Below, piece after piece: positions 1-64,000 of a stretch of DNA of 64,000 nt (within the stretch, counting starts at the first letter, position 1; each line of letters starts with the position of its first letter). The notes under the pieces are model-generated. The model was not told where the DNA came from. It did no database searches and worked only from the letters and a program-made list of their open reading frames with translations. Origin of the DNA: Acidiferrobacterales bacterium (GTDB taxonomy: Bacteria > Pseudomonadota > Gammaproteobacteria > Acidiferrobacterales > SPGG2); assembly GCA_046760105.1 (NCBI GenBank), contig JBHIDJ010000004.1, forward strand, positions 17,285 to 81,284. Reading direction: 5' to 3'. The position numbers were made by a program, and so were the translations under genes.

Positions 1-741
1 GAGCATGAATACGACGGCAACGGCGTTGACAGCGGTATTGTTGAAGTAGCCAAAGTTTAAGTCGTGAGTGGAAAAACCACCGATGGCGATGGTGGAGAAG
101 CTGTGGCCGATCGAATCGAATACATTCATGCCCGCCCACCAATAGGCAAGCGCACACGCTACTGTCAGGCCGAGATAGATATACCAGAGGGCTTTAGCGG
201 TTTCGGTGATGCGTGGTGTGAGCTTAGTGTTCTTGATCGGACCAGGCGTTTCGGCGCGATATAGTTGCATACCGCCGACACCCAGCATTGGCATGACCGC
301 GACCGCTAGTACGACGATACCCATGCCACCGAGCCACTGGAGTTGTTGTCGGTAGTAACGGATTGATTCCGGAAGCTGATCGATGCCGTTGACAACAGTC
401 GCGCCCGTTGTCGTCAGGCCGGAAATGGATTCGAAGAATGCGTCCGTGAACATCATGTGTGGGCGTTCGGCGATGACGAACGGAAGGGCGCCGAACAGCG
501 CAAGTAATGCCCAAAACAGCGTGACGATAACGAAACCGTCCCTAACGCGAATATCTCTGCGCTTATGTTGCACGGGCAGCCATAAAGTGAGACCTGTGAT
601 TATGGTGATGCCGAACGCCATGACGAACGCCTTGGTGGCGCCGTCGTTGTAAAACAAGGAGACCACTATCGGTGGCAGGAGCGTAGTGCTGAACATCAGC
701 AGCAACATCCCCATCACGCGGATGACAACAAAAAATTGCAC
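1..741 (-). CDS. trkH: Trk potassium uptake membrane protein TrkH (3' end runs off the window)
   Basis: Manual translation from GTG at 741: MQFFVVIRVMGMLLLMFSTTLLPPIVVSLFYNDG...RDGFVIVTLFW...FESISGLTTTGAT...LQWLGGMGIVVLAVA; directly downstream of trkA. Confidence 0.93.
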   Translation of the reverse strand, partial: MQFFVVIRVMGMLLLMFSTTLLPPIVVSLFYNDGATKAFVMAFGITIITGLTLWLPVQHKRRDIRVRDGFVIVTLFWALLALFGALPFVIAERPHMMFTDAFFESISGLTTTGATVVNGIDQLPESIRYYRQQLQWLGGMGIVVLAVAVMPMLGVGGMQLYRAETPGPIKNTKLTPRITETAKALWYIYLGLTVACALAYWWAGMNVFDSIGHSFSTIAIGGFSTHDLNFGYFNNTAVNAVAVVFML

Positions 742-745
742 GGCG

Positions 746-2125
746 TCAGACGAACTGAAACTCGACCTGAAACAAGCGTTCGACCTCGGGAATATAGCGC
801 TTGTCGACTAGAAACATGATCACATGATCGTTTGGTTGGACCACTGTATCGTGGTGGCAGATAACAACCTTCTTGCGGCGCACGAGAGCACCCATAGTGG
901 TTCCCCGTGGCAGCTTGATATCGCCGATGGCGTGGCCAACTACCCGCGAAGAGGAGGCATCACCATGAGCTACGGCTTCGATCGCCTCCGCCGCTCCGCG
1001 GCGCAACGAATGAACGGCAACGACATCACCGCGCCGGACATGCGCCAGCAGGCTGCCTATGGTGGCGTGCTGCGGCGAAATGGCGATATCGATATTAGCG
1101 CCGCTTTGCACGAGATCGACATAGGCCGGGCTCTTGATCAACGACATGACCTTACCCGCCCCTAGCCGCTTGGCCAACATCGCCGACAGGATATTAGCCT
1201 CATCGTCATTGGTGACGGCGCAGAAGACGTCAGTGTCCTCGATGCCTTCTTTGATCAGGAGCTCTTCGTCGGCGGCATTCCCGAGCAGCACGATGGTCTT
1301 GTTGAGCTCGTCCGCCACCCTGCGCGCTCGGGCGGCGTCGTACTCGATCAACTTTGTCAAATAGCCCTTTTCCTCAAGCGCCATCGCCAGGCGACGCCCG
1401 ATATTGCCACCCCCGGCAAGCATCACCCGCTTCCCAAGCTTGTCCAGCCTGCGCAACTCGCTCATCACTGCTCGTATGTGTTTTCGTGCGGCGATGAAAA
1501 ACACCTCGTCATCTGCCTCAATTACGGTATTGCCTTCCGGGATGATCGCGTGATCACCTCGATATATGGCGGCAACCCGTGCGTCGATGCCAGGTAGGTG
1601 ATCCCCGAGTTCGCGTAACTCATGACCTACTAAAGCGCCGCCGTGTAGCGCTTTGATAGCAACGAGCTCAACGCGCCCGCCGGCAAAATCCAAGACCTGA
1701 AGCGCGCTTGGATATTCGATCAGTCGCTGTATGTAGGCGGCGACAATCTGCTCCGGGCTAATGATCACGTCCACCGGTATGGCGTCCTGTGCAAAGATCT
1801 CGGGATGTGACAAATAGTCACCCGAGCGGATGCGGGCGATCTTGGTCGGGGTGTGAAACAGCGTGTAGGCGACCTGGCAGGCCGTCATATTGGCTTCATC
1901 GCTGTTGGTGACAGCCAGGACCATATCGGCGTCGTCGGCCCCTGCCTGACGCAAGGTCTCCGGGTACGATGCACTGCCTATGACCGTACGGATATCGAGC
2001 CGGTCCTGAAGGTCCTGCAGGCGATTTGCATCGATATCTACGACGGTGACATCGTTGTTCTCGGAGACGAGGTTTTCGGCCACCGATGTGCCGACCTGGC
2101 CAGCGCCCAGGATAACGATCTTCAT
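746..2125 (-). CDS. trkA: Trk potassium transporter NAD-binding subunit TrkA
   Basis: [12 protein letters not shown] and a second GGGNIG Rossmann motif; 459 aa; two RCK modules. Confidence 0.97.
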
Positions 2126-2153
2126 TGTTAGTTAAGGTTGTAGTTGCAGCTCG

Positions 2154-3521
2154 TTATTTTGTTCTTACTGATTTTGGATCAATTCCGAGGCTTTTGAGCT
2201 TGCGGTAAAGATGGGTCCGTTCCATATCAGCCACGACGGCAAGTTCGCTGACGTTGCCATTGGTGCGCTTCAAATGATATTTCAGATAGGCCCTTTCGAA
2301 TTGATCGCGGGCGGCACGCAGCGGCAAATTAAATGGCGACTCAGTAAGAGTCCCCGCATTTGTACTTTGCATGCCAAGGGCGCCTTCCACTTCTAGCTCG
2401 CTGACCTCAACATCCCGATTCAGTATCAATAGTCGCTGCACCATATTTTTCAACTCGCGCACATTGCCGGGCCACGCGTAGTTGCGTAGATGGTTGATCG
2501 CCGAGGTCGAAAACTTGCGGAAGGGCAGCTGTTCGTGCTCCACCATCCAATCGCGGTAGAAGTTGACGAGCTCGGGCAAGTCGTCGCGATGGTCACGCAG
2601 CGCCGGTATGTGTATAGGTACGACATTCAGGCGGTAATAGAGGTCCTCGCGGAAGTGGCCTTCGCGTACCGCCTTGTCTAGGTCCCAGCTGGTAGTTGAC
2701 ATAATGCGGACGTTTATATCGAAAGCCTCGCTGCCGCCGGTTCGGGTGAAACGGCCTTCCTCAAGCGCTCTGAGCAGATGCGATTGCGCGCCTGCGTCCA
2801 AGTCCGCGATCTCGCGCAACAGCAGGGTGCTCCCTCCCGCCTGCTCAAACGCCCCAGGGAAGACTTCACTACCCTTTTGCTCGCCAAAAAGGTGCGCGCG
2901 GATATCTTTTGACGTCACAGCCGCCAGACTGATCTCGACCAAGCGGCGGTCTCCGCGTGCACTCTTTTGATGTAGATAATGCGCGGCCAACGCCTTGCCA
3001 CTACCCTGCTCGCCCGTGATCAGCACCCAGCTGTCGGTGGCCGCGATACGCTCAAGATCGTCACGCAAACGCTTCATTGCTGGACTTTTTCCAATGAGCA
3101 TAGAGATCAACGGTAGACGGCTGGATAAGCGGTTGCTTTCGTAGGCTTGCCTTGCATTTTCGAGGGCGCGTTCGATCGTTACCAGTAGCTTGCCCATAGA
3201 TAGCGGTTTTTCGACAAAGTCGCAGGCGCCTAGACGCGTGGCCTCGACCGCCGTATCTACCGTACCATGTCCCGACATCATGACCACGGGCACTTCCGGT
3301 GATCCCGATTGCGACCACTCCTTGAGTAGCGATATACCGTCGGTGTCGGGCATCCAGATGTCCAGCAGAACCAGGTCGGGACGCCGGTTCGCATACGCCT
3401 TGCGTGCCGCTGCGGCATCCTTGGCCGTGACGACCTGGTAATCTTCGTCTTCCAGGATTTCCTTAACCAGCCGGCGAATGTCCGGCTCGTCATCCACGAC
3501 GAGAATGTGCTCAGTCGTCAT
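2154..3521 (-). CDS. ntrX: NtrX-like response regulator (receiver, AAA+, Fis-type HTH)
   Basis: ILVVDDE...LLDIWMP receiver; FREDLYYRLNV and WPGNVRELKN; ERTHLYRKLK HTH; canonical GAFTGA absent, as is typical of NtrX. Confidence 0.88.
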   Translation of the reverse strand: MTTEHILVVDDEPDIRRLVKEILEDEDYQVVTAKDAAAARKAYANRRPDLVLLDIWMPDTDGISLLKEWSQSGSPEVPVVMMSGHGTVDTAVEATRLGACDFVEKPLSMGKLLVTIERALENARQAYESNRLSSRLPLISMLIGKSPAMKRLRDDLERIAATDSWVLITGEQGSGKALAAHYLHQKSARGDRRLVEISLAAVTSKDIRAHLFGEQKGSEVFPGAFEQAGGSTLLLREIADLDAGAQSHLLRALEEGRFTRTGGSEAFDINVRIMSTTSWDLDKAVREGHFREDLYYRLNVVPIHIPALRDHRDDLPELVNFYRDWMVEHEQLPFRKFSTSAINHLRNYAWPGNVRELKNMVQRLLILNRDVEVSELEVEGALGMQSTNAGTLTESPFNLPLRAARDQFERAYLKYHLKRTNGNVSELAVVADMERTHLYRKLKSLGIDPKSVRTK

Positions 3522-5779
3522 GCACGTTTCTCCCGCAAAGTGCCTCTCTTCGGGCGGCTGTCGAGACCAGCGGCGTCGCCGACCGGTAGTCGAATCGTGA
3601 CACGCGCCCCGCCACCATCGAGGTTTTCTGCCGCTAGCACGCCGCTATGTTCGTCTACGATCTTTTTCACGATCGCAAGCCCGAGGCCGGTACCCTTTTC
3701 ACGCGTGCTCACATAGGGTTCGAACAGGTGATCAAGCATCGATTCGGCGAATCCCGGCCCATTGTCGTCAATAGTCAGTTGCGCAAACGCGCGCTGCCCG
3801 TCGTCCAACAGCTGCGTGGTGATGTGGACAACGGGTCTTTCGTGTGAGGCCAGCGCTTCGCGCGCATTGAGTAATAAATTGTGCAACACCTGCCGCAATT
3901 GTCCGGGGTCGGCGTTAATGGCCGGCAATCCGGGATCAAGATCGAGCTCGATCGTAACCAGTTTAGACTGAACAAGCTGTCGGATCGGCGACTGGTACAG
4001 TTCCGCCACGTCACGGATCAGATCGTTGAGATCCATCGGACGTACCTCCATTTGTACCGGGCGCGCGTAATCCGAAAACGCGTTCACCATAGACTTCAAG
4101 GCTTCCACTTGCTCGACAATCGTGTGCGTTGCGCGGTCCAGGGTCATTTGTTCCGTGTCGCCCAGCGAGGCCATGCATTTGTGGCGAATCCGTTCGGCCG
4201 AGAGCTGTATGGGCGTAAGCGGATTTTTGATCTCGTGTGCCAAACGGCGTGCCACTTCGCGCCAGGCGGCGTCGCGCTCGGCTTGGATCAAGGTGGTGAC
4301 GTCGTCAAACACGACGACGTAACCACCCTTTTTTGTACGCAAGCCTGGCAATTTTGTGCCCCGTAACAGCAGGGTTCGCTTTCCATGCTGGCCCGGTAAG
4401 GTGATCTCCTTTTGCCACTCGCTTTGTCCCTGCTCGGTGCCGTCGCGTATTGCCTGACAGAAATCGCTGAGCTCCGGGTGCGATTTGGCGATCCGCAGCA
4501 ATGATTTGCCCTCACTCGGTTCCAAATCCACCCGCAATATATGAATAGCGGCTGCGTTGTAGGTCCGTAAACAGTTTCGTTGGTCAAAAGACAGTACGCC
4601 TGAGGAGAGATGCGTCAGTACCGTCTCCAGGTACGTGCGTTGCATCTCGGCCTCCGCCTGGCTGCGCTTTATTTCATTCTGTGCATCGTGGATTTTGCGT
4701 GTCATGTCGTTAAACGACTTGATCAGGATTCCGAATTCATCTTTGCCCTGCACGGGCAGTTGCTTACGGTAGTCGCCTTGGGCGACGGCACGGGTACCGG
4801 CAGCGAGGTCGCGTATGGGCGCGGCCAATCGCCGGGCGGAGAAGATCGCGGCCCAAACAGAAATCAACAAAGTCAGCAGCGTCACCAGGCCTAAGGTCAG
4901 CGTGAACCCGAACTTCAACGGGCCGCGCAGATACACGAGCTTTTCGTATTCAGCAAACGCCGCTTGCACGCTCTGACCGAGTTCTGCATAACGCGTGGGG
5001 AGCGGTTGCAGCAGTTGCAAAATACGGATCGGTGAACCGACTTCGCGCGAATAGACGGGTACCACAATACGCAGTTGCAAGTCGGTTTTGCCGATCGGAT
5101 CGAGGTTCGCGTACAGCTGGCCCTGGCGGATCTGTGACAGAATTGTTTCACTCGGTTGGTTCGGTATCAACGTTCCCGCCCCCGGTCCCACGTCGCTGCT
5201 AGAGGCAATAATGCCCCCGTTTTGGGAAAACAAGGTGAGTTCGGAAATGTCGTGTTTCTCGCGGAGAAAATTGAGTGTCGATATAATCAGTTTGTTTGGA
5301 GTATCTTCCAGCTCCATCGCCATTTCTTGTCCAGTCTTGACTAAATCCCGTTTTATTGCGTCGAATGCTGTGCGCCCGACAAGCAACGCATGGTCCAGAG
5401 CCTTGCCTGTTTTTACGTCGAACCAACTGTCGATACCTCTGTTAACAGCCTGCAGCGAGAAGACCAACACGATGGATACCGGTATCAGCGTTAGCAACAC
5501 GAACATGCCGAGCAGCCGCAGCGTCAAACGCGAGCCCATTACCCGTGCTCGCAATTGCAACGCCAGACGGTAAAGATTTACCATAATGAGGCCGAGCAGC
5601 AGAATAACGCCGAAGATATTTACTACCAGCAAGACGTAATACAGCCGTCCGGACCATGCGGTGTTCTGGCTGGCCACATTCATCGCAAACAGTGCGAGCA
5701 GCAGCAGCACCGACAGCACTGCCAGCGGTGCGATGCCAGTGGTGTAGCGTATTACGGTTGCACGTTCCATTCCGTCCAT
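3518..5779 (-). CDS. ntrY: NtrY-like PAS/HAMP sensor histidine kinase
   Basis: AWREVARRLAHEIKNPLTPIQLSAER H-box; DNGPG and GTGLGL ATPase motifs; N-terminal TM segments. Confidence 0.92.
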   Translation of the reverse strand: MDGMERATVIRYTTGIAPLAVLSVLLLLALFAMNVASQNTAWSGRLYYVLLVVNIFGVILLLGLIMVNLYRLALQLRARVMGSRLTLRLLGMFVLLTLIPVSIVLVFSLQAVNRGIDSWFDVKTGKALDHALLVGRTAFDAIKRDLVKTGQEMAMELEDTPNKLIISTLNFLREKHDISELTLFSQNGGIIASSSDVGPGAGTLIPNQPSETILSQIRQGQLYANLDPIGKTDLQLRIVVPVYSREVGSPIRILQLLQPLPTRYAELGQSVQAAFAEYEKLVYLRGPLKFGFTLTLGLVTLLTLLISVWAAIFSARRLAAPIRDLAAGTRAVAQGDYRKQLPVQGKDEFGILIKSFNDMTRKIHDAQNEIKRSQAEAEMQRTYLETVLTHLSSGVLSFDQRNCLRTYNAAAIHILRVDLEPSEGKSLLRIAKSHPELSDFCQAIRDGTEQGQSEWQKEITLPGQHGKRTLLLRGTKLPGLRTKKGGYVVVFDDVTTLIQAERDAAWREVARRLAHEIKNPLTPIQLSAERIRHKCMASLGDTEQMTLDRATHTIVEQVEALKSMVNAFSDYARPVQMEVRPMDLNDLIRDVAELYQSPIRQLVQSKLVTIELDLDPGLPAINADPGQLRQVLHNLLLNAREALASHERPVVHITTQLLDDGQRAFAQLTIDDNGPGFAESMLDHLFEPYVSTREKGTGLGLAIVKKIVDEHSGVLAAENLDGGGARVTIRLPVGDAAGLDSRPKRGTLREKRA

Positions 5780-6321
5780 CCACTACTCAGTTGCCAGGCG
5801 AGCGAGGTGTACGCGACTGGCCGCAACGGCGCCGGCAACGACTCGATATCGAGGCTCGCGCGCACACGTATGTAATATGCGCGCTCACCTGTTAATTGGC
5901 TTTCTAGCGGAAGTCTTAATTCGTTGAGAGACCCCATGTCCACAAGCGCCGCCTGCATGGAGGTGAAACTTTCAATGGCATCTGGATCGGACCCGTGTCC
6001 TACGACCAAATACTGGCGTGACAGGGCATGGTAACTGATCTTGCGGCGTAATACCCAATTCTGGATGCGTCGATCCCAAAGGATCGGCCGTCTGCGATAC
6101 AGCTTAACGCCAATCGTAATCTCGATGGGAATGCCTTTGCTCAGCGCCTCCTGTACCTTGGCGGTCAGACCTAGATCAAGCGTGCCCGAGAGCAGGAGCG
6201 CTCGATCTGTAACACGCGGCGAGACCTGTGCGATTTCAAAATCGGCCTTAGTGCCGACAACGAATAGGGCTGAGGAAACTATTGTCACCGCTAACCAGTT
6301 ACGCCTTCTGTAGGCACGCAT
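5752..6321 (-). CDS. DUF4390 domain exported protein
   Basis: Conserved position between rsmB and ntrY; YHALSRQY and LDIESLPAPLRP motifs; start reset to MRAYRRR (signal peptide). Confidence 0.8.
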   Translation of the reverse strand: MRAYRRRNWLAVTIVSSALFVVGTKADFEIAQVSPRVTDRALLLSGTLDLGLTAKVQEALSKGIPIEITIGVKLYRRRPILWDRRIQNWVLRRKISYHALSRQYLVVGHGSDPDAIESFTSMQAALVDMGSLNELRLPLESQLTGERAYYIRVRASLDIESLPAPLRPVAYTSLAWQLSSGWTEWNVQP

Positions 6322-7654
6322 AGTAAAACCCGTCCATGTCCCGCTCTCCTGGCAAGATCTGTATGCCCACACGTCGTGGCACCCCCCAGGCTAGCGACAA
6401 CCCCACGACGTCGGTATCGCCGTGGCGCACAATGAAATCGTCCACTTGGTTCTCGTTTTCGTTCGGGAAAATCGAGCAGGTCACGTACAACAGCTTACCG
6501 CCGCTGGTCAATAAGGGCCACAAGCTCTCGAGAATACGTGCCTGCGTGCTCACCAATTTACGCACGTCTGCCAGTGTACGGTGCACCTTAATGTCGGGGT
6601 GTCGTCGTATCACGCCGCTGGACGAACAGGGTGCGTCCAGCAGGATGCGATCAAAGCGTTCGCCATTCCACCAGTCCGCTGGATTTGCCGCATTACCGAG
6701 GGTTACATCGGCAGTCAGCCGCAAACGCGCTAGATTATCTTGTATCATCGGCAGTCGTGCGGGTTCCTTGTCTAATGCAACGACGTGCCCCAACCCCCGG
6801 CAGTGCTCTAAGATATGACACAGCTTGCCGCCGGGCGCCGCACACGCATCGAGCACATGCTGGCCGGGTTGCACGTCCAAGAGCACCGTCGCCAGTTGCG
6901 CAGCCGCGTCCTGGACCGAAACACATCCTTCACTGAAACCCGGTAGCTTTGTGACCGGCACTGGTTCTTCAAGTACGACACCGCAGTCGGTCTCTTCGAT
7001 GATCGCAGCCGCCAGCCCATGTTTGTGCACTCGTGCTACATAGTCTGCGCGCGTGTTCCTGTGCAGATTGACCCGCAAAGTCATTGGTCCTCGCTGGTTA
7101 TTGGCGTCCAGAATCGCGCGCCATCGATGCGGCCAGGCGTCCCGGATTTCGTCTAATAACCACTGGGGGTGACTCGTTGCGACCCCAGGGTCTTGGCGGA
7201 TCTCTTTTAAAAGCACGTCTCGCTCGCGCAAGAATGTGCGCAGACTGGCGTTCAACAGCCCCTTCGACCAGGCTTTGCCCAGGCACTGTGCTGACGCCAC
7301 TGTTTCCGACACCGCTGCATGGTTGGGCACGCGCATATATATCAGTTGATAGAGCCCGACGAGCAGCAACGCATGCACATCCTGATCCTTGGGCGGCAAG
7401 GGGCGTTTGAGCAGTCGCGCCGTGATCGCCTGCAGCTGTGTCGCCCAGCGCAATGCTCCGTATGCCATCTCCTGAACGAGGGCAGCGGGGACGTCTTCGC
7501 GCGCATGTGCCAACGCCGGTTCAAGCGCTGCATCCAAGAGACGACCGTGACGCAGCACCTGATCGATCACCCGTGCCGCCGTCGCGCGCGCCTGGGCACC
7601 TGCCAGTTGCAGACCCGTTACAGTGCGCGTTTCATGTTGAGGGTGCTGGGTCAT
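6299..7654 (-). CDS. rsmB: 16S rRNA m5C967 methyltransferase RsmB
   Basis: NusB-like N-terminus; VLDACAAPGGK, ILLDAPCS and YVTCS motifs. Confidence 0.96.
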   Translation of the reverse strand: MTQHPQHETRTVTGLQLAGAQARATAARVIDQVLRHGRLLDAALEPALAHAREDVPAALVQEMAYGALRWATQLQAITARLLKRPLPPKDQDVHALLLVGLYQLIYMRVPNHAAVSETVASAQCLGKAWSKGLLNASLRTFLRERDVLLKEIRQDPGVATSHPQWLLDEIRDAWPHRWRAILDANNQRGPMTLRVNLHRNTRADYVARVHKHGLAAAIIEETDCGVVLEEPVPVTKLPGFSEGCVSVQDAAAQLATVLLDVQPGQHVLDACAAPGGKLCHILEHCRGLGHVVALDKEPARLPMIQDNLARLRLTADVTLGNAANPADWWNGERFDRILLDAPCSSSGVIRRHPDIKVHRTLADVRKLVSTQARILESLWPLLTSGGKLLYVTCSIFPNENENQVDDFIVRHGDTDVVGLSLAWGVPRRVGIQILPGERDMDGFYYACLQKA

Positions 7655-8589
7655 AGTAGTTGCTCACCGGGACGCACGTGTTGACCATTGATGAATGCAT
7701 CTGCCGCCATCGGTTTGCCGCCCTCGAGCTGCAGACGCCGAATCGGCAGGATGCCATCTCCCGTCATGACGCAGATGGCATCCGGCTGAGCCGCTACCAC
7801 GGTGCCGGGCGCTATTTCCTCCGTCGGCGTTGCTGTCTCAACAACTCCCGGCACCCACAGGCGTACTAGCCGATCCCGGAACCGCGTGTGAGCCACCGGC
7901 CACGGGTTAAAGGCGCGAATTTTGCGGTGAAGTGTTACCGCGGGTTCCGTCCAGTCGAGTTTCCCCTCTTGCTTACGCACCTTGGGCGCATAGCAGGCCT
8001 TGGCTTCGTCTTGCGGCTGCGGTTTAACTTCGCCCTGGATCAGGCGCTCCAGGGTGGCTAGCAGGAGGTCTGCGCCCACTTCAGTGAGTCGATCATGCAG
8101 CGTCTGCGCATTATCGTCTTCCTGAATATTGAGCTCGGTCTGTGCGAGGATATCACCCGTGTCTAGACCTTCGTCCATCTGCATGATGGTGATGCCGGTG
8201 GCGCGGTCACCGGCCTCGATCGCCCGGGGGATCGGTGCGCCGCCGCGCCAGCGCGGCAACAATGAAGCGTGAACGTTTATACATCCATAGTCGGCAAGCT
8301 CCAGGAGCGCCTTCGGTAAAATCAGGCCATAGGCGGCGACCACCAGCAAGTCAGGCTGTAAATCCGCGAGTGCTGAGACGACGTCCGGCGTAAGGCGCTC
8401 TGGCTGGTAGACCGGTAAGCCCATGTCCAGCGCGAACTGTTTGACGGCGCTGCTTCTCGGTCGTCGGCCGCGCCCGGCAGGGCGATCTGGTTGCGTATAG
8501 ACAGCGCGCAGCCGATAGCGATCCGAGTCATGGAGCGCGCGCAACGGCGGTACAGCAAACGCTGGCGTACCGGCAAAGACTATGTTCAC
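7651..8589 (-). CDS. fmt: Methionyl-tRNA formyltransferase
   Basis: FAGTPAFA, TQPDRPAGRG, INVHASLLPRWRG. Confidence 0.97.
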   Translation of the reverse strand: MNIVFAGTPAFAVPPLRALHDSDRYRLRAVYTQPDRPAGRGRRPRSSAVKQFALDMGLPVYQPERLTPDVVSALADLQPDLLVVAAYGLILPKALLELADYGCINVHASLLPRWRGGAPIPRAIEAGDRATGITIMQMDEGLDTGDILAQTELNIQEDDNAQTLHDRLTEVGADLLLATLERLIQGEVKPQPQDEAKACYAPKVRKQEGKLDWTEPAVTLHRKIRAFNPWPVAHTRFRDRLVRLWVPGVVETATPTEEIAPGTVVAAQPDAICVMTGDGILPIRRLQLEGGKPMAADAFINGQHVRPGEQLL

Positions 8590-8653
8590 GGTTGGCCCCT
8601 AAATATCTGCTGCCAGGCCTAACGACAGTGGTTGTAACACGAGAATCAATGCG

Positions 8654-8702
8654 AGCAAAAAGCAAGTAGCGAATTTTGCGTTGCTTTCTTGCTTCTCGTT
8701 AG
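8654..8702. repeat. Degenerate 7-bp tandem repeats in inverted arrangement (agcaaaa/agcaagt/agcgaat ... ttgcttt/ttgcttc)
   Basis: Read directly in the def-fmt intergenic region. Confidence 0.45.
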
Positions 8703-8770
8703 TTGGCACGGCCCATCTTTACTGATGGTTGGACACCCCCGGTGAGGAACGCGGAGTGGCGCGAAGTATG

Positions 8771-9274
8771 CTACATCGCCAGGCGCTGCTGTTTTTCAAG
8801 CTTCTTGCGTACACGCTGCTGTTTGAGCCGCGACAGATAATCCACGAACAATTTGCCCTCGAGGTGATCAGTCTCGTGCTGGATACACGTTGCGAGCAAT
8901 CCCGTTGTCTCCAGCTCGAAGGTGCGCCCATCGCGGTCGAGTGCACGCACTTTGATGCGCTCGGCGCGCGTCACATTGTCGTAGATCCCAGGAACCGAAA
9001 GGCAACCTTCTTCCAGGGTTTGTTCGCCTTTGCGAAGAAAGATCTCGGGATTGATGAAGACACGTAGATCGTTCCTCTCTTCCGACGCGTCGATTAAGAT
9101 GATGCGCTTCAAGACGTCGATTTGCGGGGCGGCCAGACCGATGCCAGGGGCGGCATACATGGTCTCGGCCATGTCATCGATCAGCGCCCGTATTTCGTCG
9201 TCCACGCGTTCCACCGGCTCCGCCTTGCGACGCAGTCGTGGATCCGGGTAGTGCAAGATCTTACGTACAGCCAC
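8771..9274 (-). CDS. def: Peptide deformylase
   Basis: [13 protein letters not shown] and QHETDHL motifs. Confidence 0.97.
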
Positions 9275-9451
9275 GATTGAACCCCTTTAGACCGTCTGTT
9301 GAGCCCCTTGGTTTTCCTTGCTATCAAATTGGTTTACTATTGATTCAGATGTCCTTGAATAACAAGAAGATTTTCTCGATAAGACGCGTGGCGCGACCGG
9401 TGATCATCGACTACACTCAACGACAATGATTATAAAGGTAAATAAAGGAAT

Positions 9452-10636
9452 ATGTCAGGATTCCGGACACTTGTAACTGCCTCAACCGTCGCCGCTTGTG
9501 TCGCCGTATCCGGTCTCAGCCTTGGGCAAACCGAGCAGGTCGAAGTGATTGAGAGCGGTGACATTGTTCAACTCAGGCCCGATCACCCCACCCGTTATAC
9601 GGTGGTCAAGGGCGACACGCTTTGGGACATCGCGATTCGTTTTCTGCAGAGCCCTTGGCATTGGGCGAAGATTTGGAAGATCAACGAGCAGATCGCAAAC
9701 CCCCATTTGATTTATCCGGGCGACGTGATCGTTCTGCGCTTCGTGGAAGGCCGGCCTGAACTAACCGTGGTTGAACGCCCTGGTATGCCAGCACCTGTGC
9801 CAGCACCGGAAGCGCTACCCGAGGGTGAGCTGCCGTTGCGCGAAACCGAACGCGCGGTAGTGGAGGAATTCGAAGGCGTTGAGGGGGCGCCACGAGGTCG
9901 AGTAACAAAGCTCTCGCCCAGGGTTATCAGCAAGCCCCTGGCACAGCCAATCCCTACGATTTCGCCCGAGATCATCTTGCCGTTCTTAACCAAGCCGCTG
10001 GTGGTCGACGATAGCGAGCTGGCGAAGGCCGGCTATGTGACCATCGGTTTGGATAGCCGCATCGCGTTAGGCGACAACAGTGAGTTCTATGCGCGCGGGC
10101 TAGCGGAGATCGACACTGAGTTTTTCCACCTGTATCGCAAGGGTCAGGCCATCAAAGACCCGGACACCAAGAAGCGCCTGGGGTTTGAGGCGATTTACTT
10201 GGGGGACGCCAAGGTACTGGAGCCCGGTGATCCATCTAAGCTGGTGGTGACGCGGGTGAAACAGGAGATCTTGCCTCGCGATAACCTGCTGCTGGCCCCC
10301 GCAAGAGCGCCGTTGCCCTACTATTTTCCGCATGCGCCTGAGATCAAGGTGAGCGGGCGCATATTGACCGCGCTTGAGGCGGTGTCGGAGATGGGTCCAT
10401 TTACCATCGTGAGTGTCAACCTCGGCCGCGAGGATGGCATTGAGGAGGGGCACGTATTGCGGGTGATGCGTCACGCCGGTAAGCATCGTGATCCTGTGAC
10501 GCGCAAGAAGTACAAGCTGCCGGACGAGGAATCTGGCTTCATGATGGTGTTTCGGACCTTTGATGAGGTGAGTTACGGTTTGGTTATTAACGCCACGCGG
10601 CCGATCCATCTTCTGGACGCCGTCGTAACACCCTAA
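9452..10636 (+). CDS. LysM peptidoglycan-binding protein (TsaP-like, type IV pilus secretin-associated)
   Basis: Signal peptide; YTVVKGDTLWDIA...NPHLIYPGD LysM; conserved def/LysM/dprA context. Confidence 0.85.
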   Translation: MSGFRTLVTASTVAACVAVSGLSLGQTEQVEVIESGDIVQLRPDHPTRYTVVKGDTLWDIAIRFLQSPWHWAKIWKINEQIANPHLIYPGDVIVLRFVEGRPELTVVERPGMPAPVPAPEALPEGELPLRETERAVVEEFEGVEGAPRGRVTKLSPRVISKPLAQPIPTISPEIILPFLTKPLVVDDSELAKAGYVTIGLDSRIALGDNSEFYARGLAEIDTEFFHLYRKGQAIKDPDTKKRLGFEAIYLGDAKVLEPGDPSKLVVTRVKQEILPRDNLLLAPARAPLPYYFPHAPEIKVSGRILTALEAVSEMGPFTIVSVNLGREDGIEEGHVLRVMRHAGKHRDPVTRKKYKLPDEESGFMMVFRTFDEVSYGLVINATRPIHLLDAVVTP

Positions 10637-10682
10637 AAACGGTTGCAGAACCAGCGCGCGGCCGCAGCTAGCGACTGACGAC

Positions 10683-11792
10683 GTGAATCCGGACACACTG
10701 CGATGCTGGTTGGCGCTGCATCGTGTTCCCGGTCTTGGCGTACAGGCGGTTGAGACGCTCGTCGACGGACTTGGCAGTGTAGACGCCATCTTCTCGGCCC
10801 CCCGATCACGCTTGCAGCCCCTGCTCGGTGGTGCCACGCCGACCGTCGAGGCCATTCTTGCGGGTCCGGACCCAAAGCTACTGGAACAAGACCTCGCTTG
10901 GGTGCAGTCTGCCGATCATCACTTGTTGACCTTTCATGACCCCCAATATCCTCAGCTGCTGCGCGAGATTGCACAACCCCCGCTGTTACTGTTTGTTGTG
11001 GGCGATAGGGCGCTTTTGCAAACCCCACAGCTTGCCATTGTCGGCAGCCGCAATCCAACACCGGCCGGGCTCGAGAACACGACCGCATTCGCCGGCGCGC
11101 TCGCACAGGCAGGTTTAACCATCACCAGCGGGCTCGCGCTCGGTATTGACAGCGCGGCCCACCGCGGTGCGCTGGACGCTGGCGGGCGCACCGTTGCCGT
11201 TCTCGGTACGGGCGTAGAGCAGGTATACCCGGCAAGGAACGCGGCGCTTGCACGGCGAATCCGTGAACAAGGCGTGCTGGTTTCAGAGTTCCCGTTGGGT
11301 ACCCCGCCGAAATCGGTGAACTTCCCAAGACGCAATCGCATTATCAGCGGTTTAAGCCTTGGCACACTAGTAGTAGAAGCGGCTGCCGAGAGCGGTTCGC
11401 TAATCACCGCACGCTTTGCGGGGGAGCAGGGGCGGGAAGTGTTTGCCGTACCTGGGTCGATCCACTCGCCGCTGGCACGCGGGTGCCATGCGCTCATTCG
11501 CCAAGGCGCCAAGCTTGTCGAGACTGCACAGGATGTCCTCGAGGAACTTGGCGCGCTGGCAATGCTCGTGCAAAACCTCATTGCAGTGGGGCCGGCGAAT
11601 TCTGACGCGTCAGTGGAGGACCCACGCACGCGGGCGTTGTTGGATTATATCGGCTATGATCCCGTCAGTATCGACACCCTGATCGAGCGTAGCGGATTGA
11701 CGGCGGATTGCATTTCCTCCATGCTTCTCAAAATGGAGTTGTCTGGAATCGTTAAGGCCTGTCCGGGTGGAAAGTACATGCGTCTGCGCTGA
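10683..11792 (+). CDS. dprA: DNA-processing protein DprA
   Basis: AIVGSR, ITSGLALGID, FPRRNRIISGLS, VVEAAAESGSLITA. Confidence 0.96.
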   Translation: MNPDTLRCWLALHRVPGLGVQAVETLVDGLGSVDAIFSAPRSRLQPLLGGATPTVEAILAGPDPKLLEQDLAWVQSADHHLLTFHDPQYPQLLREIAQPPLLLFVVGDRALLQTPQLAIVGSRNPTPAGLENTTAFAGALAQAGLTITSGLALGIDSAAHRGALDAGGRTVAVLGTGVEQVYPARNAALARRIREQGVLVSEFPLGTPPKSVNFPRRNRIISGLSLGTLVVEAAAESGSLITARFAGEQGREVFAVPGSIHSPLARGCHALIRQGAKLVETAQDVLEELGALAMLVQNLIAVGPANSDASVEDPRTRALLDYIGYDPVSIDTLIERSGLTADCISSMLLKMELSGIVKACPGGKYMRLR

Positions 11793-11810
11793 AGCGAGAA
11801 AAACGCAGCT

Positions 11811-12293
11811 ATGAAAGAAAATGTGTTTGATGTGCTCATGTATCTGTTTGAGAACTACATGGGCGAAGATCCAGATGTAAGCCAAGACCAAGAATCGTTG
11901 ACGACTGAGCTAACCCAGGCGGGGTTTCCGCGCGGTGAGATAAATAAGGCGTTCTCTTGGTTAGAGGGGCTGTCAAATCTGCGCCAGCAAGATACCACGT
12001 TGTTGCAAGAAGGCATGCCGGGGTCAGTGCGCCATTACTCCCACCGAGAAAAGATGAAGATCAATGCCGTATGCCGCGGCTTTATTCTGTCCATGGAGCA
12101 GCGGGGCGTATTGGACACCATAGCGCGCGAAATGGTCATTGACCGCATCATGGCACTTGACAGCGATGCAATTGAACTGGACCAACTACAATGGATCATA
12201 CTCTTGGTGTTGTTCAATCAGCCTGGCCAGGAACAGGCCTATGCGATCTTCGAAGATATCGTATTCAGCGATCTGCAGAGGGGCCTGCACTGA
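11811..12293 (+). CDS. smg: Smg / DUF494 protein
   Basis: MKENVFDVLMYLFENY N-terminus; position after dprA. Confidence 0.92.
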   Translation: MKENVFDVLMYLFENYMGEDPDVSQDQESLTTELTQAGFPRGEINKAFSWLEGLSNLRQQDTTLLQEGMPGSVRHYSHREKMKINAVCRGFILSMEQRGVLDTIAREMVIDRIMALDSDAIELDQLQWIILLVLFNQPGQEQAYAIFEDIVFSDLQRGLH

Positions 12294-12522
12294 CGCTTAT
12301 TCGCCTCCCGTATCGACCTCAACCCACCACGGTACCCGAGTTTTGACAGGCGGTGCGCTAAATCGTGCACAATGCGCAACGCTATGAGATGCGGTCGGCC
12401 AGGCAGTGGAAGGAATTTTTCCTATAATCTTCTTAAAGGGACCCCGTGGGCTGTGCGTAAAGTAACTACGGACGCCAGCAGAATGGGATCCGCGCCGTGT
12501 ATATAAGAGGTGTACTAGTCCG

Positions 12523-14808
<2,286 letters not shown>

Positions 14809-14837
14809 TAAGTGGGGCCGGTGATGGCCGCTAGTGC

Positions 14838-16019
14838 ATGGGCGCGACAGTGATGATAATGCTTGATTCGCTGAGTACCCGTTCCGCACGCAGGTCTCTC
14901 GTCTCTGCTGTGTTTGCCGTTTCAGCCCTACTTGCGGGCTGTACCGGGTTGCTAACGAAACCGGAAGGCGTTGGTAAGCCGGTGGGTTGGTCATCGCTTA
15001 AGGGTTGGCAAGACGACCGTCATGCTGAGGCCTGGCCAGCGCTGATTCAAAGCTGTAGCAAGTTGGCAGTGCAGGACGTCACATGGAATGGCATCTGTCG
15101 TGAAGTAGAGTTGCTTCCGGCGCCGACCGATGCCATGGCACGGGCGTTCTTCGAGACCCGCTTTGTTCCGCACAAAGTGGTAGCAAAACGCCGCAAGAAG
15201 GTAGGACTGATAACAGGCTACTATGAGCCGCTGCTGGAAGGGAGTCTGGTAAAGACCGATCGCTTTCGCTATCCCCTCTATCAACGCCCACCGAACTTAC
15301 TCACTATCGAGCTTGGCAAAGTTTATCCTGAATTGCGCGGACGGCCTGTGCGCGGACGGCTTGAGGGGACGCGTGTGGTACCTTACTTCAGCCGCAACGA
15401 AATCAACGACGGTGAATCTCCGCTCACCGGCCATGAGCTCGCTTGGGTCGACGACCCAGTAGGGCTGTTCTTCTTACATATCCAAGGCTCGGGCAGGATA
15501 CGACTCCCCGATGGCAAGACTCTTGCCGTGGGTTACGCCGACCAGAACGGCCACCCTTATGTTTCCATCGGCAGAAGCCTGGTACAAATGGAAGCGATGA
15601 AACCGGAGGAGGTGACGCTGGAGCGTATTCGCGATTGGCTTGCAGCGCACCCCGACGAAGCGGAGGAACTGTTAAATAGCAACCCCAGCTATATATTCTT
15701 TACGCTCCGAGATGCTGAACTACCGGGCCCACTCGGGTCGTTCAATGTACCGCTGACGGCCGAGCGCAGCGTCGCGGTCGACCCGACCTATATCGCGCTG
15801 GGACTACCCGTTTGGTTGGATACAACGTTGCCTAACACAGAACAACCTTATCGGCGCCTGGTTTTCGCCCAAGATACGGGCGGCGCAATCAAAGGCGCGG
15901 TGCGGGCCGATGTCTTCTTCGGTCAGGGCCAAGAAGCGGAGAGTTTGGCCGGTACGATGAAGCAGGAAGGCCGGTTGTTTGTGTTATTGCCGGCAGCGCG
16001 TAGCGTTGCGAAACAATAG
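14838..16019 (+). CDS. mltA: Membrane-bound lytic murein transglycosylase A (lipoprotein; start uncertain)
   Basis: LLAGC lipobox; TGYYEP, IQGSG, QDTGGAIKG...D motifs. Confidence 0.93.
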   Translation: MGATVMIMLDSLSTRSARRSLVSAVFAVSALLAGCTGLLTKPEGVGKPVGWSSLKGWQDDRHAEAWPALIQSCSKLAVQDVTWNGICREVELLPAPTDAMARAFFETRFVPHKVVAKRRKKVGLITGYYEPLLEGSLVKTDRFRYPLYQRPPNLLTIELGKVYPELRGRPVRGRLEGTRVVPYFSRNEINDGESPLTGHELAWVDDPVGLFFLHIQGSGRIRLPDGKTLAVGYADQNGHPYVSIGRSLVQMEAMKPEEVTLERIRDWLAAHPDEAEELLNSNPSYIFFTLRDAELPGPLGSFNVPLTAERSVAVDPTYIALGLPVWLDTTLPNTEQPYRRLVFAQDTGGAIKGAVRADVFFGQGQEAESLAGTMKQEGRLFVLLPAARSVAKQ

Positions 16020-16024
16020 GTGTC

Positions 16025-16078
16025 GGCCGCTCCTGCGCATCCTTGCGCCCGCGGCATTCGTGCATGCCTGCACATCAC
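16025..16078 (-). repeat. 54-bp two-hairpin element (copy A), related to 22163-22216
   Basis: Reverse complement gtgatgtgcaggcatgcacgaatgccgcgggcgcaaggatgcgcaggagcggcc aligns without gaps to the copy at 22163. Confidence 0.75.
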
Positions 16079-16098
16079 CTGCGGCGGCAATTCTATTA

Positions 16099-16330
16099 AC
16101 GGGGTTCCGCCCCCGTGCGACGGGTGACTTTCGTTTCGGCGAAAGTCACCAAAGCCATTGGCCCTGACTCTGCGCCCCGAAAATCGGGGTCCCCTCACCC
16201 GTCGTTTGTCTCAAAGGGTCCGGGCAAGGCACTTCCATGTGCTTGGCCCGGACGCGGGGGTCCATGCCCCACCCCTTCGGGCCTGCATTTCGCCTTCACG
16301 ACGGGCTCGGCTTGAGCAAAGGGGCGAAAA
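16099..16330. mobile_element. Putative MITE / structured intergenic repeat with several hairpins
   Basis: ggtgactttcg..cgaaagtcacc, ccccga..tcgggg, gcac-ttccat-gtgc and a further tccat-loop hairpin; cccgtcg..cgacggg long-range pairing; only one copy in the window. Confidence 0.5.
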
Positions 16331-16371
16331 ACCAACTTGACCAAGGGGCGAAAAAAACCACTTGCACTTAT

Positions 16372-16503
16372 ACCTAACACTCACAATGAGGACGCGGAAA
16401 AGCAACCGAGGCGTGATTCGTGATGCGTTAATTGTGCAGTGACTTTGGTGTTTTCGGCCCTTACTCAAGCCGAGGGAGTCCGACTGCAAAAGCCATGTTG
16501 GGC
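16372..16503 (-). other. attC-like integron cassette site 3 (degenerate)
   Basis: Minus strand: GCCCAAC (R'') ATGGC TTTTGCAGTCGGAC ... CCTCATT GTGAGT GTTAGGT (R'); ~60 bp past the stop of the 16567 gene. Confidence 0.55.
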
Positions 16504-16566
16504 AAATCTACCGAACTCTCTGAAACGCTCGCGGCACAGAGTACTAAATCTGTCCTCCTTCCCGCG

Positions 16567-17274
16567 TTACAAGAAAAAGGACACGAAAGCATATGCCACT
16601 AGGAGCCCTCCGGAGACCAACAGGGCCCAGCGCCGCCTTGAAATTCGCGCCTCGCCCGCCTGAGCGGCATCGGTGATCCGGAGTACGAAATCTGCAGACA
16701 GCACAACGGTAAACACCGGGGCGAGAACAACCGACGCCATCAGGGGGAAAAACCCCGGTCCAAAATGATGAGCCGTCGCTCCAAAAACAGGGAGGAGCAC
16801 AAGCCACACACCCGCGAAAACATAGACACCGATCCACCATCTCGGTGGTCGCGGCACGACGTCAGCGTGCCCCCGGAAGTATAGGAAGATACAGGTGCTA
16901 CTGAACAGCAGGACTATTGCAGAGATCAAGCCCATCCAAAAGGGCAGCAAACCATTGGCTTGTGGCCCAACCCGCCAACCCTGCCACAAGTCGTACAGCC
17001 AACCTAGTAACACACTCAGCGTGACAAGATAAACCAAATACTGCGACCACCATTTTCTCATGGCGACACCTATGCCACCGATAAGTAAAGCGAGTGGCCA
17101 TATAAGTGGCCATATCAGGAAAACGAGGCTACCAGAGAGATTCGCAAGAAACAGGCGATACGCTGTATACCCCAACATCGAGAGCTCATACGCTGCGTAC
17201 GCCAGGAGCAGTAGCGCGATCATCCAAATAATGGAGGGCCAAGTGAACATCTTACCCGTGCCGGTGATGCCCAC
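16567..17274 (-). CDS. Hypothetical multi-pass membrane protein (putative gene cassette)
   Basis: About 7 hydrophobic segments; start lies a few bp after the GTTATGC core site. Confidence 0.65.
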   Translation of the reverse strand: MGITGTGKMFTWPSIIWMIALLLLAYAAYELSMLGYTAYRLFLANLSGSLVFLIWPLIWPLALLIGGIGVAMRKWWSQYLVYLVTLSVLLGWLYDLWQGWRVGPQANGLLPFWMGLISAIVLLFSSTCIFLYFRGHADVVPRPPRWWIGVYVFAGVWLVLLPVFGATAHHFGPGFFPLMASVVLAPVFTVVLSADFVLRITDAAQAGEARISRRRWALLVSGGLLVAYAFVSFFL

Positions 17275-17280
17275 CGTCTC

Positions 17281-17339
17281 GCATAACCGGCTTCATAAAG
17301 TGCACCAGTGATTCTTAAGGTGTTAATGCCTTGTTAGAT
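17281..17339 (-). other. attC-like 59-bp site
   Basis: ATCTAAC contains the upstream gene's TAA stop; ends CTTTATG AAGCCG GTTATGC; exactly 59 bp; internal pairing imperfect. Confidence 0.6.
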
Positions 17340-17915
17340 ACTTGCTTCGCGTATAGAAATGAGCGGCTTTTGCCAAGCTTTGTTTTTTACGGCGTTATCT
17401 AAAGGTGTTCCCGCAATAGAGTTGGTGTAGTTACTCATTGTTTTTATTGCTATGCCGAGAATAACTTCTAACGCTTGTTGTTCAGTAAACCCAGCGTTGA
17501 AGAACGCTTGCAGAGCTGACTTTGATACTTTACCGCGCTGCAGGATAAGCTCTCGGGTAAACATCCTTAGTGCGTCAGGTTTGGTATCAGTGAGGGGCAT
17601 TCCATCGCGTAGCGCCTGAATGTCGTCGTGTGACATTCCCGCTTGTTCCGATAGAAGGGTGTGCCATGGAACACAGTACTCGCACGTATTCTCGAGATTA
17701 GCTGTCTGATAAACTACTTGGCGCTCAATGGGCGTTAAAGAGGTTTCATCGAATATTTCCTCTAAGCTGACATAGGACTGTAGTAGTGCTGGAGCACTCG
17801 CCATAACACCTTCCAAATTGGGAATCATGCCAAAGTTTTTCTGCGTTCGCTCTAGAAAACGCTTTGAAGCTTCAGGAGCGGTTTTAGGAGAATGGATAGG
17901 AAACTTGTCTGTCAT
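17334..17915 (-). CDS. Carboxymuconolactone decarboxylase / AhpD-family protein (putative cassette)
   Basis: NTCEYCVPWH CxxC-H motif; GMIPNL; visibly more AT-rich than core genes; start reset to MTDKFP behind GAGGA. Confidence 0.85.
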   Translation of the reverse strand: MTDKFPIHSPKTAPEASKRFLERTQKNFGMIPNLEGVMASAPALLQSYVSLEEIFDETSLTPIERQVVYQTANLENTCEYCVPWHTLLSEQAGMSHDDIQALRDGMPLTDTKPDALRMFTRELILQRGKVSKSALQAFFNAGFTEQQALEVILGIAIKTMSNYTNSIAGTPLDNAVKNKAWQKPLISIREASI

Positions 17916-18012
17916 GGTAATCCTCTGTGATAAGAAGTGGAGCTCACGTCTCTGCGGCGCCGGACTAAAGGTATGCAGCATATCTGCAATATAGTACCAC
18001 CTGTTTTAGGTA

Positions 18013-18100
18013 GTATAACGACTCCCATGAGCCGTGATTCGTGATGCGTTAGTTGTGTAGTGACTTTGGTGTTTTCGTTCCCTGGTCAAGTCAGGGACCG
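18013..18100 (-). other. Right half of an attC-like site plus 45-bp repeat shared with 16412-16456
   Basis: Minus strand GCTCATG GGAGTC GTTATAC; 18033-18077 matches 16412-16456 at 43/45; no R'' box found. Confidence 0.5.
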
Positions 18101-18133
18101 AGCGACGACAAGACGACGTGGAAGGAATACCGA

Positions 18134-18604
18134 CTACTTCCTCACTCTTATCTCCGTATGCGTCACAACACGCCTAAGCTCATCGATTGAAATCTTAACC
18201 AAACTGCGATCATCGCCACCCCCTGTCAAGATCCAATTTCGCTCCAGGACCTTGGGATCGATTAAGACTGTGGCATTGGGTGCGTTCAAGGGTGAGTTTC
18301 CACCAAGCTGTTGACCCAAATACGCCTCACTTTCCTCAAAAGTCACGACTCGCGGTCTATCGGTCAGACGCAGCGCTTTCCTCACTCTGTCAGTACTGGC
18401 ACGGGCATCGGCCGGAACCACTGCGATCACCACTTTGTCGTCGGCCGTAAGCATTACAATCGATTTTGTGAACCTCTCTACCGGATAGCCGCTAACCTGT
18501 ACCGCCTCTTGCACACTGCGCACACTTTGATCAAAGTGGAGCAACTCGGCGTTCACCCCGTTCTCATGGAGCCACTGCTTAATTCTATTGGAGAATTCAC
18601 TCAT
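18134..18604 (-). CDS. YbaK/EbsC-family aminoacyl-tRNA deacylase-like protein
   Basis: FTKSIV conserved Lys and GGNSP (GGxxP) loop; 156 aa. Confidence 0.82.
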   Translation of the reverse strand: MSEFSNRIKQWLHENGVNAELLHFDQSVRSVQEAVQVSGYPVERFTKSIVMLTADDKVVIAVVPADARASTDRVRKALRLTDRPRVVTFEESEAYLGQQLGGNSPLNAPNATVLIDPKVLERNWILTGGGDDRSLVKISIDELRRVVTHTEIRVRK

Positions 18605-18743
18605 GATGATTCTCGCGATCAGCGCCGGAGTTGTTTTAAGCAGTATAATAACTCTCGTAAGTTCGCATTCGTGAACCGCGTTTGATTTTTAACCCCTTCG
18701 GTCGAGCCGAGGCCGACCTCGTTTTGTTTGGCGTTCTCGAACC

Positions 18744-19847
18744 CTACGAGGATGCATCCTTGAGCATGGCTAGCAGTTTTTCGCCGACGACCCGACGGCG
18801 CCAGCCAGTCAACAGCACGCCGTTTGTTTCACCGAGAACCAACGCCTTAATGTCTTTGCGGGTCGCGAGTAAGGCGGGCGTGATGCCAAGCTCGCGCCCC
18901 CGTGTCTCTACGAGTTTGACCATGTGGCGGCGTAGCGCTGATTGCTCGCGATTCAGACGCTGTGGTTGGAGCCACAGCGCTACCGCAGGTGCCCCTAGAG
19001 CGTCACGGATCATTTCCAAGATCACCGGACTCCACTTTTTTGCTGTGCCTTTACTCAAACCTTCAACTTCTTCGAGCTGTTTGCGACTCTTGGGTGGGTC
19101 GCGCGCGAGTTCCACCAGAACAGCATCGCGCAAGATCCAATTGCGTGGACGGTTGTGCCGCTGTGCCGTTCGCTCGCGCCAGGCAGCCAACACGCGGAGG
19201 ACATTTTGATTTGGCGGTGACAGTGTCCGACCCCTTTTTATTCGCACATAGGCTTGCTCCGGATCGTTGCGGTATAGGTCGGCTTGCGTCAAACGCTCAC
19301 ACTCCTCAGCCAGCCAATCGCTACGCCCAAGTTGCACGAGTTTTTCGTTCAAGTGGGCATAAAGATCCGGCAAGTAGCGGACATCATCCTCGGCGTAGCG
19401 CAGTTGCTCTTGACTTAAGGATCGCGCCGACCAGTCTGTGCGGGTATGCAGTTTCGCGAGTCTCACATCCAATAGCGATTCCACCAATGCTGCGTAACCG
19501 ATCTGATCTTCGTAACCGGTAAGGGCGGCGGCAATCTGTGTGTCGAACACGGGTGCGGGTGGTGTAGCGCGCAGATCATGAAAGACTTCTAGATCCTGGC
19601 GGGCTGAGTGGAAGACTTTGAGGATCTGCGGTGTATAGATGGCATCGAGTAGCGGATCAAGATCGTCAACGGCCAATGGATCGATGCATATCACTTCCAT
19701 CGGCGTGGCAATCTGTATCAGGCAGAGCTGCGCGTAGTATGTCCGTTCGCGCACAAACTCGGTATCGATGGCGATCCAGGATTCGTCTCGCAGGCGAGAA
19801 GACAAGCGGCGCAATGCAGATTGATCCTGTATAAATGCGTCAAACAT
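18744..19847 (-). CDS. rnd: Ribonuclease D
   Basis: IAIDTEFVRERTYY, FDTQIAA, TDWSARSL..YA..D; HRDC domain. Confidence 0.95.
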   Translation of the reverse strand: MFDAFIQDQSALRRLSSRLRDESWIAIDTEFVRERTYYAQLCLIQIATPMEVICIDPLAVDDLDPLLDAIYTPQILKVFHSARQDLEVFHDLRATPPAPVFDTQIAAALTGYEDQIGYAALVESLLDVRLAKLHTRTDWSARSLSQEQLRYAEDDVRYLPDLYAHLNEKLVQLGRSDWLAEECERLTQADLYRNDPEQAYVRIKRGRTLSPPNQNVLRVLAAWRERTAQRHNRPRNWILRDAVLVELARDPPKSRKQLEEVEGLSKGTAKKWSPVILEMIRDALGAPAVALWLQPQRLNREQSALRRHMVKLVETRGRELGITPALLATRKDIKALVLGETNGVLLTGWRRRVVGEKLLAMLKDASS

Positions 19848-20006
19848 ATGCCGAGTCTATGCGCATCGGCTGACGTGGACTAGCAGCATAGCGGAGCAAC
19901 TGGCTAGGCGTGCATCGACTTCGTCGAGCTGAAGCGATTAGCAAGCTTTGGGTTGTCAACATGCTTTTTTTGCGCCACGCTTTAAGCATGGCGCTACAGG
20001 ATTAAT

Positions 20007-21365
20007 ATGCGCATGCATATCCATATTCTCGGCATTTGTGGTTCCTTTATGGCGGGTATAGCCGTATTGGCCCGCGAGTTGGGGCACAGCGTTAGTGGCT
20101 CGGACGCCAACGCCTATCCGCCCATGAGCACGCAGCTTGCCGATGCCGGAATCAATGTTTTCGCCGGCTACACGCCTGCGAATCTGAATCCAGAGCCTGA
20201 TGTCGTGATTATCGGCAACGCGCTGTCGCGCGGAAACCCAGAAGTGGAGGCGGTGCTTGACCGTGGCCTCGCATACACATCGGGCGCGCAATGGGTTGCT
20301 GGTCATGTGCTGCGCGACCGCTGGGTGATCGCGGTTTCTGGGACCCACGGCAAGACAACCACGGCCAGCATGACGGCGTGGATACTCGAGCATGCAGGCG
20401 TCAACCCGGGCTTTCTTATCGGTGGGGTGCTACAGAACCTGGGTGTATCGGCGCGCTTGGGTGGTGCGCCATTCTTCGTCATCGAAGCCGATGAGTATGA
20501 CACCGCTTTTTTCGACAAGCGCTCAAAGTTTGTCCATTACCGCCCACGCACGGCCATTCTGAATAATCTCGAGTTCGATCATGCCGATATCTTTCCGGAT
20601 CTCAATGCGATACAGGTCCAGTTTCATCATTTCGTGCGCACCGTACCGGCTTCCGGCCTGCTCATCGTTAATGCGACCGATGAGAATGTACGCACAGTGT
20701 TAGACATGGGACATTGGACGCCCATCGAGTTCTTCGATAACGCCAGTGGTTGGTCACCACAGCCGACGATGGAAGATGGCGGTAGCTTCCGTGTACTTTT
20801 TGAAGGCCGACCGCAAGGCGAAGTGCAGTGGGGCCTCATCGGCAAGCACAATATGATGAACGCACTCGCGGCCATCGCGGCCGCGCGTCATGCGGGGGTA
20901 TCGGTGACGACGGCGACTGAAGGTTTGTGTCGGTTCGAGAACGTCAAGCGACGCCTGGAGCTGAGTGGTACGGTTCGCGGTATTACCATTTACGATGATT
21001 TCGCGCATCATCCCACCGCCATTGCCGCTACGCTGCAGGCGCTACGTTCGCACGTGGGCCGACGGCGGATCTTCGCGGTGTTGGAACCGCGCTCGAACAG
21101 CATGCGCATGGGCGTGCACCGAGACAGCCTCGCGGCCTCCCTCAGTGAGGCGGATCAGGTGTTGCTGTTACAGCCACCTGACATTAGCTGGGATATGGCT
21201 GCCGTCAGCGCGGCGCTTAACGGGCGCGCCCGTATTTTGTCCTCGGTGGATGCCATTGTTGCTACGTTGGTCGAGGAACTACGGGGGGATGATCGTGTCT
21301 TGATAATGAGTAACGGCGATTTTGACGGTCTGCACGAGAAGTTGCTTGCGTGCCTACGAGGCTAA
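20007..21365 (+). CDS. mpl: Murein peptide ligase Mpl
   Basis: HIHILGICGSFM, SGTHGKTTT, EADEYDTAFFDKRSKF, DDFAHHP. Confidence 0.96.
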   Translation: MRMHIHILGICGSFMAGIAVLARELGHSVSGSDANAYPPMSTQLADAGINVFAGYTPANLNPEPDVVIIGNALSRGNPEVEAVLDRGLAYTSGAQWVAGHVLRDRWVIAVSGTHGKTTTASMTAWILEHAGVNPGFLIGGVLQNLGVSARLGGAPFFVIEADEYDTAFFDKRSKFVHYRPRTAILNNLEFDHADIFPDLNAIQVQFHHFVRTVPASGLLIVNATDENVRTVLDMGHWTPIEFFDNASGWSPQPTMEDGGSFRVLFEGRPQGEVQWGLIGKHNMMNALAAIAAARHAGVSVTTATEGLCRFENVKRRLELSGTVRGITIYDDFAHHPTAIAATLQALRSHVGRRRIFAVLEPRSNSMRMGVHRDSLAASLSEADQVLLLQPPDISWDMAAVSAALNGRARILSSVDAIVATLVEELRGDDRVLIMSNGDFDGLHEKLLACLRG

Positions 21366-21461
21366 TTAGGCCTCGCGGGAGATGGCCGACGGGATTGTGT
21401 GTTGAAGACAGAGGACCATGGCGTTGCGCTAGAATAGTCTATGGCTAGTGGAGAGTAATAA

Positions 21462-22088
21462 ATGAAAAAGCTTATCTTCAGTCTCTTGGTGTTTTTTTTC
21501 CTGGCTCCAGCTGGCAGTAAGGCGGGGTTCGAGTTAGGCACTCATTATCTCGAACTCGCGGTCGCTGAGGCGGGAACAACCGGCGATACCATCGAGGTGC
21601 GCGAGTTCTTCTGGTACGGCTGCCCTCATTGCTATCGATTGGAGCCTTATCTGGAGCACTGGTTAAAAAGCCGCCCGGAGGATGTCGAGTATGTCCGTAC
21701 CCCTGGCGTTGCGCGCAAGTGGATCCCACACGCGCGTGCGTTTTATGCGTTCGAGGCCCTTGGCATTACTGAAACGGTGCATCGGGCGTATTTCGACGCT
21801 ATTCATAAAGAGGGAAAAACGTTGGCCGATGAAGCCAGCATAGCCCAATTTCTGGCGAAATACGGCGTGGACGAGAGCAGTTTCCGTAAGACCTACAATT
21901 CCTTTGGCGTCAGGACGCAGGTAGAAAAAGCGCGGCAGCTTAATATTCGCTACGGGGTTGCTTCTGTTCCGACGCTGACAGTTGATGGAAAATACAAGAC
22001 CAATGCGACCATGGCCGGCAGCGAGACGCGGTTGATGCAGCTCATCGATTACCTCGTTGCAAAGGTCAGGCAAGAGCGCAAGCAGTAA
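21462..22088 (+). CDS. dsbA: Thiol:disulfide interchange protein DsbA/DsbL
   Basis: Signal peptide; EFFWYGCPHCY; VPT cis-Pro loop. Confidence 0.92.
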   Translation: MKKLIFSLLVFFFLAPAGSKAGFELGTHYLELAVAEAGTTGDTIEVREFFWYGCPHCYRLEPYLEHWLKSRPEDVEYVRTPGVARKWIPHARAFYAFEALGITETVHRAYFDAIHKEGKTLADEASIAQFLAKYGVDESSFRKTYNSFGVRTQVEKARQLNIRYGVASVPTLTVDGKYKTNATMAGSETRLMQLIDYLVAKVRQERKQ

Positions 22089-22139
22089 CCCCTCACCAAT
22101 GGTTACGTAACACGATCCCCTCCCCGCTTGTCGGGGAGG

Positions 22140-22342
22140 CGACCTACAGGGCAAGGATTGTTCTGACGGACATGGACGTCCTAATGCCGCGGCCGCATGG
22201 ATGCGGAAGAGCGGCCAACAATCCTTTTGCATTTCCACCATCCCTGGTGGTCAGACGTAGGAAGTTAGGGCAACGCATGCGACCGGCAGGGACGCGGGAA
22301 GTTAGAACAACGCAGGAGCAGTTGTCGGAGCAGTTGCCGGTC
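22140..22342. repeat. Cluster of nested hairpin / MITE-like elements
   Basis: 54-bp element (22163-22216) inside aggattgtt/aacaatcct; 49-bp element (22278-22326) inside a homologous gaagttagggcaacgca|ggagcagttgccg. Confidence 0.75.
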
Positions 22343-22355
22343 AGGGAGGGGTGTT

Positions 22356-22934
22356 TCAGCTGCGGTGGGGCTCCTCCTTCACAGTAAAAGGCGTTTCAGT
22401 GTGTGTGCTTGGGTCGAATTGCGAGCGTGCTGTGAAGTTCACATGCTTGCCGTAGACATGCAGCGAGAGTGCGACCGCATCCGTTTCGTTATCCACGCTG
22501 TGGATTTCGTCGGGCAGAAACACGGCGGCCTCGCCGGGACCGACAACTCTCGCTGCCTTTCGTTTGACGTCAGCGTAGCCGGCACGCGAGCCATCGTCGA
22601 ATCGCTCCCAGAATGTATTCTTCTCCGGCCCATCTACGCCGACAACCACGGCCCACGTACCATGATTGTGCGGTGGAGCCCCCCTATGAGGTAGCCACGC
22701 GACGGCAAACACTGCCAACGTATGGTCGGGTTCCTCGTGCAAGAGATGTACGCCGAACCCCTGCTCTCGATCACAGGTGTAGTAGCGTTCATCGAGCCAA
22801 CCCTTGGACAAGGCCATCCGCTTAGCAAGCGGTGCGACGCGACTGATGATTTGCGCATGTTCTTTGATATCTGCGGTAATAGCTCGAAGGTCGGTCACAA
22901 ACTCAGATAGTGTATACGCAGCAGCTGTCATCAT
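22356..22934 (-). CDS. Cysteine dioxygenase-family cupin (thiol dioxygenase-like)
   Basis: PPHNHGTWAVV, EIHSVDN, SLHVYG (three-His iron-site pattern); start reset to MMTAAA behind AAGGGG. Confidence 0.82.
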   Translation of the reverse strand: MMTAAAYTLSEFVTDLRAITADIKEHAQIISRVAPLAKRMALSKGWLDERYYTCDREQGFGVHLLHEEPDHTLAVFAVAWLPHRGAPPHNHGTWAVVVGVDGPEKNTFWERFDDGSRAGYADVKRKAARVVGPGEAAVFLPDEIHSVDNETDAVALSLHVYGKHVNFTARSQFDPSTHTETPFTVKEEPHRS

Positions 22935-22998
22935 TGTCCCCTTTCGCTCGGCTGGGCGATTTAGCGCAAGTTGTGCGCAGCATAGTCGGACCGTAGGC

Positions 22999-23075
<77 letters not shown>

Positions 23076-23361
23076 GGTTGCCGCAAGCATACCGAGCAGA
23101 GCGGGTATCGTCTACGCGAAGCGCTTTGTGATCGCGTTCGCCATGTGTGAACCCTGACACGTGAGCTGACTCTTCCGGGTCAGCGCGATTTTTCCGCGCG
23201 GTCGGGGCGCGCTGTGCCCTCTGTGTGCGCCCCTGCGGGCGCGTGACTAGCCGGCCGGCCTGTTGGTGCGGTCGTCGTTTAGGATATACTGAAATAGTAT
23301 TGACGATTCTGGGTGCCGTTCGTGCTGAGCGGCGAAAAAATGTGCGAGGGACAGATCAAGC

Positions 23362-23865
23362 ATGACCCACATCAGTGACCGTGTCTTTTTAAAAAACTTC
23401 TCAATGCTACTTGGCGCGTTGGTAGCGCTGACCATTATGTTCTTTTTTCTGGCAAGAATCATGGGTTCGTTGGTAAAGACAGACGATGTGGTCGAGCTCA
23501 AAGCTGAGGAGCAAACAGTGGCGGAGCGCATTAGGCCAGTGGGCCAGCTGAAGGTGGCCGACACCACGGGCGGCCAGACGGGAGGGGGTCTGATCGAGAC
23601 GGCCAGCGCCGCCGCAGATGGCAAGTCAGTTTATGATACGAGTTGCGCCGTGTGTCATGTGGCCGGCGTCGCTGGTGCCCCAAAGTTTGGCGACAAGGCT
23701 GCCTGGAAGGATCGCGTCACCCAGAGTAAAGACACGCTCTACGAGCATGCCATCAAGGGTTTCCAAGGCAAGGTCGGTTTCATGCCGGCCAAGGGTGGCA
23801 ATGTGGCGCTGTCCGACGATGCCGTCAAAGCCGCGGTCGATTACATGCTGTCGCAGGTCCAGTAG
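23362..23865 (+). CDS. Membrane-anchored cytochrome c5-family protein
   Basis: N-terminal TM; ERIRPVG; CAVCH haem motif; GAPKFGD; MPAKGG axial Met. Confidence 0.92.
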   Translation: MTHISDRVFLKNFSMLLGALVALTIMFFFLARIMGSLVKTDDVVELKAEEQTVAERIRPVGQLKVADTTGGQTGGGLIETASAAADGKSVYDTSCAVCHVAGVAGAPKFGDKAAWKDRVTQSKDTLYEHAIKGFQGKVGFMPAKGGNVALSDDAVKAAVDYMLSQVQ

Positions 23866-23887
23866 CTGACAGAGCTTTGCATTGTCG

Positions 23888-23914
23888 AAAAGCGGCCCGC
23901 GGCCGCTTTCTTTT
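23888..23914. terminator. Probable bidirectional intrinsic terminator
   Basis: aaaagcggcc-cgc-ggccgctttctttt between convergent genes. Confidence 0.75.
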
Positions 23915-23934
23915 GCTTGGCGAGATACTGGCGT

Positions 23935-25449
23935 TCAGTAGAGCACAGGCCGGTCGAGACAGCGATACTGAATCGCTTCGCTCAAATGGTTAGTAGACAG
24001 GTGCTCCTCGCCCGCCAGATCGGCGATGGTGCGTGCCACCTTGAGCACCCGGTGATAAGCCCTCGCACTTAGACCGAGCCGCGCCATCGCCTGTTCCAGA
24101 AAGCCCCGCGCCTCGGCCCCGAGCGCACAAACCTTTTCAACCTGCTTGTTCGTCAGCCTGTAGTTAGCACAGCCGCTTCGCGCGAGCTGGTGCTCGCGCG
24201 CCGCCTCAACCCGGCCTTGCACCGTGGCCGAGGTCTCCCCGCGCCGTCCTTCTCTGTGTAACAGCTGCGCGCGTGGCACCGCCGGCGCTTCCACATGCAT
24301 GTCGATACGATCGAGGAGCGGTCCCGAGATCTTTGATCGGTAACCACGCACACGGTCAGGTGTGCAATGACAGCGCCCGGAGGCGTCGCCGAGATAGCCG
24401 CATGGGCACGGATTCATGGCCGCTACCAGTTGAAAGCGTGCCGGGAATTCAACATGTCGTGCGGCCCGCGAGATGTTTATCGTGCCCGATTCCAGCGGTT
24501 CCCGTAGCACCTCCAGCACGCGGCGGTCAAACTCTGGCAATTCATCGAGAAACAACACGCCGCCGTGGGCCAGTGAGATCTCACCTGGGCGCGGGTGACT
24601 ACCGCCGCCGACAAGGGCCACGGCGGAGGCAGTATGATGCGGGGAACGAAATGGCCGTTGCTTCCACGTAAGCACGGAGAACCCCTTACCGGCAACGGAC
24701 TGGATAGCGGCTGCCTCTAACGCCTCCTCGTCATCCATCTTCGGGAGAATACCCGGCAGGCGGCTAGCGAGCATGGTTTTGCCGGTACCCGGTGGGCCGA
24801 TCAGTAATAGGCTGTGGCCGCCGGCGGCCGCGATTTCGAGCGCACGCTTAGCGTGTTGCTGGCCAACAATGTCGCTGAGATCGGGCGTCTCGGGTGGCGC
24901 ATTCTCAACCAATTTGAGTTCGTGGCGCTTAAGCGTGTTGTCGTTGCGCAGATGTGCGGTGACCTCGAGCAGGTGTTTGGCCCCCATGACTGAAACACCA
25001 GTCGCGAGTGCCGCCTCGTCGGCATTGTCAGCTGGCAGGATTAGCGCGCGGCCGGTTGCACGGGTTTGCAGGGCAGCGGTCAGCGCCCCACGGATCGGCC
25101 GTAGCTTTCCCGTAAGCGCTAGTTCGCCGGCAAATTCAAACCTATCGAGATGTTTGTTAGGAACTTGTCCGGAGGCGGCGAGAATACCGATCGCGATGGG
25201 CAGGTCGAAGCGACCGCCTTCCTTAGGGAGATCGGCAGGTGCGAGGTTGATGGTTATGCGCCGCGCCGGAAACTCGAAACGTGCATGAATGAGCGCACTA
25301 CGTACGCGATCCTTGCTCTCCTTAACCGCCGCTTCTGGCAAACCGACGATGGAAAGATTCGGAAGGCCGTTAGCCAGATGGACCTCGACCGTGACTGGAA
25401 GGGCGTCGACACCCATCTGGGCACGGCTATGTATCACCGCCAGCGACAT
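23935..25449 (-). CDS. comM: ComM/YifB Mg-chelatase-like AAA+ ATPase
   Basis: GPPGTGKTM, PFRSPHH, AAMNPCPCG, SGPLLDRID. Confidence 0.94.
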   Translation of the reverse strand: MSLAVIHSRAQMGVDALPVTVEVHLANGLPNLSIVGLPEAAVKESKDRVRSALIHARFEFPARRITINLAPADLPKEGGRFDLPIAIGILAASGQVPNKHLDRFEFAGELALTGKLRPIRGALTAALQTRATGRALILPADNADEAALATGVSVMGAKHLLEVTAHLRNDNTLKRHELKLVENAPPETPDLSDIVGQQHAKRALEIAAAGGHSLLLIGPPGTGKTMLASRLPGILPKMDDEEALEAAAIQSVAGKGFSVLTWKQRPFRSPHHTASAVALVGGGSHPRPGEISLAHGGVLFLDELPEFDRRVLEVLREPLESGTINISRAARHVEFPARFQLVAAMNPCPCGYLGDASGRCHCTPDRVRGYRSKISGPLLDRIDMHVEAPAVPRAQLLHREGRRGETSATVQGRVEAAREHQLARSGCANYRLTNKQVEKVCALGAEARGFLEQAMARLGLSARAYHRVLKVARTIADLAGEEHLSTNHLSEAIQYRCLDRPVLY

Positions 25450-25475
25450 GGCATCGCTCTATTGGAATGATTGAG

Positions 25476-25718
25476 CTATTGTTTTGCTAATTTTTCTTCG
25501 AGTGCAGCCATCTTCTTTTCTAGTTCCTGAAGTTGGCTACGAGTGCGCGCCAACACGGCCTCCTGCACCTCGAGTTCCTCGCGTGTCACGAGATCGAGTC
25601 GATCAAGCGCCGATGCCAGTGCAGCGCGCAGATTCTTCTGGATATCGCTCCCAAGGTGCGAAGGAAGCGCACTATTGATAGCGGCCGAGATCTGCTCGAA
25701 GGTCTTGGGATTGATCAT
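25476..25718 (-). CDS. ubiK: Accessory factor UbiK (YqiC/BMFP family)
   Basis: LDLVTREELEVQEAVLARTR coiled coil; usual position between comM and glnK. Confidence 0.88.
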   Translation of the reverse strand: MINPKTFEQISAAINSALPSHLGSDIQKNLRAALASALDRLDLVTREELEVQEAVLARTRSQLQELEKKMAALEEKLAKQ

Positions 25719-25782
25719 GATGTTTGACCGACCGGAAATTATAACAGAACCGCCTGATCGCGAGGCGTGTCAAGCCGTCCAA

Positions 25783-25831
25783 TGCACTGTCCTGGTGCAA
25801 CGCCCGCGTCCACATTCGCCAGCTTGGTGCG
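25783..25831 (+). promoter_or_regulatory. Tandem NtrC-binding sites
   Basis: TGCACTGTCCTGGTGCA (25783) and weaker TTCGCCAGCTTGGTGCG (25815), 32 bp apart. Confidence 0.75.
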
Positions 25832-25895
25832 TAGCGCTCGCTTTAAGCTACCGTCGGCTGTGCTAACTGCTTATTTTTCCAGCGATTGACCGTTC

Positions 25896-25911
25896 TGGCA
25901 CAGCTACTGCA
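25896..25911 (+). promoter_or_regulatory. Sigma-54 (-24/-12) promoter of glnK-amtB
   Basis: TGGCAC-AGCTA-CTGCA with GG-N10-GC spacing. Confidence 0.8.
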
Positions 25912-25984
25912 GAGCAGGAGAAGCACGCCTGTGCTGCCGGTTTAGCCAGGCCGTTCTGATTCGTATCGATGGGGGAACCGACGG

Positions 25985-26323
25985 ATGAAATTTGTCACGG
26001 CAATCATCAAGCCTTTCAAGTTGGACGACGTGCGTGAAGCGCTATCGAGCGTCGGCGTACGCGGGATCACGGTGACCGAGGTCAAGGGCTTTGGGCGCCA
26101 GAAAGGTCACACCGAACTCTACCGGGGCGCAGAATACGTTGTCGATTTCTTACCCAAGGTCAAGCTCGAGATCGCCATCGATGCCGACCTTGTGGACCAG
26201 GTTGTCGAAGCGATCACCGCTGCGGCCAAGACCGACAAAATCGGTGACGGCAAGATTTTCGTGTTTGATCTCGAGCGGGCCATGCGTATACGCACCGGGG
26301 AGACCGGTAAAGACGCCCTTTAA
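25985..26323 (+). CDS. glnK: P-II nitrogen regulator GlnK
   Basis: 112 aa; [18 protein letters not shown]-loop; upstream of amtB. Confidence 0.96.
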
Positions 26324-26345
26324 AACCAGTGAGGAATTGACGACG

Positions 26346-27644
26346 ATGAGATGTGCAAACGCTAAGAAAGTACTCGCCACTTTAACGCTATTTTTGGTAG
26401 CTGGCTTGCCTGAGCGTGTGCTGGCCGACGAATTGAACTCGGGTGACACGGCCTGGATGCTAACCGCCACCGCGCTGGTACTGTTCATGACCATACCCGG
26501 TCTGTCGCTATTTTACGCCGGCCTAGTGCGCACCAAGAATGTGCTATCTGTGCTCATGCAGTGCTTTGCCATCACGTGTTTAATCTCCGTCGTGTGGCTG
26601 GTTTACGCCTACGGCCTCGCATTCGGCGATGGCGGCGGTCTCAATAAGCTGGTCGGTATCGGCAAATTTTTTATGGCCGGCGTCGGGAGGGATACGTTAA
26701 GCGGTACGATTCCGGAAACTGTGTTCTCGATGTTCCAACTCACCTTCGCCATCATTACGCCGGCACTGATCGTCGGTGGCTTCGCCGAGCGCATGAAGTT
26801 CTCCGCCATGCTCTGGTTCTCGGTGCTATGGGTTACGCTGGTTTACGCACCCATATGTCACTGGGTGTGGGGCGGTGGTTGGCTGGGTGACCTTGGCCTG
26901 CTGGACTTCGCCGGTGGCACGGTTGTGCACATCAACGCCGGGGTAGCGGCGCTGGTCGCGGCCCTAGTGCTCGGTAAGCGCAGGGAATTTCCAAAAACCC
27001 CCATGCCGCCGCACAACCTGGCTATTACGGTCGCCGGGGCTTCCATGCTGTGGGTCGGCTGGTTTGGATTCAACGCCGGCAGCGCTGTCGCGTCTAATGG
27101 TGATGCCGGCATGGCAATGTTAGTGACTCACATCGGCGCTGCGACCGGGTCTCTAGGATGGATGTTTAGCGAATGGATCAAGCACGGTAAGCCGAGTGTG
27201 TTGGGTATTGTCACCGGTATGGTGGCGGGCCTGGGAACTATCACACCAGCATCGGGATTTGTGGGTCCCATTGGCGCCCTTATTATCGGCGCCGCGGCAG
27301 GTGTCGCTTGCTTCTGGGCTACGTACACCATGAAGCGCATTTTGTATGTTGACGATTCGCTCGATGTCTTCCCCGTCCACGGCGTCGGCGGAGTTATTGG
27401 GACCTTGCTCACGGGCGTGTTCGTCGGTGTCCTTGGTGGCGCTGGCCTCGCCGAGGGTGTGGCCATGGGCCGACAGGTGGGGATTCAGTTCGTTGGCGTG
27501 ATCGCGACGATAACCTGGTGCGCCGTCGCCAGCCTAATCATTTTCAAGCTATTGGACATTACCATCGGCTTACGCGTGAGTGAAGAGCAAGAAACTGAGG
27601 GCCTGGATCTCGCGCTCCACGATGAGAAGGGCTACAACTGGTAG
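26346..27644 (+). CDS. amtB: Ammonium transporter AmtB
   Basis: GDTAWML, DFAGGTVVH, WFGFNAGS, DDSLDVFPVHG; start reset to MRCANAK behind GAGGA. Confidence 0.96.
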   Translation: MRCANAKKVLATLTLFLVAGLPERVLADELNSGDTAWMLTATALVLFMTIPGLSLFYAGLVRTKNVLSVLMQCFAITCLISVVWLVYAYGLAFGDGGGLNKLVGIGKFFMAGVGRDTLSGTIPETVFSMFQLTFAIITPALIVGGFAERMKFSAMLWFSVLWVTLVYAPICHWVWGGGWLGDLGLLDFAGGTVVHINAGVAALVAALVLGKRREFPKTPMPPHNLAITVAGASMLWVGWFGFNAGSAVASNGDAGMAMLVTHIGAATGSLGWMFSEWIKHGKPSVLGIVTGMVAGLGTITPASGFVGPIGALIIGAAAGVACFWATYTMKRILYVDDSLDVFPVHGVGGVIGTLLTGVFVGVLGGAGLAEGVAMGRQVGIQFVGVIATITWCAVASLIIFKLLDITIGLRVSEEQETEGLDLALHDEKGYNW

Positions 27645-27663
27645 GTGCACGGCTTCTCCCAAG

Positions 27664-27697
27664 AAAAAAGGCGGGCATGTATATGTCCGCCTTTTTC
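27664..27697. terminator. Bidirectional intrinsic terminator
   Basis: aaaaaaggcgggcat-gtat-atgtccgcctttttt. Confidence 0.8.
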
Positions 27698-27723
27698 ATA
27701 CGGGTTGACTGGACTTTGCGCGC

Positions 27724-29139
27724 TTATGCTCCCAGACCCAGCAGCGGCTGCTTCAGCGGCCGGTCATTCACCAAGAATCGGCCTTGCCGGAAAGACACAC
27801 TGATCCTGTAATACGGGCCGTCCGGGATGAGTAATTTCGTGAAACCGTTCTTATTCAGGTACGAGGGATAGGCCTCGTCCACGATGCTCGACATCACCTC
27901 CGGTGTCAGCCTGGTCATATCCTTTTGCGATAGCATCCCGCGCCGCTTGTAGATCTCGATATCCTGCCGAATGCGCGGCGTGAGAATCGCTTTCACCATG
28001 CTCGGGGGAATCGAAAGTTTGGCCTCGCCCTGCAGCGCTCTTAGCAGAAGCATGGTGTTTTCCGCCACGTTCAGGTTGCTACCGTCGAGTATAAACTTGG
28101 CCTCGCCGGTCAGTTCGCCCTCGCGCGATTTGAAACTGAGTTTGGTGATCTCAAGCTCCGGTGCTTTTTTCGACAGGTTCGCGATGAGCTTCATCGTTTC
28201 TGCCGCGACCATCATCGAGCGCTGTTCGTCGGGCAATCCCCGCTTGCTGATAGTGTTAATTGCCGTCTCATACTTGCGTAGCGCGGCAGCGTCTAGCTTG
28301 CGCAGCACGATGGTGAGCTGACCAGGCCCGTAGTGGTTGGCGCCGACCTGGACATCCTTGACCTGATAGCTCACCGTCGTATTGACATTGGGGCCCACTG
28401 GCTTGGCGTTGGTCGTGAAGCGCAACCCTTTAACCGTGACATCAGGTCCGATGCCGATGTTCGCTACATGTAAGGCACTGTTGCCAAACATAAAGCCGGC
28501 CTTGCCACCAGTTGCGTCAGAACGGAATTTCACCTGGCTAAGCGAGAACTCCCCGTTCTTCGAAGGAAACGACAGCCCCGGAGACTGCAACTCCGCAATG
28601 ACCTGTTCGCCTCGCTCCCGAAACACGATGGTTCCGCTCAGACCGCGCCAGTTGATCGCCCCACCGTCTTTACTCTTGCGGCGCGAAGGCGGGACGTTGA
28701 TTTGCATCTCGGCGTTGCCCGATAGAGCAAGCACCGTATCAGCCGTGGCCGGGGGTAGCTGTTTGATGAGGTCCTTCAGGGTTTCAGCACCTTTTCTCGG
28801 CGCGAGCGTGGCACGACTGCTCACAAACGCCACCGCCGGTGTTAGCTCGAGCTGGCCCTGCATTAGGCGGTCCAGGGCAAGCGGGCCGTGAGCGATATCG
28901 TGTGTCAACGACACATCAACCGGCAGGCCCGGGAGGGTTACCACGGTTTCGGCGGTGGATCGTAGCCATCCGCGCTCGTAGTGCTTCGTCCTGACAGTCG
29001 TGGAGCCGTTTTTGGCCATCTGCTCGACGATGCTGTTGTAGGCGTTTTCCGCTTGCATGCCGAACCAGAACGGCGCGGCCCCGGCCGCCACGACGAGTAG
29101 GATTAGCACCATCCCTAGAATCGTTACAATCTTCTTCAC
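27724..29139 (-). CDS. YdgA / DUF945 family protein
   Basis: N-terminal TM then APFWFG...YERGWLRSTA...HDIAHGP signature. Confidence 0.8.
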   Translation of the reverse strand: MKKIVTILGMVLILLVVAAGAAPFWFGMQAENAYNSIVEQMAKNGSTTVRTKHYERGWLRSTAETVVTLPGLPVDVSLTHDIAHGPLALDRLMQGQLELTPAVAFVSSRATLAPRKGAETLKDLIKQLPPATADTVLALSGNAEMQINVPPSRRKSKDGGAINWRGLSGTIVFRERGEQVIAELQSPGLSFPSKNGEFSLSQVKFRSDATGGKAGFMFGNSALHVANIGIGPDVTVKGLRFTTNAKPVGPNVNTTVSYQVKDVQVGANHYGPGQLTIVLRKLDAAALRKYETAINTISKRGLPDEQRSMMVAAETMKLIANLSKKAPELEITKLSFKSREGELTGEAKFILDGSNLNVAENTMLLLRALQGEAKLSIPPSMVKAILTPRIRQDIEIYKRRGMLSQKDMTRLTPEVMSSIVDEAYPSYLNKNGFTKLLIPDGPYYRISVSFRQGRFLVNDRPLKQPLLGLGA

Positions 29140-29480
29140 GTTTATCTCCAGCTGATCTCAGGTCTTACTCCTTGTTAAGTATAGGAAATATAACAGCAAT
29201 TACAGCCCCCAGGGCAAGGGTGAGAGCTGCTCGTATTGCCGAGCGCGTGGCGCGCAAACGACACGCTAAGGCCCGTTGATAAAGGCGGATACCGCCATGG
29301 CAGCGGCGTGGATACCGTGGTTGTAGTAGAACGTCGGAAATGGCTTGGCGGCGGCCGCCTCCTCACGGGACTTGGACACTGGGGTCTCCTTACTCGCCAT
29401 GATTGCAGTCCATCAGCCGAAAGCATACTTACATTATAATCTTGTACCTTCGATCTCGAACCTTTTGGGTTGAGCCGCTT

Positions 29481-30356
29481 ATGAAAACCGGAGTCATTGG
29501 GCTTGGCGCTATGGGTGCTCCCATGGCGCTCAACCTGCACAAGGCTGGCAGGCTTAGCGCGGTGTGGAATCGCACACATCAGAGGGCGGACGAGCTAGCC
29601 GCCGAGACGGGCGTCACGGCTGCGCCTGAACCAGCCGCGCTTGCGCGTGACTGCGAGCTTATCATCACGAGTCTCTCGCGCGACGCGGTGTTACTCGACG
29701 TAATTGATGCCATGTTAACAAGCCTCGGTGCAGGTAAAGTGGTGGTAGACACCTCGACGGTGAGTTCTGAAACTGCGCGCAAAGTCGCACGAACGCTGGC
29801 CGGCGTGGATGCTGCGTTTCTCGATGCGCCGGTATCGGGCGGTGTCGAGGGCGCACGTCAAGGCACGCTGGCGATGATGGTCGGCGGCGATGCGAATGTG
29901 CTCGACCGTGTGCGGCCGGTGTTGGACGCGATCGCATCACGTATCGCCCACATCGGGCCGGTCGGCAGTGGACAAGGTGCAAAGGCCGTCAATCAAGTGA
30001 TGGTGGCCGGCATCAATCAGGCGGTTTCCGAATCGCTCGCGTTCGCGCAGGCGATGGGCTTGCCGATGGAGAAGGTTATCGACGTCTTGGCTACTGGCGC
30101 GGCGGGCAACTGGTTCCTGACCCATCGCGGACCAACTATGATCAAACAGAACTTCACGCCCGGTTTCAAGGTGAGTTTGCACCATAAAGATCTCAGTATC
30201 TGTAAGCAGATGGCGGAGCATTTTCAGGCGCAGTTACCGCTGGTGGAGATGTCCTTGATTCACTATCAGCGGTTAATGGATGCAGGTTTCGGCAATGAAG
30301 ATATCTCAGCGCTGTTTCGACAGAAGAGAGCGATATTTGAGACAGCGAACAAGTAA
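29481..30356 (+). CDS. NAD(P)-dependent beta-hydroxyacid dehydrogenase (3-hydroxyisobutyrate DH family)
   Basis: GVIGLGAMGAPMA, LDAPVSGG, GQGAKAVNQ, HHKDL. Confidence 0.9.
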   Translation: MKTGVIGLGAMGAPMALNLHKAGRLSAVWNRTHQRADELAAETGVTAAPEPAALARDCELIITSLSRDAVLLDVIDAMLTSLGAGKVVVDTSTVSSETARKVARTLAGVDAAFLDAPVSGGVEGARQGTLAMMVGGDANVLDRVRPVLDAIASRIAHIGPVGSGQGAKAVNQVMVAGINQAVSESLAFAQAMGLPMEKVIDVLATGAAGNWFLTHRGPTMIKQNFTPGFKVSLHHKDLSICKQMAEHFQAQLPLVEMSLIHYQRLMDAGFGNEDISALFRQKRAIFETANK

Positions 30357-30392
30357 CTTGTGACTCGTGATTGGTCATTAGCCATAGTCACT
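30351..30392. repeat. Degenerate 7-bp tandem repeat
   Basis: aagtaac ttgtgac tcgtgat tggtcat tagccat. Confidence 0.5.
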
Positions 30393-30397
30393 GAGGT

Positions 30398-30991
30398 TTA
30401 CCTTTCACGTTTAACTTTTAGCCGCAGCGCTTGAATCCCGAGTTCATGCAAACGCCTATTAGCGGCATTGAGTTCTTCCAGGTTGTCATAGGGTCCGAGG
30501 CGCACACGGTGATATTCGCCTTTACCCTCAATGGCGACCTTCTGAATATGCGTCACCAAGCCATTTAAAGCCAGCTTTGCCTTGAGGCGATCGGCATCCT
30601 CGAAGTTGGCGAACGAAGCCGCCTGCAGCACGTAGCGCACGTTGCGTTCTGGGGTAGCTGCACTGGTGGCTTTTCTCTGTGTTGGTGAGCCATTATCCGG
30701 TAGTACCGTCTCGATCTCCGGCAAAATGGTATAAAAGTCGAATTTCGGCTTTGGTATCTCATCGGGTGTCGTTGATGAGGCACGTTTTTCTGTGGCCGTG
30801 GTTATCGATTTTTCGGTCCGATTAAATAGTGTCCGCAAACCGCTCCCGGGCGAGCTAACCCGGTGAACGAACAGCTCGACTAATATCGTCAATGCAATGC
30901 CGATACCGAGACCCAGCACGAGCAACGTCCAGTTGGGTAGCTTCCTAGATTTACGCCCCCGTTTTGTTATTTTCTTGCGCCTCGTAGCCAT
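30398..30991 (-). CDS. SPOR-domain cell division protein (FtsN-like)
   Basis: Basic N-tail, TM, FDFYTILP, YVLQAASF...HRVRLGPY; follows argS. Confidence 0.88.
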   Translation of the reverse strand: MATRRKKITKRGRKSRKLPNWTLLVLGLGIGIALTILVELFVHRVSSPGSGLRTLFNRTEKSITTATEKRASSTTPDEIPKPKFDFYTILPEIETVLPDNGSPTQRKATSAATPERNVRYVLQAASFANFEDADRLKAKLALNGLVTHIQKVAIEGKGEYHRVRLGPYDNLEELNAANRRLHELGIQALRLKVKRER

Positions 30992-30997
30992 TTCAGG

Positions 30998-32791
30998 TCA
31001 CATGCTCTCCGGGGCGGAAACACTCAATAGCCTGAGGCCGTTTGTGATTACCTGGCGCGTCGCGTCGATTAGGTTCAAGCGTGCGTCACGCAGATCAGGC
31101 GATTCAACCAAAAACGTATGTGCGTTGTAATAGATGTGAAAACTATTTGCCAACTCGCGCAGATAATGAGGAAGCTGATGCGGTTCATGCGCCAACGCCG
31201 CTGATTCCACAACTTCAGGGAAGCGCGAGAGCGCGGTAAGCAGCTCCAGTTCATGGGTCTCGGTCAGCAGGTGTACCTTCGCGTTGCCGTTTTCTCGGTT
31301 GCGTGTCAGCTGCTTTTCCTTCAGTTGTCGGAACACGCTGCAGATGCGCGCGTACGCGTATTGTACATAGTAAACGGGGTTGTCGGAGGTCTGCGACTTT
31401 GCCAAGTCTAGATCGAAGTCCATATGCTGCTCGCATTTGCGCATGACGTAAAAGTAGCGTGCCGCATCTTTGCCGACCTCGTCGCACAGTTCACGCAGGG
31501 TCACGAACTCGCCGCTGCGAGTCGACATCTGTAAACGTTTGCCGCCACGATAGAGGTTGGCGAACTGAACCAACAAGACATCAAGCTTTGAGGAATCATC
31601 GCCGATGGCGCTGAGCGCCGCTTTCATCCGCGGTACATAACCATGATGGTCTGCGCCCCAAACATCGATAACGCGCTCGAAGCCGCGTTCCAATTTATCC
31701 ATGTGGTAGGCGATATCTGATGCGAAATACGTCGACTGACCATTTTCGCGTACGACCACACGGTCTTTTTCATCGCCGTAATCGGTGGAGCGAAACCAGA
31801 GCGCACCGCCTTTTTTATAAACATGGCTCGAACGACGAAGCCGCTCGATCGCACGATCCACTGCGCCACTGTCTGCGAGCGAACGTTCCGAGAGCCACAG
31901 GTCGTAAACAACGCCGAACGCCTCGAGGTCCTTGCGGATGCCGGCCAGTATGTTATTGAGAGCATGGTCATAAACCGTGCGGTAATGACTATCGCCGAGC
32001 AAGTTTTTGGCCCGTGCGATAAGGGCATCGATATGAGTCTCGGCATCACCTGCCGCAGGCGTGTCGGGCGGCAGGTTGCGCATCACTGCCGCTGCCGGAC
32101 GACAGAGCACTTCACCTTGGCTGCGATGTAGGTCGGCGGCGATGTCATAGATGTAATCGCCCCGGTAACCACTGGCGGGAAAGCTAATCGACTCACCGCA
32201 TAACTCGAGGCAGCGTAGCCACACACTGGTCGCGAGGATATCCATTTGACGACCCGCGTCGTTAACGTAGTATTCGCGGTGAACCTTAAATCCAACCGCC
32301 TGCAGCAGATCCGCTACGGTCGCGCCATAGGCGGCCCCCCGCCCGTGGCCGACATGCAGCGGCCCGGTGGGGTTGGCGGAGACAAACTCCACCTGTATTG
32401 CGTGACTAGCACCTATCTCACTGCGGCCGTAGTCATCACCAGCCTCGAGGATGTCCGCCACCGTCGTTTGCAACGCATGGGCGCTCAGGAAAAAGTTGAT
32501 AAAACCAGGACCGGCGGTTTCCTCTTTGTCTATCATGTCGGACACACGCACGCCCTCCACGATCAGGTCTGGGTCACGGAGACACTTCACGATCTTTTCT
32601 GCCAGTTCAAGCGGGTTTGCGCGCGCCTTTTTGCCCAGCAACAGTGCGTAGTTGCTGGAAACATCGCCGTGGCCTTCGTGACGCGGACGTTCGGTCGTGA
32701 TCGGGATACCCTCCCCCGGCGGTATCTCGCCGGCTTGCTCGAGTTTGCTGATCACCTCGGCAAGCAGTGCTTTGATGAAGTCCTGTTTCAC
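30998..32791 (-). CDS. argS: Arginine--tRNA ligase
   Basis: [18 protein letters not shown] (HIGH), [23 protein letters not shown]. Confidence 0.97.
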
Positions 32792-32902
32792 CGTATTTTG
32801 TTGAGTATCTCTGTGTTATTAGGTTTGAGGAGCTAGAAAAGGCTGGAGATTCTACAGAGCCGGCAGCGTGGCGAGAAGCCGCAAACCGCTTCAGCTACAA
32901 AG

Positions 32903-35080
32903 CTACGAGTATTCTCGTGCCGCGGGGGCACGGCAGCATTCGAGATAGTACTTGCTGACCGGGTCATGTACGGTCTCATACAAATGTTCGAAAATGGGAA
33001 GGGCCTGGTCGAACTCGTTTCGACGTACCAGTTCATAAGCGCGCCTAAACTCGTCCACCCAGTCCATGGACGTTTGCCCGTCTGTGTGCAATAACTCGTA
33101 GATTCTTACCAACTCGCGTCTCCCTCTTACTTGGGCGAGTTCAACCTCGCGCATATATGGGAACTCCTCTCGCACATGTTCATACGTAAACTCACTCATG
33201 AGAATATGGGTGCCGTAGGTTTTGTTCAGGCCTTCAATCCTCGATCCCAGGTTTACCGCATCACCGATTACGGTGTAGTCAAATCGGTTTATGGAACCCT
33301 TAGAGCCCATATTGCCGATAATCATTGGTCCAGTATTTATACCGATCCCGATATCTAGTATCGGCAGCTCTTCCTGCTCCCAACCGGCTTGCAATTCATG
33401 CAACTGATCGAGCATATCGAGCGCCGTGCGACAGGCCAAGATGGCATGGTCCTGTCGATAGATCGGCGCCCCATAAACAGCCATAATGGCATCCCCAATG
33501 TACTTATCCAACAGGCCGTCATGTTTGAAGACCTTTTCTGTCATCTGCGTAAGGTAAACATTTAGCAACCGTACGACGTCCTCGGGAGGTAGAGATTGGG
33601 AGACAGACGTGAAGCCGCGAATATCGGAAAATAGTACGGTGAGCGTTCGCTCCTCGCCGCCCAGTCGCAGACGGTCGACATCACCCATGATCTCGTCAAC
33701 CAGCTTTGGGGAGACATAGTGCTGAAAAGCGGATTTGGTCTGCCGTCTAACGGTTTCAGCGCGGACATATTTGGCGATAGTGGAGACCACAAACAGCAAG
33801 AGAACAAGCACTGACGGGTAGACAATGTTCAGCCACACCAGTTGCACGCGAAACATTATGACGGCAATAAGCGTATAAAGACCGAACGACGTCGCTGCTA
33901 GCACCGCCCCGCGCCACATATCGATTCTTGACAGCATCCATGAGAGCAGCGACCCCAGCCCAACAATGACGATTGCATCGATAAGCCGCATCCACTCGGG
34001 GCGGTTGATGAAATCACTATCGAGCAAGTTTTGTATGATGTTCGCGCGGATCTCTACGCCCGGATAGGTGGGACCGTAGGGTGTGACGCGAATATCGCCT
34101 ATGCCTTTCGCGGTGGCCCCGATGAGCACGATCTTATCTTTAATGAGTTCAGGTTTCACACTCCCACGGTAAATGTCTGATACGGAGAGGGTCGCAACCG
34201 TTTGTTCGGGGCCGTGATAATGGATCAAGGCGCGGCCGAACTCGTCGGTGCTGATAAAACGGTCACCGATTGCCAATCCCGTGATGCCGTACTCCGTGGT
34301 GTGCAAAATCAGTTCGTTCACATTGAGAGCTGCTCGTGCCGCTTGCACATCGGCCGATGGAAAGAAAAGTCCTTTATATCTGATAACCAACGGCGCCCAG
34401 CGAAGAGTACCGTCTAGATCCGGAACGGTAACTATATGTCCAGTGTATTTGGCATTGGCGCGTATCTCTGGCAAGTTGACTAGTAATCCGGCTGGCTCAG
34501 GCATGGGAAAATCGAGATTCCCATCGCCATCATCCCGGAATATCCGGATCGCCTGGTCCTTAATATCTGCCAGCACCTTTTCAGATTTCGCCTTGGGTAA
34601 CTGACGGACTTCGTCCTCTAACATGAAAAAAACCATCCCAAGAGTGATCTTCCCGCTCTTCGCGATCGCCTCGCTGAGCGTTAAGTCCGCGGCCAGGGTC
34701 CGTTTTATCGACTGATATGGGCTGGTTCGATCGGTAAACCCTCGCTGCTTTTCAAGCTTTTCGATATGATCAAGCAGCTTCTGGTTTTCCGACTCCGAGA
34801 AAAACACGTCGAGTGCGATAACCCGCGCACCAAGCCCGTCAAGCTTTTCGATCAGGCTGGCCATCGTACGCCGGCTCCAGGGCCAGCGCCCGAGCTCCGC
34901 CAGGCTCTTCTCATCTATGGCGGCGATGACGACGTTGCCGACGGGCGCGCGAACTCCTTGGGACCGCAGCCGCATGTCGTACGTTTTCAGTTCCATGACA
35001 TCTAGCAGTTGATTGCCCAGCAGGTACATAATTAGTACCACGCCCGTTAATAGGAAGCCGATTTTCTTGGCAGTGATCAT
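32903..35080 (-). CDS. CHASE2-domain class III adenylate/guanylate cyclase
   Basis: IDEKSL..LGRWPWSR..DVFFSE (CHASE2); 3 TM; LFSDIRGFT, DKYIGDA, DYTVIGDAVNLGSRIEG (ATP-type Lys/Thr). Confidence 0.92.
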   Translation of the reverse strand: MITAKKIGFLLTGVVLIMYLLGNQLLDVMELKTYDMRLRSQGVRAPVGNVVIAAIDEKSLAELGRWPWSRRTMASLIEKLDGLGARVIALDVFFSESENQKLLDHIEKLEKQRGFTDRTSPYQSIKRTLAADLTLSEAIAKSGKITLGMVFFMLEDEVRQLPKAKSEKVLADIKDQAIRIFRDDGDGNLDFPMPEPAGLLVNLPEIRANAKYTGHIVTVPDLDGTLRWAPLVIRYKGLFFPSADVQAARAALNVNELILHTTEYGITGLAIGDRFISTDEFGRALIHYHGPEQTVATLSVSDIYRGSVKPELIKDKIVLIGATAKGIGDIRVTPYGPTYPGVEIRANIIQNLLDSDFINRPEWMRLIDAIVIVGLGSLLSWMLSRIDMWRGAVLAATSFGLYTLIAVIMFRVQLVWLNIVYPSVLVLLLFVVSTIAKYVRAETVRRQTKSAFQHYVSPKLVDEIMGDVDRLRLGGEERTLTVLFSDIRGFTSVSQSLPPEDVVRLLNVYLTQMTEKVFKHDGLLDKYIGDAIMAVYGAPIYRQDHAILACRTALDMLDQLHELQAGWEQEELPILDIGIGINTGPMIIGNMGSKGSINRFDYTVIGDAVNLGSRIEGLNKTYGTHILMSEFTYEHVREEFPYMREVELAQVRGRRELVRIYELLHTDGQTSMDWVDEFRRAYELVRRNEFDQALPIFEHLYETVHDPVSKYYLECCRAPAAREYS

Positions 35081-35154
35081 GGATGGGTCGGAACTCGCGC
35101 CGGCGCTGTATTTTGCCTTACACCACTATAATAATAACGAACGTGAGGACAGTT

Positions 35155-38100
35155 ATGAGACCAGATCGCGAACCTTTGAGTGCTTCCTATTATACGTGTT
35201 GTCGCCACGCTTACGTATTATCACGCTATCCCCGGTTTCTTTGTACGGTGGTTTTCGTTTTAGGGGCCGTATTCAGCACCGTGACGTGTGCCGCGATCAA
35301 GCTGTCACAGACAATTGCTTCGAGCAAGGGCACGGAGGGCAGTTTTTCAGCGATCGCCGGCATAACGATGAGCGAGAATGGCACGCTATACCTGACAGAT
35401 AATCGCTCTGGCAGACTCGTCCGCTTCGGCCCCTCCGGCAGCACATCAATCGCCCTTGCCGGTCAAGATCGTGTGTTCAAATCCGGTCGTCTCACCGGTG
35501 CCGCGAGCGTTGATGACGCACTGCTGGCGATCGCGAATGCAGGCGACAGCAGCGTGGCGATCATCGATGAGGCAGGGCGACCGCGTTACTCATTTGGAGG
35601 CCGCGGCAGTGACGATGGGCAGCTAGACGCACCAGTCGGGCTCGCCTACTCGCCGCGAGGACGGTTCTATGTTGCCGACAGCGGCAACGATAGGATCTCT
35701 GTTTACAGCGGGGATGGAATTTTCCTATTCAGTTTTGGAGACAAGGATCCCTCAGGTAAGACAAATCTGAAGAAGCCAGTTCATGTAGGCGTAGATATTG
35801 ACGAGAACATTTACGTCCTCGATGACTACGGTGGCGACAGGATCTCGGTCTATGATCATACCGGCACGTTGCTGAAGCGCATCAGCAGTGAGGAGTTGAG
35901 AGGTCACACACGCAAGCCACCAAAGCTTACTGCCATGACAGTAAGCCTCCATGGCGAGATATTTCTCGCCGACGGAAACAACGGGAAGATATTGCAGCTC
36001 GACTGGCGCGCCGGCCAAATCGCCAACACCTTCGGCAGCAAAGGCAAAGGTCGCGGGCAGTTCTCAAGAATCACCGCGTTGGCCGTAACCCCTTTACACC
36101 AGCTGGTTGTCGGGGACGTTCGCAACAAGAAGATAGAAATCTATGACCTTATTCCTTCGGTAACGCGCACCCCGACCGAAGACCTGCGGTTGCCTTCGAT
36201 CAGATTGGGTGAGAGCTATGGCCTCGAGTGTGATAAGGCTTACCCAATGCCAGGCGATTCGATCCTATGCCTGAGCACGGCCAAGCGCACCGTAACGCGC
36301 GTGTCACGTAAAGGAAAGGTCGTACAGACTTTTGAAGGTCCCTTTAAGAACCCGATGCTGGCGGCGACGGACGATAACGACGTGATTGTCGTCGATGGCA
36401 ACCGGCTCAAGGTCTATTCGCACGACGGGAAGCAACGTTTTGCGTTCGGCGGTAGTGGCTCCAAAGACGGGCACTTCAAGCAGATCACCGGTGTTTACTT
36501 GCGCGACCGAATCTATGTTGCTGATACTGGAAAGCGTGTTCAGATTTTTTCGCGCGACGGCGTTTTTCTCGACAAGCTTGCCAGCCGCAAGGGTGAGCAA
36601 AAAGTGCTTCGCAATCCTGGACCGGTTGCCGTTGACACAAAGGGCAATCTTTATGTAGCAGACAGCGGGTCCAGCAAGATCCGCGTTTTCTCTCCGAAGA
36701 AGAAATTATTGTATGAGCTAGGTGAGGGCGCAAAGTCTCCTAATCGTTACAGAGGCTTTAGCGCCATGACCCTGGACCAAGACGACAACCTCTATGTCTT
36801 AGCATCAACCACCCGCAACGCACGTACAGTGCACGTCTACCAGGGCAAGAATCGAGTATTCTCGTTCGGTTCCTCGGGCACACAACGTGGAGCTCTGTCG
36901 GATGCGACGTCATTGACCGTGCTGTCTCCGATTAAGACCGAAGTCAGCATATACGACAAGAGGCGCCAAGCGCTGCAAACCTTTCAGTTTCTTCAGGTTC
37001 CGACGAAAGTCGATGAATTACGCGCAAGCGGCGGTGTGGGAAAAACGAAATTACGCTGGCACAGGGTACCGGGTAGTTTTATAGATCATTACTCGCTTTA
37101 CGCAGCGGTGCAGCTGAAAGGGCCTTATGAAAAAATTCTAGAAACCGCAGAGACGACGGTCACGGTCACGCATGATGATGATAAGCGTTATGTTTATTAT
37201 CGCGTAGCGGCGGTGAGCGGTTTCGAGGTCGAAGGTGTAGCCTCGCAAGTGGCGGAGGATTTGTTCCAGGCGGCATACGGGCTGTACGAAACGAAACAAT
37301 ATGCTGAGGCGGCCGAATTGTTTGCACAGCTCTACGACGCTGATGCCCAGCACGGCGAGGCGCTCGAGTTCTTTGGTCTGAGCCTTCTTGGTCAGAAAAA
37401 GTATGAAGACGCACTGCGCCGCTTCCGTGCCTTGGCCAAGATCCCCGGGTTCGAGATAAGGAGTATTAACCGCCAGACCGAGTCGTTGTTTGCATCGAGG
37501 CAGTTCATTGCGGCACGCGCTATGGTGGACAAGGCTATCTCCCAGAATCAAGTGGACGCCTTGACCTATCTGTGGTGTGGCAGGATTGCCATGAAACTGG
37601 GTGATGCGGCTGGTGCAGCAGACTGCCTGGCGAGTGCGATCAAGCTTGACGAAGATATGGTATCCGCGCACGCCCTTCTCGGGCAGGCCTACCTTACGGT
37701 TGGTGCGACCGACAAAGGGTTGGCGCAACTTGATAAGGCGTTGGATATCGCACCGGAAAATCCCGTAACTTGGGTGCAGAGCGGACTCGCCTACCAGTCG
37801 CTCGGCAGACACGAAGAAGCACTCTCGCGCTTCAACAAGGCACTGGCTATCGACAAGCTTAACGGTGCTGCGCGTCTGGGGGCAGCCCAGAGTTACTTTG
37901 ATCTGAAGGACTACGAGCAGGCGCGCTCGATCGCGCTGTCTATGTCCGGGGTGCCTGCACAGGAAGCCGCTGGGCAATATCTGCTCGGCATCATCGAGCT
38001 AGCGCGTGGCCAGCCGCAAGAGGCAGCACTCTCGCTCACCAAGGCAGCTAACAGAGATCCTGAGAATGTCAAAGCGTGGCTTGCTCTGACGGAGGCCTAT

Positions 38101-40197
38101 TTGCAGCTCGAAGACGATGCTAAGGCGCGATCCGCGTTGCGTCAGGCAATAGCCGCCGGACCTGCATCGTTTGAAGCCCACTTTCGTCTCGGCATGCTCG
38201 AACAGAGGAGCGAAAACCATATCGCCGCGGCCCGAGCCTTAGCCACGGCGGTAACGATGCAACCGGCGCACTATGAATCGCGTTATGCCTATGCTGTTAG
38301 CCTATTAGCACTGGAAGGCTTGCCGGAGGCCAGTGAACATGCCAAGCGGGCGGCGCGGCTGTTACCGAAAAGCAGCGATGCGCTTGTTTTGCTTGCGGAC
38401 ATCGCTCAGCGGCAAGGTAAAGAGGGTGATGCCATAAATTATCTGAAGAAAGCGCTGGCTCGGAACCCCACATCGGCAGTTATCGAAATCGAGCTGGGGA
38501 AACGTTACCTGGAGAACAATATATTCGACCTTGCGCAAATACATCTTGAACAAGGCACGTTAAAGGACACGAAGAATGCGGTACCGCACGCCCTGCTGGG
38601 TCAACTTTTCTTGAAGCGACGCCTCTACGACCAGGCAATTGAAGCGTTTACCAAAGCAGTTGAGCTTGATGCCAGCGAACAAAATAGACTGCAACTGAAC
38701 ATCGCCTTTGCGGAAAAGAAGAAATCGCTGGAGTTGCCATATCACGCTCCGCTCATCGCCCTGCAGGATTTACGTCTGCATCAGGTGTTCGCTGCAGCAT
38801 ATAAGCGATACACGAACGAAGCGGTAGGTTCTATCAAGGTCGCCAACACCGGTGAGACTGAGTACAAGGATCTTAAGCTCACTTTTCATATCAAGGACTA
38901 CATGGATTTTCCCACCAGTCGACGGATCGAACGGTTGAAGGCGAACGATACTGTGGAAGTATCGCTGTTTGCATCCTTTAACAACAGGATTCTGGACATC
39001 GACGAGGACACCGGCCTGTTAGTCGAGGTTAAGCTCAACTTTTACAGGAATGGGAAACAGGATTCGATTGATGTAACCCAGCCGATGACCATCTATGGGA
39101 AGAACGCTATCGTATGGCGTGATCTGAATATGGTCGGCTCCTTTGTTACGCCTAAGGATGAGACACTGAAGGATTTTGTGCGCCAGGCGATCAACAACTA
39201 TCGACCTGAAAGCGGATCGCTCAACGACAACATTGTCTCGGCCATGACCTGGTTCAATGTACTGTCCGCACATGGTATGAAATACGTGGTAGATCCCAAC
39301 AGTCCGTTCCCGGAGCTGACCAAAGATCAGGTGGACTACGTGCAGTTTCCACGCGAGACACTATGGGTAAAAAGCGGTGACTGTGACGATTTATCAGTCT
39401 TGTTAAGTGCTGGACTGGAAAATCTCGGTATAGAAACCGCGCTGGTGGACATTCCCGGCCACCTGTTTTTTATGTTCAACAGCGGCCTTTCGCAAAAGGA
39501 CAAGAATTTCATCAGCTTGCAAGATGACCTGATGATCATTCGCGACGGCGAGGTGTGGATACCGCTGGAGACGACCATGATCGCAACATCATTTTCCGAG
39601 GCATGGGCCGAGGGTGCGCGAAAATACAACAAATGGAAGAGCACAAATGAACTCCGCGAGATTCCGCTAAAGCACGCCTGGCAAAAATACTTTCCGGTGA
39701 CGCTTCCGCCCGCGAAGTACGCGCTGGAACTAGCGAACGAGAAGCATGCAAAAACGCTCATCGACCGGGAGCGGTCTGTGTTGGTAACGAAAAGCCTGGA
39801 ACGTTTTATCGTGCCCTATCGGGCTATGCTGGAAAGCGACCCCAATGACCTTGAGGCGCGCATGCAGATCGGCATCACGTACGCGAAGAATGGTCTTTAT
39901 GATCTCGCCGTCGATGAGTTTGAACGAGCACTGCAGATCGATCCGAACGACAGCGCGGTGCACAACAATCACGGCAACATATACTATATTAAGGGAGATT
40001 ATGAGCGTGCATTGGAAGCCTATCGTCGCGCCGAGGAGTTCGATCCGCAAGACGCCGGCATAAAAGTCAATCTTGCGCTTACGCACTACCGTCTCGGAAG
40101 GCTCGCGGATGCAGTAGCCAAGCACGCTGAGGCAATCGCGCTCGACAAGGCGTTTGCCGAAAAGTACGAGACGTTGCAAAAACTCCTGACGCACTAA
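35155..40197 (+). CDS. Large exported NHL-repeat / FN3 / TPR protein with transglutaminase-like domain
   Basis: ATG at 35155 behind GAGGA; hydrophobic signal segment; repeated FG..G...GQ(F/L)...YVAD.GN; FN3-like LRW...YYRVAAV; many TPRs; QFPRETL...GDCDD...PGH...WIPLETT. Confidence 0.8.
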   Translation: MRPDREPLSASYYTCCRHAYVLSRYPRFLCTVVFVLGAVFSTVTCAAIKLSQTIASSKGTEGSFSAIAGITMSENGTLYLTDNRSGRLVRFGPSGSTSIALAGQDRVFKSGRLTGAASVDDALLAIANAGDSSVAIIDEAGRPRYSFGGRGSDDGQLDAPVGLAYSPRGRFYVADSGNDRISVYSGDGIFLFSFGDKDPSGKTNLKKPVHVGVDIDENIYVLDDYGGDRISVYDHTGTLLKRISSEELRGHTRKPPKLTAMTVSLHGEIFLADGNNGKILQLDWRAGQIANTFGSKGKGRGQFSRITALAVTPLHQLVVGDVRNKKIEIYDLIPSVTRTPTEDLRLPSIRLGESYGLECDKAYPMPGDSILCLSTAKRTVTRVSRKGKVVQTFEGPFKNPMLAATDDNDVIVVDGNRLKVYSHDGKQRFAFGGSGSKDGHFKQITGVYLRDRIYVADTGKRVQIFSRDGVFLDKLASRKGEQKVLRNPGPVAVDTKGNLYVADSGSSKIRVFSPKKKLLYELGEGAKSPNRYRGFSAMTLDQDDNLYVLASTTRNARTVHVYQGKNRVFSFGSSGTQRGALSDATSLTVLSPIKTEVSIYDKRRQALQTFQFLQVPTKVDELRASGGVGKTKLRWHRVPGSFIDHYSLYAAVQLKGPYEKILETAETTVTVTHDDDKRYVYYRVAAVSGFEVEGVASQVAEDLFQAAYGLYETKQYAEAAELFAQLYDADAQHGEALEFFGLSLLGQKKYEDALRRFRALAKIPGFEIRSINRQTESLFASRQFIAARAMVDKAISQNQVDALTYLWCGRIAMKLGDAAGAADCLASAIKLDEDMVSAHALLGQAYLTVGATDKGLAQLDKALDIAPENPVTWVQSGLAYQSLGRHEEALSRFNKALAIDKLNGAARLGAAQSYFDLKDYEQARSIALSMSGVPAQEAAGQYLLGIIELARGQPQEAALSLTKAANRDPENVKAWLALTEAYLQLEDDAKARSALRQAIAAGPASFEAHFRLGMLEQRSENHIAAARALATAVTMQPAHYESRYAYAVSLLALEGLPEASEHAKRAARLLPKSSDALVLLADIAQRQGKEGDAINYLKKALARNPTSAVIEIELGKRYLENNIFDLAQIHLEQGTLKDTKNAVPHALLGQLFLKRRLYDQAIEAFTKAVELDASEQNRLQLNIAFAEKKKSLELPYHAPLIALQDLRLHQVFAAAYKRYTNEAVGSIKVANTGETEYKDLKLTFHIKDYMDFPTSRRIERLKANDTVEVSLFASFNNRILDIDEDTGLLVEVKLNFYRNGKQDSIDVTQPMTIYGKNAIVWRDLNMVGSFVTPKDETLKDFVRQAINNYRPESGSLNDNIVSAMTWFNVLSAHGMKYVVDPNSPFPELTKDQVDYVQFPRETLWVKSGDCDDLSVLLSAGLENLGIETALVDIPGHLFFMFNSGLSQKDKNFISLQDDLMIIRDGEVWIPLETTMIATSFSEAWAEGARKYNKWKSTNELREIPLKHAWQKYFPVTLPPAKYALELANEKHAKTLIDRERSVLVTKSLERFIVPYRAMLESDPNDLEARMQIGITYAKNGLYDLAVDEFERALQIDPNDSAVHNNHGNIYYIKGDYERALEAYRRAEEFDPQDAGIKVNLALTHYRLGRLADAVAKHAEAIALDKAFAEKYETLQKLLTH

Positions 40198-40224
40198 GCA
40201 AGGTGGTTTTGCGGGGTATGTCAT

Positions 40225-40788
40225 ATGCGAAGGGTGTTATTACTAAGTTTGACGATCACTTTCGCCTGGGCGCCGTTGGTGGCGGAGGAGAACAAAGCGG
40301 CAACTACCGATGTTGCAGTCGAGACGGCAGATCGGGGACCCGCTGTCAAGCGTATTTTCGCTCGTGTATGGGCGCGCTTACGCGCCTACATACCGAGGCC
40401 CGCGGCGCTTGCGCCGACAGCATCGGGTACGCAGATCGCAGGGGTGCGCGGGGCCGAGGCGACTAGCAGCGGGCTACAACCTTATTGGAAAGGAGATAAG
40501 ACAAGCGATCCCGCTTTTGTCGAAGAGGCGGAAATCTTCGTGGCTGCCGTCGAGCTGGCCGAAGCGGGAGAGTTTCAGCAGGCGGCTGCCGCGTTCAAAG
40601 CCTTCAGTGTCGCCTACCCGGATAGCAAGCTAAGTCCCAATGTGCAGTTCGCCTTAGGAGTGGTTTACGGGCAGCTGGGGAATACCGAGGAGGCGGTAAC
40701 CACGCTGAAGGCGTTTGCTCGATCTCATCCCACACATCCGCTGGCAGAGGATGCGCGGCAGGTGATAACGGGACTGCAAGAGCGCTAG
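40225..40788 (+). CDS. Exported TPR protein (CpoB/BamD-like C-terminus) with AGVRG motif
   Basis: Signal peptide MRRVLLLSLTITFAWAPLVA; TQIAGVRGAEA; AFKAF...YPDS...F.LG...HPTHPLA. Confidence 0.72.
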   Translation: MRRVLLLSLTITFAWAPLVAEENKAATTDVAVETADRGPAVKRIFARVWARLRAYIPRPAALAPTASGTQIAGVRGAEATSSGLQPYWKGDKTSDPAFVEEAEIFVAAVELAEAGEFQQAAAAFKAFSVAYPDSKLSPNVQFALGVVYGQLGNTEEAVTTLKAFARSHPTHPLAEDARQVITGLQER

Positions 40789-40862
40789 TTGCGAAAACCC
40801 GGAAGTACGGCCGTGGCGGCGCCGAATGTTCGCCCCTACCTAGTCTTCACACGAGCAGTATC

Positions 40863-41013
40863 GTTAGCTACAAACCACTGTGAGGCTGCCTGCTGAGGGC
40901 GGCCATCTTTACGGCGCCATCGGGCGAGCGCGACGGGCACGAGCCCCGAAATCCGACCCATGGATTAAATCCCCACAAGGTCGGCGAGACACATCTCGCG
41001 AAGCAAAACCAAC
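40863..41013 (-). ncRNA. Candidate structured ncRNA (unassigned family)
   Basis: Possible closing stem gttggt/gctaac; hairpins cgaga-tgtg-tctcg, ccgacc..ggtcgg, cggggc-tcgt-gcccg; upstream promoter-like motif. Confidence 0.5.
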
Positions 41014-41018
41014 GGAAC

Positions 41019-41047
41019 TGTCTAGCAGAATCAGGCATGATTCGTAA
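41019..41047 (-). promoter_or_regulatory. Possible sigma-70 promoter for the candidate ncRNA
   Basis: TTACGA-17 bp-TAGACA with an extended TG; the -35 overlaps a heptamer repeat so may be coincidental. Confidence 0.35.
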
Positions 41048-41110
41048 GTCGTAAATGCTGAACCCCATGATTCGGGAATCTTGGATATGAGGCATGGGTT
41101 GTGGAGATGC

Positions 41111-41159
41111 TTACGGTTTACGATTCGCCGCTTACCCTTCACGGTTCACGAATTACGAA
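41111..41159. repeat. 7 x 7-bp degenerate tandem repeat (consensus TYACGRW)
   Basis: ttacggt ttacgat tcgccgc ttaccct tcacggt tcacgaa ttacgaa; inverted units at 41041-41054. Confidence 0.7.
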
Positions 41160-41787
41160 TCATTAGTCCTTCAACCTCTTTTAACGTTGCCCGCCTCAGC
41201 GGTTTGCCATTGACGGGGCTTAAAGGCGCCTCGCGAGCTGCCTCGCGGTTAAAAACGTAAACTTCGATAGTGCAAGCATCGGCAGTGAAGCGATACACTG
41301 GGCAGCTCTCAAAACGCTCGCCGCCATAACGTATGCGCTTGTCGAGCTCTTCGAAAGGGATGCTGTGTTCGTGCAGGAGCAGACCGATTTCCTCCGGTGT
41401 ATCCGCACACACATGGATTTGAATTGCCGATTCGGGCGTGACGGTACCGCTGAGGACAGATCCCACGAGGCGCGGTTTAAACCTGGAGAAGAATTGCATA
41501 GCCTCGATTGCTAGCTCGCGCAGCCGTCTTAGTGTTCCGGATAGCCGTTCTGCGTGAAAGAGCTGCAAGTACTCACGCAACGACGCTTCTACCTCTTGAT
41601 TGGTCGGTAGATGTTTGTTGTCTGGAACGTTAAGACGGTTGGCAGCCTTACGTTTGGCGGCATGAAAGTCACGTACACCTTCGCCCGCCATAATACGTGC
41701 TGCCTCGACGCTGATGTGTTGGCGAAGCTGTGCTTCCGCGCGCGGCGTGGGTCTAGCTGCGCGCCGCAATCGCGTCTTGCTACCCAT
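41146..41787 (-). CDS. Hypothetical protein with degenerate nucleotidyltransferase-like fold
   Basis: EAARIM..EG.RDF..AKRKAA..L...LPTNQEVE helical domain; PRLVGSVLSGT..PESAIQIH resembles GS...SDID without the Asp residues; start overlaps mrcA stop. Confidence 0.7.
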   Translation of the reverse strand: MGSKTRLRRAARPTPRAEAQLRQHISVEAARIMAGEGVRDFHAAKRKAANRLNVPDNKHLPTNQEVEASLREYLQLFHAERLSGTLRRLRELAIEAMQFFSRFKPRLVGSVLSGTVTPESAIQIHVCADTPEEIGLLLHEHSIPFEELDKRIRYGGERFESCPVYRFTADACTIEVYVFNREAAREAPLSPVNGKPLRRATLKEVEGLMIRNS

Positions 41788-44345
41788 CAGAAAAGTTCCT
41801 TGGGGATAACTTGGGCCGGTGGTGCTACTACGGGGGGTAGCCCGTCGTTCTCTTCGTCGGCAACCTCAGCTTCTGGCGTTACGGGCTCGGTACCGACGAG
41901 GAAATACTCTACGATTGCGGATGGGCTCTCCGGATAGGTGGGTTCACCGGTCTCGCGATCGACGCTCACTGCTACCACACCGTCCGGTACCGGCAACGAT
42001 TTCTCGGACAGTCCCTTCAACGCTGTGTCCATGTAATCGATCCAGATCGGTAGAGCAGCACGCGCCCCAGCCTCGCCCGGTCCGAGCGATGTCGGTTGGT
42101 CGAAGCCGATCCAAGTCGTGGTGACTATATCGGGGGTGAAACCCGAAAACCACGCATCATGGAACTCATTCGTGGTACCGGTCTTGCCCGCAAGGTCTGC
42201 ACGGCCAAGCACCAACGCCCGTCTGCCGGTGCCCCGGGTGATCACGTCCTTCATTACACTCGTTATAATGAACGCGTTCTCTTTGCTGATAACACGTGGT
42301 GCATAGCGGGGTTGGAGCGCCGGTGTCTCCGCGGTCATCGGATCAACGTTCCGCACGACCATGGCAGGTCTATTATCGGGACAGTCCTCGCAAATCACGC
42401 TAGGGTTGGCCTGCTCAAGAATATTGCCATCGGCGTCTTCGATGCGACTAATGAAGTAAGGTTCCACCAGATAGCCACCGTTGGCGAATACGCCGAATGC
42501 GGTGGCCATCTGTAGCGGTGTCGCTGATGCCGTGCCCAACGCCAAGGAGAGGTTGCGCGGAAGCTTTGCACGCTCGAAGCCAAAACGTTCCAGGTACTCG
42601 GCTGCGTAATCCGGTTCAATATGCCGCAGCAGTCGTACCGACACGAGGTTGAGTGAGAGCGTAAGTGCCTTGCGCAACGGTGTTGGCCCGAAAAACTTCC
42701 GGCTGTAGTTGTGGGGCCGCCAGACATCCTCCAGCCCGGAATCTTGTTCAGAGATTACGATGGGTGCACCGCTTACGGGGGTGGCGGTGGTAAAGCCCTT
42801 TTCCAACGCGGCGGAATAAATAAATGGCTTCAGGTTGGATCCCGGCTGCCGTTGCGCCTGGATCGCGCGGTTGAACTTGCTACGGTCAAAATCGGAACCG
42901 CCGGTCAGCGCGAGAATGGCGCCATCGGTCGGGCGCAGTGAAACCAACGCCCCTGCTATTTCTGGCAACTGCGCAAGAAGCCAGTACCCTGGTTCATCCT
43001 GACCTTCGGTTTCATCATTTTGGTTTTCGGTTTTTTGTTTCTCGGCAACCTCCGTTTTTTTCTCCGCGTACTCCAAATAGATAATGTCGCCCGGTGTGAG
43101 AATGTCGGCTGCCTTCGTAGGGGCGGGTCCGCGCGTGGTTTCATCTATGTACTTACGTGCCCACGATAATCCGTCCCAGCCGATCTCCACCATATAGCCG
43201 TCCTGCGTGTAAACGCTCGCTGTCTTTTCGCCGAGTGCAAACACGATTCCCGGTAACAGCTCGCCGACAGCACGGTAGTCCTTGAGGATATCGTCTAGGT
43301 ATTCCTGATCGATCTCGGCGCCGCTGATACCGACGTGGCCGGCGGGGCCACGGTAACCGTGGCGCCGTTCATACGCGCGCAACCCGCGACGCAGGGCCCA
43401 ATTGGCCGCTTCTTGGTAGTCCGCGCGGATAGTGGTGTAGATGTGAAAGCCGCCACCATAGCTTTCCTCGTCATACCGCTCCACCATGTATTGCCGTACC
43501 ATTTCGCCAATATATGGCGCCTCAACATCGTATGTGAGAGCGTTTTTGGTTGCCGTAAGTGGAGATTCTTTGGCGGATTCATAAGTTTCGTCATCAATGA
43601 AGTCAAGCGCGCGCATGCGGTGTAGCACATAATCGCGTCGTTCGATCGCGCGGTCAGGATTGCTTAAAGGGTTATTGCGCGAAGGTGCCTTTGGCAGACC
43701 GGCGAGCGTAGCGGTCTCTGGCACTGTTAACGCATCCAGGGATTTGCCGTAGTAGACACGTGCGGCGGCCCCAAAACCGTAGGCACGATGACCGAGAAAG
43801 ATCTTATTTAGGTAGAGCTCCAGGATGTCCTTCTTAGTCAGTTGGCGCTCGATTTTGAACGCGAGCAGGATCTCTTTGAACTTGCGGGTATAGGTTTTCT
43901 CCGGGCTCAAGAAAAAGTTTCGGGCCACTTGCATGGTAATGGTGCTCGCACCTTGGCTGTGGGTGCCGGTGCGGAGGTTATGCCATGTGGCACGCGCGAT
44001 CCCCAGGAAATCGACACCGTAGTGGTTGTAGAAGTCGTCGTCCTCCGCCGCAAGAATCGCCTTGATCAGCAGAGGCGGAACCTGATCGGCCGTTAGAAGA
44101 ATACGTTTTTCCTCACCAAACTCCGCCAGCAGCCGGTTGTCTGCTGAGTAAACGCGCATGGGCACTTTGAGGCGTTCTTCGGAAAAATCGATGGACGGCA
44201 GTTGCGGCGTGAAAATAAGGGTCGCTATGGCCACAATTAGAGCTGCGCTCACGAATAATCCGAACGATATAAGGGACAGAAGCAACCACGGTCTGCGTGG
44301 GAGAGACCGGCGCACTCGAGATCCTGAAGAAGAGGGGTCGCTCAT
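41787..44345 (-). CDS. mrcA: Penicillin-binding protein 1A
   Basis: AAED, QGASTITMQVARN, RQPGSNLKP (SxxK), SLN, GKTGT; start reset to MSDPSS. Confidence 0.95.
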   Translation of the reverse strand: MSDPSSSGSRVRRSLPRRPWLLLSLISFGLFVSAALIVAIATLIFTPQLPSIDFSEERLKVPMRVYSADNRLLAEFGEEKRILLTADQVPPLLIKAILAAEDDDFYNHYGVDFLGIARATWHNLRTGTHSQGASTITMQVARNFFLSPEKTYTRKFKEILLAFKIERQLTKKDILELYLNKIFLGHRAYGFGAAARVYYGKSLDALTVPETATLAGLPKAPSRNNPLSNPDRAIERRDYVLHRMRALDFIDDETYESAKESPLTATKNALTYDVEAPYIGEMVRQYMVERYDEESYGGGFHIYTTIRADYQEAANWALRRGLRAYERRHGYRGPAGHVGISGAEIDQEYLDDILKDYRAVGELLPGIVFALGEKTASVYTQDGYMVEIGWDGLSWARKYIDETTRGPAPTKAADILTPGDIIYLEYAEKKTEVAEKQKTENQNDETEGQDEPGYWLLAQLPEIAGALVSLRPTDGAILALTGGSDFDRSKFNRAIQAQRQPGSNLKPFIYSAALEKGFTTATPVSGAPIVISEQDSGLEDVWRPHNYSRKFFGPTPLRKALTLSLNLVSVRLLRHIEPDYAAEYLERFGFERAKLPRNLSLALGTASATPLQMATAFGVFANGGYLVEPYFISRIEDADGNILEQANPSVICEDCPDNRPAMVVRNVDPMTAETPALQPRYAPRVISKENAFIITSVMKDVITRGTGRRALVLGRADLAGKTGTTNEFHDAWFSGFTPDIVTTTWIGFDQPTSLGPGEAGARAALPIWIDYMDTALKGLSEKSLPVPDGVVAVSVDRETGEPTYPESPSAIVEYFLVGTEPVTPEAEVADEENDGLPPVVAPPAQVIPKELF

Positions 44346-44537
44346 AGTGTACGTTCGACAGCTGAATTCAGCGCACGCCGAATCAGCCCGAACCTCGGGC
44401 CGCGAAGTATAAATCGAAACCAATCATCGCCAAAGGCATATTTGTCACTTCCGCTCGCCATGGTCTATATTTGGGGGTAGTATTTAACGTGCGTTTGCAG
44501 CTATCTCTCATAAGTACATGAGTTAAAACGAGATTTC

Positions 44538-45614
44538 GTGGGCGTCTTAGACAAACTATTTGGCAAAGGTAGACAGCCTGTAATTGGCATAGACGTCAGT
44601 TCGTCTGCCTGCAAGGTGCTCGAGCTCAGCCGGGCCGATGAGCACCTGCGCGTTGAGCGTTATGCGGTTGAACCCCTACCGCAGAATTCTGTTGTCGAGC
44701 ACGCTATAACCGAGGTCGAGCAGGTCGCGTCGGCGGTCGAACGTGCGGTAAAGCGCTCGGGGACCCGCTGTAAGCATGCAGCCGTAGCGGTAGCTGGGGC
44801 GCATGTGATCACCAAGACTATCCGGATGCCGGCCAATCTGAATGACTCGGAGCTACAAACACAAATCGAGATGGAGGCGGATCATTACATCCCGTATCCA
44901 CTCGATGAGGTGAACATGGATTATCAGGTGTTAGGGCCGGCCGAAGATAACGCGGAGGAGCTCGAGGTGTTGATGGCTGCATGCCGCAAGGAAATCGTTG
45001 ATGATTACGTGGCCGTCATCCAGGCGCATGGACTGACCCCTGCAGTTGTCGATATCGAGACATACGCCATGGAAAACGCTTATTCGCTTATTGCCCAACA
45101 CATGCCAGGCGGGGGCATGGAGAAGACGGTTGCGATGCTCGATGTGGGCGCGACGACGACGAATATCAACGTGATTCACAACAATCGTTCGGTTTACAGT
45201 CGCGACCATACATTTGGCGGACGTCAATTGACTGAGGAAATTCAAAGACGTTACGGATTGTCGTATGAAGAAGCGGGTCTGGCCAAGAAGCAAGGTGGAT
45301 TGCCGGATAACTACCAGACCGACGTGCTTCGCCCATTTATGGAAGCAATGTGCCAAGAGGCCATGCGCGCCTTACAGTTTTTCTATTCCTCGAGCCCCTT
45401 CAATAGTGTCGATCAGTTGTTGATGGCAGGTGGGTGCGCGCAAATCCCAGGGATTGACGAAATGGTCGCCGCGCGCATCGGTGTGCCGGCCATGGTGGCG
45501 AATCCTTTTGCGAGTATGTCACTCGCTTCGCGCATCAAGCCGCAAATGCTGGCCAACGATGCACCCTCGCTGATGATCAGTTGTGGCCTCGCGTTGCGGA
45601 GTTTTGAGCAATGA
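44538..45614 (+). CDS. pilM: Type IV pilus assembly protein PilM
   Basis: IGIDVSSS, YIPYPLDEV, GGRQLTEEIQRRYG, CGLALRSF. Confidence 0.96.
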   Translation: MGVLDKLFGKGRQPVIGIDVSSSACKVLELSRADEHLRVERYAVEPLPQNSVVEHAITEVEQVASAVERAVKRSGTRCKHAAVAVAGAHVITKTIRMPANLNDSELQTQIEMEADHYIPYPLDEVNMDYQVLGPAEDNAEELEVLMAACRKEIVDDYVAVIQAHGLTPAVVDIETYAMENAYSLIAQHMPGGGMEKTVAMLDVGATTTNINVIHNNRSVYSRDHTFGGRQLTEEIQRRYGLSYEEAGLAKKQGGLPDNYQTDVLRPFMEAMCQEAMRALQFFYSSSPFNSVDQLLMAGGCAQIPGIDEMVAARIGVPAMVANPFASMSLASRIKPQMLANDAPSLMISCGLALRSFEQ

Positions 45615-46195
45615 CCACGCAGCTCAATCTACTTCCCTGGCGCGAGATGCGCCGCAAGGAGCAGGATCGCCAACTGCTTACAATGGCGATCAGTGCGTGG
45701 ATATTGATGGGATTGATCGTGTTTTACGCGCATCTGCATGTCACTGGACTAATTGACGATCAAAATCGGCGTAACGGGTATCTTAAGCAGGAGATTGCCA
45801 AGGTTGATAAAGAGATAAAAGAGATCAAGGAACTCAAGAAGCAGCGCCAGGCATTGATCGCCCGTATGAATGTCATCTATGAACTGCAAGGCGACCGCAC
45901 CCAGATCGTCCATGTGTTTGACGATCTTGTACGCAAGTTGCCCGAAGGTATCTATTTCAGGACGCTCAAGCAGACGGGTAAGAGTATCGCAGTGAAAGGT
46001 GTCGCACAGTCCAACGCACGCGTGTCGGCACTTATGCGTAATCTCGATGCATCCGAGTGGTTTGCCAGTCCCAATCTCAACATCATAAACGTCAAGGAGG
46101 ATGGCAATGACCGGGTCAGCGAGTTTACACTAAAAGTGAAGCAGACATCGAAGGCGAAGACGGATAAGGGACAACAAAAGGGGTCGGGCTCGTGA
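45611..46195 (+). CDS. pilN: Type IV pilus assembly protein PilN
   Basis: LNLLPWRE; GVAQSNARVSALMRNL. Confidence 0.95.
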   Translation: MTTQLNLLPWREMRRKEQDRQLLTMAISAWILMGLIVFYAHLHVTGLIDDQNRRNGYLKQEIAKVDKEIKEIKELKKQRQALIARMNVIYELQGDRTQIVHVFDDLVRKLPEGIYFRTLKQTGKSIAVKGVAQSNARVSALMRNLDASEWFASPNLNIINVKEDGNDRVSEFTLKVKQTSKAKTDKGQQKGSGS

Positions 46196-46836
46196 CCTTA
46201 GATGACCTTAAAAACATAGATGTCAATAACATCCCGAGCTGGCCCCTGCCAGTCAAGATTGGCGGCGTTGTAATCGTCGGCCTGCTGATTTTGGCCGCAG
46301 GCTTCTGGTTTATTATTCGCGGCGAATGGGAGCAGTACGAACAGGCCCAGGCACAAGAGGCAAAGCTAAAGTCTACCTTTGAAAACAAAGTGGCTCTGGC
46401 TATCAATTTGACTGCATATAAGCAACAGATGGAAGAAATGAGACAGACTTTTGGCAGCCTGCTTCGGCAGTTGCCTGATACGACAGAAGTGCCGGATTTA
46501 CTCATCGATATTACCCAGGCCGGACTGGGGCGCGGATTGGAGTTCGTACTGTTTAAGCCGGAGAAAGAAAATCCAAAGGAGTTCTACGCTGAACTACCCA
46601 TAAGCGTAAAGATAAGGGGCAATTATCATGAACTGGCCCAGTTCGTGAGCGATGTGGCGGCTCTGCCGCGCATCGTGACTTTCGGGGACATCACGATAGA
46701 CCATGACAAAAAATCGACTAAGCTGGTTATGTCAGCGAAGGCTAAGACCTACCGTTATCTGGATGACGCCGAAATCGCCAAGCTCGCTGCAGCCAAGAAG
46801 AAGACCAAGAAAGGCAGGAGAAGGAAGAAGAAATAA
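46192..46836 (+). CDS. pilO: Type IV pilus assembly protein PilO
   Basis: LLRQLP..EVPDLLIDI, FYAELPI, AKTYRY. Confidence 0.95.
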   Translation: MTLDDLKNIDVNNIPSWPLPVKIGGVVIVGLLILAAGFWFIIRGEWEQYEQAQAQEAKLKSTFENKVALAINLTAYKQQMEEMRQTFGSLLRQLPDTTEVPDLLIDITQAGLGRGLEFVLFKPEKENPKEFYAELPISVKIRGNYHELAQFVSDVAALPRIVTFGDITIDHDKKSTKLVMSAKAKTYRYLDDAEIAKLAAAKKKTKKGRRRKKK

Positions 46837-46838
46837 TA

Positions 46839-47354
46839 ATGAATACACGTCTGACGATTGTGTTCGTTGTCCTATTGTGCGTCGTGCTTAGCGGTTGTGG
46901 TAGCGATGGTATGGACGACCTGCGCGACTGGGTTGTTAAGCAACGCGAGAGCCGCAAGCCTCGAGTCGAACCGCTTCCGGAGATCAGGACGCATGAATCG
47001 TTCCTTTACACAGCGGACAACATGGCTGACCCGTTTGCACCGTTTAACCTAAAACCACAAGGCGCAAGTGCAGGTGGGGCGAGGCCAGATATGAATCGTC
47101 GTAGGGATCCGCTGGAGGATTATCCGCTCGACTCGTTGAAAATGGTGGGCACGCTGACACGCGGGAATCAGTCATGGGCGGTTATTCAGGCGCCAGATGG
47201 GGCGGTACATCGGGCCAAGGTCGGCGATCATATGGGACAGAATTTCGGGATGGTCACAAAGATCACAGAGGATAAAGTGGATTTGGTCGAGCTCATCCAG
47301 AATCCGTTGGGTGATTGGATTGAACGCGAGGCGAACCTCGCGATTTCAGAATGA
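46839..47354 (+). CDS. pilP: Type IV pilus lipoprotein PilP
   Basis: LSGC lipobox; PLE.YPLDSLKMVGTL; GQNFG. Confidence 0.95.
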   Translation: MNTRLTIVFVVLLCVVLSGCGSDGMDDLRDWVVKQRESRKPRVEPLPEIRTHESFLYTADNMADPFAPFNLKPQGASAGGARPDMNRRRDPLEDYPLDSLKMVGTLTRGNQSWAVIQAPDGAVHRAKVGDHMGQNFGMVTKITEDKVDLVELIQNPLGDWIEREANLAISE

Positions 47355-47363
47355 GAGAAGCCT

Positions 47364-49925
47364 ATGAAAGGGGATGCAACAACTTTAGCAGCAACGGTTC
47401 GACAGGTACTGGCACCGCAATTTCTGGCGCTGATGCTGTTCGTGTTGGGGGTGTTGATTGCTGCCATCGCGTTCAGTGCGGAAGTGGAGTCTTTGGCTTG
47501 GGAGGACGATGCAGGCGCGGTCCTGCAGATCCGCGTAAAAGGGGAGTCGACTTATCGCACGGAGAGTCTCGAAGGCGGTCAACGTTTACGCATCACATTT
47601 TCCGACAGCACGTTGAGCCCGTCGGCGAGCGAACTAGAGAAGCGTGGCAAGGTAAAAGGCGTATATCCCTACCTGGCCGATAATGGCACAGCGGTAAACG
47701 TTGATTTATTGCTGACTGAGCCCGGACAGCTCGAGGTCGAGAAAACCACGGATGGCTACCGTGTGGCAGCGATTGCCGGTGTGACGCCCACCGTGGGGGC
47801 GGCGCCTGCAGCCGCTCCCTCCGCGCCTGTTGTGGAGCCCACAGCTCCGGTCGCCGTGCCGTCGGGTGAAAACGTGATTGAGGAGATTCGTTATGCAGCC
47901 CTTCCCGGGGGCCGCGTTCAAGTCAGCTTGAAAATGTCGCAGCCGCCACCCACGCCGGCGGCGTTCAGCATTACGAATCCCGCCAGAATAGCGCTCGATT
48001 TCGCAAACACACGGGTGGGGCTGGAGAAGAAGACGATACGTGTCAACGAAGGCGCGGTGTTGAATGTGACCGCGATCGAAGCCGAAGGTCGCACGCGCGT
48101 GGTGCTTAGTCTGGTGAGACCGGTCGCTTATACTACTGTCACCGACGGGGACACGTTGGCCCTCATCCTGGAGAGTCCAACGCAGGCGATTGCGCCAGCC
48201 CAACAACCACAGGTAACGCGCTTTACTGCGGTCCGCAAAGGCGGCAAGTTCAGTCTGCGCGATATCGATTTTCGCAGAGGCCCGTTGGGCGAGGCTCACG
48301 TTACTGTTACCTTGTCCGACCCGGCGGTGGGTATCGACGTGAGCGAACAGGCTGGGCAGATCATTCTCGATTTCTTGGACACCTCACTGCCCGTCGAACT
48401 ACAGCGCCGGCTCGACGTAGTAGACTTCGCCACGCCCGTGCAGACCATCGACGCCTTTCCTTCGGGGCGAAACACCCGCATGATCATCACGCCTAAGGGT
48501 CGCTACGAGCACACCGCCTTTCAGGCCGGTAATACATTTTCTGTCAGCGTAAAACCGATTCTGGAGAAGGAAGAAGAGCAACCCGTCGATGAGTTCGGTT
48601 ATTCCGGCGAGAAGCTGTCACTGAACTTTCAAAACATCGATGTGCGCGCGGCGCTGCAGGTACTTGCGGACTTCACGGGTCTGAATTTCGTCGTCAGTGA
48701 CACCGTCAAGGGTAGCCTCACCCTGCGACTCAAGGACGTGCCCTGGGATCAGGCTTTGGACATCATTGTCCAGAGCAAGAATCTCGCCGTACGGCGCGCG
48801 GGCAACGTCCTCACGGTGGCGCCCGCGGATGAAGTCGCGGCCAGGGAGCAGGCCGCGCTCGAGGCGACTAGGACAGTCCTTGATCTCGAACCTTTGGTCT
48901 CCGAGTTGATTCAGATCAACTATGCCAAGGCCCAAGATATTGCTCGTCTGCTGAGATCGATCAAGGCCATCCCCTCAGCAACCGTGGCGGCTGGGGAGCA
49001 TCCCGTGTTTGGTCCCACGGCGACTGGAGAGATCGTCGGCGCGACCGACAGCAATACGCTTCTATCGCCGCGTGGTCAGGTGACGGTCGATGAGCGTACC
49101 AATTCTGTGCTGATCCAGGATACCCCGCAAAAGATTCGCGAGGTCCGCAAGCTGATCGCGCAACTGGATCAGCCGGTGCGGCAGGTCATGATCGAGACAC
49201 GGCTGGTCGAGGCCACGGAAAGCTTCAGCAGGAACCTGGGCGCAAAGTTTGGGGTACAATCCGCCGAGACGACGAGCGACTTTCGGATCGAGCAGCGCTC
49301 GACGTTGGGTGCTGACGGTTTGCTCACTAATGAAGGTTTGAATGTCAATCTCCCGGCGAATAATATTGGAAACAACGTCGCATCGTCGGTAGGCTTGGTG
49401 ATTGCGAGGCTTGGTACCGGCAATCTGTTGAGCCTCGAACTTTCCGCCCTCGAGCAGGAGGGCCTCGGTAAGATCATATCGAGCCCTCGTCTGATTACCG
49501 CTAATCAGAAGAAGGCCTTGATAGAACAGGGTGAAGAGCGGGTGTTCACCACCAACGTGCTCGGCGTGGGTTCCGTGGTCACCAAGCGGGCAACGCTGAA
49601 ACTGGAGGTGACACCGCAGATTACGCCTGATGATCGCGTATTACTGGACGTCGTCATTACCAAGGACAACTTTGTAGATGCGGAACTCGGACTGCTCAAC
49701 ATAAAACAAATTGAAACTCAGGTTTTGTTAGACAATGGCGAAACTGTTGTCATTGGGGGCGTCTACGAGCGCGACAAAAACGACACGATAAACAAAGTAC
49801 CGTTCTTGGGTGACATCCCGCTGCTCGGTTGGTTGTTTAAGAACAAGGCTGTCAGAGACAGTAAGACGGAACTGTTGATCTTTCTGACTCCAAAAATCCT
49901 TTCCGAGGCCCTTACCCTTACTTAA
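47364..49925 (+). CDS. pilQ: Type IV pilus secretin PilQ
   Basis: AMIN-like domains; YSGEKLSLNFQNIDVR; VPFLGDIPLLGWLF...ELLIFLTP. Confidence 0.96.
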   Translation: MKGDATTLAATVRQVLAPQFLALMLFVLGVLIAAIAFSAEVESLAWEDDAGAVLQIRVKGESTYRTESLEGGQRLRITFSDSTLSPSASELEKRGKVKGVYPYLADNGTAVNVDLLLTEPGQLEVEKTTDGYRVAAIAGVTPTVGAAPAAAPSAPVVEPTAPVAVPSGENVIEEIRYAALPGGRVQVSLKMSQPPPTPAAFSITNPARIALDFANTRVGLEKKTIRVNEGAVLNVTAIEAEGRTRVVLSLVRPVAYTTVTDGDTLALILESPTQAIAPAQQPQVTRFTAVRKGGKFSLRDIDFRRGPLGEAHVTVTLSDPAVGIDVSEQAGQIILDFLDTSLPVELQRRLDVVDFATPVQTIDAFPSGRNTRMIITPKGRYEHTAFQAGNTFSVSVKPILEKEEEQPVDEFGYSGEKLSLNFQNIDVRAALQVLADFTGLNFVVSDTVKGSLTLRLKDVPWDQALDIIVQSKNLAVRRAGNVLTVAPADEVAAREQAALEATRTVLDLEPLVSELIQINYAKAQDIARLLRSIKAIPSATVAAGEHPVFGPTATGEIVGATDSNTLLSPRGQVTVDERTNSVLIQDTPQKIREVRKLIAQLDQPVRQVMIETRLVEATESFSRNLGAKFGVQSAETTSDFRIEQRSTLGADGLLTNEGLNVNLPANNIGNNVASSVGLVIARLGTGNLLSLELSALEQEGLGKIISSPRLITANQKKALIEQGEERVFTTNVLGVGSVVTKRATLKLEVTPQITPDDRVLLDVVITKDNFVDAELGLLNIKQIETQVLLDNGETVVIGGVYERDKNDTINKVPFLGDIPLLGWLFKNKAVRDSKTELLIFLTPKILSEALTLT

Positions 49926-49938
49926 TACTTTGATACGG

Positions 49939-49977
49939 TCAAGCATCCCTACCGGCGTTGCCGGCAGGGATGCTTGA
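49939..49977. repeat. Long near-perfect inverted repeat (REP-like)
   Basis: tcaagcatccctaccggc-gtt-gccggcagggatgcttga; 18-bp arms with one mismatch. Confidence 0.7.
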
Positions 49978-50011
49978 TTTATTCCGGTTAGGCTGGCATA
50001 CCTGCGAGGCC

Positions 50012-50548
50012 ATGAAGGTCCCGGGGAATATATTCCTTATCGGCTCCATGGGGGCCGGCAAGTCTACGATCGGGCGTCAGCTCGCCGAGCTCTTGAGCAA
50101 GGACTTCTATGACTCTGATCAGGAGATCGAGCGACGCACGGGTGCGAGTATCGCGCTTATTTTTGAGATCGAAGGCGAAGTCGGGTTTCGCAAACGCGAA
50201 ACGGCCGTCTTAGATGACCTCACACGCCTCGACAACGTGGTGCTTGCCACAGGTGGCGGCATCGTCCTGTCGGAGGAGAACCGTATCCTCCTTCGCAAAC
50301 GTGGTATCGTTGTCTACCTAGCCGCCGATATCGATACGCTGACGCAACGCACCCGTCGCGATCGCAATCGCCCATTGTTACAGAAGAGCGACCGCCGGCA
50401 AAAGCTTGAGGAATTAATGAAACAACGCGAGCCCCTCTATCGACGGGAGGCCGATCTCGTCATGACAACGAGCCGACGGTCGCCGGCGGCGGTGGCACGG
50501 AAGATTGCGGCTGCCCTGCATTCGCTGAATGTTGATGAAGACGCTTAA
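50012..50548 (+). CDS. aroK: Shikimate kinase
   Basis: [20 protein letters not shown]; start reset to MKVPGN. Confidence 0.96.
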
Positions 50549-51620
50549 TCTAGAGCTTGGGCAACGCAGCTACCCGATCTATATTGGTAAGGGCCTGCTC
50601 TCACGCGTCGATCTACTCACGCCTTATCTTAGCGACTGCCGCGTGGTGGTGGTCAGCAATGACACGGTTGCATCGCTGTACTTGGAGACGGTGATGAGTG
50701 TGCTTGCGCGGCAGCAACCGCTGTCGATTGTGCTGCCCGACGGCGAACAGTATAAAAACCTGGAAATACTCGATCGTGTCTTTACGGCGCTGCTGACTGA
50801 GCATTGTGACCGGCATACCACTTTAATTGCCCTCGGCGGCGGTGTCGTCGGTGATCTCACCGGTTTCGCGGCCGCATGCTACCAACGCGGAGTCCCGTAT
50901 ATACAGATGCCGACTACGCTATTGGCCCAGGTAGACGCGTCTGTTGGCGGTAAAACGGCGGTAAACCATCCACTTGGCAAGAATATGATCGGCGCGTTTT
51001 ATCAACCACGATGCGTTGTTATCGATACGGACACCTTGGATACGCTTCCGGACAGGGAACTCTCTGCGGGGCTCGCTGAAGTCATCAAATACGGACTGAT
51101 CCGGGACGCGCAGTTTTTCGCCTGGCTTGAAGACAACGTCGATCGACTAATCGATCGCGATCCCGCAGCCATTAGCTTTGCCATCCATCGTTCTTGCCAC
51201 AACAAAGCGGAGGTGGTGAGTGCTGATGAAAAGGAAACAGGTATGCGCGCTCTGCTGAATCTGGGACACACCTTCGGGCACGCGATCGAAACGGGTCTTG
51301 GGTATGGAACGTGGTTGCACGGTGAGGCGGTGGCGGCCGGCATCGCCATGGCGACGGACCTATCAAGCCGCACGGGATGGTTGCCGACGGCCGACGTCGA
51401 GCGCATTGTGCGCCTACTAAAGCGCGCGAAGCTGCCGGTGCAGGCGCCAGCCGCGATCGACCCCTCACGTCTCTTGGAGCTCATGGCCGTGGATAAGAAA
51501 GTCCAGGGCGGGCGACTGCGGCTCGTGTTGCTCAAGGCCATCGGCGACGCGGTTGTTATTGATAATTTTGAGCGCGAACAGCTGGTGCAGACACTGCGTT
51601 CATGTCGGACTGAGCAATGA
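50529..51620 (+). CDS. aroB: 3-dehydroquinate synthase
   Basis: [35 protein letters not shown]. Confidence 0.97.
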
Positions 51621-52765
51621 GTCTCGCGCCCTACGCCGCCAGCGATGCTACCTCTCGCGGCCGGCGCCACAAGGAGCCGGAACCAGCCTATCGCGGGCAA
51701 TATCAGCGTGACCGCGATCGCATCATTCATTGCGCCGCCTTTCGTCGTCTGGAATACAAGACGCAAGTATTCGTCAATCACGAAGGTGACCTGTTCCGCA
51801 CGCGCCTTACACACTCCTTGGAGGTTGCCCAGATCGGGCGCTCGGTTGCAAGGGCACTGAAGCTGAACGAGGACCTCACCGAGGCAATCGCGCTGGCGCA
51901 TGATCTCGGGCACACGCCGTTTGGCCACTCGGGTCAGGATGCGTTGAACGATTGTCTGCGTGAGTACGGGGGTTTCGAACACAATTTGCAGTCGTTGCGA
52001 GTGGTCGATGTGCTAGAAGAGCGGTATGCGGAGTTCCCGGGTCTTAATCTCACTTTCGAGGCGCGCGAAGGGATCTTAAAGCATTGCTCACTGAAGAATG
52101 CCGAAGCGCTAGGTGAACTGGGTAAACGTTTTATCGAGCGCAAACAACCAGGACTAGAGGCACAACTCGCCAATCTCGCGGATGAGATTGCCTATAACAA
52201 CCACGATGTCGATGACGGTCTGCGCTACGGCTTGATAAGTGTTGAGCAACTCATGGAAGTGGGGCTATTCGCCGATCAGTATTCACAGGTCGAACAACAT
52301 TATCCCGGCCTGCCACTGCGACGCCGGGTGCATGAAACCGTTCGTCGTATGATCAATCATGTTGTTGTGGATTTGATTGAAAACAGTGAGCGCCTCATTT
52401 CCGGATCGGCGGTGCAAAGCATTGACGATGTGCGCAACTGCGATAAGCCGCTGATCACTTACAGCGCAACCGTCGGCGAAAAAGTGGTGGTGCTAAAGCA
52501 GTTTCTTAGAAAGAATCTCTATAGTCATTACCGCGTCAAACGCATGAGTCGCAAGGCGACAAAGATCATAAGGGATTTATTCGACACCTTGATGGAAGAT
52601 CCACGGCTTTTGCCGCCACAATACCAAGCGAAGGTGTCCGATAAGGGTGGGGCGTGTGATCCAAACGCAAGAGCCCGTATTGTTGCCGACTACGTTGCGG
52701 GCATGACCGACCGTTATGCGATTAACGAGCATGCACGCTTGTTTAACCCTGCCGAACTGACCTAA
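51617..52765 (+). CDS. dgt: Deoxyguanosinetriphosphate triphosphohydrolase-like protein (HD family)
   Basis: [38 protein letters not shown]. Confidence 0.92.
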
Positions 52766-52912
52766 GGTGCACCTGACATCGGGCGCTAACACAGGGCAAA
52801 GGCGTCCTCCCCCGTACGCATCCGATTGAACGGGCCGAGACCCGTCTGTATACTTTTTCGACTTTTCGCCTTGAAATCCATGGGGTTTTTGTCGGCGCGA
52901 TTAACGTTAGTC

Positions 52913-55900
52913 ATGCGTGTTCCGTACGAGCAACCGATCGGCCTGTACCGCCCGGAATTTGAAAAGGACGGTTGCGGTTTTGGCCTGATTGCACATATGG
53001 ATGGCCAGTGCAGCCATTGGCTGGTGGAAACGGCCATCAGCGCTCTGGCGTGTCTCACCCACCGCGGGGCGATCGCCGCTGATGGCAAGACCGGCGACGG
53101 TTGCGGGTTGCTATTGAAGAAACCCGACGGGTTCCTGCGGCAGGTCGCTGTCGAGCATAGGTTCAAGCTTGCCGAGCTCTATGCCGTTGGTATGGTCTTC
53201 TTCAACCGTGACCCGCACCTTGCTCACGTAGCGCGATCCCGGCTGGAGCAAGAACTGGCGGCAGAAGGCCTTGCAGTTTGCGGCTGGCGCGGCGTCCCTA
53301 CCGATCCGGATGCCTGCGGTGCCCAAGCACTCAAGAGTTTGCCAGACATTCAGCAAGTATTTGTGAATGCGCCCGACGGGATGGACGAGGAGACCTTTGA
53401 ACGTCATCTGTACATCGCACGCCGGCGTTGCGAGAAGGTGATCGAACCGGAGGACGAAGCCTTCTACGTTTGCAGCCTCTCGAGCGGAGTGATTGCGTAC
53501 AAAGGCTTGATAATGCCCGCCAACCTGCCGGTGTTTTATGACGATCTAAGCGACAAACGCATGGAGTCGACCTTGTGCGTTTTTCACCAACGGTTCTCCA
53601 CTAACACATGGCCGGAGTGGCGGTTGGCGCAACCGTTTCGATACCTGGCACATAACGGCGAAATCAATACCCTTCGGGCTAATCGCTATTGGTCGCTGGC
53701 ACGCGCCCCCAAATTTGCGACGCCCCTGATTCCGCGTTTTGAAGATGTGCTGCCGCTGGTATCAGAAACGGGCTCCGATTCTTACAGCCTTGATAACATG
53801 CTGGAGGCGTTGCTCGCGGGCGGCATGGACATCTTCCGTGCGATGCGACTTCTGGTTCCACCGGCTTGGCAAAACGTGCAAACGATGGATCCCGACCTGC
53901 GCGCGTTCTACGAGTATAACTCCATACACATGGAGCCGTGGGACGGGCCGGCGGGGATCGTGCTCACAGACGGGCGTTACGCCGCGTGTGTGTTGGATCG
54001 TAATGGGCTGCGCCCGGCGCGTTACGTAATTACGCGCGGCAGCGCAGACCACGACGCTACCAGCACAAACGATTTTACGGGGCATGTGATCACGCTCGCG
54101 ACCGAAGTCGGTGTCTATGATTACGCGCCCGAAAGTGTTGTCGCAAAAGGCCGCCTGAAACCGGGTCAGATGATTGCAGCTGATACGCAGACGGGTCAGC
54201 TGCTGCTACCCAAAGATATCGATAACATGCTGAAAATGCGCCGGCCCTACAAGCGCTGGCTCAAGGCCCACGCCAAGCGCCTCGAAGCGAGCTTGGTTGA
54301 AGAGGAGTCCTCGAGTGCACCCATGGACGCAGCGCAGCTCGCGATCTATCAGAAGATGTTTCAAGTCACATTCGAGGAACGCGACCAGATTCTGCGGGTT
54401 TTGGCTGAGTCCGGGCTGGAGGCAGTCGGTTCTATGGGCGACGACACGCCGCTGCCGGTTTTGTCCAAAAAGGTACGCTCGTTTTATGACTATTTCCGCC
54501 AGCAGTTCGCGCAGGTCACCAATCCACCCATTGATCCGCTGCGCGAACAGATGGTTATGTCACTGGAGACCTGCTTGGGGCGTGAACACAACCTGTTTGA
54601 GGAAACGCCAGAGCATGCCGCGCGCCTGGTGCTGGATTCCCCAGTGCTTTCGGCCAGCAAGTTCAAGCGCCTGCTGTCGCTGACGAACCCGCATTACGCA
54701 CATGAACTTGTCGACTTGAACTATCCGGCCGACCAAAAGCTGGACGAGGCGATTAGAAAAGTGTGCGATCAAGCCGCTGCCGCGATACGTCAGGGGAAGA
54801 CCATTATCATCCTGTCCGACCGTAATCTGGAAGAGGACAGGCTACCCATACACGCGTTATTGGCGACCGGTGCCGTGCACCATCGTCTCGTGCGCGAGCG
54901 TTTGCGCTGTGATGCCAACATTGTGGTCGAAACGGCGACGGCACGCGATCCGCATCACTTCGCGGTGCTGATTAGTTATGGTGCTACCGCTATCTATCCC
55001 TATCTTGCTTATAACTGTTTGTGCGACATGATTCGCACCGGCGAGATCGCGACGAAAAGTGCAATCCGGGTGATGCATACCTACCGCAAGGGCATTAACA
55101 AAGGTCTCTATAAGATCATCTCCAAGATGGGGATATCGACCATAGACAGCTATCGCGGGGCCCAGCTTTTCGAAGCCGTGGGCTTGAACCATGACGTCAT
55201 GGAACTTTGTCTTCCGGGAACCACTTGCCGTTTACAGGGGAGCACGTTTGAGGATCTGCATAGCGATCAGCAATGCCTGGCGCGGGACGCCTGGAACCCG
55301 CGTAAGACCATAAACCAGGGTGGCGTTCTGAAGTTCATTCACGGCGGTGAATTTCATGCGTTCAACCCAGACGTCGTCGCGGCATTACACGCGGCGGTGC
55401 GCTCCGGTGACTACGGCGAATACAAGGCGTTCGCCAAACTGGTGAATGAGCGTGCGGCGATGGTCTTTCGCGACCTCTTACCACTGCGCCAGGATAGGGA
55501 GGCGGTCCCTATCGACGAGGTTGAGCCGATCGACAATATCCTGCCGCGCTTTGATTCCGCCGGCATGTCATTGGGCGCGCTTTCACCCGAGGCCCACGAG
55601 ACCTTGGCGGAAGCCATGAATCGCTTGGGGGCTCGGTCCAACTCGGGTGAGGGCGGCGAAGATCCCAAGCGCTACGGTACCGACAGGAGATCGAAGATCA
55701 AGCAGGTCGCTTCCGGACGCTTCGGTGTCACGCCAGCCTATCTCGTCGACGCGGAGGTTCTGCAGATCAAGATCGCCCAGGGCGCAAAGCCCGGTGAGGG
55801 TGGGCAATTGCCCGGCCACAAGGTGAACGAAATGATCGCAAGGCTTCGTTACGCCAGACCCGGTGTGGCGTTGATCTCCCCACCGCCGCATCACGACATC

Positions 55901-57423
55901 TATTCCATCGAAGACCTCGCGCAGCTGATCTTTGACCTGAAGCAGATCAATCCCGAGGCGCTAGTGTCGGTCAAGCTTGTTGCTGGCCCCGGTGTCGGCA
56001 CCATCGCCGCCGGTGTGGCCAAGGCCTATGCCGATCTCATCACGATCTCCGGCTACGACGGTGGCACCGGCGCAAGCCCGCTGACGTCGATCAAATACGC
56101 CGGCACGCCGTGGGAACTGGGCTTGACCGAGACCCATCAGACACTGCGCGCCAATGATCTGCGCGATAAGGTACGGGTGCAAACCGACGGCGGCTTGAAA
56201 ACCGGACTCGATGTGGTGAAGGCGGCGATACTCGGGGCGGAGAGCTTCGGTTTTGGCACGGCACCCATGATCGCTATGGGCTGCAAATATCTCCGCATCT
56301 GTCATCTCAATAGCTGCGCCACAGGGGTAGCGACCCAGCACAATGTCCTTCGCCTCAGTCACTTCAAGGGCGAGGTCGAGATGATCATGAACTACTTCCG
56401 GTTCGTCGCCGAGGAAACGCGAGAATGGATGGCAGGCCTCGGGGTACGCAGCATCGAAGAGCTCATCGGGCGAAGGGATCTGTTGAGCCTTCACGAAGGC
56501 GAGACCGCTAAACAACAGCGCCTCGATCTCCGTCCCATTCTTTCCGATGGCAGCGTTCCGGCTGATAAACCGCAATTTTGTCGTGTGGAGCGCAACCAGC
56601 CGTTCGACAAAGGTCGACTGGCCGAACAGATTGTAAGCGATGTCCTACCTGCCATCGAGCGGAAGAAAGGTGGTAACTTTTCTTATGTGATTCGCAACGT
56701 TAACCGTTCTATCGGTGCACGCCTTTCCGGCGAGATTGCCAAACGTCACGGTGACCACGGCATGGCAGACACACCCATTACAATTCGGTTGCAAGGTACA
56801 GCCGGGCAGAGCTTCGGTGTTTGGAACGCCGGCGGACTACAGCTGATTCTCGAAGGGGACGCCAACGACTACGTGGGCAAAGGAATGGCTGGCGGAAAAA
56901 TCATAATCTATCCGCCGAGCGAAAGCCGATTCAAGAGTAACGAAACCGCCATTATCGGCAATACCTGCCTGTACGGTGCGACCGGCGGTAAGCTCTTCGC
57001 CGCCGGTATTGCAGGCGAACGGTTTGCTGTGCGTAACTCCGGTGCCCGTGCAGTGGTGGAGGGCGTCGGCGATCACGGCTGTGAATACATGACCGGTGGT
57101 GTTGTCGGGGTGCTCGGTCGCACGGGATATAACTTTGCCGCCGGCATGACAGGCGGTTTCGCCTTTGTCTTGGATATCGATAATACGTTTGTCGATAACT
57201 ATAACCACGAGCTGGTTGATATTCATCGGATTACCACAGAAAGCATGGAGGCACACCGTAACTATCTGCGGCGCATGATCGAAGAGTTCGTCGCGGAAAC
57301 AGGCAGTGCATGGGGCCAGATGATACTTGATGATTTTTACGACTTCGTGGCTAAGTTCTGGTTGGTCAAGCCGGTCGCCGCTGATCTGGAGAGCCTGCTC
57401 GATACCTTGCAGGAAGCAGCGTA

Positions 57424-57424
<1 letters not shown>
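52913..57424 (+). CDS. gltB: Glutamate synthase large subunit
   Basis: EKDGCGFG Ntn Cys, [30 protein letters not shown]; start reset to MRVPYE. Confidence 0.97.
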
Positions 57425-58928
<1,504 letters not shown>

Positions 58929-58940
58929 CACCGAACTACT

Positions 58941-59077
58941 CAACGCAAAGACGCCAAGGGCGCAAATCACATTAGATCAACAGTTAATCAAGATATGGGC
59001 AGAAGTAAGTTTTCCGCTCGCGTTACGATAAAGCGATTATAGAAATTTTTTCTTTGCGTCTTTGCGCCTCTGCGTTG
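58941..59077. repeat. Inverted-repeat-bounded element (cgcaaag-type 8-9-mers) with AT-rich core
   Basis: caacgcaaagacgccaagggcgcaaa ... tttgcgtctttgcgcctctgcgttg. Confidence 0.65.
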
Positions 59078-59087
59078 GAAGTTTTCG

Positions 59088-60152
59088 ATGGCTGAGCTTA
59101 AGAACGACCGCCTGCTGCGCGCCCTGGCGCGCGAGCCGGTAGACGTAACGCCGGTATGGATCATGCGCCAGGCAGGGCGTTACCTGCCTGAGTACCGGGC
59201 GACGCGCGAAAAGGCTGGTAACTTCTGGAAGCTTTGTACGACGCCCGAGCTTGCTTGTGAGGTGACGCTACAGCCCATTAACCGCTTTGCCCTCGATGCC
59301 GCAATCCTGTTTTCCGACATTCTTACTATTCCCGCCGCCATGGGTCTCGGGCTTTACTTCACTGAGGGTGAGGGCCCGCGGTTCGAGCATCCCGTGCGCA
59401 CCCAAAGTGACGTGAGAACACTTGCAGTGCCTGATCCGGAGACAGAACTTGCTTACGTCATGGATACGGCCCGTCTCGTCAGCCGCGAACTCGATGGGCG
59501 TGTTCCGCTAATCGGTTTTGCCGGCAGCCCCTGGACATTAGCGACATATATGGTGGAAGGCGGATCCACTAAGGAATTCACTCGCATCAAGGCATTGGTA
59601 TTTGACAAGCCCAAGGTGATGCACAGGTTGCTTGCAACCCTGGCCGAAGCGGTTACGCTTTATTTGAACGCGCAAGTCGCCGCCCAAGCTCAGGCCCTGA
59701 TGATCTTCGATACCTGGGGAGGGGTACTGTCACCACGGGACTATAAGGAATTTTCTTTGCGTTACATGGAACAGATTATTGCCGACCTGACGCGTGAGTC
59801 TCAAGGACGCCACATTCCCGTTATTTTGTTCACCAAGAACGGTGGGCAATGGCTCGAGGCGATGGCAGCGAGCGGCTGCGATGCCCTCGGTATCGATTGG
59901 ACGACAGACCTGCAACAAGCCCGCAAGCGGGTGGGCCATGCGGTTGCGTTGCAAGGGAATATGGATCCGGGGGTGCTGTACGCTTCGCCGCAACGGATTC
60001 GTGAAGAGGTGGCGGCAATCTTAGCGAGTTATGGCAAAGGTAGCGGATTGGTGTTCAACCTCGGTCACGGCATTAGCCAGTATGTGAATCCAGAGCGCGT
60101 CGCTGTGTTGGTGGATGCCGTCCATACGCAAAGCCCGGCCTATCACAACTGA
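59088..60152 (+). CDS. hemE: Uroporphyrinogen decarboxylase
   Basis: [37 protein letters not shown]. Confidence 0.97.
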
Positions 60153-60265
60153 CATTTCGCCAACTAGGCGCTTCCGCGTGCGACGTGTACTGGGAAGGGG
60201 GGAACAAAGCACAGTTTTCTGATATATAATCGAGCCCGTTTTTGGGTCGGCGTATCACCACAACA

Positions 60266-61387
60266 ATGAAAATTGGTATCGTGAAAGAAACCCAGTCCGG
60301 CGAAACACGCGTCGCGGCGACGCCAGACACGGTGAAGAAACTTCGCGCCAAGGGACTGGAGGTACTCGTCGAGAAATCGGCAGGCCTTGGCTCCCACTTT
60401 ACTGATGATGCCTACCGCAAGGCCGGCGCCGAGCTCGTGGACGCACAAGAAGCATACGCTGGTGAGATCATATTTAAGGTACAGAAACCGAAGCAGGACG
60501 AAATCGGGCGGATAAAAAAAGGCGCAATACTGGTCTCCTTCCTCGACCCGTGCGCGAATGATCAGACCTTGGAGAAGCTCGCCCAAGCGGGCGTCGCTGC
60601 GTTTGCGCTAGAACTGGTCCCGCGGATTTCGCGCGCCCAATCGATAGATGCGCTTTCATCGCAAGCCAATATCGGGGGTTACCGGGCGACGCTGGAAGCG
60701 GCCAGATTGTACGGCAACTTCTTTGCGATGATGATGACGGCTGCCGGTTCCGCGAAGCCCGCCAAGGTGATGGTACTTGGTGCGGGCGTTGCCGGGCTTC
60801 AAGCCATCGCCACAGCGAAGAGATTAGGAGCGCAGGTTTTCGCCTTTGACATACGTCCAGAGGTAAAAGAAGAAATCATGTCGCTTGGTGGCAAATTCGT
60901 GGAACTCGATCTAGGCGAGAGCGGTGCCGGTGAGGGCGGTTATGCCAAGCAGCTTTCCAAAGAGGCACAACAGCGGCAGCAGGCGCTGTTACAGGAAGAA
61001 ATCAAGAAGATGGACATCGTGATCTCCACCGCGTTGATTCCGTGTAAACCGGCACCGGTTTTGATAACAGAAGATGCCGTTAAGGGCATGCCTACAGGGT
61101 CCGTTATCATTGATATGGCGGCGATCAGTGGCGGAAATTGCCCTTTGACCAAAGCGGATAAGACTATTGTCAAGCATGGCGTGACCATTTGCGGTATTAC
61201 CAACTTTCCCGCGCTGGTACCGACCGACGCAAGTTCGTTTTATGCTCGCAACCTGCTCAATTTCATTTCCCTGCTGCTTAAAGACGAGGACGGCAAACCG
61301 GCGCTGAAAGATTTTTCCGAAGACGAGATTACCGCCGCTTCGCTGGCGACACACGACGGCGCGGTGCGCTTTCAAAGACCGAACTAG
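60266..61387 (+). CDS. pntA: NAD(P) transhydrogenase subunit alpha, part 1 (dI)
   Basis: [40 protein letters not shown]. Confidence 0.94.
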
Positions 61388-61410
61388 TTGCAAGGGAGGT
61401 AGTTAAATCT

Positions 61411-61698
61411 ATGTCCGAACCAATGGTCGCTTTGTACGTGTTCGTGTTGGCCTGTTTTATCGGCTACTGGGTGATCTGGAATGTGACGCCGTCGCTGCAT
61501 ACACCGCTCATATCGCTCACGAACGCGATCTCCGGGATTATCATCGTCGGCGCACTACTGGTGGCCGGTTTTGAAGAGATGGGTCTGGTCGGTGCGGTCA
61601 TCGGCTTTTGTGCGGTGCTGCTGGCGTCGATCAATATCTTCGGCGGCTTTCTCGTGACCCAGCGCATGCTTGGCATGTTCAAGAAGAAGAAAAAGTAG
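61411..61698 (+). CDS. NAD(P) transhydrogenase subunit alpha, part 2 (membrane)
   Basis: [31 protein letters not shown]. Confidence 0.94.
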
Positions 61699-61709
61699 GG
61701 GTAAACACG

Positions 61710-63104
61710 ATGCAGCTCGGCGGTAACACACTGGCCTTCGTTTACCTGGTGTCCGGGGCGCTTTTTATTCTCGGTCTCAATAGGCTCTCGCATCCGTCGA
61801 CGGCGCGTCGCGGTAATCTATACGCGATAACGGGCATGGTGTTGGCGGTCGTGGCGACGCTGTTGAATCCGGCCGTCAAGTCATACACCTTTATCGTTCC
61901 CCCCATGATTATCGGCGCCATTATCGGCATTATCGTGGCGCTTCGCATCCAGATGGCGGCGATGCCGCAGCTCGTGGCGTTACTGCACAGTTTTGTCGGA
62001 TTGGCGGCGGTGCTGGTTGCGGTCGGCACCTACCTCGATCACGCCCAAGAGGGAACGCTGGACGGTATTTTCATGACCGAAGTTTTTATTGGTGCCTTCG
62101 TGGGCGCCATCACGTTCACGGGATCACTCATCGCGTTCGGTAAGCTGCAGGGATTGGTCACCGCGGCGCCCGTCGCGTTTACGGGCCAGCATTGGTTAAA
62201 CCTTTTACTCGGGCTCGTTATGCTGGGCTTTGGCATCTACTTTGCCGTCAATGATCATTTCACATCGCTAATGATATTGACCGCGATTGCGCTGTTGTTA
62301 GGCGTCCTGCTCATTATACCGATCGGCGGCGCGGACATGCCGGTAATTATCTCAATGCTCAATTCTTACTCCGGGTGGGCCGCTGCGGCGACCGGTTTCA
62401 CCTTGCAGAACAAGCTTTTGATTATCACCGGTGCAATAGTCGGCTTCTGCGGCGCCATCTTGTCTTACATCATGTGCCGCGCGATGAACCGCTCCTTTAT
62501 CAGCGTCATTCTCGGCGGGTTTGGTACAGGAGACACGGCGGATGAGTCAGGTGTGGCGGCGGCGGCGCAGAAAGGTGTCAAAGCCTCGTCGGTCGAAGAT
62601 GCGGCGTTTCTCTTGGAAAACGCCAGCAAAGTGATCATTGTTCCCGGTTATGGCATGGCAGTGGCGCAGGCACAGCATGCGTTGAAGGAATTGGTTGAAA
62701 GGCTTGAAGACAAGGGCGTTGAGGTGAAGTTCGCGATTCACCCGGTCGCCGGGCGTATGCCCGGCCATATGAACGTACTACTCGCCGAAGCCGACGTTCC
62801 TTATGACCTCGTCTTCGAAATGGAAGTGATCAATCCAGAGTTCAACACAGCTGATGTGGCCTTAGTTGTAGGCGCCAATGACGTCACCAACCCGGCTGCC
62901 AAGCGCGACAAAGCAAGCCCCATCTACGGCATGCCGATTCTCGATGTCGACCGCGCGAAACACGTTTTCTTCATCAAGCGCAGCATGCGGCCCGGCTACG
63001 CTGGCATCGATAACCTGCTGTTCTATCAAGATAACTGCTCTTTGCTCTTCGGCGATGCCAAAGCGGTTTGTGAGAAGACTGTTGCTGAATTGAAAGCCGC
63101 ATAG
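61710..63104 (+). CDS. pntB: NAD(P) transhydrogenase subunit beta
   Basis: MPQLVALLHS, IGGADMPV, IHPVAGRMPGHMNVLLAEA; start reset to MQLGGN. Confidence 0.96.
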   Translation: MQLGGNTLAFVYLVSGALFILGLNRLSHPSTARRGNLYAITGMVLAVVATLLNPAVKSYTFIVPPMIIGAIIGIIVALRIQMAAMPQLVALLHSFVGLAAVLVAVGTYLDHAQEGTLDGIFMTEVFIGAFVGAITFTGSLIAFGKLQGLVTAAPVAFTGQHWLNLLLGLVMLGFGIYFAVNDHFTSLMILTAIALLLGVLLIIPIGGADMPVIISMLNSYSGWAAAATGFTLQNKLLIITGAIVGFCGAILSYIMCRAMNRSFISVILGGFGTGDTADESGVAAAAQKGVKASSVEDAAFLLENASKVIIVPGYGMAVAQAQHALKELVERLEDKGVEVKFAIHPVAGRMPGHMNVLLAEADVPYDLVFEMEVINPEFNTADVALVVGANDVTNPAAKRDKASPIYGMPILDVDRAKHVFFIKRSMRPGYAGIDNLLFYQDNCSLLFGDAKAVCEKTVAELKAA

Positions 63105-63209
63105 GGTTGAGCCGTTAGACACTGATCAATATTTTATTTCTTTATATATTCCTGAAATCAACTTACCGACACGGAGCCCCACTGCTAGAGATAAGAAGAT
63201 TTGTCGCAA

Positions 63210-63476
63210 TTATGCATCGGCTACGGCATACCAAGGGATGTCAATCATAATCGATAAGATAACTGAAAATACAATTCGAGGAGGGCAATGCCCGGATCTT
63301 TTAGATAACCAGATCCATCGACTGTTTGTTACCGCGAAGAAAAACAAATAGGTTTCCCACCCGTCTTGAATTGACGTTTCTGTTGGTACTGACGGAGACG
63401 GTTCACATCCAATGTTGGAGAGCGGTCGCCAGCTATCCTGGCTGTTATTTCCTAGTGTAATCAGTTTGTTAGCCAT
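63210..63476 (-). pseudogene. Possible decayed gene fragment in AT-rich intergenic DNA
   Basis: Protein-like GCEPSPSVPTETSIQDGWETYLFFFAV may continue in a shifted frame as TVDGSGYLKDPGIALLE before a stop. Confidence 0.3.
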
Positions 63477-63608
63477 GTGCAGCAAAAGCGTTGTTCGAGA
63501 TAGAAAAGGCGGGAGCGATGTACTTTCTCCTCTGAAAAATCGGTCGGCAGCTTTGTTAAGATGCGAATCCTGCTAGCATATTGCTGTTTTCATCCGGTTC
63601 ATGCCGCT

Positions 63609-64000
63609 ATGGCTCTCGCTGCTTTGCAAGTACATAAGCAACTGTGCTGCCGAAAGTCTTTTGAAAGCCGTGCGTTCGTATTACGGCTCGGGCTGACGTT
63701 CCTTCTCTTGGTGCCGGTTCACAGTAATTTGAACGCGGATGAAGCGCTCCACGCGCGCCGACGTGCGGCCATGACCGACGCGATTGAAGGCGATGTTAGG
63801 CGCACGAGCTTTGCCACCGGCAGGAAGGAGTTTGACGAGCGCGTTATGCAGGCCATGGCCACGGTACGGCGCCATGAGTTTGTGCCGGAACACCTCAAGC
63901 CGTTCGCTTATGAGAATCGTCCGCTCCCCATTGGCTATGGGCAGACCATATCGCAGCCTTACATCGTTGCATTAATGACGGATCTCATGGAGGTGGATGG
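63609..64000 (+). CDS. pcm: Protein-L-isoaspartate O-methyltransferase (runs off the window)
   Basis: Manual translation: ...DERVMQAMATVRRHEFVP...AYENRPLPIGYGQTISQPYIVALMTDLM; not in the ORF track because the stop is outside the window. Confidence 0.92.
   Translation, partial: MALAALQVHKQLCCRKSFESRAFVLRLGLTFLLLVPVHSNLNADEALHARRRAAMTDAIEGDVRRTSFATGRKEFDERVMQAMATVRRHEFVPEHLKPFAYENRPLPIGYGQTISQPYIVALMTDLMEVD

Follow-up and report, generated by a model that had tools for sequence, protein, structure and literature searches.

An mrcA-linked gene for a probable pseudo-nucleotidyltransferase of an uncharacterised family and the spacer downstream of it

Several regulators of penicillin-binding proteins (PBPs) that belong to class A have been described in E. 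coli, where LpoA and LpoB, CpoB and the SPOR proteins are tied genetically or physically to PBP1A/PBP1B and act in the periplasm or the outer membrane. The protein considered here is encoded by a gene, called X, that adjoins mrcA in a window of 64,000 nucleotides (the whole stretch of DNA analysed) from an Acidiferrobacterales bacterium. Its fold is unrelated to that of the E. coli partners, it carries no signal peptide and no membrane or other hydrophobic segment (maximum KD19 0.82), and it is predicted from its sequence to be cytoplasmic.

The best structural matches to residues 79-205 of X are the head of class II CCA-adding enzymes and the nucleotidyltransferases (NTases) of RNA 3' ends, represented by 1miv, Trf4 (3nyb), TUT7, Cid1 and PAP (Z 8.6-7.7, rmsd 2.6-4.9, 91-120 residues aligned, sequence identity 10-17%), with the CCA-adding enzyme 1miv in first place in the VIA search (Z 8.6, rmsd 3.0, 103 residues aligned). 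Unlike these enzymes, X possesses neither the carboxylates of the DxD motif nor a neck, body, tail or PAP-associated domain. The same fold, with listed matches at Z 6.5-7.0, occurs in the DZF domain of NF45/NF90 (4at7) and in Utp22 (4m5d / 7mq8), which are NTase-fold pseudoenzymes without catalysis and serve as scaffolds in RNA-protein complexes. These proteins are, however, eukaryotic, much larger and without sequence relationship to X, and the likeness is one of fold only.

The closest relative that retains the DxD motif, and the only longer one found, is an unnamed metagenomic protein of 495 aa (P0286), in which an X-like N-terminal half is fused to a C-terminal half resembling HD proteins and CCA-adding enzymes. 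Residues 16-201 of P0286 align with residues 21-209 of X at 29% identity (E 1e-22), and both proteins share the motifs AKR(E/K)AA and LPTNQE in the N-domain and PRLVGSVL(S/T)G in the NTase head. They differ in that P0286 carries D-I-D where X has A-I-Q, and in the additional HD domain and region similar to the Aquifex A-adding enzyme (3wfo, E 6e-17) and TIGR02692. P0286 is a single sequence, and a search of 200 genomes sampled from the phylum turned up no full-length relative of it. In that search X-like matches came from the same class only (8 genomes, including that of the window, G000), a distribution that a probe this weak does not establish as a class restriction, and the two matches outside the class both concerned the C-terminal half.

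Sequence profiles gave only two hints for X, NTP_transf_2 (PF01909) and DUF4269 (PF14091). The latter matched X with E 0.066, the protein P0155 with E 0.024 and P0286 with E 0.0018; since the scores of 13.9-19 bits stay below the gathering cut-off of 28.9, Pfam's criterion would not admit X. The nearest ESM-Atlas clusters bear the name 'Nucleotidyltransferase family protein', and PF01909 occurs in 18% and 59% of the members of two nearby clusters.

The original prediction for this locus combined X, seen as a degenerate NTase, with a structured RNA of about 150 nt encoded downstream of it, as possible partners in a ribonucleoprotein (RNP). The data presented below make it probable that X is a PBP1A-coupled pseudo-NTase of an uncharacterised family, and that the GC-rich stretch behind it is an unconstrained, lineage-specific spacer rather than the gene of a partner RNA.

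Gene X and its linkage to mrcA

X (41146-41787, minus strand) is an ORF of 213 aa whose product is basic (pI 9.6) and soluble. It is a real gene under strong conservation, and its family is uncharacterised. Immediately upstream, on the minus strand too, lies mrcA (41787-44345), encoding a class A PBP of the PBP1A type with Transgly, PCB_OB and Transpeptidase domains; its start was placed at TTG 44423 in the ORF list, while ATG 44345 fits the homologues better. At the junction (41785-41801, minus strand) the mrcA stop codon TGA (41789-41787) and the ATG of X (41787-41785) overlap, as had been predicted, and have one base, 41787, in common in the sequence TGATG, and an AAGGA motif (41801-41797) is positioned 9 nt upstream of the ATG. 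Such an arrangement would allow X to be translated from the PBP1A mRNA by stop-start coupling, and the dosage of X would thereby be tied to that of PBP1A.

The tie to mrcA proved to be a general property of the family. mrcA is located directly upstream of X on the same strand in 70 of the 72 loci with at least 200 nt of upstream sequence (the locus of the window itself is counted, as is L073, whose parsing was odd), and in 52 of those 70 the stop and start codons have a base in common. In other families of the class, 25 of 27 additional loci show the same arrangement. Of 41 relatives, 40 carry X, as a single copy, and it was found in 141 of 300 genomes sampled across Gammaproteobacteria, with one locus each, since G067 and G148 owe their multiple matches to neighbouring pieces of a single locus; leaving out three genomes flagged as unpublished (G079, G180 and G334), the count is 138 of 297. 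On a broader scale, 2482 clusters at 50% identity match the family at E<=1e-3.

The family is unmodelled, no Pfam or NCBIfam model reaching its cut-off. The named carriers encountered include MAGs of Acidiferrobacterales, Ca. Muproteobacteria and Sulfuricaulis, Alkalilimnicola ehrlichii and a Thiohalobacter MAG, and the protein is annotated as 'hypothetical protein' where it is named. When a distant member (P0270) was used in a word-based search for homologues, none of the 17 proteins retrieved bore a functional name, and a search of PDB sequences with the family profile yielded a chance match only (CysB, E 0.74). The titles and opening parts of abstracts retrieved in literature searches describe neither the family nor a gene coupled to mrcA/ponA. 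One ORF of 614 aa (P0268), joining a transpeptidase fragment to X, was considered as a natural fusion and dropped, as its middle part resembles an out-of-frame translation.

The linkage of X to mrcA could indicate an internal control of the dosage or activity of the peptidoglycan synthase. Taken further, X would be the founding member of a group of cytoplasmic partners of class A PBPs: a pseudo-NTase sensing nucleotides or nucleic acids, made in a fixed ratio with PBP1A through coupled translation and adjusting, from the cytoplasmic side, how much PBP1A is synthesised or how active it is, in about half of the sampled gammaproteobacterial lineages. We put this forward as a speculative extension that is, on balance, unlikely. 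In the comparison of MrcA homologues, positions 2-20 of the cytoplasmic tail contained no invariant residue.

The distribution of X also bears on the idea that it belongs with the NTases of toxin or antitoxin type (like MenT, AbiEii or MNT), or that it is a defence gene that came to lie beside mrcA by chance. MenT1 (8an4) is indeed among the fold matches of X (Foldseek E 2.2e-3, VIA Z 7.0). However, a single-copy gene kept in nearly all relatives and fixed behind mrcA is unlike the distribution of mobile toxin-antitoxin or defence genes. Additionally, X gave no match in PADLOC, no small partner gene is conserved downstream, where the neighbour varies from locus to locus, and the DxD motif is absent. 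Such an origin of X is thus extremely improbable.

Fold and conserved residues of protein X

The AlphaFold (AF2) model of X, computed with an alignment of 30 sequences as input (pLDDT 89.2, pTM 0.81), shows a three-helix N-domain (residues 15-78) followed by an NTase domain of the Pol-beta superfamily (residues 79-205). In a PDB structure search with VIA, which is independent of Foldseek, all 50 matches listed were Pol-beta-superfamily NTase-fold chains aligned to residues 79-205. The NTase fold dominated the Foldseek list as well, with SpoT, MenT1, Pol mu, PAP and Cid1 in its top rows (E 1e-3 to 1e-2). A Z score of about 8 would be only moderate by itself; the assignment is based on the agreement of all 50 listed matches together with the sequence link to P0286, and on these grounds the modelled structure confirms a Pol-beta-type NTase fold for residues 79-205, in line with the original prediction.

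The segment that prompted this assignment is LVGSVLSGTVTPESAIQIH (X residues 107-125, codons 41413-41469, minus strand). It contains the hG[GS] loop of the fold as G109-S110, which precedes the metal-binding strand, then Ala121 and Gln123 at the DxD positions, and then His125. The two DxD positions, corrected here from those first proposed, were identified by alignment with P0286 (SDIDLH in P0286, SAIQIH in X). The glycine loop is under strong constraint: G109 is kept in 149 of 149 family representatives and G114 in 146, while the residue following G109 varies (P in 51, A in 38 and S in 33 of the 149). At positions 121 and 123 the [DE]h[DE]h carboxylate pair that binds metal is missing from X, as predicted, and D-x-[DE] occurs in none of the 149 representatives; both positions are acidic in 2 and neither in 88. 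X retains the third carboxylate, E175, on strand 172-179, with E or D at this position in 117 of the 149. According to one study, catalysis by the NTase fold is defined by three acidic residues (PMC11646218). A domain in which the glycine loop (G109...G114) and, in most cases, the third carboxylate persist, but which has lost the DxD aspartates throughout the family, would not be a canonical nucleotidyl transferase, and we infer a pseudoenzyme that binds nucleotides or nucleic acids and acts as a regulator or a scaffold.

The same residues may be read as a non-canonical active site built from His125, E/D175, the glycine loop, K47 and R199, with X working, for example, as a hydrolase or as a transferase of phospho or nucleotidyl groups, whose substrate would be a nucleotide signal or a precursor of the cell wall in the cytoplasm. 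His125, found in 138 of the 149 representatives, lies on the strand that normally bears the metal ligands, and it is accompanied by the frequent acid at position 175. K47 (145 of 149) and R199 (139 of 149) are, like the two glycines, conserved in the manner of an active or ligand-binding site, and the listed VIA matches of X include small alarmone synthetases and Rel/SpoT (Z 7.2-8.1). On the other hand, the carboxylate pair that defines the fold's chemistry is missing from every representative, and no motif of a known enzyme family was matched. An active X is a rather unlikely alternative to the pseudoenzyme that we favour.

The N-domain was described in the original prediction as basic and helical with an AKRKAA motif, a description that the analysis supports. 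AKRKAA (residues 44-49, codons 41641-41658, minus strand) is the most conserved motif of this domain, with A44 kept in 148, K47 as given above and A48 in 149 of the 149 representatives; the domain also carries an invariant P-x-N-x-E motif. Modelled alone, the N-domain reached a pLDDT of 80.1. Its best VIA match, NalC (Z 6.1), is below the noise level of the tool for helical domains, and the same reservation applies to the approximately 24 of 50 listed matches that are TetR-type regulators, mostly aligned at their N-terminal ends. Foldseek gave a best E of 1.2 for the N-domain, and no Pfam HTH model matched it.

The spacer between X and the converging TPR gene

Downstream, X converges with a gene on the plus strand (40225-40788) encoding a protein of 187 aa whose TPR matches, of YbgF/BamD-like kind, are weak and fall short of the curated cut-offs. 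The 3' ends of the two genes are separated by a spacer of 357 nt (40789-41145), which is single-copy and unconserved and contains the candidate RNA of 151 nt (40863-41013, minus strand). The ends proposed to pair, gttggt (41013-41008) and gctaac (40868-40863), and the strings of all four proposed hairpins are present. RNAfold returned the stem that closes the structure and all of the hairpins but one, cggggc-tcgt-gcccg, in whose place it predicted a different pairing. What the predicted multi-stem fold does not have is unusual stability: its energy of -57.7 kcal/mol compares with a mean of -54.7 for shuffled sequences (z -0.71), and 42 of 200 dinucleotide shuffles folded as well. A version of 191 nt gave z -0.83, and eight minus-strand windows of 100 nt overlapping the candidate ranged from z +0.86 to -0.67. 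Folded as the plus strand, these 151 nt reached z -2.04, with 6 of 200 shuffles equally stable.

The proposed promoter, TTACGA-17-TAGACA with a preceding TGn, likewise exists as a sequence near the candidate RNA and is weak as a signal, each hexamer agreeing with the consensus at 3 of 6 positions (6 of 12 in all, by our own count). A scan of 40700-41250 reported no promoter-like and no terminator-like sites. Both strands of 40500-41400 had no match in Rfam 15 at E<=10.

No conservation of the candidate RNA was detected behind homologous genes. Searches of the spacer against 80 homologous loci with blastn and tblastx found nothing better than E 0.05. A covariance model (R1), run against the window and 98 loci, recovered only the candidate itself; the next matches (E 0.22 and 0.29) were not downstream of X on the X strand. 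None of 8 genomes of the same family was matched, and 40 related genomes gave two chance-level matches (E 0.43 and 0.67). Covariation could not be computed because homologues are absent, and the 51 X loci from a metagenome scan, all at 64% identity or less, do not supply the near relatives that it needs. These comparisons extend inward to a closest relative with usable flanking DNA at 84% protein identity, and a very young, genus-specific small RNA would lie beyond their reach. Moreover, in 41 of 69 other X loci the nearest following ORF, counted from 110 aa upwards, is less than 100 nt away from X or overlaps it, by a crude ORF rule and with 7 further loci devoid of such an ORF; judged by these distances, X homologues would often leave no room downstream for an RNA of about 150 nt. 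The single-copy nature of the stretch excludes a dispersed element of the MITE kind: the genome holds one full copy, and the 16 other matches are just 15-34 nt long (E 0.03-8), in an assembly of 396 contigs in which repeats may be collapsed.

Contigs from a DNase-treated metatranscriptome run cover 40705-41089, so the spacer is probably present in RNA, although such contigs carry neither strand, ends nor abundance. One of them (record 12, 40705-40971) crosses the stop codon of the TPR gene and runs continuously from that gene into the spacer. Near-identical strains in the same run show deletions of 1, 3 and 1 nt at 40922, 40936 and 40940, and those at 40936 and 40940 leave little of one of the two arms of the cggggc/gcccg hairpin; the contigs are of low depth and errors are possible. 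In two runs from related strains the listed contigs end at 40907 and restart at 41038 (X6), or depth is absent from 40168-41169 while X and mrcA are covered (X8), but such holes in contigs carry no weight. As a region between converging genes, the spacer would at most be transcribed as 3'-untranslated read-through of its neighbours.

A rival reading has X bind a small RNA of recent origin, specific to the lineage and made from one or the other strand of the spacer. It would account for the contigs over the spacer; the drawn multi-stem fold is the minimum-energy structure of the 151 nt, the plus strand is more stable than most shuffles, and X is basic and related to NTases of RNA ends. Against it speak the shuffle results for the minus strand, the weak promoter and the lack of a terminator in the scanned interval, the strain deletions, as far as they are real, in the cggggc/gcccg hairpin, and the continuity of record 12 with the TPR gene. 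X is conserved across the class and the RNA was found in its own genome alone, and an RNA missing from 40 related genomes cannot explain why X is under constraint in all of them. A small RNA bound by X is very unlikely on this evidence. There is no evidence for an RNP at the X locus, and as that idea does not hold, what is left is an unremarkable spacer next to an orphan family of interest.

The spacer is longer by 160-325 nt than in syntenic relatives; those with the same converging TPR gene have spacers of 195, 104 and 32 nt, none of which aligns with the 357 nt considered here. The extra length, along with two minus-strand ORFs (75 and 77 aa) and a plus-strand ORF of 55 aa, might point to a hidden small protein gene, a decayed gene or the remnant of a mobile element. 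Neither minus-strand ORF, however, matched Pfam, the tblastx comparison described above revealed no counterpart, and the genome contains no second copy. With a GC content of 0.557 against a window mean of 0.558, the spacer shows no compositional sign of foreign DNA. We regard a concealed gene or remnant as very improbable indeed, and retain the reading of the stretch as unconstrained spacer.

One element within the spacer stands somewhat apart. About 45 nt past the X stop codon lies an imperfect hairpin, aacccatg...catggggtt (41061-41100, minus strand), without a T-run, and the segment that holds it, 41030-41129, alone among those of the spacer shows slightly raised stability (z about -2 on both strands). 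The hairpin may mark the end of the operon. Elsewhere in the window, the sole Rfam match at gathering score is a tRNA at 23002-23075.

Fold and active site of X

X, the 213-aa gene at 41146-41787 (minus strand) behind mrcA, encodes a conserved nucleotidyltransferase (NTase)-fold protein without the paired metal-binding Asp residues (DxD) of the Pol-beta superfamily. Its AlphaFold model, built on a 30-sequence alignment (pLDDT 89.2, pTM 0.81), contains helices at residues 15-36, 41-51, 63-77 and 79-99, followed by a beta-rich domain. A Foldseek-independent search of the PDB aligned residues 79-205 with Pol-beta-superfamily NTase-fold chains in all 50 matches listed, led by the CCA-adding enzyme 1miv (Z 8.6, rmsd 3.0 over 103 aligned residues), with Trf4, Pol X, TUT7 and small alarmone synthetases next. 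Foldseek concurs on this fold (E 1e-3 to 1e-2), and the language-model clusters nearest to X carry the name nucleotidyltransferase.

The motifs singled out in the original prediction, LVGSVLSGTVTPESAIQIH and AKRKAA, are found at residues 107-125 and 44-49, respectively. The only longer relative found, P0286, an unnamed metagenomic protein of 495 aa, aligns with residues 21-209 of X (29% identity, E 1e-22). Its SDIDLH is aligned to SAIQIH in X, and therefore the DxD positions of X are 121 and 123, followed by His125. None of the 149 sampled family members has D-x-[DE] at 121/123, two acids are present in 2 and no acid in 88; because DxD is absent family-wide, the earlier description of X as a degenerate NTase is correct. 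The positions kept among these representatives include G109 (invariant, 149), G114 (146), His125 (138), an acid at 175 (117), K47 (145), A48 (149) and P61 (149) in the N-domain, and R199 near the C-terminus (139).

P0286 and X have an X-like N-domain and an NTase head in common, but the DxD is intact only in P0286, the nearest relative of the family that seems to be catalytic. The C-terminal half of P0286 includes an HD domain and is similar to TIGR02692 and to the A-adding enzyme of Aquifex (3wfo, E 6e-17), which ties the X-type head, through this single sequence, to RNA 3'-end nucleotidyltransferases. A search of 200 genomes from the phylum recovered no full-length relatives of P0286.

X would not be expected to perform canonical nucleotidyl transfer, and it probably binds nucleotide or nucleic acid by way of its basic residues and the retained loop, serving as a regulator or scaffold in amounts that track PBP1A. 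The main rival explanation, a non-canonical enzyme built on His125 and E175, has the retention of these positions in its favour and the family-wide loss of DxD to contend with; it is considered rather unlikely. As for the N-domain of the putative regulator or scaffold, its separate model (pLDDT 80.1) matched mostly the N-terminal three-helix domain of TetR-type regulators, with a best Z of 6.1, which is below the noise of the tool for helical domains. TetR-type regulators made up about 24 of the 50 N-domain matches listed (counted by hand, at sub-noise scores), and Foldseek found nothing with this domain (best E 1.2).

Coupling to mrcA and distribution of the family

X and mrcA show a co-transcription-type linkage with start-stop overlap. 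The mrcA gene, listed at 41787-44423 (minus strand), encodes PBP1A with Transgly, PCB_OB and Transpeptidase domains; its TGA (41789-41787) has one base in common with the X ATG (41787-41785), and AAGGA is located 9 nt 5' of that ATG. Of the 72 loci whose upstream sequence extends for at least 200 nt, 70 have mrcA as the immediate upstream neighbour on the same strand; this count takes in the locus of the window itself and another that parsed oddly, and the two exceptions have just 413 and 218 nt upstream. Elsewhere in the class, 25 of 27 loci belonging to other families have the same linkage. A base common to stop and start is seen in 52 of the 70 loci, and most of the others have them 1-5 nt apart. 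What deserves follow-up is this near-obligate coupling of the X family to a class A PBP.

X lacks hydrophobic segments (KD19 at most 0.82) and has a pI of 9.6, properties from which it is predicted to be cytoplasmic. The cytoplasmic part of PBP1A comprises only about 20 residues and is poorly conserved. The ORF list starts mrcA at TTG 44423; an alternative ATG at 44345 (minus strand) gives MSDPSSSGSRVRR... and then a membrane helix. As the product of ATG 44345 includes this helix and matches the N-termini of 20 relatives, it probably represents the true start.

Of 41 relatives, 40 carry a single X homologue in the genome, and the gene was also found in 141 of 300 genomes sampled evenly across the class (138 of 297 without three flagged unpublished), with one locus each, the multiple matches in two genomes being adjoining fragments of a single locus. 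The X profile is matched at E<=1e-3 by 2482 clusters (50% identity), nearly all of about 200 aa. The named carriers are Acidiferrobacterales, Ca. Muproteobacteria, Sulfuricaulis, Alkalilimnicola ehrlichii and Thiohalobacter; where homologues are named in the source annotation, they are called 'hypothetical protein'. No Pfam or NCBIfam model reached its cut-off with X and 19 stand-alone representatives, the sole Pfam hints being to DUF4269 (E 0.066 and 0.024, below cut-off). In the portion of the literature available to us, no paper was found on the X family or on any mrcA/ponA-coupled gene, and within that portion the family is a previously undescribed variant of the known NTase-fold superfamily.

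In P0268, a gene call of 614 aa, one ORF runs through part of a PBP transpeptidase and an X homologue, and only the transpeptidase part matches Pfam. The middle of P0268 resembles out-of-frame sequence, so this is probably an artefact of assembly or a frameshift and not a natural fusion.

The spacer 3' of X

The 357-nt spacer (40789-41145) separates the X stop from the stop of a converging TPR gene (187 aa, 40225-40788, plus strand). It contains the candidate structured RNA of about 150 nt (40863-41013, minus strand) originally proposed as a partner of X. No conserved or unusually stable RNA was found 3' of X. The hairpin strings, the gttggt and gctaac ends (41013-41008 and 40868-40863) and TTACGA-17-TAGACA are all present, and RNAfold recovered the closing stem of the drawn multi-stem shape together with three of its four hairpins, but not the fourth. 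The MFE of the 151-nt minus strand is -57.7 kcal/mol versus a dinucleotide-shuffle mean of -54.7 (z -0.71; 42 of 200 shuffles as stable), a 191-nt version showed no excess stability over shuffles either (z -0.83), and eight overlapping 100-nt windows gave minus-strand z from +0.86 to -0.67. On the plus strand, these 151 nt gave z -2.04. The only other mild stability signal (z about -2, both strands) is at 41030-41129, which includes an imperfect hairpin, aacccatg...catggggtt, about 45 nt past the X stop. The supposed promoter agrees with the consensus at 3 of 6 positions per hexamer (counted by hand), and a scan of 40700-41250 returned zero promoter-like and zero terminator-like sites. Rfam 15 gave zero matches at E<=10 on either strand of 40500-41400.

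The expected conservation behind X homologues did not materialise with blastn, tblastx or R1, a covariance model made from the candidate sequence and its MFE structure. Comparison of the spacer with 80 X-homologue loci by blastn and tblastx yielded nothing better than E 0.05. R1 recovered only itself from the window and 98 loci, the runners-up (E 0.22, 0.29) not lying 3' of X on its strand; in the whole genomes of 40 relatives it gave two chance-level matches (E 0.43, 0.67) and none in the 8 same-family genomes. The distance from the X stop to the next ORF is highly variable, and the downstream neighbour differs by lineage. By a crude rule (ORFs of at least 110 aa), this ORF is less than 100 nt away or overlapping in 41 of the 69 other loci with such an ORF, 7 further loci having none in the available sequence. 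In three relatives with the same converging TPR gene the spacers measure 195, 104 and 32 nt, and none aligns with that of the window. The candidate stretch is single-copy in its own assembly (4.09 Mb, 396 contigs; remaining matches 15-34 nt, E 0.03 or worse) and is therefore not a MITE.

The stretch was found in 4 DNA runs from a single study of hydrothermal vents (share 0.91-0.95) and partially in one DNase-treated metatranscriptome run (share 0.39), whose library may contain DNA. Contigs of the RNA run, which carry no information on strand or ends, span 40705-40971 and 40798-41089; the former crosses the TPR stop, 84 nt of it lying in the gene and 183 nt in the spacer. Their depth over the stretch (3.6-3.7) is similar to that of mrcA (4.1-7.8). 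Cover of the spacer is continuous with the neighbouring gene, and no discrete small RNA is demonstrated. A lineage-specific sRNA partner of X is very improbable and could not account for the constraint on X in genomes without that RNA. The spacer is probably unconstrained DNA, transcribed at most as a 3'-UTR. Variant contigs, of low depth and possibly in error, have lost 1 nt at 40922, 3 nt at 40936 and 1 nt at 40940, and the losses at 40936 and 40940 take out most of one cggggc/gcccg hairpin arm; in a related strain, a similarly low-depth, possibly erroneous contig has a 19-nt deletion within 41072-41098.

Neighbouring genes and other spacer motifs

In seven loci of one genus-level group (L021, L023, L024, L025, L027, L041, L048), the spacer 3' of X contains a conserved AT-rich block, CCTTGCCAAG ... 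TTTTCAAGGGnTTA...AAAATAA, which precedes the next plus-strand gene and bears no relation to the spacer in the window. It resembles a promoter or operator rather than a structured RNA. A motif (A)TTCGGCG(A/C)C occurs close to the TPR gene's 3' end, at 40812-40826 in the window and twice each in the syntenic spacers of L012 and L016; it may be part of the terminator region of that gene.

The TPR gene follows a gene at 35083-40197 (plus strand) for a 1704-aa protein that combines NHL/beta-propeller repeats with numerous TPR repeats. The two genes are conserved as a pair, with 54-64% identity over the last 400 aa of the large protein, and they also converge on X in several relatives (L012, L016, L033). 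On the other side, pilM (PilM_2, E 1.7e-136) and pilN at 44538-46195 (plus strand) are divergent from mrcA, the usual arrangement of mrcA and pilMNOPQ. A single tRNA gene at 23002-23075 (minus strand) is the window's only Rfam match at gathering score.
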